Source: Acutalibacteraceae bacterium (GTDB taxonomy: Bacteria; Bacillota; Clostridia; Oscillospirales; Acutalibacteraceae). From it: a DNA stretch of 11,748 bases. The stretch is from positions 1 to 11,748 of the forward strand of contig JAZSEI010000114.1 of assembly GCA_045531635.1 (NCBI GenBank), given 5' to 3'. Position 1 is the stretch's first letter; each line of letters begins with the position of its first letter. A model generated the notes under the pieces. The model did not search any database and had not been told where the DNA came from. It saw only the letters and a list, made by a program, of their open reading frames with translations. The position numbers were made by a program, and so were the translations under genes. This document shows positions 1-11,748 of this stretch, piece by piece.

Positions 1-112
1 AAACTGTATATAATATATTAAATACCATAACTGTTTTAATTTTTAACTAAGATCAATTGATTTTGGTATTTTTAATTTTATCGCGTTTGTATACAATTAT
101 TTCAAAAATATT

Positions 113-142
113 GCGTGAAAATGACATTTAGTGATATAATAA
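113..142 (+). promoter_or_regulatory. Candidate sigma-A promoter: TTGCGT (113-118), 18-nt spacer, TATAAT (137-142), upstream of the first WYL gene
   Basis: Hexamers read directly from the sequence. The position fits a transcription start about 60 nt upstream of the ATG at 213. Confidence 0.35.
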
Positions 143-212
143 ACACGATTTAAAACTATATTTTAAAATAATTAGTCAAAAATATATTTGTTATCTTAAT
201 GAGGTGAATGCA

Positions 213-1460
213 ATGTCATCATATAGCGAGCTTATAAAAAATTTTGATAAAATACGCAGTTATATGCGTGAATTCTATGTATATGGTTTTAAGAGTCGTG
301 AGGAATATACCAAAAAAAGCGCTCGTTCTTATGATGACGAGCGTAGAAGAATAGAAAGCTGGCTTGGTGATTATATGAGCTTTGTACGCACTCCAGAAGG
401 TAAAAATTTATTTATTTCCATTGATAGCCGTGTTTCACAGCATAACCCATTCTATAAAGCACTAAAGGCCAAAAGCTTTACTGATAAAGATATAACTCTG
501 CACTTTATTTTGTTTGATATACTTCATTCGTCAGAAGTGGTTATGTCATTGGCTGAAATACTAGAGCAAATAGATGAATATTTAGCTGTTTTTGAAGCAC
601 CAATGATGTTTGATGAATCTACTGTAAGAAAAAAGCTAAAAGAATATATATCACACAGTATAATTGAAGTTCAAAAAGTTGGTAGAAAAATGTTGTATCG
701 ACGTTCCGATAAAATTGCTTTGCCAGATATAACTGATGTGCTGAATTTCTATTCAGAGATTGCCCCTTGTGGTGTTATTGGTTCTTTTTTACTTGATAAG
801 CAAGAAAAGCAAAGCGATAGTTTTAGTTTCAAGCACCACTACATAACCTCTGCAATAGATAGTGATGTAACAGCAACACTGTTTAAAGCAATGCACGAAA
901 AAAGTATTATTAGCGTTGATAACCTGAGCCGTCGTGAAGTTGAGCCACAAAAAAACAGAATCATACCTTTGCAGATTTTTATCAGTGTTCAGAATGGAAG
1001 ACAGCACTTACTAGCTTATCAGCCAGATTTTAATGTAATTAAATCATTTAGAATTGATTATCTATCTAATGTGAAAATCGAATCACCAACACCCCGTTTT
1101 GATGAATTAAGAGCAGAGCTTGATAAGATGAAGTCGAAAATGTGGGGTGTTTCAACAAAGAGTCAACACTTTAACGCATTTGAGCATGTTGAGTTTACTG
1201 TTAAGATTGCTGATGACGAAGAGCATATTGTCCAAAGACTTGAACGAGAGAAGCGGGTAGGGCAAATAGAAAAGCTTGATGATAACACATATCGTTTTAT
1301 GGCAGATGTTTATGACATAAGCGAAATGATTCCTTGGATACGAACTTTTATTTGCAGAATAACCGAGCTTACTTTTTCTAATAAAGAACTTGAAAAGAGA
1401 TTTAAAAAGGATATAAAAGATATGTATCGTATTTACGGAATTGAAGAGGTGGTGGTATGA
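213..1460 (+). CDS. WYL-domain transcriptional regulator with four parts: an N-terminal extra domain (~90 aa), a DeoR/HTH_11-like winged HTH (~aa 95-170), a WYL domain and a C-terminal WCX-like extension
   Basis: The ORF track gives a GTG at 204. I prefer the ATG at 213, which follows the RBS GAGGTGA (201-207) by 5 nt. HTH-like segment: LAEILEQIDEYL...FDESTVRKKLKEY...IEVQKVGRKMLYRR. WYL-like segment: RIIPLQIFISVQNGRQHLLAYQPDFNVIKSFRIDYLSNVKI, with HLLAY where WYL normally sits and FRIDYL in place of the usual FRldRI motif. WCX-like tail: MIPWIRTFICRITELTF. The stop overlaps the next start (ATGA at 1457-1460). Confidence 0.7.
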   Translation: MSSYSELIKNFDKIRSYMREFYVYGFKSREEYTKKSARSYDDERRRIESWLGDYMSFVRTPEGKNLFISIDSRVSQHNPFYKALKAKSFTDKDITLHFILFDILHSSEVVMSLAEILEQIDEYLAVFEAPMMFDESTVRKKLKEYISHSIIEVQKVGRKMLYRRSDKIALPDITDVLNFYSEIAPCGVIGSFLLDKQEKQSDSFSFKHHYITSAIDSDVTATLFKAMHEKSIISVDNLSRREVEPQKNRIIPLQIFISVQNGRQHLLAYQPDFNVIKSFRIDYLSNVKIESPTPRFDELRAELDKMKSKMWGVSTKSQHFNAFEHVEFTVKIADDEEHIVQRLEREKRVGQIEKLDDNTYRFMADVYDISEMIPWIRTFICRITELTFSNKELEKRFKKDIKDMYRIYGIEEVVV

Positions 1461-2368
1461 TATTTAACGAAATTTACTCTGCCTACTATAATACAGTAGC
1501 CAAAATCATTACAAGTGTCTTAAACGATAATACTGACGAGAAGACTATAAATAGAATAGTTAGTGAAAATGCTTTTGCCGAAAGTGTGCTAAGTATTTTG
1601 CCTTCGCTCAAAAGTGAAAAATGGCAGCTTTTAAAAGCAGATATGACTACTCCTATTCAACATATACCTACAATGCCGTTAACACTAACTCAAAAACAAT
1701 GGTTAAAGGCAATTTCGTTAGACCCACGAATAAAATTGTTTGATATAGATTTTTCATCTCTTGACGGTATTGAACCACTGTTCACATCAGATGATTATTG
1801 CATCTATGACAGATATAATGATGGAGACCCATACGAGGATGAAGAGTATATCAAAAGATTTCAGATTATTCTGTCAGCTTTAAAGGAGAAACAATCACTT
1901 AAAATACAGATGATTAATCGTAAGGGGCATAGCTCTTCAGTTTTAGTTGTTCCACAAAGACTAGAATATTCAGAAAAGGATGATAAATTTCGCATTATAA
2001 GCACAGGATGTCGTTACGGAGCAACTATAAATCTGGCTCGTATCACATCGTGTGAAAAATGCTGTACTTCTAAAATTGTCACTCATAGTGCTTCTCTATC
2101 CTCAAAAGAAGTGTTAACACTCCGTATATTCGATGAACGTAATACTCTAGAACGATGTTTGTTGCATTTTGCACATTTTGAAAAACAAGTAGAACGAATT
2201 GATGAAAATATGTATCTGGTCTATCTTAAATACAATAAAGCAGATGAAACTGAAATTGTTATTCGTGTTTTGAGCTTTGGACCTATGGTTGAAGTGATAG
2301 AGCCTAATCATTTCAGGAAGTTAATAATAGAGCGTTTAAGAAAACAAAAAAGCTGTGAACTTAATTGA
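1457..2368 (+). CDS. Second WYL-domain protein (WYL plus WCX-like C-terminus). Its N-terminal region has no obvious canonical HTH. It is a paralogous partner of the upstream regulator, in a PafB/PafC-like tandem arrangement
   Basis: Start is coupled to the upstream stop (ATGA), with RBS GAGGTGG just upstream. WYL-like segment: SSVLVVPQRLEYSEKDDKFRIISTGCRYGATINLARITSCE. C-terminus FGPMVEVIEPNHFRKLIIERLRKQ matches the familiar fG..veVleP..lr tail of WYL/WCX proteins. Confidence 0.7.
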   Translation: MIFNEIYSAYYNTVAKIITSVLNDNTDEKTINRIVSENAFAESVLSILPSLKSEKWQLLKADMTTPIQHIPTMPLTLTQKQWLKAISLDPRIKLFDIDFSSLDGIEPLFTSDDYCIYDRYNDGDPYEDEEYIKRFQIILSALKEKQSLKIQMINRKGHSSSVLVVPQRLEYSEKDDKFRIISTGCRYGATINLARITSCEKCCTSKIVTHSASLSSKEVLTLRIFDERNTLERCLLHFAHFEKQVERIDENMYLVYLKYNKADETEIVIRVLSFGPMVEVIEPNHFRKLIIERLRKQKSCELN

Positions 2369-2384
2369 GTTCGCAGCTTTTTTT
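2346..2384 (+). terminator. Rho-independent terminator ending the WYL gene pair
   Basis: AGCTGTGAAC (2351-2360) pairs with GTTCGCAGCT (2369-2378): a 10-bp stem with one G-U, an 8-nt loop that contains the TGA stop, an A-run before and a T6 run after (2379-2384). Confidence 0.6.
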
Positions 2385-2396
2385 CCGTGTTATATA
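2369..2396 (+). promoter_or_regulatory. Candidate extended -10 promoter (TGtTATATA, 2388-2396) with a weak -35 (TTCGCA, 2369-2374) for the leader/SPFH/rtcB transcript
   Basis: The TGn-TATATA motif lies immediately after the upstream terminator. The -35 is poor, so confidence is low. Confidence 0.25.
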
Positions 2397-2399
2397 AGG

Positions 2400-2840
2400 A
2401 ATATATTGGTAAAATATCCTTGCAAGGTTACTTCAAGCGTGTGTATAAAATTAACCTACACTGCGGTGCACAAGGCTATGCCAAAGTGTATGCCAGAAGA
2501 ATCACTTGCTCCCTGGCAATAGGATATATGCCAGTTATGTTTTTTGATATCTAACGAGGCTCAAAATCTCAAAAGAAATGTGGGTTAGAAAACCACAACC
2601 ATTGTAATGTGCAAAAGCACACCAAACACTATCACAAAAAAGCAATTACTCTGCTGATGAATAGAAATTACTTTTCGTTAGCAATGTGCGAGTTGCCTTG
2701 CTTGAGAATGGATACCGTGTTTCAAACATATAAGCCAAAAGCTTTCTTTCCGCTTATATGTGCGATCACTTAAATTTTCAACCGTAATTGGTGCATGAGT
2801 AATTGCTGATGCAATTTAACCTTTAGGAGGATTATATATT
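2400..2840 (+). other. Long (~440 nt) non-coding leader or candidate structured RNA upstream of the SPFH-rtcB genes. It contains the palindrome CCTTGCAAGG and several direct-repeat motifs
   Basis: No ORF with an RBS is present. GC content is visibly higher than in the other intergenic regions of the window. Palindrome at 2418-2427. TATGCCA occurs three times (2477, 2488, 2527). ATGTGCGA occurs twice (2684, 2758), with AATGTGCAA at 2605. Confidence 0.3.
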
Positions 2841-3944
2841 ATGAAGAAAATTATTATTAACGAAAAACAAAGAGGACTACTATTTAAAAACGGAAAATAC
2901 ATAAAAATGCTTACTGCTGGCAAATACTATGCTTGTGGTGGAAAAGAAATAGAGGTATTAGATATGACTGAATTTCCAGTTACATCTGGTAACTGCGAAT
3001 TAGAAACTCTTCTAAAAGACAAAGCTGTTGCAGATTCTGTAGTTGTAGCTGACGTAGGTGACCAGGAAATAGCACTTCATTTTATTAATGGCAAATTTAA
3101 AGATGTTTTGCTTCATGGTAAATATGCTTTTTGGTCAATTATTGATAAGCACGAATTTAAGATTGTTGATAAATCTCAGACAGAGGTATCAGATGACGTG
3201 CCAGAATATATTTTTTCAAGAATGGCACCTCTTTACTATACTAAGATTGAGGTTTTAGAGTATCAGAAGGTACTGCTATATTTCAATCAGAAGTTTGTAA
3301 AGATTCTTGATGCAGGTACATATTATTTTTGGAGAAACGGTGTTAAGATTGATACAAGATGTGTTGATACCCGACTAACACAGATGAATATTACTGGACA
3401 GGAGATATTAACTCAGGATAAGGTTTCTTTACGCATTAATTTTGTATGCAATTACCGTGTAACAGATTATGTGAAGATACATACCGAGATTGATAACTTC
3501 ACCGAGCAAATGCATGTGGCTGCACAGCTTGCTTTGCGTGAGTATGTAGGAAAATATAAGCTTGACGAGATTTTGGAAAACAAAGTAGAAATGTCTGAGT
3601 TTGTATTTGCTAAGTTAAAAGCGAAAGAAAAGGAGCTTTTTATTGAGATTACAGACGCTGGTGTAAAGGACATTATTTTACCAGGAGAAATTCGTGAAAT
3701 AATGAACACTGTACTGGTTGCAGAAAAACGTGCACAGGCAAATGTAATTACTCGTCGAGAAGAGGTTGCCTCTACCAGATCATTGCTGAATACAGCAAAG
3801 CTGATGGACGAGAACAAAACACTCTACAAGCTCAAGGAGCTTGAGTATATTGAGCGTATCTGTGAGAATGTTGGTAATATCAACCTTAACGGGAATACAG
3901 ATGTACTAACACAGCTTACAGGTATACTCAAGGGTAACACATAA
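2841..3944 (+). CDS. SPFH/band-7 (stomatin/prohibitin/flotillin/HflKC) domain protein, 367 aa. It has no N-terminal TM helix. About 190 aa of N-terminal sequence is made of three tandem ~60-aa repeats that resemble the first beta-hairpin segment of the SPFH fold
   Basis: Strong RBS AGGAGG 8-10 nt upstream of the ATG at 2841. SPFH core: QEILTQDKVSLRINFVCNYRVTDYVK...DAGVKDIILPGEIREIMNTVLVAEKRAQANVITRREEVAS. The three repeats are RGLLFKNGKYIKMLTAGKYYA, IALHFINGKFKDVLLHGKYAFW and VLLYFNQKFVKILDAGTYYFW. Confidence 0.8.
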   Translation: MKKIIINEKQRGLLFKNGKYIKMLTAGKYYACGGKEIEVLDMTEFPVTSGNCELETLLKDKAVADSVVVADVGDQEIALHFINGKFKDVLLHGKYAFWSIIDKHEFKIVDKSQTEVSDDVPEYIFSRMAPLYYTKIEVLEYQKVLLYFNQKFVKILDAGTYYFWRNGVKIDTRCVDTRLTQMNITGQEILTQDKVSLRINFVCNYRVTDYVKIHTEIDNFTEQMHVAAQLALREYVGKYKLDEILENKVEMSEFVFAKLKAKEKELFIEITDAGVKDIILPGEIREIMNTVLVAEKRAQANVITRREEVASTRSLLNTAKLMDENKTLYKLKELEYIERICENVGNINLNGNTDVLTQLTGILKGNT

Positions 3945-4012
3945 ACAATGTCATCACCATTTGATAACTGTTAAAGATTTAAACGGTGTTGTTACAAAGA
4001 AAGGAAATTTTT

Positions 4013-5221
4013 ATGATAGAGATAAAAGGTAAGTTTAATACTGCTTTATGCTATACAAACGAACTTGAGCCTACTGCTTATGCTCAAATTGAAGCAGTGT
4101 GCAACGAAAAGGCTTTCGAAAATTCTAAAATCCGTATAATGCCTGATGTTCACGCTGGTAAGGGCTGTACAATTGGTACCACAATGACTATTGTTGATAA
4201 GGTTGTACCCAATATGGTTGGTGTTGATATTGGTTGTGGAATGTATACTGTAAGCTTAGGTAAGATTGATATTGACCTTGCAAAGTTTGATGAGGTTGCA
4301 CATTCTATTCCTTGTGGCAGAAATGTTTGGGAGGGCAGACAAGAACGCTTTGATTTAACACAGCTTCGTTGTTATAGAAATCTTAAGGATACTAGAAGAC
4401 TAGAGAGAAGCCTTGGCACCTTAGGAGGAGGTAACCACTTTATCGAAATTGATACTGATGAAAATGGAAATAAGTATTTAATAATCCACTCTGGCAGTCG
4501 TAATCTTGGTACACAGGTTGCTGAGTTTTATCAAACCATTGCAGTTGATTTGGATCTAGGCAAAGAGGAGTATTTTAAAAAGCGTGACGAAATCATTAGC
4601 ACATATAAGCAACAGGGTAGAAGAAGTGAAATTCAATCCACCTTAAAGCAACTAGCGAAGGAATGGGAAGAGAAGTCCCCGACAATGCCTAAAGAGCTTT
4701 GTTATCTTTTCGGTTCATTTATGGACGACTATCTACACGATATAAATATCTGTCAGCAATTTGCAAAGCGTAACCGTGAGAAAATGGCTGAGATTTTGCT
4801 ACTAAAGACAGGTATTACAGGTTTTGAAGCATTTCAGACTATCCACAATTATATTGATGTAGATGAAATGATTCTGCGTAAGGGCTCTGTTTCTGCTAAG
4901 AAAGGAGAAAAGCTGTTAATTCCGATTAATATGCGTGATGGTAGTCTTATCTGTATTGGTAAGGGTAATTCAGAGTGGAACTACTCTGCACCTCACGGAG
5001 CAGGTCGCTTAATGTCTCGTTCCGTTGCATTTGAAAAGCTTACTATGGAAGAGTACCAAAAGCAAATGGCAGGTATTTATACTACTTGTGTAAATACTTC
5101 TACTCTAGATGAGTCACCTATGGCATATAAAAATATGGATGATATTATAGCAAATATTGAACCTACTGCCGAAATTATTGCACATATCAAGCCAATTTAT
5201 AATTTTAAGGCTGCAGAATAG
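4013..5221 (+). CDS. rtcB: RtcB-family RNA 3'-phosphate/2',3'-cyclic-phosphate ligase (402 aa)
   Basis: Diagnostic RtcB motifs are present: MPDVHAGKG, GVDIGCGMY (Asp/Cys metal ligands), GGGNHFIEID, HSGSRNLG and APHGAGR (the His that is guanylylated). I prefer the ATG at 4013, with RBS AAAGGAAA 7 nt upstream, over the GTG at 3986 in the ORF track. There is no terminator between the SPFH gene and rtcB, so they are probably co-transcribed. Confidence 0.9.
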   Translation: MIEIKGKFNTALCYTNELEPTAYAQIEAVCNEKAFENSKIRIMPDVHAGKGCTIGTTMTIVDKVVPNMVGVDIGCGMYTVSLGKIDIDLAKFDEVAHSIPCGRNVWEGRQERFDLTQLRCYRNLKDTRRLERSLGTLGGGNHFIEIDTDENGNKYLIIHSGSRNLGTQVAEFYQTIAVDLDLGKEEYFKKRDEIISTYKQQGRRSEIQSTLKQLAKEWEEKSPTMPKELCYLFGSFMDDYLHDINICQQFAKRNREKMAEILLLKTGITGFEAFQTIHNYIDVDEMILRKGSVSAKKGEKLLIPINMRDGSLICIGKGNSEWNYSAPHGAGRLMSRSVAFEKLTMEEYQKQMAGIYTTCVNTSTLDESPMAYKNMDDIIANIEPTAEIIAHIKPIYNFKAAE

Positions 5222-5292
5222 CAATGTGTAGAAATTTTTAATTTTATATGGTACAATATGTTAAACTATAAATTATATGTGATGGTGGCAAA

Positions 5293-5886
5293 ATGATCAA
5301 TGTGATATGCAATCGTAGAAGTATTAGGAAATATTTAGATAAACAAGTTCCAAAAGAAATGATAGAACAAATTATCGAAGCAGGAAGAATGTCACCTTCT
5401 GCTAAAAATCGACAACCTTGGAAGTATGTTGTTCTTGGTGGTGAACATAAATCTGATTTTCTCAAGCATATGAAGAAAGGAATTTTGAGAGAAGAAAGCG
5501 AGCTTGCTCTGTTACCTAATTCTCGTAATGGAATTTCAGACGCAAATAACACATTGAGCATTATGCAACAGGCACCAATTATCATTGCTGTTTTAAATAC
5601 TAATGGGAAAAATCCATTTGATATAATCGATGTTGATAATAGATTTGTTGAGATTTTCGATACACTTTCTATTGGTGCATCAATCCAAAATATGTTGTTA
5701 AAAGCAACTGAAATTGGCTTGGGAACTTTGTGGATTGCTAACACTTGTTACGCATACAAAGAATTAACAGAGTATCTTGATACAACTTATCAGTTAGTAG
5801 GTGCAATAGCACTTGGTTATGCTGACGAAGCACCAAAGCAAAGACCAAGAAAAAAGTTAGAAGATATTGTAGAATATAGATTATAA
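5293..5886 (+). CDS. Nitroreductase-family flavoprotein (197 aa)
   Basis: N-terminus RRSIRKY...SPSAKNRQPWKYVV is the classic nitroreductase FMN-binding signature. A possible extended -10 (TGgTACAAT) lies upstream. Confidence 0.85.
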   Translation: MINVICNRRSIRKYLDKQVPKEMIEQIIEAGRMSPSAKNRQPWKYVVLGGEHKSDFLKHMKKGILREESELALLPNSRNGISDANNTLSIMQQAPIIIAVLNTNGKNPFDIIDVDNRFVEIFDTLSIGASIQNMLLKATEIGLGTLWIANTCYAYKELTEYLDTTYQLVGAIALGYADEAPKQRPRKKLEDIVEYRL

Positions 5887-5959
5887 AAAACTTAATTTCT
5901 AAGAAACTAAAACTTTGAGTATATAGACAGTTATTAAGTTAAAATAGAATAAGCAAGCC

Positions 5960-6004
5960 AATAGACACTTATCAGTTAGAAGATTGATAAGTGTCTATTT
6001 TTTT
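5960..6004 (+). terminator. Rho-independent terminator after the nitroreductase gene
   Basis: ATAGACACTTATCA (5961-5974) and TGATAAGTGTCTAT (5985-5998) form a perfect 14-bp stem with a 10-nt loop, followed by T6 (5999-6004). Confidence 0.75.
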
Positions 6005-6152
6005 GCTTGTTTTAATTTAGGGATCAATCTATAATATATTTATATATAAATGGCTAAAATTACCAAGTATGTTGCAAAAACAACCGACTATCTAAAATCA
6101 GTGGTATATTTTTTTAGATCTGATATACTTTAGTTCGAAAGGGGGAAATGTA

Positions 6153-6593
6153 ATGCAAATAGAAATCAGCATTGACGCAAAATATAAGATTCCCAAAATC
6201 ATAATAAAAACAGACAGAATAACAGATGAGGTCAATGAGGTTATGAAAAAGCTTTCAGACGACTCACCAAAGGTTATTACTGGATTTAAGGATGATTGCG
6301 TAGAGGTTCTTGAGCCTGAGCGAATTTACCGTTTTTATTCAAGCCAAGGCAAGGTTTTTGCTGTGACAGATAATGGGGAGTATACAGTAAGAACTCGACT
6401 TTACGAGATTGAGGAGCAGATGTGCTTACCAAAATTTGTAAGAGTGTCAAATTCAGAAATAATTAATCTGAAAAAGGTCAAAAATTTTGACCTGAGCTTA
6501 GCAGGCACAATCTGTGTGCAGTTTTCTGACGGCTCTGACACTTATGTGTCAAGAAGATATGTATCAAAAATCAAAAAAATATTAGGTATATGA
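6153..6593 (+). CDS. Stand-alone LytTR-family DNA-binding regulator (146 aa, no receiver domain)
   Basis: LytTR-like pattern: IIIKTDRITDEVNEVMKKL...IYRFYSSQGKVFAVTDNGEYTVRTRLYEIEEQM..FVRVSNSEIINLKKVKNFD..VQFSDGSDTYVSRRY. RBS AAGGGGGA 7-8 nt upstream. Confidence 0.75.
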   Translation: MQIEISIDAKYKIPKIIIKTDRITDEVNEVMKKLSDDSPKVITGFKDDCVEVLEPERIYRFYSSQGKVFAVTDNGEYTVRTRLYEIEEQMCLPKFVRVSNSEIINLKKVKNFDLSLAGTICVQFSDGSDTYVSRRYVSKIKKILGI

Positions 6594-6602
6594 GGTGTTT
6601 TT

Positions 6603-7058
6603 ATGTTTAAAGAAATTTTAAAAAGAAGTGTATTAAGTGCGTTAGGTGGTTTGTTTATTACTCAGCTTGTAGGTGTTATTGTTTCACTATGTATAGCAGA
6701 TGGCAATTATTATCCTGTTGTGCCTTCACTTACAGAGAGTATAGGTAGCGAAATCGGTGCAGTTATATTCCAGACAGTTTGCTCATTGTTGTATGGTGCT
6801 GTATTTGGTGGTATGTCAATAATATGGGAGCTGGATAATTGGAGTATTTTAAAACAAACAGTAGTTCACTTTTTAGTGGTTTCTTTTGTAAGCTTTCCTA
6901 TTGCATATGTTACCGAGTGGATGGAGCATTCTATAGTTGGAGGAATTACTTACTTTGCTGTATTTGCAGTAATTTACGCATTCATATGGTTTAGTCAATA
7001 CATAAGTGTAAGAAAGCGTATAAATGAAGTAAATAAAAAGCTTAACCAAACAGCTTGA
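6603..7058 (+). CDS. Small 4-TM membrane protein (151 aa), DUF3021-like. Probably the membrane inhibitor partner of the LytTR regulator, analogous to HdrM/BrsM
   Basis: Four hydrophobic helices are visible. RBS GAGGTG overlaps the upstream stop, indicating translational coupling. A LytTR gene followed by a small polytopic membrane protein is the recurrent streptococcal LRS architecture. Confidence 0.6.
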   Translation: MFKEILKRSVLSALGGLFITQLVGVIVSLCIADGNYYPVVPSLTESIGSEIGAVIFQTVCSLLYGAVFGGMSIIWELDNWSILKQTVVHFLVVSFVSFPIAYVTEWMEHSIVGGITYFAVFAVIYAFIWFSQYISVRKRINEVNKKLNQTA

Positions 7059-7092
7059 GTTATTTTTATATAATTATTTTACACTTTTATAG

Positions 7093-7256
7093 TTTATACT
7101 AAACTCTATTAAAAAGTAGACTTCTTTACGGCGTATTTTGCACCAAACTTCATACCGCGTCCTCGGAAGGCGACAGCCTTCCTGTGGGTCAGTATTCGTT
7201 TGGCACAAAATCTGCTCGCAAATCCTTGTCCACTTTTTATCAGAGTTTAGTATTAT
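7093..7256. repeat. Copy A of a ~140-160 nt extragenic element bounded by inverted repeats, with an internal GGAAGG/CCTTCC hairpin
   Basis: ATACTAAACTCT (7096-7107) is the inverse of AGAGTTTAGTAT (7242-7253). The core from 7116 is about 79% identical over 39 nt and 67% over another 39 nt to 9906-10000. Copy A carries an extra 20-nt GC-rich hairpin (7165-7182). Confidence 0.5.
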
Positions 7257-7427
7257 AGGTTTTACAAAGCTTAATTTTATGTTTCATAAAGTAATTCAAA
7301 ATCTCAAATTTATGTGAAAGATGATAATTTTTATTAATCAGTTTACTGAAATACTTTTTATAAGGCAATTAACTTCAACAGCAATAATAAATAATTTTAA
7401 AATGACGACAAAATATACAATTATCTA

Positions 7428-7456
7428 TTGACCAACCACGATATTTTTATTACAAT
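7428..7456 (+). promoter_or_regulatory. Candidate sigma-A promoter: TTGACC (7428-7433), 17-nt spacer, TACAAT (7451-7456), for the beta-CASP RNase/LOG operon
   Basis: Near-consensus hexamers with ideal spacing. It would give a ~140-nt 5' UTR that contains a small GGTG...CACC hairpin. Confidence 0.4.
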
Positions 7457-7603
7457 TTAAGAAAAGGTGTAAAATTCACCATGTATTTTTTGCTGTATCA
7501 TAATAAATAAAAAAGATTGCCCTTAAAGATTATCGTTCGATTTGAGAAGCAACTTATAAAATAAAGATTTGTATAAATACTAAAAAACAGAGAGGTGTAT
7601 CAA

Positions 7604-9211
7604 ATGAAAATTCAATTTATAGGAGCAGTTCACGAGGTAACAGGAAGCTGTACTTTGCTCGAAGTAAATGAGAAAATTTATTTAGTAGATTGTGGTATGG
7701 AACAAGGAATAGATGTTTTTCAGAATATTGCTTTACCTGTTCCAGCAAATTCTATTGAAGCTGTGTTTTTAACTCATGCACATATCGACCATTCAGGAAT
7801 GTTACCAAAGCTGTATAAGGATGGATTTAAAGGCTCGATATATGCTACAGATGTAACTTGTGATTTGTGCAATATTATGCTGAGAGATTCTGCTTATATT
7901 CAAGAATCAGAGGCAAAATGGCAATCCAAGAAAGAACAGCGAGCAGGTAGAGAGTCTGTGGAGCCAACATATAATATGCAAGACGCAATCGGAGCTATCT
8001 CGTGTTTTCGTAGATGTAATTACGGTGAATTGGTTTCTGCAGGTGAAGGTGTAGAAATCAGGTTTACAGATGTTGGACATCTTTTAGGCTCTGCCTGTAT
8101 TGAAATTTGGCTTTCAGAGGGTGAAATAGAGAAGAAGATCGTATTTAGTGGAGATGTAGGAAACATAAATCAGCCTATTATTCGTGACCCACAGTTTGTT
8201 GAAGAAACTGATTATCTTGTTATTGAGTCCACATACGGAAATCGTCTGCATAATGAGAATAAAAGTAATGTAGTAAACGAGCTAGCAGAATATATTCAAC
8301 AGGCATTAGATAGAGGAGGTAATGTGATAATCCCTTCATTTGCAGTGGGTAGAACTCAAGAGCTGTTGTATACTATCCGTGAAATAAAGCAAAAAGGATT
8401 AGTAACAGGGCACGAACATTTTCCTGTATATGTAGACAGTCCTCTTGCAGCAGAATCAACAGCTATATTTATGCAGTGTAATCCAATTTGCTTTGATGAA
8501 GAAACTATTGCGTTAATAAAGGAAGGGATAAATCCAATTTGGTTTGATGATATATATATGACAGTTACCTCTGAGGAATCTAAACAGATTAATTTGGATA
8601 AAAAAGCTAAGGTTATTATTTCTGCAAGTGGAATGTGTGAGGCAGGAAGAATTCGCCATCATCTAAAGCATAATCTTTGGCAGGAAAATAATATTATTCT
8701 TTTTGTAGGTTATCAAGCAGAAGGCTCATTAGGCAGAAAACTGATAGAGGGAGCAAAAACAGTAAAGCTTTTTGGAGAAGAAATTGCTGTAAATGCACAA
8801 ATTTGCACACTACACGGTTCTAGTGGTCATGCAGACTGTGATGGACTTATTAACTGGGTTTTAGCATTTAAAGAAAAGCCAGAATTGATATTTGTAAATC
8901 ACGGAGATGATAGTGCCTGTGAAGACTTCAAAAAATTATTGATTGAAAAAGGTTATATGGCAGATGCTCCATATAGTGGTACAGAGTATGACCTTGCTAC
9001 AGGAAAAATGACAGTTTATACAGAAGGCAAATTAATTGACCGAGTACAGCTGTTTAAGGGTAATAAACGTGCTAATATGCTTTATAATGATCTTGTATCA
9101 GAAGCAGAAAGACTACTTGCATTAGCTAAAGAACGTAAGGGTAGAGCTAATAAAGATAATGCTAAGCTCACTTCTCAAATTCGAGAGCTAATTGAAAAAT
9201 GGAAAGATTAA
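7604..9211 (+). CDS. Beta-CASP family MBL-fold ribonuclease (RNase J/CPSF73-like RNA-metabolising metallo-beta-lactamase) with a ~100-aa basic/coiled C-terminal tail
   Basis: MBL motifs: LVDCGM, HAHIDHSG, VGHLLGSA, FSGDVG. Beta-CASP motifs: ESTYG...and GSSGHAD. I prefer the ATG at 7604, with RBS AGAGAGGTG 6 nt upstream, over the GTG at 7595. Confidence 0.8.
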   Translation: MKIQFIGAVHEVTGSCTLLEVNEKIYLVDCGMEQGIDVFQNIALPVPANSIEAVFLTHAHIDHSGMLPKLYKDGFKGSIYATDVTCDLCNIMLRDSAYIQESEAKWQSKKEQRAGRESVEPTYNMQDAIGAISCFRRCNYGELVSAGEGVEIRFTDVGHLLGSACIEIWLSEGEIEKKIVFSGDVGNINQPIIRDPQFVEETDYLVIESTYGNRLHNENKSNVVNELAEYIQQALDRGGNVIIPSFAVGRTQELLYTIREIKQKGLVTGHEHFPVYVDSPLAAESTAIFMQCNPICFDEETIALIKEGINPIWFDDIYMTVTSEESKQINLDKKAKVIISASGMCEAGRIRHHLKHNLWQENNIILFVGYQAEGSLGRKLIEGAKTVKLFGEEIAVNAQICTLHGSSGHADCDGLINWVLAFKEKPELIFVNHGDDSACEDFKKLLIEKGYMADAPYSGTEYDLATGKMTVYTEGKLIDRVQLFKGNKRANMLYNDLVSEAERLLALAKERKGRANKDNAKLTSQIRELIEKWKD

Positions 9212-9236
9212 ATTGAAAATTCAGGAGAATGAAAGT

Positions 9237-9818
9237 ATGAGAATATGTGTATATGGTGCAGCGTCGCCAACTATTGACGATATCTACAAAGAAAAGGTAG
9301 AACATTTGGGTAAAGTAATGGTACAGCGTGGTCATTCACTTGTATTTGGTGGTGGCGGCAAAGGCTTGATGGGAGCCGTTGCGAATGGTGTTCATTCGGC
9401 TAAAGGTCATATTATTGGCGTAATACCACAATTTTTCTTAGATGAAAAAATAGAAGCAGTATGTGAGTTTTGCGATGAAATGATACTTACCGAAACAATG
9501 CGTGAACGAAAACAAATTATGGAGGATAATGCAGACGCTTTTATTATAGTACCAGGTGGTATTGGAACATACGAAGAGTTTTTTGAAATACTAACATTAA
9601 AGCAACTGTGTCGTCATAATAAACCAATTGTTATTTATAATATCGAAGGATATTATAATGAAATTGAAACAGCAATGAATGAAGCAATAAGAAAGAATTT
9701 TATAAAAGATAGTTGCGTAGAACTGTATGAAGTTACTGATGAGCTGGACAAATTATTTGAATGTGTTGAAAATACTCAGCAAAAAATAAGAACAGTAAAA
9801 GAGCTTAAAGATGGCTGA
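9237..9818 (+). CDS. LOG-family (TIGR00730-type Rossmann fold) nucleotide 5'-monophosphate nucleosidase / cytokinin-riboside phosphoribohydrolase-like protein (193 aa)
   Basis: GGGGKGLMGAVANG and VPGGIGTYEEFFE are the LOG signatures (the PGGxGTxxE motif). I prefer the ATG at 9237, with RBS AGGAGA 8 nt upstream, over the ORF-track start at 9192. It lies 25 bp after the RNase stop and is probably co-transcribed. Confidence 0.8.
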   Translation: MRICVYGAASPTIDDIYKEKVEHLGKVMVQRGHSLVFGGGGKGLMGAVANGVHSAKGHIIGVIPQFFLDEKIEAVCEFCDEMILTETMRERKQIMEDNADAFIIVPGGIGTYEEFFEILTLKQLCRHNKPIVIYNIEGYYNEIETAMNEAIRKNFIKDSCVELYEVTDELDKLFECVENTQQKIRTVKELKDG

Positions 9819-9883
9819 TAAATAAGCTAGAGATGAAATTAAGTTTAATGTATTTTATATAGAGATTGAAATGTTCTAAATCT

Positions 9884-10025
9884 TAATACTATTTAATTTC
9901 AAACAAGTAGATATCTTTTCGGCATATTTTTCATCTGACTTCATAGCCTTGCTGTGGTATGCTATTCGTCAGATAAAAAATTTGATCCAAAATTTTATCC
10001 ATTGTTAAGAACTGAAATAGTATAA
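9884..10025. repeat. Copy B of the inverted-repeat-bounded extragenic element
   Basis: ATACTATTT (9887-9895) is the inverse of AAATAGTAT (10015-10023). The core beginning AAGTAGATATCTTTTCGGCATATTTTTCATCTGACTTCATA aligns to copy A. Confidence 0.5.
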
Positions 10026-10073
10026 AATATTAAAGATTTAGAGGTGTTACGGAATAACCAATACTTATAAAAT

Positions 10074-10112
10074 AAAGTGTGTGAGTTATAAAAATAGCTT
10101 GCACACTTTTTT
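10074..10112 (+). terminator. Rho-independent terminator downstream of element B
   Basis: GTGTGTGAGTT (10077-10087) pairs with AGCTTGCACAC (10096-10106), including 3 G-U pairs, with an 8-nt loop. It is flanked by an A-run and followed by T6 (10107-10112). Confidence 0.5.
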
Positions 10113-10138
10113 GCATTTGTTTATAAGCGTGCTACAAT
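10111..10138 (+). promoter_or_regulatory. Candidate orphan sigma-A promoter: TTGCAT (10111-10116), 16-nt spacer, TACAAT (10133-10138)
   Basis: Good hexamers. No ORF with an RBS follows for about 440 nt. The degenerate element copy C lies within the putative transcript. Confidence 0.35.
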
Positions 10139-10439
10139 AAAAGAAAGGACAAAAAAGGAATAATCACAAAAGTGCATTATACACTTTTCTTCACAAACCC
10201 TAAATCTTTATCCATAATATTTCTGAAAATGCAACAACCTAAAAGTTAGTATTCTTTTCTGACTTTTGGGGTCAACTTTCTTTACGGTTATTGCATCTAC
10301 TGCTTAAGATTGACTATAAAGGCTGTAGTGTTAAAAATATAGAGTTAAATATAAATTCGTTTTGTAAGTAAAGATATGCCTGTGTTATAAAAAATCCGTT
10401 TGCATAAAAATTAATAACTGCTTATTGAGTTGAAATGCA

Positions 10440-10468
10440 TTGTATTTTTAACAACTTTGTGATATAAC
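10440..10468 (+). promoter_or_regulatory. Candidate promoter: TTGTAT (10440-10445), 17-nt spacer, TGa-TATAAC (10460-10468), for the metallopeptidase gene
   Basis: Extended -10 (TGn) plus a 5/6 match to the -10 hexamer at correct spacing. Confidence 0.35.
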
Positions 10469-10489
10469 ATATTATACAAGCAAAGCGAA

Positions 10490-10515
10490 TAGAAAAAAGG
10501 AGTACCTTTTTTCTA
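10490..10515 (+). promoter_or_regulatory. Perfect 11-bp hairpin (TAGAAAAAAGG-agta-CCTTTTTTCTA) in the 5' UTR of the metallopeptidase gene. Possibly an attenuator or processing signal
   Basis: Read directly from the sequence. A T-run begins 10 nt downstream (10526-10532), so it is not a canonical terminator. Confidence 0.35.
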
Positions 10516-10583
10516 TATAGCTTCCGTTTTTTATTGTGCTTTTACTTGTGCGTATAAAATAAAAAAAGAAGGTTGATAACAAT

Positions 10584-11729
10584 ATGAGTAAAAAAACAAA
10601 AAAGAAAAAAATGGTATGGCAACAGTACATAGGTATGGCTTTTATGATATTGATTGGAGGAGCATGTGGTTTTATTATGACTATGTGTACTGATAAGATT
10701 GACGAAAATGCACCATTGTACCAAGAAATTCTATCATTTATCGGTGTTTTTATCGGAATATACGTTGCGTACTTTTTACATGTGATTATCCACGAGGCAG
10801 GTCACCTTATATTCGGCTTGCTAACAGGGTATAAATTCAGTTCTTTCCGTATCTTCTCCTTTATGTGGCTAAAGGAAAATGGAAAACTTAAATTAAAACG
10901 ATTAAGCATTGCAGGCACTGGTGGTCAATGTCTTATGGCTCCACCGGATATGAAGAACGATAAATTTCCAATAGTTTTATATAATCTTGGTGGTTCCTTT
11001 ATCAATGTTATTGTAGGTGCTCTGTTTCTGGTTGGATATTCACTTTGCTCTGATACTGCGTTTTTATCTGCACTTCTTATGATTTTTGCAGTTGTAGGCT
11101 TTATGACTGCTATGATGAATGGTATACCAATGCGTATGGGATTACTTGATAACGATGGTTACAATGCTTTTACTTTATCAAAAAATGCAGAAGCAATGCA
11201 GGCATTCTGGCTTCAGTTAAAGCTTGCCGAACAGCTTTCAAAGGGTGTTCGGCTTAAGGATATGCCATCAGAATGGTTTACTCTGCCGTCTGATGAAGCC
11301 ATGAAAAACAGTATGGTGGCAACTAAGGGTGTATTTATTTGTAACAGATTGATGGACGAAGAGAGCTTTGAAGAAGCTGACACTCTTATGAAGCACATTC
11401 TTTCAATTGATAGTGGAATACTTGGTCTTCACCATGACCTACTTGTCTGTGATAGAATATTTGTAGAACTAATTAGTGAAAATCGCCCTGAAGTTATCGA
11501 AAATATGCTTACTAAAGAAATAAAGAAGCTTATGAAAGCAATGAAACGTTATCCATCTGTGCTTCGTACTGAATATGCACTTGCTTTACTTTTCGAGAAA
11601 AACAGTACAAAGGCTGAAGCGATACTGAATGATTTTGAAAAAGTTGCAAAGTCCTATCCGTATCCTCAAGAGGTGGAGTCTGAAAGAGCTTTAATTAAGA
11701 TTGCACATAGCAAACTAATTACAAAGTAA
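10584..11729 (+). CDS. Polytopic membrane HExxH zinc metallopeptidase (M50/site-2-protease-like, 4 predicted TM helices) with a ~190-aa C-terminal soluble helical domain
   Basis: HEAGH lies inside TM2. A second motif, NGIPMRMGLLDNDG, resembles the M50 NxxPxxxLDG motif. The lysine-rich N-terminus MSKKTKKKK is followed by a TM helix. RBS AAGAAGG lies upstream. Confidence 0.7.
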   Translation: MSKKTKKKKMVWQQYIGMAFMILIGGACGFIMTMCTDKIDENAPLYQEILSFIGVFIGIYVAYFLHVIIHEAGHLIFGLLTGYKFSSFRIFSFMWLKENGKLKLKRLSIAGTGGQCLMAPPDMKNDKFPIVLYNLGGSFINVIVGALFLVGYSLCSDTAFLSALLMIFAVVGFMTAMMNGIPMRMGLLDNDGYNAFTLSKNAEAMQAFWLQLKLAEQLSKGVRLKDMPSEWFTLPSDEAMKNSMVATKGVFICNRLMDEESFEEADTLMKHILSIDSGILGLHHDLLVCDRIFVELISENRPEVIENMLTKEIKKLMKAMKRYPSVLRTEYALALLFEKNSTKAEAILNDFEKVAKSYPYPQEVESERALIKIAHSKLITK

Positions 11730-11748
11730 TAAATAATTAATATATCTA

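Follow-up and report, generated by a model that had tools for sequence, protein, structure and literature searches.

Operons built around the RNA ligase RtcB come in several described forms. Canonical Rtc loci include RtcR-rtcBA, the Salmonella variant rsr-yrlBA-rtcBA and the P. aeruginosa locus, which contains an SPFH gene, PaFlo8 (PMC13086221). RtcR, a CARF-AAA+-HTH protein, is activated by tRNA halves ending in a cyclic phosphate (PMC7790460). A further association, that of Band-7 (SPFH) proteins with RtcB and a tRNA-like RNA, the 'b7a-tRNA', was predicted by Burroughs and Aravind (NAR, 2016), as cited in a bioRxiv preprint (10.1101/312249). Here we describe a locus at positions 213-5221 of an 11,748-nt stretch of DNA from an Acutalibacteraceae bacterium (hereafter, the window), which carries, all on the plus strand, two overlapping WYL/WCX genes, a terminator hairpin, a 460-nt non-coding stretch and the genes for an SPFH protein and RtcB.

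To the extent that the b7a-tRNA systems are described in the preprint, the locus displays the same adjacency of RtcB and Band-7 genes, and its relatives carry exactly such a set, tRNA-like RNA included; in both cases, scaffold proteins and their RNAs have been swapped between cassettes. The association is thus a known one, and the present module is a variant of that kind. It differs from the systems outlined there in the size of its RNA (~400 nt), which contains two additional, covarying domains specific to the SPFH cassettes, and in its regulator, a WYL pair with a defined promoter element. Furthermore, the tRNA-like part is not a plain cloverleaf but, in most relatives, a circularly rearranged form (T-arm, closed acceptor hairpin, D-arm), and that of the window is degenerate. 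Like the canonical Rtc systems, the module is a presumably inducible operon around RtcB, complete with scaffold protein, tRNA-like RNA and a transcription factor of a ligand-sensing type. Unlike those systems, the window module has a WYL-based regulator and a sigma-70-type promoter whose -10 box is extended, and it includes neither RtcR nor RtcA nor Ro60. Searches with the E. coli queries recovered no RtcR or RtcA in the window or within ~6 kb around the module in 88 related loci, as the initial annotation had reported for the window, and no sigma-54-like site is present in the promoter region of the window.

A conserved gene block in Clostridia

Synteny was assessed in 80 species-level genomes, each count being restricted to loci with enough flanking sequence. 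Both WYL genes lie upstream of the SPFH gene in 46 of the 52 loci with enough upstream sequence (the adjacent pair is absent in the other 6), and RtcB lies downstream of it in 53 of 66 with enough downstream sequence (adjacent RtcB absent in 13), with all four genes found in the same order in 33 of 45 loci for which both flanks are available. Such synteny of WYL-WYL-gap-SPFH-RtcB across dozens of clostridial species is far beyond chance and not fortuitous, and it bears out the earlier idea of a module rather than a chance juxtaposition; the outer neighbours of the window's module are not conserved along with it. Judging from these comparisons, positions 213-5221 are one instance of an RNA-repair module with four conserved genes that is widespread in gut Clostridia.

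The ligase gene (4013-5221) encodes a 402-aa protein; its ORF opens at GTG 3986, and ATG 4013, preceded by the Shine-Dalgarno-like AAAGGAAA, is likely the true start. The product matches the Pfam RtcB family (E = 2.6e-57) and is 30.5% identical to E. coli RtcB, with identical residues at the positions aligned to D75, C78, N167, H168, H185, R189, H281, H337 and R341. The full set of catalytic residues is present, which agrees with its initial designation as a bona fide RtcB. In some relatives, the cassettes include further RNA-repair genes, namely those for RlaP and a CCA-type nucleotidyltransferase-HD protein.

The preceding gene (2841-3944), with a Shine-Dalgarno sequence AGGAGG at 2825-2830 that was read from the sequence and is conserved in the alignments, encodes a soluble SPFH/Band-7 ('slipin') protein of 367 aa (Band_7, E = 4e-31, aa 141-308). 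It consists of N-terminal repeats, the SPFH domain and, at the C-terminus, a helical region that is conserved. The repeats are three beta-hairpin units at about aa 5-42, 74-111 and 140-177 (BLASTP, 1e-4 and 4e-6), whereas homologues have 5 or 7. No hydrophobic segment was detected, the top 19-residue Kyte-Doolittle mean being 0.94, consistent with the cytoplasmic, repeat-bearing protein that had been proposed. Its identity to homologues is 60-85% across Oscillospiraceae, Lachnospiraceae and Ruminococcus, among others. The terminator scan found no terminator-like site between the SPFH and rtcB genes, in line with the initial annotation.

The WYL pair and its candidate operator

The first two ORFs, originally annotated as translationally coupled WYL-domain proteins resembling PafB/PafC, are recognized as such by Pfam WYL and WCX matches, the PADLOC WYL profile and Foldseek searches with AlphaFold2 (AF2) models. 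WYL1 (213-1460; 415 aa; ORF opening at GTG 204) is assigned as an HTH-WYL-WCX transcription regulator: it scores just above the Pfam WYL cut-off (21.9 versus 21.8 bits, aa 222-291), its WCX match is weak, and it matches the PADLOC profile with E = 4e-13 (aa 214-407). Its median identity to relatives is 63%. WYL2 (1457-2368; 303 aa), a WYL-WCX paralogue with a helical N-terminus, overlaps the end of WYL1 by 4 nt (ATGA), in keeping with the suggested coupling, and is supported by Pfam WCX (24.3 bits against a cut-off of 23.9) and the PADLOC profile (E = 8e-8, aa 127-296). Its homologue directly follows that of WYL1 in 46 of the 52 relatives whose sequence extends far enough upstream.

The AF2 models of both proteins are of low overall confidence. 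In that of WYL1 (pLDDT 59.9 overall), the confident segments, near aa 95-165, 218-295 and 324-410, include a winged-helix-like arrangement of helix-strand-helix-helix-strand-strand (aa 95-165) and a beta barrel (aa 218-295), and follow an additional N-terminal region of ~90 aa with an unassigned fold. Its top 32 Foldseek matches in the PDB are all DriD, PafBC, BrxR, CapW or the CRISPR-associated entry 6oaw. The WYL2 model (pLDDT 67.7) contains no confident HTH and matches the DriD C-domain, PafBC, BrxR and CapW over ~175-260 columns. Both models match solely HTH-WYL-WCX regulators in the PDB. On these models, only WYL1 of the two paralogues appears to possess a winged-helix-like DNA-binding domain. 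The pair thus resembles PafBC, DriD, CapW and BrxR in domain order and fold, but differs from the solved HTH-WYL-WCX members in its low identity to them (11-18%), the additional N-terminal region of WYL1 and the lack of a confident HTH in WYL2. The analogy with PafB/PafC accordingly holds for the adjacency of two paralogous genes, but not for the domain composition of WYL2.

The WYL operon ends in an intrinsic terminator, already noted in the initial annotation, in which a hairpin and U-tract (2346-2384) span the WYL2 stop codon; the hairpin proper (2346-2383) has a predicted energy of -21.8 kcal/mol (z = -7.36). A simple terminator scan did not detect it. The arms co-vary among relatives, with GCTGCGAA/TTCGCAGC replaced by GTTGCGAA/TTCGCAAC, and in several loci, including L008, L011, L016, L024 and L041, the left arm is gone while the right arm is retained. 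The right arm is part of a conserved promoter element, the invariant 20-mer TTCGCARCTTTTTTTCCGTG (= TTCGCAGCTTTTTTTCCGTG) at 2370-2389, which places it at roughly -52 to -33 in the operon promoter. The promoter (2387-2415) is of the sigma-70 type, with a -35-like GTGTTA (2387-2392) and an extended -10 box, TGGTAAAAT (2407-2415), separated by a 17-nt spacer that includes the TG extension; transcription is predicted to start near 2421-2423. Relatives retain the box TGGTAAAAT as well, and in nearly all loci it keeps the same 17-nt spacing from the 20-mer.

The window contains one copy of the 20-mer versus 0.01 expected by chance. Exact single copies were found in 53 of the 80 genome loci, every time upstream of the RNA and SPFH gene, and 52 of the 74 loci that extend far enough upstream contain the element; it is not located downstream of the pair in L082, the closest relative by WYL proteins. 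At least 120 exact matches were identified in metagenomes and 2 in viral contigs, and nearly all of those with enough flanking sequence adjoin a WYL pair and head an RtcB cassette. The 20-mer accompanies the WYL pair in co-directional and divergent layouts alike, and the cassettes behind it include SPFH>RtcB, DUF2828>RtcB>RlaP>CCA-transferase, RtcB>DUF2828 and RtcB-only. Because the 20-mer stays with the WYL pair whichever cassette lies downstream, it is the likely operator of WYL1/WYL2, which lends further support to the previously suggested regulatory link between the pair and SPFH-rtcB. Like the targets of HTH-WYL-WCX regulators, the proposed site is asymmetric and located in the -35 region, but the genes that it would control serve RNA repair rather than DNA repair or phage defence. 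The extended -10 box could let the promoter fire unaided, which would favour repression, whereas the weak -35 favours activation.

The RNA between promoter and SPFH gene

The initial annotation described the region upstream of the SPFH gene as a motif-rich leader. The leader is indeed present, but this description understates it: covariation points to a conserved, highly structured RNA of ~400 nt. The 460-nt region 2381-2840 has an MFE z-score of -4.68 and no match in Rfam 15 at E < 1. Its 5' domain (2438-2494) is predicted to form helices P2 (2438-2443 with 2459-2463) and P3 (2465-2471 with 2486-2491; apical 2474-2476 with 2480-2482). Within this domain, 93.2% of cells are paired versus 27-57% in slid controls, with none of 500 shuffles reaching the observed value, and compensatory changes include AU:26/GC:19 and AU:25/CG:16. 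The 3' domain (2642-2806) is closed by a long-range helix (2642-2651 with 2797-2806), followed by a hairpin (2653-2683) and a long bent hairpin with outer helices 2684-2692/2788-2796 and 2700-2709/2774-2782 and inner helices 2717-2720/2766-2769, 2730-2734/2753-2757 and 2738-2740/2747-2749; its conserved loops are GGAUACC (2710-2716) and CACUUAA. According to RNAalifold on 51 sequences, 29 of the 32 predicted pairs of the 3' domain show compensatory changes. Here, pairing reaches 87.7% of cells and the covariation score 0.60, against 36-47% and 0.10-0.18, respectively, in slid controls (0 of 500 shuffles). The closing helix taken separately shows compensatory changes at all 10 pairs and is 85.8% paired, compared to 29-39% in controls, and here, too, no shuffle out of 500 attains the observed value.

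Between the two domains, most relatives carry a Y-RNA-like tRNA mimic, a module of the family that was overlooked in the initial annotation and is largely lost in the window. Its T-arm (GCGGG-TTCGAAT-CCCGC), which covaries, is followed by a closed acceptor-like hairpin, in which all 6 pairs show compensatory changes, and by a D-arm. Of 61 gaps, only those of the window and L070 lack the T-arm motif, and leaders with such motifs are found behind the 20-mer promoter whatever the cassette type. Some relatives' loci yield a tRNA prediction with ARAGORN or Rfam, whereas ARAGORN finds no tRNA in the window. In the alignments, a degenerate T-arm remnant (GTGGG-TTAGAAAA-CCAC) is retained at 2580-2596 of the window, while the other two elements are deleted; a deletion of ~65 nt is shared with the two closest relatives, L085 and L086, in which the module is likewise eroded or deleted. 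The tRNA-like module has decayed in the window's lineage, leaving only the SPFH-specific RNA core. A small, apparently conserved hairpin, TGTGC-AAAA-GCACA (2608-2621), which comes after the tRNA-like region and ahead of the 3' domain, aligns by eye with GTGTGC-GAAA-GCACGC and GGTACACG..CGTGTGC of relatives.

Relatives share with YrlA (Rfam RF02553) both the order of elements, V-T-AS-D (variable hairpin, T-arm, closed acceptor-like stem-loop, D-arm), and the conserved residues of the T-loop and D-loop. By contrast, the best score against the Rfam YrlA model is 14.8 bits versus a gathering score of 69, there is neither a Ro60 gene nor a Ro-binding stem, and the module forms part of a far longer RNA. 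In ~22 relatives, a hairpin with a 7-nt loop resembling an anticodon loop is located just 5' of the T-arm; the loop is mostly CUGUNAA, that is, U33 followed by anticodon-like GUC, GUA, GUG or GUU, with UUU in some.

The 5' and 3' domains follow the cassette type. The 5' signature GTGTATGCC was found in 12 of 14 SPFH cassettes, 1 of 41 DUF2828-first and none of 20 RtcB-first cassettes; across the 5' and 3' signatures, the counts are 12/14, 0-2/41 and 0-2/20, respectively.

Possible roles of the RNA and the proposed WYL switch

We consider a WYL-switched SPFH-RtcB RNA-repair module, with the RNA as a partner of the SPFH protein, to be the best explanation as a whole, with a probability of about 0.6; that the domain signatures follow SPFH presence suggests that the 5' and 3' domains are this partner. 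Alternatively, and with a real if lesser chance, region 2420-2830 could be a purely cis-acting leader, i.e. a riboswitch-, T-box- or protein-binding attenuator that tunes SPFH-rtcB after initiation, with no stable SPFH-partner RNA. Since the RNA always comes first in the operon, behind the promoter and ahead of the genes, and the terminator scan found no terminator-like site either before it or between it and the coding genes, it may act in cis alone. In most loci, the closing helix stops ~20 nt short of the Shine-Dalgarno sequence, which fits such a leader, and both domains are retained in the window after loss of the tRNA mimic, as would be expected if they had their own regulatory function. 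Nevertheless, the search revealed neither a terminator/antiterminator pair nor a conserved helix that would sequester the SD, and in L021 and L051, other ORFs intervene between the RNA and the SPFH gene, so that the RNA is not tied to the SPFH ribosome-binding site. Furthermore, the signatures track SPFH rather than RtcB or the promoter, a pattern typical of protein-RNA partnerships, and an internal Y-RNA-like module is typical of trans-acting ribonucleoprotein RNAs. The cis-acting and SPFH-partner readings do not exclude each other.

Two other scenarios concern the signal. The WYL pair might, like DriD or PafBC, respond to DNA damage through single-stranded DNA, with SPFH-rtcB just one target of its regulon rather than part of a dedicated circuit for sensing RNA damage. 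Although DriD and PafBC are the best structural matches and the Salmonella rtc operon is likewise induced by DNA damage (PMC7790460), we regard this as unlikely: the 20-mer occurs once in the window and once per related locus examined, always heading an RtcB cassette, with no second target in these loci, and the joint movement of the WYL pair and the element with RtcB cassettes argues for a dedicated local regulator. More doubtful still is that the RNA, and in relatives its tRNA or anticodon-loop mimic, serves as a ribotoxin decoy or sensor, the cyclic-phosphate fragments of which would be read by the WYL proteins until resealing by RtcB resets the switch. GUN anticodons, which predominate in the ~22 anticodon-like loops, are those cut by colicin E5-type tRNases. 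The activation of RtcR by cyclic-phosphate tRNA halves and the T-arm motifs behind the promoter in every cassette type also fit this possibility. The anticodon-loop mimic is, however, confined to a minority of loci and variable in sequence, and models that need a tRNA mimic cannot apply to the window because the window and its two nearest relatives are without the module, and the window, despite having neither the mimic nor an intact T-arm, retains intact genes. Moreover, the WYL ligand may be DNA, given that, according to the titles of PDB entries 8tp8, 9c5g and 7tzv, the structures solved for WYL regulators of the same type include single-stranded DNA.

The interpretation in the initial annotation, a damage-inducible RNA-repair unit under a WYL heterodimer that might counter ribotoxins, is as a whole partly supported, and the likely WYL operator and the covariation-supported structured RNA extend beyond it. 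The three checks by which it could have been refuted all spoke for it: ORF1 and ORF2 are WYL/WCX proteins, the gene order recurs in many species, and the flanks of related loci contained no rtcR or rtcA. In the module that we favour, WYL1 and WYL2 would jointly recognize the asymmetric 20-bp element, and they would probably do so as a hetero-oligomer in which one head alone reads the DNA. Binding of a nucleic-acid damage product (cleaved tRNA, another RNA fragment or single-stranded DNA) by the WYL domains would switch the promoter, by either activation or de-repression. The particle formed by the RNA and the SPFH protein would serve as a scaffold or cofactor for RtcB, which would reseal RNAs cut to 2',3'-cyclic-phosphate/3'-phosphate and 5'-OH ends. 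The WYL pair of these Clostridia would thereby fill the place that the CARF domain of RtcR occupies in Proteobacteria.

Gene content and conservation of the RtcB module

The module occupies positions 213-5221 of the + strand, which carries all ORFs of at least 60 aa with family matches in the window. It comprises the genes for two WYL-domain proteins, WYL1 (213-1460, +; 415 aa) and WYL2 (1457-2368, +; 303 aa), which overlap by ATGA, followed by the genes for an SPFH/Band-7 protein (2841-3944, +) and RtcB (+), for which the ATG at 4013, 68 nt after the SPFH gene, is the most likely start. Synteny was assessed in 80 SPFH loci, sampled as one genome per species from Oscillospiraceae, Acutalibacteraceae, Lachnospiraceae, Ruminococcus, Robinsoniella, Oscillibacter and others. 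The WYL1-WYL2 pair lies directly 5' of SPFH in 46 of the 52 loci with enough upstream sequence, and RtcB lies 3' of it in 53 of the 66 loci with enough downstream sequence, at a distance of less than 300 nt in 47 of these 66 relatives. All four genes occur in the order found in the window in 33 of the 45 loci with both flanks, and the four genes, which the initial annotation had treated as a unit, thus form a syntenic block. None of the remaining genes of the window (nitroreductase, LytTR, DUF3021, beta-CASP nuclease, LOG and M50-like) is present in any of the 80 loci, and we therefore place the end of the module at RtcB. Neither RtcA nor RtcR, already thought to be missing from the window, was detected there or across 88 loci by tblastn with the E. 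coli queries (E ≤ 1e-3).

Several relatives carry additional ORFs without Pfam matches. Such ORFs are found between the RNA discussed below and SPFH in loci L021 (5366-5983; 205 aa) and L051 (two ORFs of 100 and 80 aa; 5421-5978), and between SPFH and RtcB in loci L004 (7261-7812; 183 aa) and L044 (7200-7811; 203 aa). Directly 3' of RtcB, locus L014 contains a match to group II intron D1-D4 (7011-7235, - strand; 34.7 bits versus a gathering score of 32). In the window itself, the first scan-detected terminator past rtcB is a perfect 18-bp hairpin with a T-run at 5960-5999, after the nitroreductase gene, so that rtcB and the latter gene might share a transcript; a promoter-like site is located between the two genes (5229-5257). 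Further downstream, positions 7595-9211 encode a likely RNA nuclease with a beta-CASP/RMMBL metallo-beta-lactamase fold, and its gene overlaps by 20 nt with that of a LOG/'lysine decarboxylase'-family protein (9192-9818); in no relative is either gene found in synteny with the RtcB module. The long region 9820-10580, which precedes the gene for the M50-like peptidase, is non-coding and AT-rich (GC ~0.27).

RtcB enzymes join 3'-phosphate or 2',3'-cyclic-phosphate ends to 5'-OH ends. The window protein matches PF01139 with 195.4 bits (cut-off 27), and in a global alignment, residues D75, C78, N167, H168, H185, H281 and H337 of E. coli RtcB, the set of metal- and GTP-binding residues and the guanylylated histidine, are all identical, in agreement with the intact catalytic motifs noted initially. 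We predict that this protein is a 3'-phosphate/5'-OH RNA ligase. All NCBIfam RtcB subfamily models score below their own cut-offs (e.g. PRK09588, 139 versus 407), so the window RtcB belongs to a distinct clade.

The SPFH protein matches PF01145 over aa 141-308 (108.8 bits; E = 4e-31). Whereas an N-terminal transmembrane or hairpin anchor is typical of stomatin, HflK/C and flotillin, the window protein has no membrane anchor: its N-terminus consists of hydrophilic beta-hairpin repeats and the highest 19-residue hydropathy mean is 0.94, with no hydrophobic segment. Judging from its sequence, it is, as originally described, a soluble and atypical SPFH/Band-7 member. Its relatives number in the thousands, the best 120 being 57-85% identical; few of these 120 have a source name, which then reads 'slipin family protein' or HflC-type regulator. 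The N-terminal repeat (F-x-N-G-K-F ... G-x-Y-x-F-W) is present in three copies in the window and in seven or five copies in the homologues P0002 (638 aa), P0094 (507 aa) and L076 3858-5726; hence, the repeat number is variable. The layout of the SPFH protein, in which tandem beta repeats are combined with an SPFH domain and a helical region, recalls the major vault protein.

Assignment of the first two ORFs required structural comparison. WYL1 scores 21.9 bits with Pfam WYL, which is borderline with respect to the cut-off of 21.8, and has a weak WCX match, and WYL2 matches Pfam WCX with 24.3 bits (cut-off 23.9). The PADLOC profile of CRISPR-associated WYL proteins covers the WYL and WCX regions of both WYL1 (4e-13) and WYL2 (8e-8). 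Sequence searches against the PDB returned nothing useful for either protein or for the DUF2828 protein encoded in some related cassettes, and therefore a fold search was needed for WYL1 and WYL2. The AF2 models, built from shallow alignments (76-85% identity), have low overall confidence and confident domains, and are used here for domain-level statements only. The significant PDB fold matches of both models are exclusively HTH-WYL-WCX regulators (DriD, PafBC, BrxR, CapW and entry 6oaw). In WYL1, which has no Pfam HTH match, aa 95-165 are modelled as a winged-helix-like segment (pLDDT 76-90), and full-length fold alignments to DriD and PafBC extend over ~350-370 columns. The N-terminal 125 aa of WYL2 are helical, modelled with low confidence and mostly outside the fold matches, which mainly cover the C-terminal WYL-WCX half. 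Thus, Pfam, PADLOC and fold matches all agree with the initial annotation of both ORFs as WYL-domain proteins. As exemplified by the DriD, PafBC and CapW structures, WYL domains bind single-stranded nucleic acid and act as a switch for the DNA-binding domain attached to them.

A promoter element shared by several RtcB cassettes

Alignments of relatives reveal nucleotide-level conservation in the gap between WYL2 and SPFH. Its start, the 20-mer TTCGCA(G/A)CTTTTTTTCCGTG (2370-2389), is essentially invariant; WYL2 itself is 42-75% identical to its relatives. The window contains a single copy of the 20-mer (0.01 expected by chance), and exactly one exact copy is found in 53 of the 80 loci. In nearly every locus, 17 nt separate it from the conserved extended -10 box TGGTAAAAT, a distance that places the 20-mer at about -52 to -33. 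The terminator postulated after the WYL pair corresponds to a very stable hairpin at the WYL2 stop codon (-21.8 kcal/mol, z = -7.4), of which the first half of the 20-mer forms the right arm in the window and in many relatives, with both arms co-varying. The left arm is absent, with the 20-mer unchanged, in L008, L011, L016, L024, L041 and other loci, which indicates that the 20-mer is conserved for its own sake.

The exact 20-mer was also matched in metagenomes (at least 120 contigs) and in IMG/VR (two contigs), and nearly all of the contigs with enough flank carry the WYL pair beside it, in either co-directional or divergent orientation. The cassettes under the 20-mer include SPFH>RtcB with or without RlaP, DUF2828/DUF7788>RtcB>RlaP>CCA-type nucleotidyltransferase, RtcB>DUF2828, and RtcB alone; thus, the invariant unit consists of the WYL pair, the 20-mer and RtcB. 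In the alternative cassettes, found behind the same 20-mer and WYL pair in L087 and L088 (IMG/VR) and in L090-L209 (metagenomes), a DUF2828/DUF7788 protein takes the place of SPFH, in many cases with RlaP and a CCA-type nucleotidyltransferase-HD protein after it; the leaders of these cassettes are devoid of the SPFH-specific RNA domains and often contain a T-arm. Sequence searches did not link the DUF2828 protein to Ro60. Two further contigs, L081 and L082, carry the closest relative of WYL1 (P0122; 85% identical). In L081, the WYL pair follows LytTR and DUF3021 genes whose products share 94% and 86% identity with those of window 6153-7058, and in L082, neither the 20-mer nor the RNA follows the WYL pair; a very close relative thus carries the module in rearranged or split form.

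The co-occurrence of the WYL pair and the 20-mer is the strongest evidence available here suggesting that the former regulates the promoter containing the latter. We infer that the 20-mer, which is non-palindromic, would fit a complex with a single DNA-reading head. The combination of a weak -35 and an upstream site suggests activation, but repression would be equally compatible with an extended -10 and a site that covers the -35. A sigma-54 promoter was considered and rejected, given that no sigma-54-like site was found in 2369-2840 and that the matches are at chance level, with none at the promoter.

Structured RNA of the SPFH cassettes and its tRNA-like module

The 460-nt gap (2381-2840) folds far better than shuffled sequence (z = -4.68) and, in the window, matches no Rfam family. 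For the 3' domain (2642-2806), RNAalifold on 51 sequences yielded 32 pairs, 29 of them with compensatory changes; 87.7% of the cells are paired compared to 36-47% for slid partners, and the covariation score is 0.60 versus 0.10-0.18, with no shuffle reaching the observed values. In the closing helix (2642-2651 with 2797-2806), compensatory changes occur at all 10 pairs. The corresponding fraction of paired cells in the 5' domain (2438-2494) is 93.2% versus 27-57%. The ~440-nt leader recognized in the initial annotation is thus indeed structured. Both domain signatures are present in 12 of the 14 SPFH cassettes found via the 20-mer, compared to 0-2 of the 41 cassettes that begin with DUF2828 and 0-2 of the 20 that begin with RtcB, and hence the two domains go with the SPFH protein rather than with the promoter or RtcB. 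The ORFs inserted between the RNA and SPFH in L021 and L051 make a mechanism that depends on the SPFH ribosome-binding site less likely.

Other readings of the leader fared less well. The small ORFs of 54-55 aa coincide with alignments that show base-pair covariation and frame-shifting indels. A canonical tRNA in the window was ruled out, as none was found by ARAGORN or Rfam, and an acceptor stem formed by GUAUGCC and the sequence following the T-arm of relatives was rejected because GUAUGCC pairs locally in helix P3, with covariation, and the post-T-arm sequence makes a hairpin of its own. Helix P1 (2419-2422 with 2434-2437) is weak, with 76% of the cells paired, would overlap the predicted transcription start and is left out of the proposed structure. 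The hammerhead-like CUGAUGAG in L001 is one strand of a variable stem and the motif is not conserved, and the idea, formed by eye, that some conserved 5' sequences resemble the sarcin-ricin loop or the 3' region of 16S was dropped as unsupported.

In almost all relatives, a canonical T-arm, GCGGG-UUCGAAU-CCCGC, is located between the two domains. It is followed by an acceptor-like stem-loop of free sequence in which the pairing is kept (compensatory changes at 6 of 6 pairs), then by the D-arm-like CCAGUGGUUUGG and a tetraloop hairpin. ARAGORN calls a tRNA in the gaps of four relatives, the Rfam tRNA model reaches 40.3 bits in L078, and one locus contains an ordinary cloverleaf above the Rfam tRNA threshold. 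In ~22 relatives, a hairpin with a 7-nt loop, mostly CUGUNAA, precedes the T-arm, and ARAGORN interprets these hairpins as anticodon arms for His, Asp, Asn or Lys. These anticodon-stem-loop look-alikes just upstream of the T-arm (L008, L009, L011, L013, L014, L016, L017, L026, L027, L044, L073, L078 and others) have the loops CUGUCAA, CUGUAAA, UUGUGAA, CUGUUAA or CUUUUAA, with mostly GUN at the anticodon positions, the set found in Asp, Tyr, His and Asn tRNAs. In the window, where neither ARAGORN nor Rfam detects a tRNA-like RNA, the T-loop is mutated (2580-2596) and ~65 nt including the acceptor hairpin and D-arm are missing. The two closest relatives of the window display the same reduction of the tRNA-like module, which appears to be a lineage-specific loss rather than an assembly artefact. 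The SPFH-specific RNA core and the genes persist in the window without the tRNA mimic.

Relationship to known systems and proposed function

As cited in a bioRxiv preprint (10.1101/312249), Burroughs and Aravind (2016) predicted that Band-7 proteins and a 'band-7-associated tRNA' accompany RtcB, and the Band-7/tRNA combination was seen there as a parallel to Ro60 with Y RNAs. Therefore, the core association put forward in the initial annotation is not new. The adjacent Band-7 gene, separated by 68 nt, is shared by the window, whereas the tRNA-like RNA, with its T-arm, acceptor and D elements, is found in the relatives but not in the window. The same order of elements, namely variable hairpin, T-arm, closed acceptor stem-loop and D-arm, is characteristic of the YrlA Y RNAs (PMC4201824). 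The Rfam YrlA model aligns end to end with L001, at 14.8 bits versus a gathering score of 69, so that the likeness is one of design and topology, not membership; the model has no match in the window, and no Ro60 was identified.

In the canonical Rtc system, RtcB is accompanied by RtcR, which is a CARF-AAA+ sigma-54 activator, by RtcA and by a sigma-54 promoter; none of these three was found for the window module. In Proteobacteria, the rtc operon is switched on by cyclic-phosphate-ended tRNA halves binding RtcR (PMC7790460), and in P. aeruginosa, an SPFH gene is located within the rtc locus (PMC13086221). Neither Rfam 15 nor the literature searched includes a WYL pair with an invariant promoter element as putative regulator of a whole set of Clostridial RtcB cassettes, a large two-domain RNA specific to SPFH cassettes or the reduced RNA form of the window, and rtcB, Band-7 and WYL go unmentioned in the motif-discovery papers of the Breaker laboratory.

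The analysis shows which parts are present and in what order, as well as the architecture of the promoter, the structure of the RNA and the patterns of co-occurrence. We propose a working scheme in which WYL1 and WYL2 would recognize a product of nucleic-acid damage and act on the promoter via the 20-mer, the 5' and 3' domains of the RNA would bind a soluble SPFH oligomer, and the RNA-SPFH particle would assist RtcB. In a more far-reaching reading, to which we assign roughly one chance in five, the 5' and 3' domains would represent a large structured RNA of a new class, dedicated to a soluble SPFH protein with a variable repeat number. The two would form a cage- or ring-like RNP holding damaged tRNA or rRNA for RtcB, and the entire system would be under the control of a WYL heteromer that reads RNA-damage fragments. 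Such a particle would follow the logic of vaults, in which repeat domains, an SPFH-like shoulder and a helical cap are combined with vault RNA, or of the Ro60-Y RNA particle.

The defined 20-bp promoter element and the two WYL proteins make operator binding and the ligand directly testable, and the large covarying RNA, absent from Rfam 15 and tied to SPFH cassettes, offers a testable RNA-protein partnership, with natural variants, including the window with its lost tRNA-like module, that separate the roles of the parts of the RNA. These handles, from abundant gut and rumen Clostridia, bear on what bacterial RtcB repairs, on how the damage is detected and on why RNA-repair operons contain an SPFH protein of the membrane-scaffold type. 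If the RNP and WYL-heteromer reading is true, the module would be a Firmicute counterpart of the RtcR-CARF circuit, an independent solution in which WYL regulators would stand in place of the CARF regulator RtcR.

Follow-up and report, generated by a model that had tools for sequence, protein, structure and literature searches.

A tandem pair of WYL-domain proteins as a candidate two-subunit activator of a clostridial RtcB RNA-repair operon

ORF1 and ORF2, two tandem genes of an Acutalibacteraceae bacterium, probably encode a single two-subunit WYL activator dedicated to the adjacent RtcB RNA-repair operon. The window is the whole stretch of DNA that was analysed, 11,748 nucleotides in length. 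Sequence comparison supports the assignment of the two proteins as tandem, translationally coupled WYL-WCX paralogs. The pair and its upstream signals are arranged as follows.

132 to 140, plus strand: candidate extended -10 TGATATAAT of the ORF1-ORF2 promoter, read from the sequence
201 to 206, plus strand: ribosome-binding site GAGGTG of ORF1
213 to 1460, plus strand: ORF1, 415 residues, the WYL subunit with a predicted HTH
1457 to 2368, plus strand: ORF2, 303 residues, a WYL subunit without recognisable HTH

The initial annotation had noted an ATGA overlap between two reading frames on the same strand. It is present at 1457-1460, where it contains the stop codon of ORF1 and the start codon of ORF2. 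ORF1 is followed by ORF2 in all 74 genome loci that continue past ORF1; 65 of these share the 4-nt overlap as ATGA or GTGA, and five more have an overlap of 11-14 nt. The two frames are fused in the same order in 10 of the best 150 family representatives (at 50% identity). Such natural fusions, found also for PafB and PafC, argue for a heteromeric complex. Homologs number more than 7000 for ORF1 and more than 5000 for ORF2, which, together with the conserved overlap, argues that the pair did not arise by chance. In a genome set with each species represented once, relatives were confirmed at 440 stretches; clustering at 50% identity divides the family into about 1450 clusters. Its members are labelled in public records only as "WYL domain-containing protein".

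The similarity between the two subunits is remote. BLASTP detects none (E 0.33), nor does hhalign with shallow alignments at 65-85% identity. With diverse profiles, hhalign aligns residues 112-403 of ORF1 with residues 13-296 of ORF2 at an E-value of 1.1e-5 and a probability of 82%.

ORF1 is sequentially composed of four domains.

213 to 506, plus strand: N-domain, residues 1-98, family-defining, with a conserved Arg/Lys-rich segment (RSYDxERRR)
507 to 767, plus strand: predicted ArsR/SmtB-like winged helix-turn-helix (wHTH), residues ~99-185, from the family profile
861 to 1082, plus strand: WYL domain, residues ~217-290, from Pfam, PADLOC, Foldseek and profile
1179 to 1427, plus strand: WCX domain, residues ~323-405, from PADLOC, AF2 and Foldseek

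The extra N-terminal region of ORF1, pointed out in the initial annotation, is real: residues 1-98 form the best-conserved part of the family and contain residues that are near-invariant among sequences of 32-67% identity. The N-domain has no matches in Pfam or the PDB. Its AF2 model (pLDDT <50) displays an H-H-H-beta-beta pattern, and hhalign compares it with the ORF1 wHTH at E 0.022 and with the N-terminal region of ORF2 at E 0.14. The N-domain is possibly a second winged helix.

The family profile of ORF1 matches SmtB, ArsR and CzrA at E 0.003-0.05 over residues 100-183, and a few family members match Pfam PaaX, HTH_12, MarR_2 or Penicillinase_R. The domain had been described as an HTH_11-like wHTH; a winged helix is the probable reading, and the SmtB and ArsR matches take the place of HTH_11. 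The AF2 model of residues 1-217, built from close-homolog alignments, has a pLDDT <50, and the wHTH is called from the profile E-values.

The WYL domain of ORF1 scores 21.9 bits against Pfam WYL, with a cutoff of 21.8 (residues 219-288). A profile search, proposed earlier as a check on the WYL similarity, matches ORF1 to the WYL domain of PafB at E 3.7e-5, and sequence similarity to PafB is limited to this domain. The triad position is occupied by Q264, H265 and L266 (QHL), where the family consensus is x-Y-L, and the motif is thus divergent, as had been claimed. G262, R263 and R280 do not vary among sequences of 32-67% identity; in the profile alignment they correspond to the RGRWYL...FRLSRI sequence of PafB. 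The WCX domain scores 16.7 bits against Pfam WCX, below the cutoff, and is covered by the PADLOC model up to residue 404. It is modeled by AF2 with a pLDDT of 70-90, and its Foldseek match is the C-domain of DriD.

ORF2 contains three parts.

1457 to 1831, plus strand: N-region, residues 1-125, highly conserved and aromatic-rich
1841 to 2071, plus strand: WYL domain, residues ~129-205, from PADLOC, AF2 and Foldseek
2105 to 2344, plus strand: WCX domain, residues ~217-296, from Pfam, AF2 and Foldseek

No HTH is detected in ORF2 by Pfam, NCBIfam, PDB profiles or hhalign. The N-region positionally matches the wHTH plus linker of ORF1 in the hhalign comparison of diverse profiles, and its match to the ORF1 wHTH alone is not significant (E 0.2). 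The N-region also matches no known family. The lack of a recognisable HTH in ORF2 agrees with the initial annotation, as does the assignment of an HTH to only one subunit; the segment preceding the WYL domain is about 125 residues long, not the ~150 given there. In the WYL domain, the YSEKDDKFR loop and R195 are invariant, as are K177 and R179. Pfam WYL gives no match on ORF2; fused homologs do match it in their ORF2-like half. The WCX domain scores 24.3 bits against Pfam WCX (cutoff 23.9).

One and the same PADLOC WYL model spans the WYL and WCX domains of ORF1 (4e-13) and ORF2 (8e-8). Foldseek searches with the AF2 models of both proteins retrieve DriD, PafBC, BrxR, CapW and WYL1 (6oaw) at E-values of 5e-9 to 1e-3. 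Searches of the PDB by phmmer and shallow profiles find nothing. The claim that both share WYL and WCX domains is thus borne out by Pfam, PADLOC, Foldseek and diverse-profile hhalign. Basic residues of the putative WYL ligand loops (GR-x-YL and the F-R-x-x-R-I region) are invariant in the WYL domains of both subunits. The WYL domain, the WCX domain and the basic WYL-loop residues that characterise class A WYL factors (PMC6789036) are found; the N-terminal winged HTH of that class is predicted for ORF1 and undetected in ORF2.

The pair lies upstream of an RNA-repair cassette.

2841 to 3944, plus strand: SPFH/Band-7 protein, 367 residues, Pfam Band_7 4e-31, a predicted RNA-repair scaffold
3986 to 5221, plus strand: RtcB RNA ligase, Pfam RtcB 2.6e-57

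The rtcB gene adjoins the Band-7/SPFH gene on the same strand, and both the arrangement and the synteny are conserved. The true start of RtcB is probably the ATG at 4013 (MIEIKGKF...), the N-terminus shown by the homolog in locus L003. In the window and 200 related loci from Clostridia MAGs, the neighbours are RtcB, SPFH and DUF2828. The pair precedes either RtcB with Band-7/SPFH, or RtcB with DUF2828/vWA and tRNA-like genes, with or without RlaP. Only ORF1, ORF2, the spacer and the repair cassette are syntenic, and the flanking genes vary. The synteny of pair and cassette extends across hundreds of species of gut Clostridia and points to control by RNA damage rather than DNA damage.

The junction between ORF2 and the repair operon contains three overlapping or closely spaced elements.

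2346 to 2383, plus strand: 17-bp hairpin and U-run, terminator of the ORF1-ORF2 transcript, folding dG -22 kcal/mol, z -5.8
2370 to 2389, plus strand: 20-mer TTCGCAGCTTTTTTTCCGTG with core TTCGCA-N3-TTTTTTCCGTG, candidate operator, at about -52 to -33 of the repair promoter
2407 to 2415, plus strand: extended -10 TGGTAAAAT of the RNA-repair operon promoter, 20 nt past the motif

The 20-mer occurs once in the window and is exact in 72 of 73 genome loci, and its offset from the -10 is fixed across loci. Such invariance across proteins of 55-80% identity is unusually strict for an operator. The repair promoter has no consensus -35, and a sigma-70 scan finds no -35/-10 pair there. Promoters of PafBC and DriD likewise combine a -10 and no -35 with an upstream element at a fixed distance (PMC8635444, PMC13004042), and this shared design leads to the activator model.

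A motif-seeded metagenome scan gives the same synteny as the loci found through the pair. ORF2 lies upstream in 79 of 93 loci, and repair genes lie downstream in 66 of 76. In the sampled loci the motif accompanies repair operons and the WYL pair itself. It is retained when moved up to ~500 bp away from ORF2, and additional copies precede second transcription units, where they lack the hairpin arm and keep the exact -10 spacing. In 14 of the 93 loci, no WYL pair is present inside the upstream sequence at hand, and the motif at repair operons without a nearby pair implies action in trans. The motif also precedes ORF1 in 17 of 138 loci, at 65-70 nt upstream in 16 and at -132 in the 17th; these copies resemble an autoregulatory signature. 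The upstream sequence of ORF1 is otherwise unconserved among loci, yet many have TGnTATAAT. A conserved element 5' of ORF1 is present only in a more distant subclade, with none in the window or close relatives. The 20-nt motif is missing before ORF1 of the window, so expression of the pair here is presumably constitutive.

The 5' arm of the terminator hairpin is built from the final codons of ORF2 (KSCEL); its 3' arm and U-tract coincide with part of the 20-mer. In loci with a displaced motif, the 5' arm has either moved along or given way to another pairing partner. The overlap of motif and hairpin means that some constraint may act on the RNA. A symmetric operator, made of the motif and the 5' arm with which it forms a palindrome, was rejected: the arm is missing from the secondary and autoregulatory copies, and in some loci TTCGC has another pairing partner. 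A phage origin was also considered; among 2.9 million viral contigs, just one contains the motif.

The most serious competitor of the activator model, though a rather unlikely one, is that the pair represses the operon: it would sit on the motif beside the -35 position until a ligand on the WYL domains releases it. BrxR and CapW, both retrieved by Foldseek, have been described as repressors (PMC11888443, PMC9503650). They are HTH-WYL-WCX factors, and the conflict system under their control follows them directly, much as the repair cassette follows the pair; by analogy with these defence-linked proteins the sign of regulation could be opposite. The motif abuts the -35 position, and its copies before ORF1 would equally fit negative autoregulation. 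However, repressor sites usually overlap an otherwise competent promoter, and a good extended -10 without a -35 is the activator-dependent signature of PafBC and DriD (PMC8635444, PMC13004042). BrxR and CapW differ in addition by being homodimers that act on symmetric operators and phage-defence targets.

With still lower probability, the pair is an RNA-binding accessory of the repair machinery, like WYL1 for Cas13d. It would bind the invariant hairpin/U-tract or the leader/tRNA-like RNA and, instead of regulating transcription from DNA, take part in anti-termination, present RNA or act as a scaffold. In favour of this reading, RNA binding is typical of both the Sm-like fold of WYL and the ferredoxin-like fold of WCX (PMC6789036), and Foldseek retrieves WYL1 (6oaw). 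A stable RNA hairpin also shares sequence with the motif, the neighbouring DNA encodes a structured RNA, and no HTH is detected in ORF2. Against this, ORF1 carries a predicted ArsR-like wHTH, and the arm-less motif copies keep the exact -10 spacing, a promoter property at the DNA level. In addition, the minimal loci L057 and L064 have rtcB straight after the motif and promoter, with no non-coding RNA.

The weakest alternative is a true PafBC-type regulator that senses ssDNA and controls distant DNA-repair genes, with rtcB an incidental neighbour; the tandem coupled WYL paralogs, their natural fusions, the PafB match of the WYL domain and the proven ssDNA ligand of the closest structures speak for it, but it is improbable given the RtcB-cassette synteny in hundreds of species with varying flanks, a window without pafA/Pup-proteasome or DNA-repair genes, a PafBC motif (tGTCgg-N10-tA-N3-T; PMC8635444) at chance level (two one-mismatch matches vs 1.6 expected, neither at a promoter), the lack in ORF2 of the HTH of PafC, and a 20-mer that in the sampled loci accompanies repair operons and the pair itself.

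The activator model nevertheless shares its architecture with PafBC of Actinobacteria (PDB 6SJ9, 9FND). Both are encoded in tandem as paralogous WYL-WCX subunits with natural fusions. In PafBC, functionally only one HTH reads the DNA, as would be the case here, and the WYL domains are the sensors. PafBC activates promoters with a -10, without a -35 and with a fixed upstream element, the design seen at the repair promoter. However, the two systems display several differences. PafB and PafC both carry a wHTH (PMC6789036), whereas none is detectable in ORF2, and ORF1 has the extra 98-residue N-domain. The candidate operator differs in sequence and position (a -26 element in PafBC vs -52 to -33 here), as does the phylum. 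PafBC controls a proteasome/DNA-damage regulon, in contrast to the RtcB RNA-repair operon here. The PafBC likeness is therefore only architectural. The description of the pair as PafBC-like in the initial annotation stands for the coupled paralogs, the fusions and the promoter design, and falls for PafBC membership, genomic context and motif. HTH-WYL-WCX proteins as such are common in Firmicutes (PMC6789036).

Caulobacter DriD (PDB 8TP8, 9PFQ) is the best Foldseek match of both subunits and has a wHTH-linker-WYL-WCX architecture. It activates -35-less promoters from a site whose spacing to the -10 is fixed. Unlike the proposed heteromer, DriD is a symmetric homodimer with an ssDNA ligand and DNA-damage targets.

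RtcR, which governs rtcBA in E. coli and Salmonella, is encoded next to the RtcB operon to which it is dedicated, as proposed for the pair. It has a domain that senses nucleic acids, and damaged tRNA is its reported signal (PMC7790460). However, RtcR is one protein with CARF, AAA+ and HTH domains that acts as a sigma-54 enhancer-binding protein, and neither its sequence nor its fold is related to the pair; Pfam and NCBIfam find no CARF or AAA+ sigma-54 activator domains in ORF1 or ORF2. The resemblance to RtcR is functional only.

In the preferred activator model, ORF1 and ORF2 would be co-made by translational coupling and associate via their WCX domains, by analogy with PafBC. ORF1 would bind DNA through its ArsR-like winged helix and possibly also the conserved N-domain. 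ORF2 would add a second, different WYL sensor, and its N-region may contact RNA polymerase or ORF1. The complex would recognise TTCGCA-N3-TTTTTTCCGTG 20 bp upstream of the -10, without a -35, and recruit the housekeeping RNA polymerase much as PafBC and DriD do. The trigger would be a nucleic-acid damage signal on the WYL domains, most likely RNA fragments or ends made by ribotoxins, alternatively ssDNA. Induction would yield the RtcB ligase and the Band-7 scaffold together with the structured leader RNA. Such a system would be the clostridial counterpart, in function, of the CARF/sigma-54 activator RtcR. The analysis establishes domain content, paralogy, coupling, fusions, synteny, and the motif with its promoter geometry; from these we infer heterodimer formation, motif binding, activation over repression and the ligand.

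The ligands characterised in the matching WYL-factor structures are all ssDNA (DriD, PafBC and CapW), and one Lactiplantibacillus WYL factor senses c-di-GMP. A more speculative and less likely proposal is that the pair is the first WYL activator to sense RNA damage, not ssDNA. Two different WYL pockets in one heteromer would detect the products of ribotoxins, either RNA ends such as 2',3'-cyclic-phosphate or 5'-OH termini or RNA fragments, possibly those of the operon's own tRNA-like leader. The heteromer would then switch on the RtcB/Band-7 repair ribonucleoprotein via a bipartite, near-invariant element read by an undescribed N-terminal domain and a winged helix. An earlier prediction is that cyclic-phosphate RNA may be sensed by WYL transcription factors and that some of these control RNA repair (PMC9503650).

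How bacteria control RNA repair is understood only in the case of proteobacterial RtcR, and the searchable literature yielded no description for Firmicutes; RtcB cassettes are common in gut-commensal Firmicutes. The locus is a compact and testable system of two small proteins, a near-invariant 20-bp element, a promoter needing no -35 and a defined output. It could reveal whether WYL domains read RNA damage, what part an HTH-less WYL paralog plays in activation, and what role the Band-7-associated RNAs have.

The spacer between the repair promoter and the Band-7 gene encodes a leader RNA.

2422 to 2840, plus strand: transcribed leader/non-coding RNA of ~420 nt, from alignments
2461 to 2494, plus strand: conserved 5' leader hairpin
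2580 to 2596, plus strand: degenerate T-arm-like leader hairpin
2642 to 2806, plus strand: multi-helix structured RNA directly 5' of the SPFH ribosome-binding site, not in Rfam

RtcB repair systems with Band-7 and b7a-tRNA, or with Rsr and Y-RNA, are attributed to Burroughs & Aravind 2016 as cited in bioRxiv 10.1101/312249. Like them, the locus combines RtcB with Band-7, and relatives add a tRNA-like RNA; the cassette of sister loci has a TROVE/vWA-like DUF2828 protein, tRNA-like genes and RlaP. Relatives carry a canonical T-arm GCGGGTTCGAATCCCGC in the spacer, where ARAGORN recognises a tRNA-like gene in loci L017, L026 and L040. In contrast to the Band-7 systems, the tRNA-like module of the window is degenerate in its T-arm and partly deleted, with ~65 nt missing, and an additional covarying element of ~165 nt is present. 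ARAGORN finds no tRNA in the window, and Rfam gives only chance-level matches (E<=1 for the whole window, E<=10 for the spacer). The additional element at 2642-2806 folds into seven helices and contains invariant GGAUACCG, CCAAAAG and UUUCCGC. RNAalifold predicts 39 pairs, 32 of which show compensatory changes. In the alignment, 93.7% of cells are paired, compared with 76.1% for shuffled versions. Covariation scores 0.58 vs 0.25 (0/500 shuffles), with slid controls at 0.08-0.13.

The two genes of the pair share an ATGA stop/start overlap on one strand of the window, whose GC content is 28-38%.

213..1460, forward strand: ORF1, 415 aa
1457..2368, forward strand: ORF2, 303 aa

Pfam WYL matches residues 219-288 of ORF1 barely above its cutoff (21.9 versus 21.8 bits) and has no match in ORF2. 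Pfam WCX reaches 24.3 bits in ORF2 (cutoff 23.9) and scores under its cutoff in ORF1. A single PADLOC WYL model spans the WYL and WCX portions of both proteins, covering residues 211-404 of ORF1 (4e-13) and 127-296 of ORF2 (8e-8). AF2 models built from shallow alignments are trustworthy for the C-terminal halves only, with a mean pLDDT of 54 for ORF1 (residues 1-217 below 50) and 70.6 for ORF2. When compared with the PDB by Foldseek, both models retrieve every solved WYL regulator, namely DriD, PafBC, BrxR, CapW, and WYL1 (E 5e-9 to 1e-3). The pair belongs to the WYL-WCX regulator superfamily. At the WYL triad position, ORF1 reads QHL where the family consensus is x-Y-L, and G262, R263, and R280 are invariant in a diverse alignment of 58 representatives sharing 32-67% identity. 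The invariant elements of ORF2 are a YSEKDDKFR loop and R195.

Pairwise BLASTP (E 0.33) and shallow profiles detect no similarity between ORF1 and ORF2. The diverse ORF1 profile was also aligned by hhalign to a diverse ORF2 profile, composed of locus translations and the C-terminal halves of fusion proteins. Residues 112-403 of ORF1 align with residues 13-296 of ORF2 (E 1.1e-5, probability 82%), and by this profile evidence the two are distant paralogs with common WYL and WCX domains. The ORF1 profile also matches the WYL domain of mycobacterial PafB (E 3.7e-5). The initial annotation had read the locus as tandem overlapping WYL-WCX paralogs with a divergent triad in ORF1; both points are borne out, and the profile-profile check it proposed recovers the WYL/WCX similarity.

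The N-terminal regions differ between the two proteins. Residues 100-183 of the ORF1 profile match winged helices of the SmtB/ArsR family (E 0.003-0.05), and a few family members match Pfam PaaX, HTH_12, or MarR_2. Residues 1-98 match nothing, yet are the most conserved portion of the family and include a basic RSYDxERRR stretch. A low-confidence AF2 model gives this N-domain an H-H-H-beta-beta pattern, and its hhalign match to the ORF1 winged helix (E 0.022) is suggestive at most. The extra region of ORF1 is real, as first annotated, and the winged helix predicted behind it is SmtB/ArsR-like, not of HTH_11 type in particular. The first ~125 residues of ORF2, estimated earlier at ~150, are highly conserved and, as proposed, contain no HTH detectable by Pfam, NCBIfam, PDB profiles, or hhalign.

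ORF1 has more than 7000 homologs and ORF2 more than 5000, publicly named 'WYL domain-containing protein' at most; clustering at 50% identity (E<=1e-3) gives 1449 clusters. Scanning one genome per species yielded 440 stretches with confirmed relatives. Eighty loci were fetched, and every one comes from a MAG of the Clostridia (Oscillospiraceae, Acutalibacteraceae, Ruminococcus, and others). ORF2 directly follows ORF1 in all 74 loci not truncated behind ORF1, with a 4-nt ATGA/GTGA overlap in 65 and an overlap of 11-14 nt in 5 more. In 10 of the top 150 representatives, the two are fused into proteins of 685-855 aa, with ORF1 N-terminal and ORF2 C-terminal, and Pfam WYL matches the ORF2-like half of some fusions. 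The conserved coupling and the gene fusions are strong genetic evidence that the pair constitutes one heteromeric protein, whose subunits are predicted to interact physically.

The initial annotation called the pair PafBC-like; it is not PafBC. PafC has an HTH whereas ORF2 has none detectable, the two systems occur in different phyla and genomic contexts, and matches to the PafBC promoter motif in the window do not exceed chance.

The conserved neighbors of the pair lie downstream on the same strand and take three forms. In the first (38 loci), a Band-7/SPFH gene is followed by RtcB where the contig is long enough; the spacer before the SPFH gene is 440-625 bp in 27 of the 38, and the window is alike. 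The second form comprises ~2-2.7 kb with odd-anticodon tRNA-like genes, a DUF2828/DUF7788 protein that we take to be TROVE/vWA-like, RtcB, and often RlaP. In the third (two loci), RtcB stands straight behind the promoter. These cassettes correspond to the RtcB repair systems of Burroughs and Aravind, which, in the summary given by bioRxiv 10.1101/312249, combine RtcB with Band-7 and b7a-tRNA or with Ro-like proteins and Y-RNAs.

The second form is exemplified by positions 10600-14700 of locus L003 and recurs, behind the same pair and motif, in ~20 similar loci. It contains 2-4 tRNA-like genes (anticodons aat, tcg, cga, ata, aaa), some exceeding the Rfam tRNA threshold, and then the DUF2828/DUF7788 protein, RtcB, and the RlaP nucleotidyltransferase. 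The RtcB ORF of the window is listed from GTG 3986, but homologs begin at the position of ATG 4013 (MIEIKGKF...), so the annotated N terminus is probably 9 residues too long.

The other genes flanking the module in the window encode a nitroreductase, a LytTR/DUF3021 pair, a beta-CASP nuclease, a LOG-like protein, and an M50 peptidase; their presence beside the pair is not conserved in the fetched loci. At 7595-9818, a beta-CASP/metallo-beta-lactamase RNase (538 aa, RMMBL domain) overlaps a LOG/SLOG-family protein (208 aa) by 20 nt. Other loci do not show this combination of an RNA nuclease and a nucleotide-processing protein in synteny with the WYL module. At 6153-7058, a LytTR DNA-binding protein (146 aa) and a DUF3021 membrane protein (151 aa), separated by 9 nt, form a typical two-gene regulator/membrane pair unrelated to the WYL finding.

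Between ORF2 and the SPFH gene lie a hairpin, a candidate operator, and a promoter.

2346-2383, forward strand: 17-bp hairpin directly 3' of ORF2, dG -22 kcal/mol, z -5.8
2370-2389, forward strand: 20-mer TTCGCAGCTTTTTTTCCGTG, made of the hairpin 3' arm, a T-run, and CCGTG
2407-2415, forward strand: extended -10 TGGTAAAAT, 20 nt downstream of the 20-mer

The promoter has no -35 consensus. The 20-mer occurs once in the window, and 72 of 73 loci carry it unchanged, though their proteins are only 52-83% identical. In some loci it is displaced 30 to 500 bp from ORF2, with unchanged spacing to the -10. A metagenome scan with the 20-mer as sole seed found at least 120 loci. Among the matches listed, 93 extend at least 1 kb upstream, and 79 of these have ORF2 there; 76 extend at least 1.5 kb downstream, and 66 of these have RtcB, SPFH, or DUF2828 there. 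TATAAT or TAAAAT stands at a constant offset. In several of the listed loci, the motif accompanies repair genes and the 3-8 kb upstream are free of the pair, implying that the pair would act in trans on such operons. Further copies of the motif stand in front of second transcription units; they have no hairpin arm and differ at positions 7-9 only, which defines a bipartite core, TTCGCA-N3-TTTTTTCCGTG. A copy also stands upstream of ORF1 in 17 of 138 loci, 65-70 nt away in 16 of them. This classic autoregulatory signature links the motif to the pair as its proposed regulator and implies that the pair of these loci is probably autoregulated. The window has no copy upstream of ORF1. The motif is found on a single viral contig.

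The loci with ORF1-upstream copies (L116, L103, L166, L180, and 13 others) form a subclade ~59% identical to the window ORF1, and their variant motif, TTCGCAATCTTTTTTCCGTG or TTCGCAGGTTTTTTTCCGTG, has its own -10. L051 and L155 possess both cassette types, each preceded by its own motif copy. The hairpin 5' arm coincides with the final codons of ORF2 (2346-2368). The nearly invariant C-terminal KSCEL is encoded by this arm of the terminator hairpin, and loci with a hairpin placed further downstream have another ORF2 tail (e.g. FDCKIK in L059). KSCEL appears constrained at the nucleotide level.

PafBC- and DriD-dependent promoters combine a normal -10, no -35, and an activator site whose spacing to the -10 is fixed (PMC8635444, PMC13004042). 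The repair promoter is of the same design, and the pair resembles both systems in promoter logic. We therefore propose that ORF1 and ORF2 form a ligand-gated activator positioned at about -52 to -33. At PafBC promoters, the PafB HTH alone reads DNA and the PafC HTH contacts sigma (PMC8635444, PMC13004042). Here, recognition of the asymmetric bipartite site would fall to ORF1, and ORF2 would serve as a second sensor and possibly contact RNA polymerase. Damaged RNA would be the likeliest signal, since the regulon is RNA repair. According to a prediction by the Aravind group, CARF and WYL transcription factors are sensors of cyclic-phosphate RNA, some of them controlling RNA repair (PMC9503650); for RtcR, a response to damaged tRNA is reported (PMC7790460). 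The pair resembles RtcR in biological role. The signal is also the least secure step of the proposal, because the ligands solved so far for matching WYL regulators are, to our knowledge, all ssDNA.

The pair could instead be a repressor like BrxR or CapW; both are among the Foldseek matches, the promoter is built like those of PafBC and DriD, and we consider repression unlikely. A role as an RNA-binding accessory is improbable, and one as a true DNA-damage regulator very improbable.

That HTH-WYL-WCX proteins are common in Firmicutes has already been documented (PMC6789036), and a link between WYL and RNA repair was predicted in general terms (PMC9503650). No description was found in the searchable literature of an obligate gene pair, in some cases fused, in which one partner lacks an HTH, of the conserved N-domain of ORF1, of the near-invariant candidate operator, or of the tight association of a WYL pair with Band-7/DUF2828-RtcB cassettes.

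The spacer between the repair promoter and the SPFH gene is predicted to be a transcribed, structured RNA.

2642-2806, forward strand: structured RNA element of ~165 nt with seven helices, just upstream of the SPFH ribosome-binding site

The element contains the invariant stretches GGAUACCG, CCAAAAG, and UUUCCGC. RNAalifold predicts 39 pairs, 32 of which display compensatory changes; 93.7% of cells are paired, and in shuffles 76.1%. For covariation, the element scores 0.58, shuffles 0.25 (0 of 500 reach the score of the element), and slid controls 0.08-0.13. As it has no Rfam match, the element may represent an undescribed RNA family, either a riboswitch-like leader or an RNA that partners the Band-7 protein.

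In relatives (L009, L026, L040, and other spacers), a tRNA-like module lies in the 5' half of the leader, with a canonical T-arm GCGGGTTCGAATCCCGC that precedes a hairpin and with a 3' end resembling CGCCA. ARAGORN calls the module in L017, L026, and L040. In the window (2422-2640), the T-arm is degenerate (2580-2596) and ~65 nt are deleted; the conserved 5' hairpin (2461-2494) is intact.

Follow-up and report, generated by a model that had tools for sequence, protein, structure and literature searches.

Burroughs and Aravind reportedly predicted in 2016 a "Band-7-associated tRNA-like RNA" (b7a-tRNA). In a preprint that discusses it (bioRxiv 10.1101/312249), b7a-tRNA is described as a predicted noncoding RNA (ncRNA) encoded beside the genes for an SPFH/Band-7 protein and RtcB; it is said there to "strongly resemble" an authentic tRNA, is put forward as the RNA that the Band-7 scaffold would have as its cognate, and has the status of an unvalidated prediction. 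YrlA, a bacterial Y RNA, contains a tRNA-like domain with the arm order V-T-AS-D (Chen et al. 2014, PMC4201824).

The window, i.e., the whole 11,748-nucleotide stretch of Acutalibacteraceae DNA analyzed here, has the same gene context as that given for b7a-tRNA, a slipin (SPFH/Band-7) gene followed by an RtcB gene (Table 1). The gap of ∼470 bases (positions 2369 to 2840) in front of these RNA repair genes consists of a promoter followed by a conserved structured ncRNA. That this RNA is real and is read from the forward strand is virtually certain, and it is very probably homologous to the tRNA-like RNA family; judging by the gene context and the second-hand description of b7a-tRNA, it would correspond to the RNA predicted in 2016. 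The explanation that best covers all of the data, with a probability of about 0.6, is that slipin and the conserved ncRNA upstream of it form a ribonucleoprotein, with the RNA as subunit or scaffold, that acts together with RtcB. Copies of the RNA, 117 in all, were found in 77 genome sources and on 40 metagenome contigs; they are ∼385 to 450 nt long, and the fold is kept by compensatory mutations across more than 100 of them. Each is built from a 5′ domain (two hairpins and helix P1), a central domain that varies between copies, and a 165-nt 3′ domain, and the family is defined by two covariance models, R1 and R2. The Rfam search suggested in the original prediction was run on Rfam 15, at gathering and permissive thresholds, for the window and 17 relatives, and matched no family, returning only chance hairpin matches and a single T-arm match to tmRNA. 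The family is absent from Rfam 15. A prediction that had stood unvalidated for nine years is thereby given the form of a concrete family, with more than 100 aligned members, a secondary structure supported by covariation, an obligate protein neighbor, a defined promoter, and two working covariance models.

Table 1. Positions of the genes, promoter elements, and RNA structures in the window
Feature	Position	Strand	Basis or remark
WYL1 gene, predicted wHTH-WYL-WCX transcription factor	204-1460	+	Pfam WYL, weak WCX match, AF2 model and fold search
WYL2 gene, WCX-containing paralogue, 4-nt overlap with WYL1	1457-2368	+	Pfam WCX
Terminator-like hairpin of the WYL operon plus T run; 3′ half near-invariant	2346-2384	+	Inverted repeat I1; 14 pairs, each retained in 43-59 of 60 sequences
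Conserved motif GTTCGCAGC-T7-CCGTG, which contains the −35-like hexamer; candidate WYL operator and/or UP element	2369-2392		≥90% identity over 60 loci
Extended −10 box TGGTAAAAT	2407-2415	+	Conserved; 17-nt spacer to the −35-like hexamer read from sequence
Palindrome CCTTGCAAGG	2418-2427	+	Conserved part is TTGCAAGG only
Structured ncRNA, ∼385 nt	∼2422-2806	+	Fold z score, DNA-level conservation, covariation in all domains
Helix P1, GCAAG (2422-2426) with CUUGC (2506-2510), enclosing hairpins A and B	2422-2510	+	Duplex permutation test
Hairpin A	2437-2464	+	7 pairs, all changed on both sides; 80% of cells paired
Hairpin B (GGUGCAC..GGC-UAU-GCC..GUGUAUGCC)	2465-2494	+	Outer stem 98.5%, inner stem 97.5% paired
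Hairpin X, window subclade only; holds TATGCCA copy 3 as its 3′ strand	2514-2533	+	8 pairs, 2 compensatory (window, L001, L005, L002)
Anticodon-arm-like hairpin GAGG-CUCAAAA-UCUC, 4 bp, 7-nt loop	2556-2570	+	Aligned to the upstream hairpin of model R1; homologous hairpins in relatives
Degenerate T arm GUGGG-UUAGAAA-ACCAC (relatives, GCGGG-UUCGAAU-CCCGC)	2580-2596	+	Alignment
Small hairpin H4, GUGC-AAAA-GCAC	2609-2620	+	Single-sequence folds of window and relatives; alignment
3′ domain, 165 nt: outer helix 2642-2651/2797-2806, short variable hairpin 2653-2682, long irregular arm 2684-2796	2642-2806	+	Model R2
Shine-Dalgarno AGGAGG of slipin	2825-2830	+	Read from sequence
Slipin (SPFH/Band-7) gene	2841-3944	+	Pfam Band_7, E = 4e-31
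RtcB RNA ligase gene	3986-5221	+	Pfam RtcB, E = 3e-57

Alignment across related genomes, a check proposed along with the original prediction, showed that DNA-level conservation spans the whole gap in over 50 loci, with flanking proteins that share just 55 to 85% identity (53 to 82% for the slipins of the DNA-conserved loci). The fold of the window RNA beats those of shuffled sequences with a z score of −4.35. The GC fraction over positions 2401 to 2800 is 0.365 to 0.385, against 0.175 to 0.275 in segments lying wholly in other intergenic regions; the gap is GC-enriched relative to these, as had been claimed, but its composition is that of the coding regions, and calling it near-balanced was an overstatement. 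The longest open reading frame of 38 amino acids reported for the gap is obtained under some choices of start codon, whereas allowing GTG and TTG starts yields frames of 54 to 55 amino acids. No conserved frame was detected in the gaps of 60 relatives, where frame lengths are evenly spread over the three reading frames and the median relative has at least four stop codons in every frame. A protein-coding reading of the gap was rejected on account of this spread and of the stop codons present in every frame of most relatives.

In the window, the 5′ domain comes directly after the conserved promoter (nhmmer match at positions 2419 to 2511, E = 1.5e-21). Cognate P1 strands form 6.13 contiguous pairs versus 5.30 for non-cognate duplexes, a value that none of 5,000 permutations reached, and the compensatory variants of this helix include UUGCAGGG with CCUGC, UUGUAAAG with CUUUGC, and UUGUAAGG with CUUAC. 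The 5′ hairpins are 90.7% paired, as opposed to 21 to 52% in controls. In hairpin B, the pair 2470/2487 is AU in 33 sequences and GC in 20, and conserved U-G and G-U pairs are present in 54 to 55 of the 57 sequences. RNAalifold applied to plain MAFFT alignments missed P1 as well as the acceptor-like and D-like hairpins of the central domain (see below); these were recovered with covariance models, structures set by hand, and a permutation test.

Model R2, which describes the 3′ domain, matches 77 of the 81 sources and 40 metagenome loci, and its score for the window (151 bits, E = 4e-39, positions 2639 to 2810) is the third best of the 77. In the model-based alignment, 91.0% of the cells in the 42 pairs of this domain are paired (33 to 45% when slid), with compensatory changes at 39 pairs; the corresponding figures in the MAFFT alignment are 88.6%, 35 to 47%, and 27 of 30 pairs. 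GAUACCG (2711-2717), A2772, A2773, and CCG (2782-2784) are invariant in this domain, and C2769 and U2770 are near-invariant. The 5′ and 3′ domains are the best-conserved parts of the RNA, above the tRNA-like part.

Covariation in all three domains bears out the structured ncRNA that had been proposed for the gap, and the strand is set by the G-U pairs, which outnumber the A-C pairs 182 to 68. An RNA from the opposite strand was rejected for that excess and also because, on that strand, A-C would stand in place of the U-G and G-U pairs conserved in hairpin B. All model matches lie on the slipin strand, with the exception of one match to the tRNA-like module that falls outside the RNA (positions 806 to 898 of locus L228, opposite strand) and was not counted; the metagenome matches to the module number 31.

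The sequence features on which the original prediction was built are all present, with small errors in position and spacing. The palindrome CCTTGCAAGG is found where it had been placed, as are both copies of ATGTGCGA (2684 and 2758) and the single AATGTGCAA (2605). Two of the three TATGCCA boxes likewise start at the predicted positions, 2477 and 2527, but the second starts at 2489 rather than 2488, so that it is 12 nt away from the first and not one helical turn. Over the whole window, TATGCCA occurs 5 times (1.84 expected), a count of at least 5 being seen in 5 of 200 dinucleotide-preserving shuffles, and ATGTGCGA occurs twice (0.22 expected), a count reached in 5 of 200 such shuffles; the excess of both words over the shuffles is modest and no more than suggestive. 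These words had been read as a possible operator array, in which the palindrome and direct repeats would bind the WYL regulators and the conservation would reflect protein-DNA contacts. They turn out to be strands of RNA helices and are not kept as DNA words. The palindrome spans the putative transcription start, and its 3′ half is the 5′ strand of P1. The first TATGCCA copy forms the inner stem of hairpin B and changes in step with its pairing partner (25 sequences have AU and 18 have CG), so that it reads TATTCCA in many relatives; the second copy is the 3′ strand of the same hairpin, and the third is not conserved. The first copy of ATGTGCGA is a covarying helix strand, and the second lies in a poorly conserved stretch, itself not being conserved. 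Beyond position ∼2430, conservation follows base pairing and not words, with hundreds of compensatory double changes, and the asymmetry between G-U and A-C pairs would have no meaning for double-stranded DNA.

The proposed link to the WYL regulators is partly right. WYL1 is a predicted DNA-binding factor in the class of DriD, PafBC, CapW, and BrxR: its AF2 model contains a confident winged helix at about residues 91 to 165 (overall pLDDT 59.5, with 70 to 90 in the winged-helix, WYL, and WCX segments), and its best Foldseek matches in the PDB are DriD, CapW, PafBC, and BrxR (E ∼1e-9). Sequence searches with WYL1 and WYL2 against PDB chains returned nothing, and only the fold search was informative. 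The two adjacent wHTH-WYL-WCX paralogues resemble PafB and PafC, and, as in DriD/PafBC-type promoters, the −10 box is directly preceded by a conserved motif, a candidate WYL-binding site; this likeness concerns the promoter (2369-2416) and not the RNA. The sequence and spacing of the motif differ from those of the mycobacterial PafBC motif. A near-invariant, promoter-proximal motif does exist, but upstream of the boxes that had been listed. The promoter profile was matched in 72 of the 81 sources; the −35-like hexamer has the consensus GTGAAA and is GTGTTA in the window. A σA-type promoter would start transcription here, at ∼2422 as judged by the distance to the −10 box, and the invariant upstream motif would be the likely site of the WYL1/WYL2 pair. 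The promoter unit occurs a second time in 7 loci, downstream of slipin and before an extra gene upstream of RtcB, with a short leader and no RNA copy. The +1 motif YTGYAAG is partly retained in these second copies and may also have a role at the DNA level, which would suit an operator. Set against this, the RNA occurs with no WYL genes nearby in 6 of 61 genome loci and 7 of 24 metagenome loci with enough upstream sequence (WYL2 is upstream of it in the other 55 and 17). Taken together, an operator array is very improbable as an account of the gap.

The central domain takes the form of a circularly permuted tRNA mimic in most relatives: directly after a T arm comes a closed 7-bp acceptor-like hairpin, and next a D-like hairpin in which a GG is invariant. 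The module, with the V-T-AS-D order, is present in 62 genome loci and 30 metagenome loci and is eroded in the window. The T arm is 99.7% paired and has the loop UUCGAAU in 49 of 62 relatives, the D-like hairpin (loop YGGU) is 89.5% paired, and all 7 pairs of the acceptor-like hairpin show compensatory changes. An anticodon-arm-like hairpin, optional and variable between copies, has in the relatives a 7-nt loop of the form CU-NNN-AA, most commonly with GUC, UUU, GUU, or UUG. The relatives' RNA shares with YrlA an upstream stem-loop, T arm, closed acceptor-like stem-loop, and D arm in this order, a canonical T loop, the GG kept in the D loop, and a location inside an RtcB-containing operon, in agreement with the comparison to Y RNAs drawn in the original prediction. 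Unlike YrlA loci, the window has no Ro60 gene (no TROVE domain among its 10 open reading frames) and no Rfam match at the leader; where YrlA joins its two ends in a Ro-binding stem, this RNA has unrelated 5′ and 3′ domains, the RNA is about four times longer, and its partner protein would be slipin.

The likeness of the relatives' RNA to tRNA and tmRNA includes the 5-bp T stem with its UUCGAAU loop, the tmRNA T arm being the only weak Rfam match (E = 0.0012), and the relatives' module has neither a free acceptor end nor CCA. ARAGORN reported "tRNAs" in 10 of 60 relatives, with aberrant anticodon positions and inconsistent identities, and none in the window; the Rfam tRNA model stayed below threshold at the leader in 16 of 16 relatives, and a search upstream of distant slipins turned up no canonical tRNA. 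Going by the second-hand description of b7a-tRNA, the two RNAs are alike in that relatives of the window RNA carry a tRNA-like module. They are set apart in that the module here is circularly permuted, has a closed acceptor, sits inside a much longer RNA, is mostly rejected by ARAGORN and the Rfam tRNA model, and has largely lost its tRNA-like fold in the window.

Model R1 scores only 2.7 bits (E = 0.56) on the window, where 7 nt stand for 32 model positions and the acceptor-like and D-like hairpins are missing. The alignment indicates that the window module is decayed, with its T loop mutated and the two hairpins deleted, and that the 5′ and 3′ domains are intact. The tRNA-like core is also absent in the other members of the window subclade, L001, L005, and L002; a function that depends on tRNA mimicry therefore cannot apply to the window copy. 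This weighs on a possible sentinel or decoy role against toxins that damage RNA, in which ribotoxin cleavage of a tRNA-shaped bait would provide a signal to WYL proteins or would be undone by RtcB. The tRNA-like module and the anticodon-arm-like hairpin of the relatives would suit such a bait, most loci link the RNA to RtcB, and PDB entries record single-stranded nucleic acid as a ligand of the WYL domains in DriD, PafBC, and CapW. In addition, operons controlled by RtcR are reported to be induced by tRNA fragments (PMC7790460). However, the anticodon-like hairpin is dispensable and differs among copies, the whole tRNA-like core can be missing, and RtcB itself is missing nearby in about a quarter to a half of the loci (of 64 genome loci, 49 have it downstream, as do 9 of 16 metagenome loci), all of which makes a sentinel role improbable. 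The complete circuit, in which a tRNA-shaped bait, made at the front of the repair operon and bound in a cytosolic slipin assembly, would be cleaved by ribotoxins, its ends would switch on WYL1/WYL2, and RtcB would re-seal the RNA and reset the system, is likewise a long shot; if true, it would be a self-reporting RNA repair circuit, comparable to the sensing of tRNA halves by RtcR but with a dedicated RNA sensor.

Slipin is the constant neighbor of the RNA. In a pattern scan that used the RNA only, 30 of 31 metagenome loci had slipin downstream, and the 31st had a truncated slipin. The RNA begins at the putative transcription start, the median distance from its end to slipin is 34 nt, and no terminator lies between the two, an arrangement that is also consistent with a purely cis-acting 5′ leader controlling the stability or translation of the slipin-rtcB mRNA or mediating protein-dependent autoregulation, with slipin, the WYL proteins, a tRNA, or a metabolite as examples of what it might bind. 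In the minimum-energy single-sequence fold of the window, the 5′ end even pairs with the Shine-Dalgarno region, but inspection of the alignment showed that this pairing is not conserved in relatives, and a 5′ end closing onto the ribosome-binding site was rejected; the predicted accessibility of the Shine-Dalgarno sequence (0.37 versus a transcript average of 0.39) is a weak and uninformative test. A riboswitch, T-box, or attenuator leader is not supported either, there being no Rfam match and no terminator-like site on either strand between positions 2200 and 3000 in a simple terminator scan (which did not flag the hairpin at the end of the WYL operon); a conserved expression platform, i.e., a terminator/antiterminator pair, is absent. 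An unrelated open reading frame separates the RNA from slipin in 12 loci, and the second copies of the same promoter have a short leader and no RNA. The combination of a T arm, closed acceptor, and D arm is, moreover, typical of trans-acting ribonucleoprotein RNAs, such as YrlA. A purely cis-acting leader is a minority reading and rather unlikely, and a trans-acting partner of slipin is somewhat favored over it.

The preferred reading, a slipin ribonucleoprotein, would work as follows. The RNA would be made as the 5′ end of the slipin-rtcB transcript, co-transcribed with slipin, and would act as a subunit or scaffold of a slipin particle working with RtcB, in parallel to Ro60 and Y RNA in the rsr-yrlBA-rtcBA operons. 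The invariant loops of the 3′ domain could provide a protein-binding handle, and the tRNA-like module could be an accessory adaptor. Since the tRNA mimic can be lost and the two new domains are conserved best, the slipin-binding site and the core function should be sought in the latter. Such an RNA would resemble the large orphan bacterial ncRNAs OLE, ROOL, GOLLD, and raiA, as well as vault RNA, in its size and intricate fold and in that neither catalysis nor sensing is a known role of it; a suspected protein-cage partner is a further likeness, as in the pairing of vault RNA and the major vault protein. It differs from all of them in gene context and sequence and has no Rfam match to any of these families. 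The shoulder domain of the major vault protein resembles SPFH. The family bears on what bacterial RtcB ligases repair and on what the adjacent SPFH/Ro-type "scaffold" proteins do.

A blastn comparison of the gap with plasmid and phage collections gave no match, no close relatives of slipin were detected in viral contigs, and an exact look-up of the slipin protein returned no record. A 15-base pattern occurred in at least 120 viral stretches, but model R2 rejected all 80 that were screened among those listed; these are therefore chance matches, and a viral association was rejected. The cassette is found in three named strains of the genome collection, Hominibacterium faecale SF3, Dielma fastidiosa JC13, and "Alloiococcus sp." CFN-8, all matched by the 3′-domain model, which makes the idea of a bacterial SPFH-RNA particle directly testable.

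The gap between the second of two overlapping WYL-family genes (WYL1 and WYL2) and the slipin/SPFH gene was compared across 80 loci from species-representative genomes, mostly of Oscillospiraceae, Acutalibacteraceae, and other Clostridia, with additional members in Dielma, Phascolarctobacterium, and Hominibacterium; close relatives of the slipin protein itself number in the thousands in protein searches. Most of these loci retain a cassette consisting of WYL1, WYL2, a gap of ~450 to 600 nt, slipin, and RtcB. The gap is conserved at the DNA level, while the flanking proteins are just 55 to 85% identical, and an alignment of 60 gap sequences consists of islands of at least 90% identity with variable stretches between them. 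A protein-coding reading was rejected, as the ORFs are not conserved across relatives; the longest ORF was originally put at 38 aa, which overlooks ORFs of 54 to 55 aa with GTG or TTG starts, none of them conserved. The base composition of the gap, originally put as near-balanced, is not balanced but matches that of the coding regions (GC of 0.365 to 0.385 over positions 2401 to 2800), although it does lie well above that of windows wholly inside other gaps (0.175 to 0.275). A local GC bump (0.335 to 0.37) is also seen at 7001-7300, where the gap 7059-7594, AT-rich elsewhere, begins ahead of a beta-CASP/RNase J-like gene; an Rfam search with it returned no match.

The gap encodes a conserved, folded RNA on the + strand, referred to here as the slipin-associated RNA (~2422-2806, ~385 nt, with 5′, central, and 3′ domains). 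Compared with shuffled sequence, the region has a better predicted fold (z = -4.35 for the + strand, -3.3 for the - strand). In a plain MAFFT alignment of 71 sequences of the 3′ domain (2642-2806), RNAalifold predicted 30 pairs, 27 of them with compensatory double changes; 88.6% of cells were paired versus 35 to 47% with the partners slid, the covariation score was 0.65 versus 0.11 to 0.17, and the observed values were reached by none of 500 shuffles. R2, the covariance model of this domain, which includes a 10-bp outer helix (2642-2651/2797-2806), matched 77 of 81 sources, each in a single copy and on the slipin strand, and scored the window copy at 151 bits. The model-based alignment had 91.0% of cells paired (33 to 45% when slid) and compensatory changes in 39 of 42 pairs. 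In the 5′ domain, hairpins A and B together were 90.7% paired versus 21 to 52% when slid. Helix P1, which closes this domain, has clear compensatory variants among relatives, and its 5′ strands form 6.13 contiguous pairs with their own 3′ segments versus 5.30 with those of other sequences (0 of 5,000 permutations). Strand assignment is indicated by the ratio of G-U to A-C pairs, 182 versus 68, and by the U-G and G-U pairs of hairpin B, kept in 54 to 55 of 57 sequences. Alignment and covariation analysis across relatives, proposed with the original prediction, thus bore out its structured-RNA alternative, and the element is real and unusual.

Coordinates of the features of the locus and of its relatives (L handles denote homologous loci, L2xx being metagenomic)
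Feature	Position	Strand	Remark
Two WYL-family genes, overlapping	204-1460 and 1457-2368	+	
Gap	2369-2840		472 nt; carries the finding
Helix P1	GCAAG 2422-2426 with CUUGC 2506-2510	+	first bases of inferred transcript
Hairpin A	2437-2464	+	pairing with slid control
Hairpin B	2465-2494	+	pairing with slid control
Slipin/SPFH gene	2841-3944	+	
RtcB gene	3986-5221	+	
Second promoter unit (terminator hairpin, T7, CCGTGA, TGGTAAAAT)	L036:5135-5209; also L038, L041, L042, L044, L045, L066, L052, L043		
Intervening ORF	L019:3228-3980, L037:3243-3986; also L020, L024, ~8 metagenome loci (e.g., L202, L204, L239)		

The other alternative, an operator array downstream of the start site, is very improbable. 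The boxes proposed to compose it do exist: the palindrome CCTTGCAAGG at 2418-2427, ATGTGCGA at 2684 and 2758, and three copies of TATGCCA at 2477, 2489 (rather than 2488, so that the first two lie 12 nt apart, not one helical turn), and 2527. TATGCCA and ATGTGCGA are in modest excess over chance (5 copies versus 1.84 expected and 2 versus 0.22, respectively). The operator reading of these boxes is not supported: they are either strands of RNA helices or poorly conserved. The first TATGCCA forms the inner stem of hairpin B, where it covaries with its pairing partner (AU in 25 sequences, CG in 18); the second supplies the invariant 3′ strand of the same hairpin, and the third the 3′ strand of a hairpin confined to the subclade of the window. 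The first ATGTGCGA is a covarying helix strand, and the second lies within a poorly conserved stretch. The palindrome straddles the inferred start site, with its 3′ half serving as one strand of P1.

Directly upstream of the RNA is a conserved promoter unit that comprises a terminator-like hairpin, T7, CCGTGA, a 17-nt spacer, and TGGTAAAAT; CCGTGA overlaps a -35-like GTGAAA, for which the window has GTGTTA. The 3′ half of the hairpin is invariant. In the window (2346-2389), this half (GTTCGCAGC) is far more conserved than the 5′ half, a pattern uncommon among plain terminators that points to sequence-specific recognition; the hairpin was not picked up in a simple terminator scan. A second promoter unit, which has a short leader and lacks any copy of the RNA, is found in 7 loci of a single clade downstream of slipin, ahead of an extra gene (~180 aa, with a weak match to DUF2247) that precedes RtcB. 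The conserved promoter motif is probably bound by the WYL proteins. WYL1 has a Pfam match to WYL and a weak one to WCX; its AF2 model scores poorly overall (pLDDT of 59.5) with a confident winged helix, and its best matches among solved structures are DriD, CapW, PafBC, and BrxR (E of ~1e-9). The adjacent WYL paralogues are reminiscent of PafB and PafC.

In most lineages, the central domain is a circularly permuted tRNA mimic that resembles YrlA. In YrlA, an upstream stem-loop is followed by the T arm, closed acceptor, and D arm (PMC4201824), and the relatives of the window have the same order: an upstream hairpin, a canonical T arm (GCGGG-UUCGAAU-CCCGC), then, in nearly all of them, directly a 7-bp hairpin and a small YGGU-loop hairpin. 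R1, the covariance model of this module, locates it in 62 genome loci, with 85.1% of cells paired versus 26 to 49% when slid; the T arm is 99.7% paired, the D-like hairpin 89.5%, and the acceptor-like hairpin has compensatory changes in all 7 pairs. Of the 62 copies, 49 have UUCGAAU as the T loop, and 44 have a linker of 7 nt ahead of the T arm. With ARAGORN, aberrant "tRNAs" are predicted for just 10 of 60 relatives, and the Rfam tRNA model never reached its threshold at the leader in the 16 relatives searched. Upstream of the T arm, relatives often carry a hairpin that resembles an anticodon arm, with a 7-nt CU-NNN-AA loop, and that lies 7 nt away in, e.g., L012:315-331 and L016:3700-3716. 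The triplets, counted as unique variants, are GUC (8), UUU (4), GUU (2), and UUG (2), followed by GUA, GAC, and UAC; they may be inherited from a tRNA-Asp-like ancestor, and a connection to anticodon-nuclease targets is speculative. A damage-sentinel role for the RNA is improbable. The window copy is a reduced form with an eroded central domain: its hairpin 2580-2596 reads GUGGG-UUAGAAA-ACCAC, 7 nt stand for the 32 R1 positions of the acceptor- and D-like hairpins, and the R1 score is 2.7 bits. Two close relatives (L001 and L005) also lack these two hairpins, and a third (L002) lacks any T arm; the tRNA mimic can thus disappear from a copy that keeps its 5′ and 3′ domains.

The Rfam search proposed originally was run on the window and yielded no known family: Rfam 15 gave nothing at gathering thresholds and chance hairpin matches only at E values up to 10. 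ARAGORN found no tRNA in the window, and phage and plasmid collections contained nothing similar to the gap. Because of its identical gene context, the RNA probably corresponds to the "Band-7-associated tRNA-like RNA" (b7a-tRNA) predicted in 2016, which is known here from a second-hand description (bioRxiv 10.1101/312249); relative to that predicted, unvalidated RNA class, it is a novel form that is far longer and differs in structure. The term was found in no other paper of the literature searched. One relative carries an unrelated THF riboswitch (L069:8160-8265, RF01831, 87 bits).

The RNA is physically coupled to slipin. A metagenome scan with a pattern derived from the RNA alone gave 46 matches, 40 of them verified by R2; the 6 rejected equal the number expected by chance. 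Downstream sequence of 900 nt or more is available for 31 of the confirmed copies; a same-strand slipin homologue, in some cases only 26 to 33% identical to that of the window, follows 30 of them, and a truncated slipin ORF the 31st. The latter (MKKMIINENQKGFLFKNGKYMKLL..., L201:3255-3378), located after an intact RNA, represents a pseudogene or, alternatively, an assembly artefact. WYL2 precedes the RNA in 55 of 61 genome and 17 of 24 metagenome loci, and RtcB follows it in 49 of 64 and 9 of 16, respectively, which makes slipin the constant partner. In viral contigs, a 15-base pattern gave at least 120 matches, and R2 rejected all 80 of them that were listed and screened; no close slipin relatives were found in such contigs. 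High-GC distant relatives (L206:6185-6330, L218, L238, and L232), with slipins 26 to 33% identical, have the core of the 3′ domain only; in L206, a T-loop hairpin (GAGGGCG-TTCGACT-CGCCTTT) is located after this domain, not before it.

By analogy to Y RNA and Ro60, the RNA would be the RNA subunit of a slipin ribonucleoprotein that acts with RtcB. We put the probability that it is a trans-acting partner at roughly 0.55, because no expression platform was detected, the second promoter copies come without the RNA, a tRNA-mimic architecture is characteristic of RNAs in ribonucleoproteins, and an unrelated ORF of ~210 to 250 aa intervenes before slipin in 12 loci. This ORF is conserved, has no Pfam match, and splits the 3′ domain from slipin. 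Slipin follows the RNA 3′ end at a median distance of 34 nt. A purely cis-acting leader is a less likely reading, consistent with the position of the RNA as a leader with no terminator ahead of slipin; the predicted accessibility of the Shine-Dalgarno sequence, in a weak test, was 0.37 versus a transcript average of 0.39. The slipin N terminus (2841-3260) has ~140 residues ahead of the SPFH domain with three NGK(Y/F)..L.AGKY-like repeats and without any apparent membrane segment, suggesting that this SPFH protein is cytosolic.

What the first reader, a model, noticed from the sequence alone, without database searches (positions are those of the whole stretch)
2841..3944. SPFH/band-7 protein with a triplicated N-terminal beta-hairpin segment and no membrane anchor
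Canonical SPFH proteins (HflK/C, YqiK, stomatin) begin with a TM helix followed by one e.gvv.rfGk....l.pGlhf.iP segment that leads into the SPFH core. Here the segment occurs three times in tandem (aa ~10-30, ~75-97, ~140-163), each followed by an acidic/beta-rich stretch of about 40 aa. Only the third copy runs into the SPFH core (QEILTQDKVSLRINF...). No hydrophobic helix is present anywhere in the protein.

This is an unusual, probably cytosolic SPFH architecture. The repeats might form an extended beta-sandwich, or an oligomerisation/cargo-binding platform. A speculative role is scaffolding RtcB or its substrates.
Basis: seen in the sequence. Interest (0 to 1): 0.65.

Follow-up and report, generated by a model that had tools for sequence, protein, structure and literature searches.

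The report
Soluble SPFH protein with triplicated N-terminus
This gene encodes an anchor-less stomatin-like (SPFH) protein whose first beta-sheet module is repeated three times; it belongs to a large family, already described computationally, that sits beside a tRNA-like RNA and usually the RNA ligase RtcB, so it is real and interesting but not new.

Summary
ORF 2841-3944 encodes a 367-aa Band_7/SPFH protein with three significant tandem copies of the SPFH N-terminal beta segment (aa 2-44, 67-113, 133-176). Only the third copy runs into the SPFH core, and no segment is hydrophobic enough to be a TM helix.

AlphaFold models each copy as a five-stranded beta unit (pLDDT about 90). The units are duplicates of the SPFH domain's own N-terminal beta subdomain, not a foreign domain.

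The architecture is common, not rare:
- 493 clusters at 50% identity match at E<=1e-30.
- At least 541 matching stretches were found in a collection holding one genome per species.
- NCBI names the protein "slipin family protein".
- Unit number varies among relatives: 3, 4, 5, 7 or 9.

Among Clostridia the cassette is conserved: two WYL regulators, a ~470-nt non-coding region holding a tRNA-like element, the SPFH gene, then RtcB. Distant Acidobacteria keep only a tRNA gene plus the SPFH gene.

This matches the "Band-7 / b7a-tRNA / RtcB" RNA-repair systems of Burroughs and Aravind (2016), as later papers describe them.

The most likely role is a membrane-free oligomeric scaffold, vault-like in layout, acting with the tRNA-like RNA and RtcB. 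That role is inferred, not shown. The window's own tRNA-like element is degenerate.

The parts
2841..3944 (+). Gene for the 367-aa soluble SPFH/Band-7 protein (NCBI name for close homologues: slipin family protein)
   Evidence: ORF and translation. Pfam Band_7 E 4e-31. Closest solved relatives by sequence are stomatins, E 9e-15 for the single sequence and 1e-30 for the family profile.
2844..2972 (+). Beta unit A (aa 2-44): first extra copy of the SPFH N-terminal beta subdomain
   Evidence: Strands at aa 2-6, 10-16, 19-24, 27-31 and 35-41 in the AF2 model, pLDDT about 90. Detected by the unit HMM. 50% identical to unit C over 28 aa.
3039..3179 (+). Beta unit B (aa 67-113): second extra copy
   Evidence: Strands at aa 67-72, 76-82, 85-90, 93-98 and 104-110. 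Unit HMM 27.6 bits against a shuffle maximum of 6.0.
3237..3368 (+). Beta unit C (aa 133-176): the canonical N-terminal beta subdomain that leads into the SPFH core
   Evidence: The Pfam Band_7 match starts at aa 141, profile position 6. The family profile aligns to stomatin from profile position 136 onward.
3369..3683 (+). SPFH alpha/beta core (aa 177-281)
   Evidence: Pfam Band_7. Foldseek matches mouse stomatin SPFH domains at rmsd 1.7-2.0 A over about 107 columns.
3684..3941 (+). Long C-terminal helices (aa 282-306 and 314-343) plus the C-terminal tail; the presumed oligomerisation region, as in other SPFH cages
   Evidence: Helices in the AF2 model. pLDDT is below 50 for aa 302-344, as expected for a monomer model of a segment that packs between subunits. 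This region aligns to the stomatin C-terminal region. An oligomerisation role is inferred from solved SPFH cages.
2369..2840 (+). Conserved non-coding region between the second WYL gene and the SPFH gene. Block 1 is about 2369-2510 and block 2 about 2690-2840.
   Evidence: blastn and nhmmer find both blocks, always on the + strand, in at least 70 of 80 related loci. Alignment.
2371..2415 (+). Putative operator plus extended -10 promoter: TCGCAGCTTTTTTTCCGTG at 2371-2389, TG at 2407-2408, TAAAAT at 2410-2415
   Evidence: These bases are invariant across loci. The same element is repeated immediately upstream of RtcB in L045, L051 and L069, where it is followed by a ribosome-binding site. Function is inferred. 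The generic promoter scan did not list it.
2486..2596 (+). Degenerate tRNA-like element: 5' acceptor-like GTGTATGCC at 2486-2494; anticodon-arm-like hairpin GAGG-CTCAAAA-TCTC at 2556-2570; T-arm-like GTGGG-TTAGAAA-ACCAC at 2580-2596
   Evidence: It is homologous by position to the tRNA-like elements of related loci. In the window, model R1 gives only 14.3 bits for 2486-2532 and 3.7 bits for 2556-2596. ARAGORN and Rfam find nothing.
2727..2760 (+). Hairpin in block 2 with a conserved loop: CATATAAGC-[CAAAAGCTTTCTTTCC]-GCTTATATG
   Evidence: The stem changes on both sides in L014 (CAGTGC...GCACTG) while the loop is kept. This was seen by eye in a six-sequence alignment and not tested statistically.
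3986..5221 (+). RtcB-family RNA ligase gene, 41 nt downstream of the SPFH stop codon
   Evidence: Pfam RtcB E 2.6e-57. RtcB lies downstream on the same strand in 53 of 64 loci with enough flank, and within 300 nt in 47. No terminator-like site was found in 2300-5400.
204..2368 (+). Two overlapping genes for WYL/WCX-domain proteins (204-1460 and 1457-2368), the presumed paired transcription regulators of the cassette
   Evidence: Pfam WYL and WCX, PADLOC WYL models. They are present upstream on the same strand in 47 of 53 loci with enough flank.

Best explanation
The protein is a soluble member of the stomatin branch of the SPFH superfamily. The small beta subdomain that normally opens the SPFH domain has been duplicated in tandem, giving three units here and 3 to 9 in relatives. 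These units replace the usual membrane anchor.

By analogy with every solved SPFH protein, it most likely assembles through its SPFH core and long C-terminal helices into a ring or cage. Here the cage would not sit on a membrane, and the stacked beta units would lengthen its wall. This is the same layout as the major vault protein (beta repeats, SPFH "shoulder", cap helix).

It is made from a WYL-regulated promoter together with a structured leader that carries a tRNA-like element, and usually together with RtcB. The most likely job is to act as a scaffold or compartment for the tRNA-like RNA and for RNA repair by RtcB, or by RlaP in some relatives.

Shown: the repeat, the lack of an anchor, the fold, the size of the family, and the conserved neighbourhood.
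Inferred: oligomerisation, RNA binding, and a role in repair.
For: - Repeat and absence of an anchor.
- Fold: the full-length AF2 model has pLDDT about 90 for aa 1-280 with three five-stranded units. The N-terminal model alone has pLDDT 87.6 and pTM 0.75.
- Cage-forming relatives: Foldseek matches to stomatin, HflK/C, prohibitin, erlin, QmcA, flotillin and MVP cages at E 3e-14 to 1e-8. MVP chains align over 403-453 columns, gaps included.
- Copy number varies among relatives (3, 4, 5, 7, 9 units), as expected for a modular wall element.
- Genomic link with RtcB: 53 of 64 loci. The same invariant promoter/operator element precedes RtcB where the two genes are separated.
- tRNA-like partner in Clostridia: a canonical T-arm in 71 of 72 loci, with stems that differ on both strands between loci. 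Covariance model R1 gives matches at E<=1 in the gap of about 70 of the 80 loci, 14 of them the model's own seeds; most span the whole model.
- tRNA partner in Acidobacteria: in 4 of 4 loci with unrelated neighbours, a tRNA gene (Rfam 59-69 bits) lies 215-330 nt upstream on the same strand.
- RlaP, a Pfam RNA-repair nucleotidyltransferase family, directly follows homologues in L083 and L067.
- Literature: Band-7 protein plus b7a-tRNA next to RtcB (10.1101/312249). [quoted passage not shown] Both cite Burroughs and Aravind 2016.
Against: - There is no experimental evidence for this family.
- The protein is slightly acidic (pI 6.1; N-terminus 5.9), so direct RNA binding is not suggested by charge.
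- Oligomeric state could not be modelled.
- The window's own tRNA-like element is degenerate: no ARAGORN or Rfam hit, and 14.3 bits for a partial match to model R1. In this genome the RNA partner may be altered or lost while the protein stays intact.
- RtcB is missing beside 11 of 64 Clostridial loci and all 4 Acidobacterial loci.
Confidence: 0.6

Rival explanations
1. The conserved upstream RNA is only a cis-regulatory leader, for example a tRNA-mimicking sensor or attenuator of the SPFH-rtcB mRNA. It is not a partner of the protein. The SPFH protein would then have some other cytosolic scaffolding role that merely responds to the same stress signal.
For: The element lies on the same strand between a promoter-like site and the SPFH ribosome-binding site, with no terminator-like site detected. 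The whole ~420-nt leader is conserved, not just the tRNA-like part. In the window the tRNA-like part has decayed while the gene is intact.
Against: In Acidobacteria the partner scores as a full tRNA (59-69 bits). It stays 215-330 nt upstream of the SPFH gene in four unrelated neighbourhoods, which is more typical of a separate RNA gene kept with its protein. In loci where RtcB carries its own copy of the promoter element, the RNA stays with the SPFH gene and not with RtcB.
Confidence: 0.2
2. It is an ordinary membrane-microdomain stomatin that attaches peripherally to the membrane through its beta units. The adjacency to RtcB is not functional.
For: The SPFH core is closest to stomatins. In the solved cages other than the vault, the assembly abuts a membrane (paper text). 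One family representative, P0255, has an N-terminal TM helix in front of three units.
Against: There is no hydrophobic or lipobox-like segment and no NfeD partner gene in the window. Synteny with RtcB, RlaP and a tRNA-like RNA is conserved across phyla. The promoter element is shared with RtcB.
Confidence: 0.1
3. It is a true orthologue or ancestor of the eukaryotic major vault protein and forms closed vault particles.
For: The order of parts is the same: beta repeats, SPFH domain, long helix. Foldseek matches to MVP chains reach E 7e-11 over more than 400 columns. A later paper calls the RtcB-linked bacterial proteins "MVP homologs". Association with a small structured RNA recalls vault RNA.
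Confidence: 0.07

Closest known systems
Band-7 protein / b7a-tRNA / RtcB RNA-repair systems predicted by Burroughs and Aravind (Nucleic Acids Res 2016). The paper is not held in the library, so it is known here only through 10.1101/312249 and PMC13404743.
   Same: A Band-7 protein is encoded next to RtcB together with a predicted tRNA-like non-coding RNA. A scaffold or cofactor role in RNA repair is proposed. Here the cassette is conserved in 53 of 64 loci, and the tRNA-like element is present in nearly all relatives.
   Different: I could not check how that paper delimits the family or whether it describes the repeated N-terminal units. The window's own tRNA-like element is degenerate. In this clade the cassette also carries two WYL regulators and a long structured leader.
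Stomatin (human stomatin; Pyrococcus PH1511) and other membrane SPFH cage proteins (HflK/C, prohibitin, erlin, QmcA, flotillin)
   Same: Same SPFH core and following helices. Stomatin is the best sequence match (E 1e-30 with the family profile) and the best fold match. The third beta unit corresponds to the normal start of the domain.
   Different: There is no TM helix or membrane hairpin and no NfeD partner. There are two extra copies of the N-terminal beta subdomain. NCBIfam HflK and HflC scores are far below their cut-offs: 39.4 against 159.4 and 15.7 against 134.4.
Major vault protein (MVP) of eukaryotic vaults
   Same: Membrane-free SPFH protein with a run of small beta-sheet repeats in front of the SPFH "shoulder" and a long helix behind it. 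It is linked to a small structured RNA. Foldseek aligns the whole model to MVP chains.
Ro60 (Rsr) / Y RNA (YrlA) / RtcB operons of Salmonella and other bacteria
   Same: A non-enzymatic protein plus a tRNA-like non-coding RNA is encoded beside RtcB. This was proposed to be functionally interchangeable with the Band-7/b7a-tRNA pair.
   Different: The protein fold is unrelated (TROVE ring against SPFH). No Rfam Y RNA or YrlA match was found in the window.

Membership tests
SPFH / Band-7 superfamily (Pfam PF01145) | Significant match to the Band_7 profile | tested here: met
   108.8 bits against a cut-off of 23.6, aa 141-308.
SPFH / Band-7 superfamily (Pfam PF01145) | Alpha/beta SPFH fold followed by long helices | tested here: met
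   AF2 model. Foldseek matches to stomatin, HflK, prohibitin and erlin at E 3e-14 to 1e-9; rmsd 1.7-2.0 A to mouse stomatin SPFH domains.
SPFH / Band-7 superfamily (Pfam PF01145) | Assembly into a large ring or cage | not testable with these tools
   No multimer modelling or experiment was available. Inferred from solved relatives only.
Canonical membrane SPFH proteins (stomatin, HflK/C, QmcA) | N-terminal TM helix or membrane hairpin | tested here: not met
   Maximum 19-residue Kyte-Doolittle mean is 0.94. Among the 120 closest homologues the median maximum is 1.06.
Canonical membrane SPFH proteins (stomatin, HflK/C, QmcA) | Partner gene (NfeD for stomatin/QmcA) or equivalog score (HflK/HflC) | tested here: not met
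   None of the ten proteins of the window scanned has an NfeD domain. TIGR01933 scores 39.4 against 159.4; TIGR01932 scores 15.7 against 134.4.
Band-7 / b7a-tRNA / RtcB RNA-repair system (Burroughs and Aravind 2016, as described) | Band-7 protein encoded next to RtcB | tested here: met
   RtcB starts 41 nt after the SPFH stop codon. The arrangement is conserved in 53 of 64 loci.
Band-7 / b7a-tRNA / RtcB RNA-repair system (Burroughs and Aravind 2016, as described) | tRNA-like non-coding RNA encoded beside the Band-7 gene | tested here: inconclusive
   Met in relatives: T-arm in 71 of 72 loci; model R1 matches in the gap of about 70 of 80 loci, 14 of them seeds; Rfam tRNA 59-69 bits in 4 of 4 Acidobacterial loci. 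In the window there are only degenerate remnants: 14.3 bits for a partial match, and a T-arm with a mismatch and an altered loop.
Band-7 / b7a-tRNA / RtcB RNA-repair system (Burroughs and Aravind 2016, as described) | The original paper's own definition of the Band-7 clade and its domain architecture | not testable with these tools
   The paper (PMC5062991, 10.1093/nar/gkw722) is not held in the library.
Major vault protein family | Sequence match to MVP repeats or the MVP shoulder | tested here: not met
   Pfam gives only Band_7, even at E<=10. No MVP hit with the family profile against PDB sequences at E<=10. hhalign against human MVP gives E 0.12, probability 0.5%.
Major vault protein family | Structural similarity of the N-terminal units to MVP repeat domains | tested here: inconclusive

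The most novel reading that the evidence does not exclude
The family forms membrane-free SPFH cages ("bacterial mini-vaults") whose wall height is set by the number of duplicated beta units (3 to 9). The cage holds or presents the tRNA-like RNA. In many loci that RNA carries a GUN-type anticodon loop, like the tRNAs cut by colicin-E5-type anticodon nucleases (the nuclease target is my own knowledge). The RNA would act as a decoy, a sensor or an assembly platform for RtcB-mediated tRNA repair. The repeats of the eukaryotic vault protein would have arisen by the same duplication of the SPFH N-terminal subdomain. That would make this cassette a tractable bacterial model for vault function.
Probability: 0.2. 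Interest if true: 0.8.

Novelty: new member of a known kind. Interest (0 to 1): 0.4.

Why it matters
Apart from the vault, the solved SPFH cages sit on membranes, and the vault's function is still unknown. A 2026 paper still describes the vault as "lacking a clear prokaryotic ancestry".

This family is abundant and anchor-less. It has an adjustable number of N-terminal beta modules, and it is genetically tied to a tRNA-like RNA and to RNA-repair enzymes. It is therefore a practical system for asking what a soluble SPFH cage does with RNA.

The idea itself was published in 2016 as a prediction. What this window adds is one more member. It also yields some family-level details: the copy-number series, the WYL-controlled promoter shared with rtcB, and the tRNA-plus-SPFH core pair kept across phyla.

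Tried and rejected
- ARAGORN and Rfam on the window, over the whole window and over the gap alone at E<=10, found no tRNA, Y RNA or other family.
- The Rfam tRNA model does not reach its cut-off on the Clostridial tRNA-like elements. It does so only on the Acidobacterial ones.
- Covariance model R1, built from 14 minimal tRNA-like elements, finds most relatives. In the window it gives only a 14.3-bit partial match.
- The generic promoter/terminator scan listed neither the conserved promoter-like site nor the hairpin after the second WYL gene.
- PADLOC has no defence-system model for the SPFH protein; only generic WYL hits appeared. PHROGs gave only a weak SPFH-core hit.
- Membership of the MVP family by sequence is rejected.
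- HflK/C identity is rejected.
Context of distant members therefore comes only from 4 viral contigs and 4 Acidobacterial loci.
- Burroughs and Aravind 2016 could not be read.
- An early idea that the repeat is a two-unit [A-B] module was dropped, because relatives with 4 units exist.

Full report
**1. The observation**

ORF 2841-3944 (+) encodes a 367-aa protein preceded by AGGAGG at 2825-2830. Pfam finds one Band_7/SPFH domain, aa 141-308, at 108.8 bits.

The N-terminal 176 residues contain three related segments. Pairwise local alignment scores are 45, 68 and 56, against about 21 +/- 4 for shuffled sequence. This gives z = 6.6 to 11, and 0 of 2000 shuffles reach the observed scores.

A profile was built only from the SPFH-proximal segment of 100 other family members. 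It finds aa 2-30, 68-110 and 133-178 at 30.9, 27.6 and 64.6 bits. The best of 1000 shuffles is 6.0 bits.

No 19-residue window exceeds a Kyte-Doolittle mean of 0.94. The one refinement is that each copy is a ~45-aa five-stranded beta unit followed by a short, partly helical, acidic linker, not a single hairpin.

**2. What the units are**

- AlphaFold2 with 117 homologues gives pLDDT about 90 for residues 1-280. It models three equivalent sets of five strands, then the SPFH core and long helices.
- The N-terminal 132 residues modelled alone give pLDDT 87.6 and pTM 0.75.
- Residues 1-135 alone match the first 56 positions of the Pfam Band_7 profile in two stretches (E 6e-4).
- Foldseek gives the same ranking, with no hit better than E 0.2.

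The extra units are therefore duplicates of the SPFH domain's own N-terminal beta subdomain. I know this subdomain as "SPFH1" from the HflK/C and flotillin structure papers; that name is my own knowledge, not a tool result. The N-terminus is not an unrelated known domain.

**3. How common it is**

The protein is one of a very large family.
- 7924 of the 8000 scored candidates pass E<=1e-3. The top 120 are 57-100% identical and mostly 366 aa. Those named by NCBI are called "slipin family protein".
- Against one representative per 50%-identity cluster, 493 clusters pass E<=1e-30. Most of the top 150 match the full length, down to 28% identity.
- A scan of a collection with one genome per species gave at least 541 matching stretches, all in Clostridia. 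Named species include Oscillibacter valericigenes and Robinsoniella peoriensis.
- A second large branch occurs in Acidobacteria.
- Unit number varies: 3 in most, 4 (428-445 aa), 5 (about 500 aa), 7 (626-638 aa) and 9 (787 aa).
- One representative, P0255, has a clear N-terminal TM helix in front of three units.

**4. Surroundings**

In 80 Clostridial loci the cassette is two WYL/WCX genes, a gap of about 450-650 nt, the SPFH gene, then RtcB.
- RtcB lies downstream on the same strand in 53 of 64 loci with enough flank, and within 300 nt in 47.
- The WYL pair lies upstream in 47 of 53.

The gap is conserved non-coding sequence in two blocks, found in at least 70 of 80 loci and always on the SPFH strand.

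Block 1 starts with the 3' half of the hairpin after the second WYL gene. It then carries an invariant TCGCAnnTTTTTTTCCGTG, and about 18 nt further a TGnTAAAAT extended -10 motif. The same element is repeated just upstream of RtcB, followed by a ribosome-binding site, in loci where SPFH and RtcB are about 700 nt apart. I read this as a shared WYL-controlled promoter. That is an inference.

Downstream of it, 71 of 72 loci carry a canonical T-arm: a 5-bp stem with a TTCGAAT-type loop. The stems differ on both strands between loci, for example GCGGG/CCCGC, GTGGG/CCCAC, GCAGG/CCTGC, GCCGG/CCGGC and GTAGG/CCTAC.

The shortest forms, about 75 nt, fold as acceptor, anticodon-like and T arms. A covariance model built from 14 of them gives matches at E<=1 in the gap of about 70 of the 80 loci, the 14 seeds included. 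ARAGORN calls three of them tRNAs.

**5. Distant members**

- In four Acidobacterial loci with unrelated neighbours and no RtcB, a tRNA gene (Rfam 59-69 bits) lies 215-330 nt upstream of the SPFH gene on the same strand.
- Of four viral contigs, one has 35 tRNA genes directly upstream of the homologue.
- Another has RlaP, the Pfam "RNA repair pathway DNA polymerase beta family", overlapping the homologue's stop codon.
- RlaP also follows the SPFH gene in L067.

The most constant partner of the protein is therefore a tRNA or tRNA-like gene. RNA-repair enzymes are frequent but not obligatory neighbours.

**6. The window's own RNA element**

The window and its nearest relative for this region, L004, carry a divergent version.
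- The 5' part, GTGTATGCC..., is kept (2486 onward).
- The T-arm reads GTGGG-TTAGAAA-ACCAC (2580-2596), against GTGGG-TTCGAAC-CCCAC in L004.
- The 3' acceptor strand seen in the other aligned loci is missing.
- Model R1 gives only 14.3 bits for a partial match.
- ARAGORN and Rfam find nothing.

Whether this RNA is still functional cannot be decided here.

**7. Mechanism**

The closest solved proteins, by sequence and by fold, are cage-forming SPFH proteins: stomatin, HflK/C, prohibitin, erlin, QmcA, flotillin and the major vault protein. The C-terminal helices have low pLDDT in the monomer model, as expected for a segment that packs between subunits.

The best-supported reading is a homo-oligomeric ring or cage that is not attached to a membrane, with its wall extended by the stacked beta units. 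The order of parts is the same as in MVP: beta repeats, SPFH shoulder, cap helix. Foldseek aligns the full model to MVP chains over 403-453 columns.

By sequence, however, the protein is a stomatin relative and not an MVP family member.

Co-regulation and synteny point to a role with the tRNA-like RNA and RtcB in RNA repair. No tool result shows binding, assembly or activity. The protein's pI of 6.1 does not suggest direct RNA binding.

**8. What is known**

Two held papers summarise Burroughs and Aravind (2016).
- In some bacteria RtcB is encoded next to a Band-7 protein and a predicted tRNA-like RNA, b7a-tRNA, proposed to be functionally interchangeable with Ro60/YrlA (10.1101/312249).

I could not read the original paper. 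The finding is therefore a correct rediscovery of a predicted but experimentally untouched system.

**9. Verdict**

Novelty: a new member of a known kind. Interest is moderate (0.4). The family is attractive as a bacterial handle on soluble SPFH cages and vault-like ribonucleoproteins, but the central idea is already in the literature.

Noticed in passing
window 2369-2840; L001-L080 at the equivalent position: The whole ~470-nt spacer upstream of the SPFH gene is conserved non-coding sequence with several hairpins whose stems change on both sides between loci. It includes a tRNA-like element. The window's copy of that element is degenerate.
   Followed up: partly
L008, L009, L011-L014, L016, L026, L027, L029, L033, L043, L046, L047 and others (anticodon-like hairpin just 5' of the T-arm): In about 16 of the 61 loci tabulated, the anticodon-like loop reads CUGUNAA or a close variant. 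The anticodon position is GUC (8), GUA (4), GUU (3) or GUG (1). These are the four GUN tRNAs (Asp, Tyr, Asn, His). From my own knowledge, they are the targets of colicin-E5-type anticodon nucleases, whose products are RtcB substrates. Other loci have different loops or a second T-arm-like hairpin (UGGGG-UUCAACU-CCCCG).
   Followed up: partly
L045 7136-7236, L051 7135-7235, L069 1085-1185; window 2371-2415: The invariant TCGCAnnTTTTTTTCCGTG plus TGGTAAAAT element upstream of the RNA/SPFH unit is duplicated directly in front of RtcB wherever the two genes are about 700 nt apart. This suggests one regulator, presumably the WYL pair, controls both.
   Followed up: partly
L085 5623-5698, L086 5596-5668, L087 2628-2698, L088 2713-2787: In four Acidobacterial loci a normal-looking tRNA gene (Met, Thr, Pro, Met anticodons; Rfam 59-69 bits) sits 215-330 nt upstream of the SPFH homologue on the same strand. 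There is no RtcB, and the neighbours are otherwise unrelated.
   Followed up: partly
L081 33-4551 and 4986-6098 (IMG/VR contig IMGVR_UViG_3300007072_000340, 94 kb): A viral contig carries an array of 35 tRNA genes that ends about 430 nt before a 370-aa homologue of the triplicated SPFH protein (34% identity). An HNH endonuclease gene lies inside the array.
   Followed up: partly
L083 1293-2093; L067 7123-7887; L082 6387-7016: RlaP (PF10127, RNA repair pathway DNA polymerase beta family) directly follows the SPFH homologue in a viral contig (L083) and in one Clostridial locus that lacks RtcB (L067). In L082 an Nmad2 (nucleotide modification associated) gene lies about 280 nt downstream.
   Followed up: no
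proteins P0002, P0003, P0094, P0128, P0121 and others: The number of N-terminal beta units varies among relatives (3, 4, 5, 7, 9). L075, a 5-unit form, sits in the same WYL-RNA-SPFH-RtcB cassette.
   Followed up: yes
protein P0255 (416 aa): One family representative has a strongly hydrophobic N-terminal helix (MMELIAKLIIFLLILILLYVLLKLIF, Kyte-Doolittle 3.2) in front of three units. It may be a membrane-anchored relative or a transitional form.
   Followed up: no
window 7595-9818: A beta-CASP/RMMBL metallo-beta-lactamase RNase gene (7595-9211) overlaps by 20 nt a LOG/SLOG-family gene (9192-9818). Both are on the same strand as the cassette. They are not conserved next to it in the related loci.
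   Followed up: no
window 6153-7058: A LytTR DNA-binding protein gene (6153-6593) is followed 10 nt later by a DUF3021 membrane protein gene (6603-7058). This is a likely two-gene regulatory pair, unrelated to the finding.
   Followed up: no
window 3986-4013: The mechanical RtcB ORF starts at GTG 3986. An in-frame ATG at 4013 (MIEIKGK...) may be the real start. Either way the gap after the SPFH stop codon is under 70 nt.
   Followed up: no

What the first reader, a model, noticed from the sequence alone, without database searches (positions are those of the whole stretch)
7093..10330. Repeated IR-bounded ~140-160-nt extragenic element (copies at 7093-7256 and 9884-10025, with a degenerate third copy near 10240-10330)
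Two non-coding segments, each 35-65 bp downstream of a gene's stop codon, share a core of ~70-75% identity beginning AAGTAGA(N2)TCTTT(A/T)CGGC(G/A)TATTTT. Each is bracketed by its own short inverted repeat starting ATACTA (A: ATACTAAACTCT/AGAGTTTAGTAT; B: ATACTATTT/AAATAGTAT). Copy A carries an extra 20-nt GGAAGG/CCTTCC hairpin. A third, more degenerate stretch (TTCTTTACGGTTATTGCATCTACTGC...CTGTAGTG, ~10275-10330) lies between an orphan promoter and the next gene.

The structure fits a small non-autonomous mobile element (MITE-like), a conserved 3'-UTR/terminator-associated RNA structure, or a family of small RNAs. Nothing in the protein-coding annotation explains it.
Basis: seen in the sequence. 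Interest (0 to 1): 0.6.

Follow-up and report, generated by a model that had tools for sequence, protein, structure and literature searches.

The report
Two copies of a small jumping-DNA hairpin
The two similar non-coding segments are copies of a ~156-bp hairpin-shaped, non-coding mobile DNA element (a MITE) that has spread through the genomes of a group of uncultured Acutalibacteraceae bacteria; this is an ordinary kind of genomic parasite, though this family seems undescribed.

Summary
Copies A and B are real and related. Their local alignment has z = 12, and 0 of 1000 dinucleotide shuffles score as high. The proposed third copy at 10240-10330 is not distinguishable from chance.

A and B belong to a dispersed family. 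I found 15 intact copies and several decayed ones, all in Acutalibacteraceae contigs. Each copy is one long imperfect palindrome with ends 5'-TACT...AGTA-3', flanked by a 3-bp direct repeat TWA in 12 of 15 copies. Around A the repeat is TTA/TTA; around B it is TAA/TAA.

An orthologous filled/empty site shows insertion directly. The gltX-glnS spacer carries the element between two TAA triplets in one MAG. Relatives with 91-93% identical GltX have a single TAA and no element.

Refined coordinates are A = 7097-7252 and B = 9887-10022.

The elements have no Rfam match, no conserved ORF, no promoter or terminator of their own, and no U-tract. They decay at orthologous sites.

Verdict: a new family of a known kind, a palindromic MITE whose TWA duplication suggests a partner from the IS5/PIF-Harbinger transposase superfamily. 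No transposase partner was found.

One oddity remains. The hairpin pairs consistently better on the strand antisense to the flanking genes.

The parts
7097..7252 (.). MITE copy A, 156 bp, full length, ends TACTAAACTCT...AGAGTTTAGTA. The 'plus-like' strand lies on the window + strand.
   Evidence: Family HMM E = 1.5e-44. Ends and palindrome. 95% identical to a paralogous copy in another MAG (L005). Hairpin -76.4 kcal/mol on the minus strand and -58.1 on the plus strand.
7094..7096 (.). Left target-site duplication of copy A (TTA)
   Evidence: TTA on both sides of A. TWA direct repeats flank 12 of 15 copies.
7253..7255 (.). Right target-site duplication of copy A (TTA)
7165..7182 (.). Apical hairpin of copy A (GGAAGG-CGACAG-CCTTCC). 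It is ancestral to the family, not an insertion.
   Evidence: Present in 12 of 14 aligned copies; helix 5.
9887..10022 (.). MITE copy B, 136 bp, same orientation as A. It is an internal-deletion derivative lacking the 21-nt apical hairpin (deletion at about 9945/9946).
   Evidence: Family HMM E = 5.7e-34; alignments; ends.
9884..9886 (.). Left target-site duplication of copy B (TAA)
10023..10025 (.). Right target-site duplication of copy B (TAA)
10074..10109 (+). Intrinsic terminator-like hairpin with T-run downstream of copy B. It is the likely terminator of the beta-CASP/LOG operon, so B lies inside the 3'UTR. This is context, not part of the element.
7428..7456 (+). Sigma-70-like promoter of the beta-CASP gene (TTGACC-17-TACAAT), about 175 bp downstream of copy A and conserved in relatives. 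This is context, not part of the element.
   Evidence: conservation seen in L013, L016, L023 and L024.

Best explanation
A (7097-7252) and B (9887-10022) are two insertions of a non-autonomous DNA transposon: a palindromic MITE of about 156 bp found in a clade of uncultured Acutalibacteraceae (Clostridia).

Shown. The element has terminal inverted repeats beginning TACT, and the pairing extends along almost its whole length. It has no conserved ORF. It occurs as dispersed copies in both orientations, sometimes two or three in one spacer, and it is flanked by a 3-bp duplication of a TWA (TAA/TTA) target. It is present or absent at an otherwise orthologous site.

Inferred. A transposase encoded elsewhere binds the TACT... 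ends, makes a 3-bp staggered cut at TWA in AT-rich spacers, and inserts the element. Stop codons and their surroundings offer such targets. The TWA 3-bp duplication is the signature of the PIF/Harbinger transposons, whose transposase resembles that of bacterial IS5, so a partner of that superfamily is the best guess, but none was found.

Local consequences, also inferred. B places a ~136-nt hairpin in the LOG 3'UTR ahead of the real terminator. A lies between the DUF3021 stop and the beta-CASP promoter. Both copies sit at the edges of the only block that stays syntenic among relatives (beta-CASP + LOG).
For: (1) The family exists. A genome-collection scan with a 19-base pattern gave 8 true hits, all in Acutalibacteraceae MAGs. 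An HMM found further diverged copies in the same spacers in both orientations, and one more came from a metagenome.

(2) TSD. With ends defined as TACT...AGTA, 12 of 15 copies have identical 3-bp flanks. These are TAA/TAA in 10 copies and TTA/TTA in 2, read with every copy in the same element orientation. The flanks are direct repeats, not inverted ones.

(3) Filled versus empty site. L007 reads GGAGTA-TAA-[157 bp]-TAA-ATTATTAAG between gltX and glnS. L026 and L027 (GltX 93% identical) read GGAGTA-TAA-TTATTAAG. L028 and L029 (91%) also carry a single TAA. The target TAA is the gltX stop codon.

(4) The window copy did not descend vertically at its site. Window A is 95% identical to L005, a different locus in MAG_1329, but only about 75% identical to its positional counterpart in that same MAG (L024). 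That counterpart has lost its terminal repeats, and similar decayed remnants sit upstream of beta-CASP in L013, L014 and L023.

(5) No coding or RNA-gene features. There is no Rfam match at gathering thresholds and only noise at E<=10. The candidate 14-aa ORF is broken in L003, L006 and L011. No U-tract follows the hairpin.

(6) The 3-bp TTA/TAA duplication is characteristic of PIF/Harbinger elements, whose transposase resembles bacterial IS5 (PMC2213677). The defining MITE features of TIRs, direct repeats, small size and no ORF are described in PMC3184786 and PMC10969869.
Against: No autonomous element with matching ends was found in the 277 kb fetched, nor in the plasmid or phage collections.

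Only one clean empty site was obtained, and it is not for the window's own copies. The flanks of A and B differ in every relative examined.

The filled and empty sequences differ by one extra A next to the second TAA.

The TTA/TAA co-variation rests on few TTA cases (by-hand Fisher p about 0.04).

Compensatory changes run along the whole hairpin, with 15 pairs changed on both sides and 0/500 shuffles reaching that. The G-U asymmetry is strand-specific, 62 cells against 10. Transposase binding to the ends alone explains neither.
Confidence: 0.88

Rival explanations
1. A multi-copy structured small-RNA gene family, transcribed from the strand antisense to the flanking genes, whose copies spread by duplication rather than by transposition.
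For: The hairpin is strongly supported: 94% of cells are paired, 15 pairs changed on both sides, and 0/500 shuffles reach that. 13 of 15 copies fold 2-22 kcal/mol better on the 'minus-like' strand (12 of them by 5.6 kcal/mol or more). G-U pairs on that strand outnumber those on the other by 62 to 10 cells, with conserved wobbles at four positions across subfamilies.
Against: The flanks differ at every site, so a promoter and terminator would have to be internal, yet the paired ends reach the very tips. No U-tract follows the hairpin on either strand. There is no Rfam match. The 3-bp direct repeats and the exact filled/empty site are not produced by gene duplication. Orthologous copies decay. 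Copies occur in both orientations relative to neighbouring genes, 10 to 4.
Confidence: 0.05
2. A cis-acting 3'-UTR element, acting as a transcription terminator or mRNA-stabilising hairpin selected at gene ends. On this reading mobility is irrelevant.
For: A and B, and 10 of 14 independent copies, lie downstream of a co-oriented gene. B lies between the LOG stop codon and its terminator, so it is almost certainly transcribed as part of that mRNA.
Against: There is no T-run after the hairpin. A separate canonical terminator follows B. The strand that would appear in the mRNA is the one that folds worse. The orientation bias of 10:4 is not significant. Relatives carry the same genes without the element (L012, L013, L016, L023-L025).
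Confidence: 0.04
3. A REP/REPIN-type element mobilised by a RAYT (IS200/IS605-like) transposase, or integron attC recombination sites.
For: The elements are long hairpins downstream of genes. The arm contains a conserved GTAG (AAGTAGAC). The strand-specific folding is reminiscent of elements processed as single strands.
Against: REP units are 20-40 bp, are GC-rich, and insert without target duplication (PMC3733652, PMC3184786). Here there is a 3-bp TSD. The attC R''/R' cores (RYYYAAC/GTTRRRY, from my own knowledge) are not at the ends. The neighbours are housekeeping genes (purD, parB/serS, gltX/glnS, gpmI) rather than cassettes. No integrase or RAYT gene is seen in any locus.
Confidence: 0.02

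Closest known systems
Bacterial palindromic MITEs: Correia/NEMIS (Neisseria), ERIC (Enterobacteriaceae), RUP (Streptococcus pneumoniae)
   Same: They are 100-160 bp and non-coding, and fold as a hairpin of their two inverted arms. They are dispersed in intergenic spacers and flanked by short AT-rich direct repeats (PMC3184786).
   Different: ERIC-type sequences are flanked by a TA motif (PMC3184786), and from memory Correia and RUP also duplicate TA. Here the duplication is 3 bp, TWA. There is no sequence similarity (no Rfam, plasmid or phage hits), and the host clade is different (Acutalibacteraceae).
bcr1 of the Bacillus cereus group
   Same: It is a Firmicute element of about 155 bp, non-coding and variable in position between strains. 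It is flanked by short direct repeats, shows compensatory changes that preserve structure, and some copies lose stability (PMC3184786).
   Different: [quoted passage not shown]
Tourist-like MITEs / PIF-Harbinger superfamily, whose transposase resembles bacterial IS5
   Same: The 3-bp TTA/TAA target-site duplication is the hallmark of this group (PMC2213677).
   Different: Tourist and PIF elements are eukaryotic, and their TIRs carry a G(N)5GTT motif. Here the ends are TACTA... From memory, bacterial IS5-family ends usually start GA/GG. No transposase partner was identified.

Membership tests
Prokaryotic MITE | Small size (about 100-400 bp) and no coding capacity | tested here: met
   Copies are 136-158 bp. 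The only candidate ORF (14 aa) is disrupted in L003, L006 and L011.
Prokaryotic MITE | Terminal inverted repeats | tested here: met
   The ends are TACT...AGTA. 8-12 of the terminal 12 nt are complementary (9 or more in 14 of the 15 copies), and 14-18 of the terminal 20.
Prokaryotic MITE | Target-site duplication (short direct repeats flanking each copy) | tested here: met
   A 3-bp TWA is identical on both sides in 12 of 15 copies. The empty site holds one TAA and the filled site two.
Prokaryotic MITE | Multiple dispersed copies per genome, in unrelated contexts and both orientations | tested here: met
   There are at least 5 intact copies plus one decayed remnant in MAG_1329 (L005, L009, three in L011; remnant in L024). 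There are at least 3 in MAG_498 (L003, two in L008) and 2 in the window.
Prokaryotic MITE | Presence/absence polymorphism at orthologous sites | tested here: met
   The gltX-glnS spacer is filled in L007 (and in L017 on the gltX side). It is empty in L026-L029.
Prokaryotic MITE | A related autonomous IS with the same ends, encoding the transposase | tested here: inconclusive
   None was found in the 277 kb fetched or in the plasmid and phage collections. Whole host genomes could not be searched.
IS5 / PIF-Harbinger-mobilised (Tourist-like) MITE | 3-bp TSD of TTA/TAA | tested here: met
   feature definition from PMC2213677.
IS5 / PIF-Harbinger-mobilised (Tourist-like) MITE | TIR similarity to, and co-occurrence with, an IS5/Harbinger-type DDE transposase element | not testable with these tools
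   No partner was located. The plant G(N)5GTT TIR motif is absent from the TACTA... ends.
REP / REPIN (RAYT-mobilised) | 20-40-bp GC-rich palindromic unit with a GTAG/CGTC head and no target duplication | tested here: not met
   The element is a 156-bp AT-rich hairpin with a 3-bp TSD; feature definition from PMC3733652.
Integron attC site | R''/R' core sites (RYYYAAC...GTTRRRY) at the ends, cassette arrays, nearby integrase | tested here: not met
   The ends are TACT/AGTA and the neighbours are housekeeping genes. The feature definition is from my own knowledge.
Curated structured RNA family (Rfam 15) | Covariance-model match at the gathering score | tested here: not met
   There were 0 matches in the window and only noise at E<=10.
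Intrinsic terminator | GC-rich stem followed by a U-tract | tested here: not met
   No terminator-like site overlaps A or B. The only one found is at 10074-10109, after B.

The most novel reading that the evidence does not exclude
The hairpin is selected on one specific strand, the one antisense to most neighbouring genes. That strand shows conserved G-U wobbles at four positions across subfamilies that are only 65-70% identical, together with compensatory changes along the whole stem. This could mean that the element's spread or persistence depends on a single-stranded form, either an RNA or a single-stranded DNA snap-back intermediate. Examples would be an antisense or processed RNA that regulates its transposase or its neighbours, or an RNase III substrate. 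In that case it would not be a plain double-stranded cut-and-paste MITE.
Probability: 0.18. Interest if true: 0.5.

Novelty: new member of a known kind. Interest (0 to 1): 0.25.

Why it matters
The practical value is modest. The result explains two unannotated, highly structured spacers without invoking a new RNA gene. It gives exact element boundaries and a 3-bp TWA target rule that annotators could use to mask this repeat in Acutalibacteraceae MAGs, where it probably breaks assemblies and marks rearrangement points. It also adds a Clostridia example of a bacterial MITE with a Harbinger/IS5-type duplication. The strand-biased hairpin conservation is the only feature that could lead further.

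Tried and rejected
Rfam at gathering thresholds and at E<=10 gave nothing meaningful.

A small peptide on the minus strand (MKFGAKYAVKKSTF / MKSDEKYAEK...) was rejected. Its start codon is lost in L011 and a stop follows two codons in L003 and L006.

The third copy at 10240-10330 was rejected by shuffle tests and by the HMM.

An integron attC or REPIN reading was rejected on ends, context and the TSD.

A 2-bp TA duplication (IS630/Tc1-like) was rejected because it does not fit both the TAA- and TTA-flanked copies with a single pair of element ends.

Several searches found little or nothing:
- The viral contig scan gave 0 hits.
- The metagenome scan gave one true hit.
- BLAST against plasmids and phages found nothing.
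- A search for long elements with the same ends in all fetched loci found none.

I tried to find an empty site for the window's own copies through orthologues of beta-CASP and of the M50-like protein. This failed because the flanking genes differ in every relative.

The exact-protein look-up of the window's beta-CASP returned nothing, although the homology search lists an identical protein from an 11,748-base NCBI contig.
Full report
**Observation**

The window is AT-rich, and all its sizeable genes lie on the + strand. By Pfam they are, in order:
- two WYL/WCX-domain proteins
- an SPFH/Band-7 protein
- RtcB
- a nitroreductase
- a LytTR protein (6153-6593)
- DUF3021 (6603-7058)
- a beta-CASP metallo-beta-lactamase-fold RNase-like protein (7604-9211)
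- a LOG-family protein (9237-9818)
- an M50-like peptidase (10584-11729)

A 44-nt core is 80% identical (D2), and they align along their length. A local alignment of the refined elements scores 43 against 16.1 +/- 2.2 for 1000 dinucleotide-preserving shuffles (z = 12, 0/1000).

The proposed third copy fails the same test. Its z-scores are 0.8-1.6 on the + strand and 0.0-0.5 as reverse complement, with 83-533 of 1000 shuffles at least as good. A family HMM run without filters at E<=10 does not detect it either.

**Anatomy**

Each copy folds as one long imperfect hairpin, not just a pair of short terminal repeats. The A region (7093-7256) folds at -59.7 kcal/mol on the + strand (z = -8.4) and -78.5 on the - strand (z = -13.9). 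The B region folds at -33.7 and -43.2.

The inner stems of A and B differ by compensatory changes: TTTTGCACCAAAC/GTTTGGCACAAAA against TTTTTCATCTGAC/GTCAGATAAAAAA.

Rfam 15 has no match at gathering thresholds and only noise at E<=10.

**The family**

I scanned one genome per species of the prokaryotic collection with GTAGANNTCTTTNCGGCNTATTT. This gave 11 hits. Eight are full-length relatives, and all eight come from Acutalibacteraceae MAGs. The other three are chance matches inside coding sequence.

An HMM built from ten copies found further, more diverged copies in the same spacers:
- three in one spacer of L011
- two in one spacer of L008, in both orientations
- one in L013
- one in a metagenome contig, L017

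Viral contigs, plasmids and phages gave nothing.

The window itself is an NCBI contig from this family of bacteria. Its beta-CASP protein is on record from an 11,748-base contig, and the closest named relatives are Acutalibacteraceae.

Copies sit between unrelated housekeeping genes, such as after purD, between parB and serS, between gltX and glnS, and after gpmI.

Copies fall into subfamilies. One is A-like (winA, L005, L011b, L011c) and one is B-like (most others). L008b and L011a are only 59-71% identical to every other copy.

B lacks it because of a 21-nt deletion, and L013 lacks it through a different deletion.

**Evidence for transposition**

When the ends are set at 5'-TACT...AGTA-3', 12 of 15 copies are flanked by an identical 3-bp direct repeat. 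With every copy read in the same element orientation, this is TAA/TAA in ten and TTA/TTA in two (winA and L001). The exceptions are L006 (TAA/CAA), L009 (CAG/TTA) and L011a (TTA/TAA). A palindromic extension of the element would predict TTA on one side and TAA on the other. That is seen only once.

The decisive case is the gltX-glnS spacer:
- L007 reads GGAGTA-TAA-[157-bp element]-TAA-ATTATTAAGTAAGG.
- L026 and L027, whose GltX is 93% identical, read GGAGTA-TAA-TTATTAAGTAAGG with an intergenic distance of only 26 nt.
- L028 and L029 (91% identical) also have a single TAA and an 18-nt spacer.

The insertion therefore duplicated TAA, which here is the gltX stop codon. One extra A separates the filled sequence from a perfect match to the empty one, which is unsurprising at this divergence.

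On this basis, A is 7097-7252 with TTA at 7094-7096 and 7253-7255. B is 9887-10022 with TAA at 9884-9886 and 10023-10025.

**Behaviour at the window's own loci**

Only the beta-CASP + LOG pair is syntenic among relatives. The genes on either side differ in every lineage examined (L012, L013-15, L016, L023/24, L025). A and B therefore sit at the two edges of the conserved block.

No relative has a copy downstream of LOG.

Upstream of the conserved beta-CASP promoter (TTGACC-17-TACAAT, 7428-7456) several relatives carry decayed A-like remnants in the same orientation. A sequence resembling part of the element in the opposite orientation sits there in L016, judged by eye only.

Window A is 95% identical to L005, a copy at an unrelated locus of MAG_1329. 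It is only about 75% identical to the remnant occupying the corresponding position in that same MAG (L024), and 53% to the remnant in L013. So the intact copy in the window is not simply a vertically inherited orthologue. Either a fresh copy landed in or replaced an old one, or the copy was homogenised by conversion. In either case, individual copies are not held intact by selection.

**What it is not**

- The flanks differ at every site, so an independent RNA gene would need an internal promoter and terminator. Yet the pairing reaches the tips of the element, and no U-tract follows it on either strand.
- The only terminator-like site is a separate one at 10074-10109, downstream of B. B is therefore probably transcribed within the LOG 3'UTR.
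- A short ORF on the minus strand is not conserved.
- Orientation relative to the upstream gene is 10 to 4, which is not significant.
- REP/REPIN and attC readings fail on size, end motifs, context and the presence of a duplication.

**Mechanism**

Shown: terminal inverted repeats, a 3-bp TWA duplication, dispersed copies in both orientations, nesting in the same spacers, a filled/empty site, and decay.

Inferred: mobilisation in trans by a DDE transposase that makes 3-bp staggered cuts at TWA. A 3-bp TTA/TAA duplication is the hallmark of PIF/Harbinger elements and their Tourist-like MITEs, whose transposase resembles bacterial IS5 (PMC2213677). A partner of that superfamily is therefore the best guess. 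I could not find one, and from memory the TACT ends do not resemble typical IS5-family ends.

General MITE criteria and the comparison with Correia, ERIC, RUP and bcr1 are taken from PMC3184786 and PMC10969869.

**An unexplained feature**

The hairpin is better conserved than transposase binding at the ends would require. In a 14-copy alignment 94% of cells are paired, and 15 of 42 pairs show changes on both sides. All five measures exceed every one of 500 column shuffles and all slid controls.

The conservation is also strand-specific:
- G-U pairs on the 'minus-like' strand occupy 62 cells against 10 on the other strand.
- Among pair positions shared by two or more copies the count is 11 against 2. 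Among singletons it is 8 against 6.
- 13 of 15 copies fold 2-22 kcal/mol better on that strand, 12 of them by 5.6 kcal/mol or more.

Part of this is inheritance from master copies, and the structure was derived on that strand. The contrast between old shared differences and recent singletons still suggests that lineages which kept spreading retained a good hairpin on one strand. Intramolecular repair in a snap-back form, or an RNA or single-stranded DNA role, could explain it. I cannot distinguish these.

**Verdict**

This is a real repeat correctly flagged as possibly MITE-like. It is a new, apparently undescribed family of an ordinary kind of element. Two copies, not three, lie in the window.

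Noticed in passing
window 204-5221: Two adjacent WYL/WCX-domain proteins, an SPFH/Band-7 protein and RtcB form a co-directional block. In relative L012 the Band7-RtcB pair is followed by a KAP-family NTPase. This looks like an RNA-repair or stress (possibly defence-linked) module under WYL-type regulators.
   Followed up: no
window 7418-7460, and L013 ~9850-9895, L016 ~8440-8485, L023/L024: A sequence of about 45 nt, ACAATTATCTATTGACC-N17-TATTACAATTTAA, is almost identical upstream of the beta-CASP gene in lineages whose surrounding spacer is otherwise unalignable. It is a strongly conserved promoter, followed by a ~150-nt leader that is not conserved.
   Followed up: partly
window 5940-6019: This is the longest inverted repeat in the window (35-nt arms, 83% complementary, 10-nt loop). 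It lies just after the nitroreductase gene and is unrelated to the MITE. It may be a terminator or another palindromic element.
   Followed up: no
L017 872-1040 versus L007 and L006: The L017 copy shares its left junction (gltX end) with L007, but its right end (CAGAAATATTA) resembles the L006 type and the downstream sequence is not glnS. This could be recombination between copies or a chimeric low-coverage assembly (coverage 1.03).
   Followed up: partly
L013 870-900 and L008 4505-4520: The element tip is duplicated in tandem next to a copy: TTAATACT-TAATACT at the left of L013, and TAGTAT-TAGTAT at one end of L008b. This may reflect insertion next to a remnant of an earlier copy, or a preference for sites resembling its own end.
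   Followed up: no
L016 10930-11040: Downstream of LOG in this relative lies a different hairpin, AAGGCATATTTTGAAATGCTCCTG...CAGGAGGTCAGAATATGCCTT. Its arm resembles the CGGCATATTTT motif of the MITE. It may be a distant relative of the family or a coincidence.
   Followed up: no
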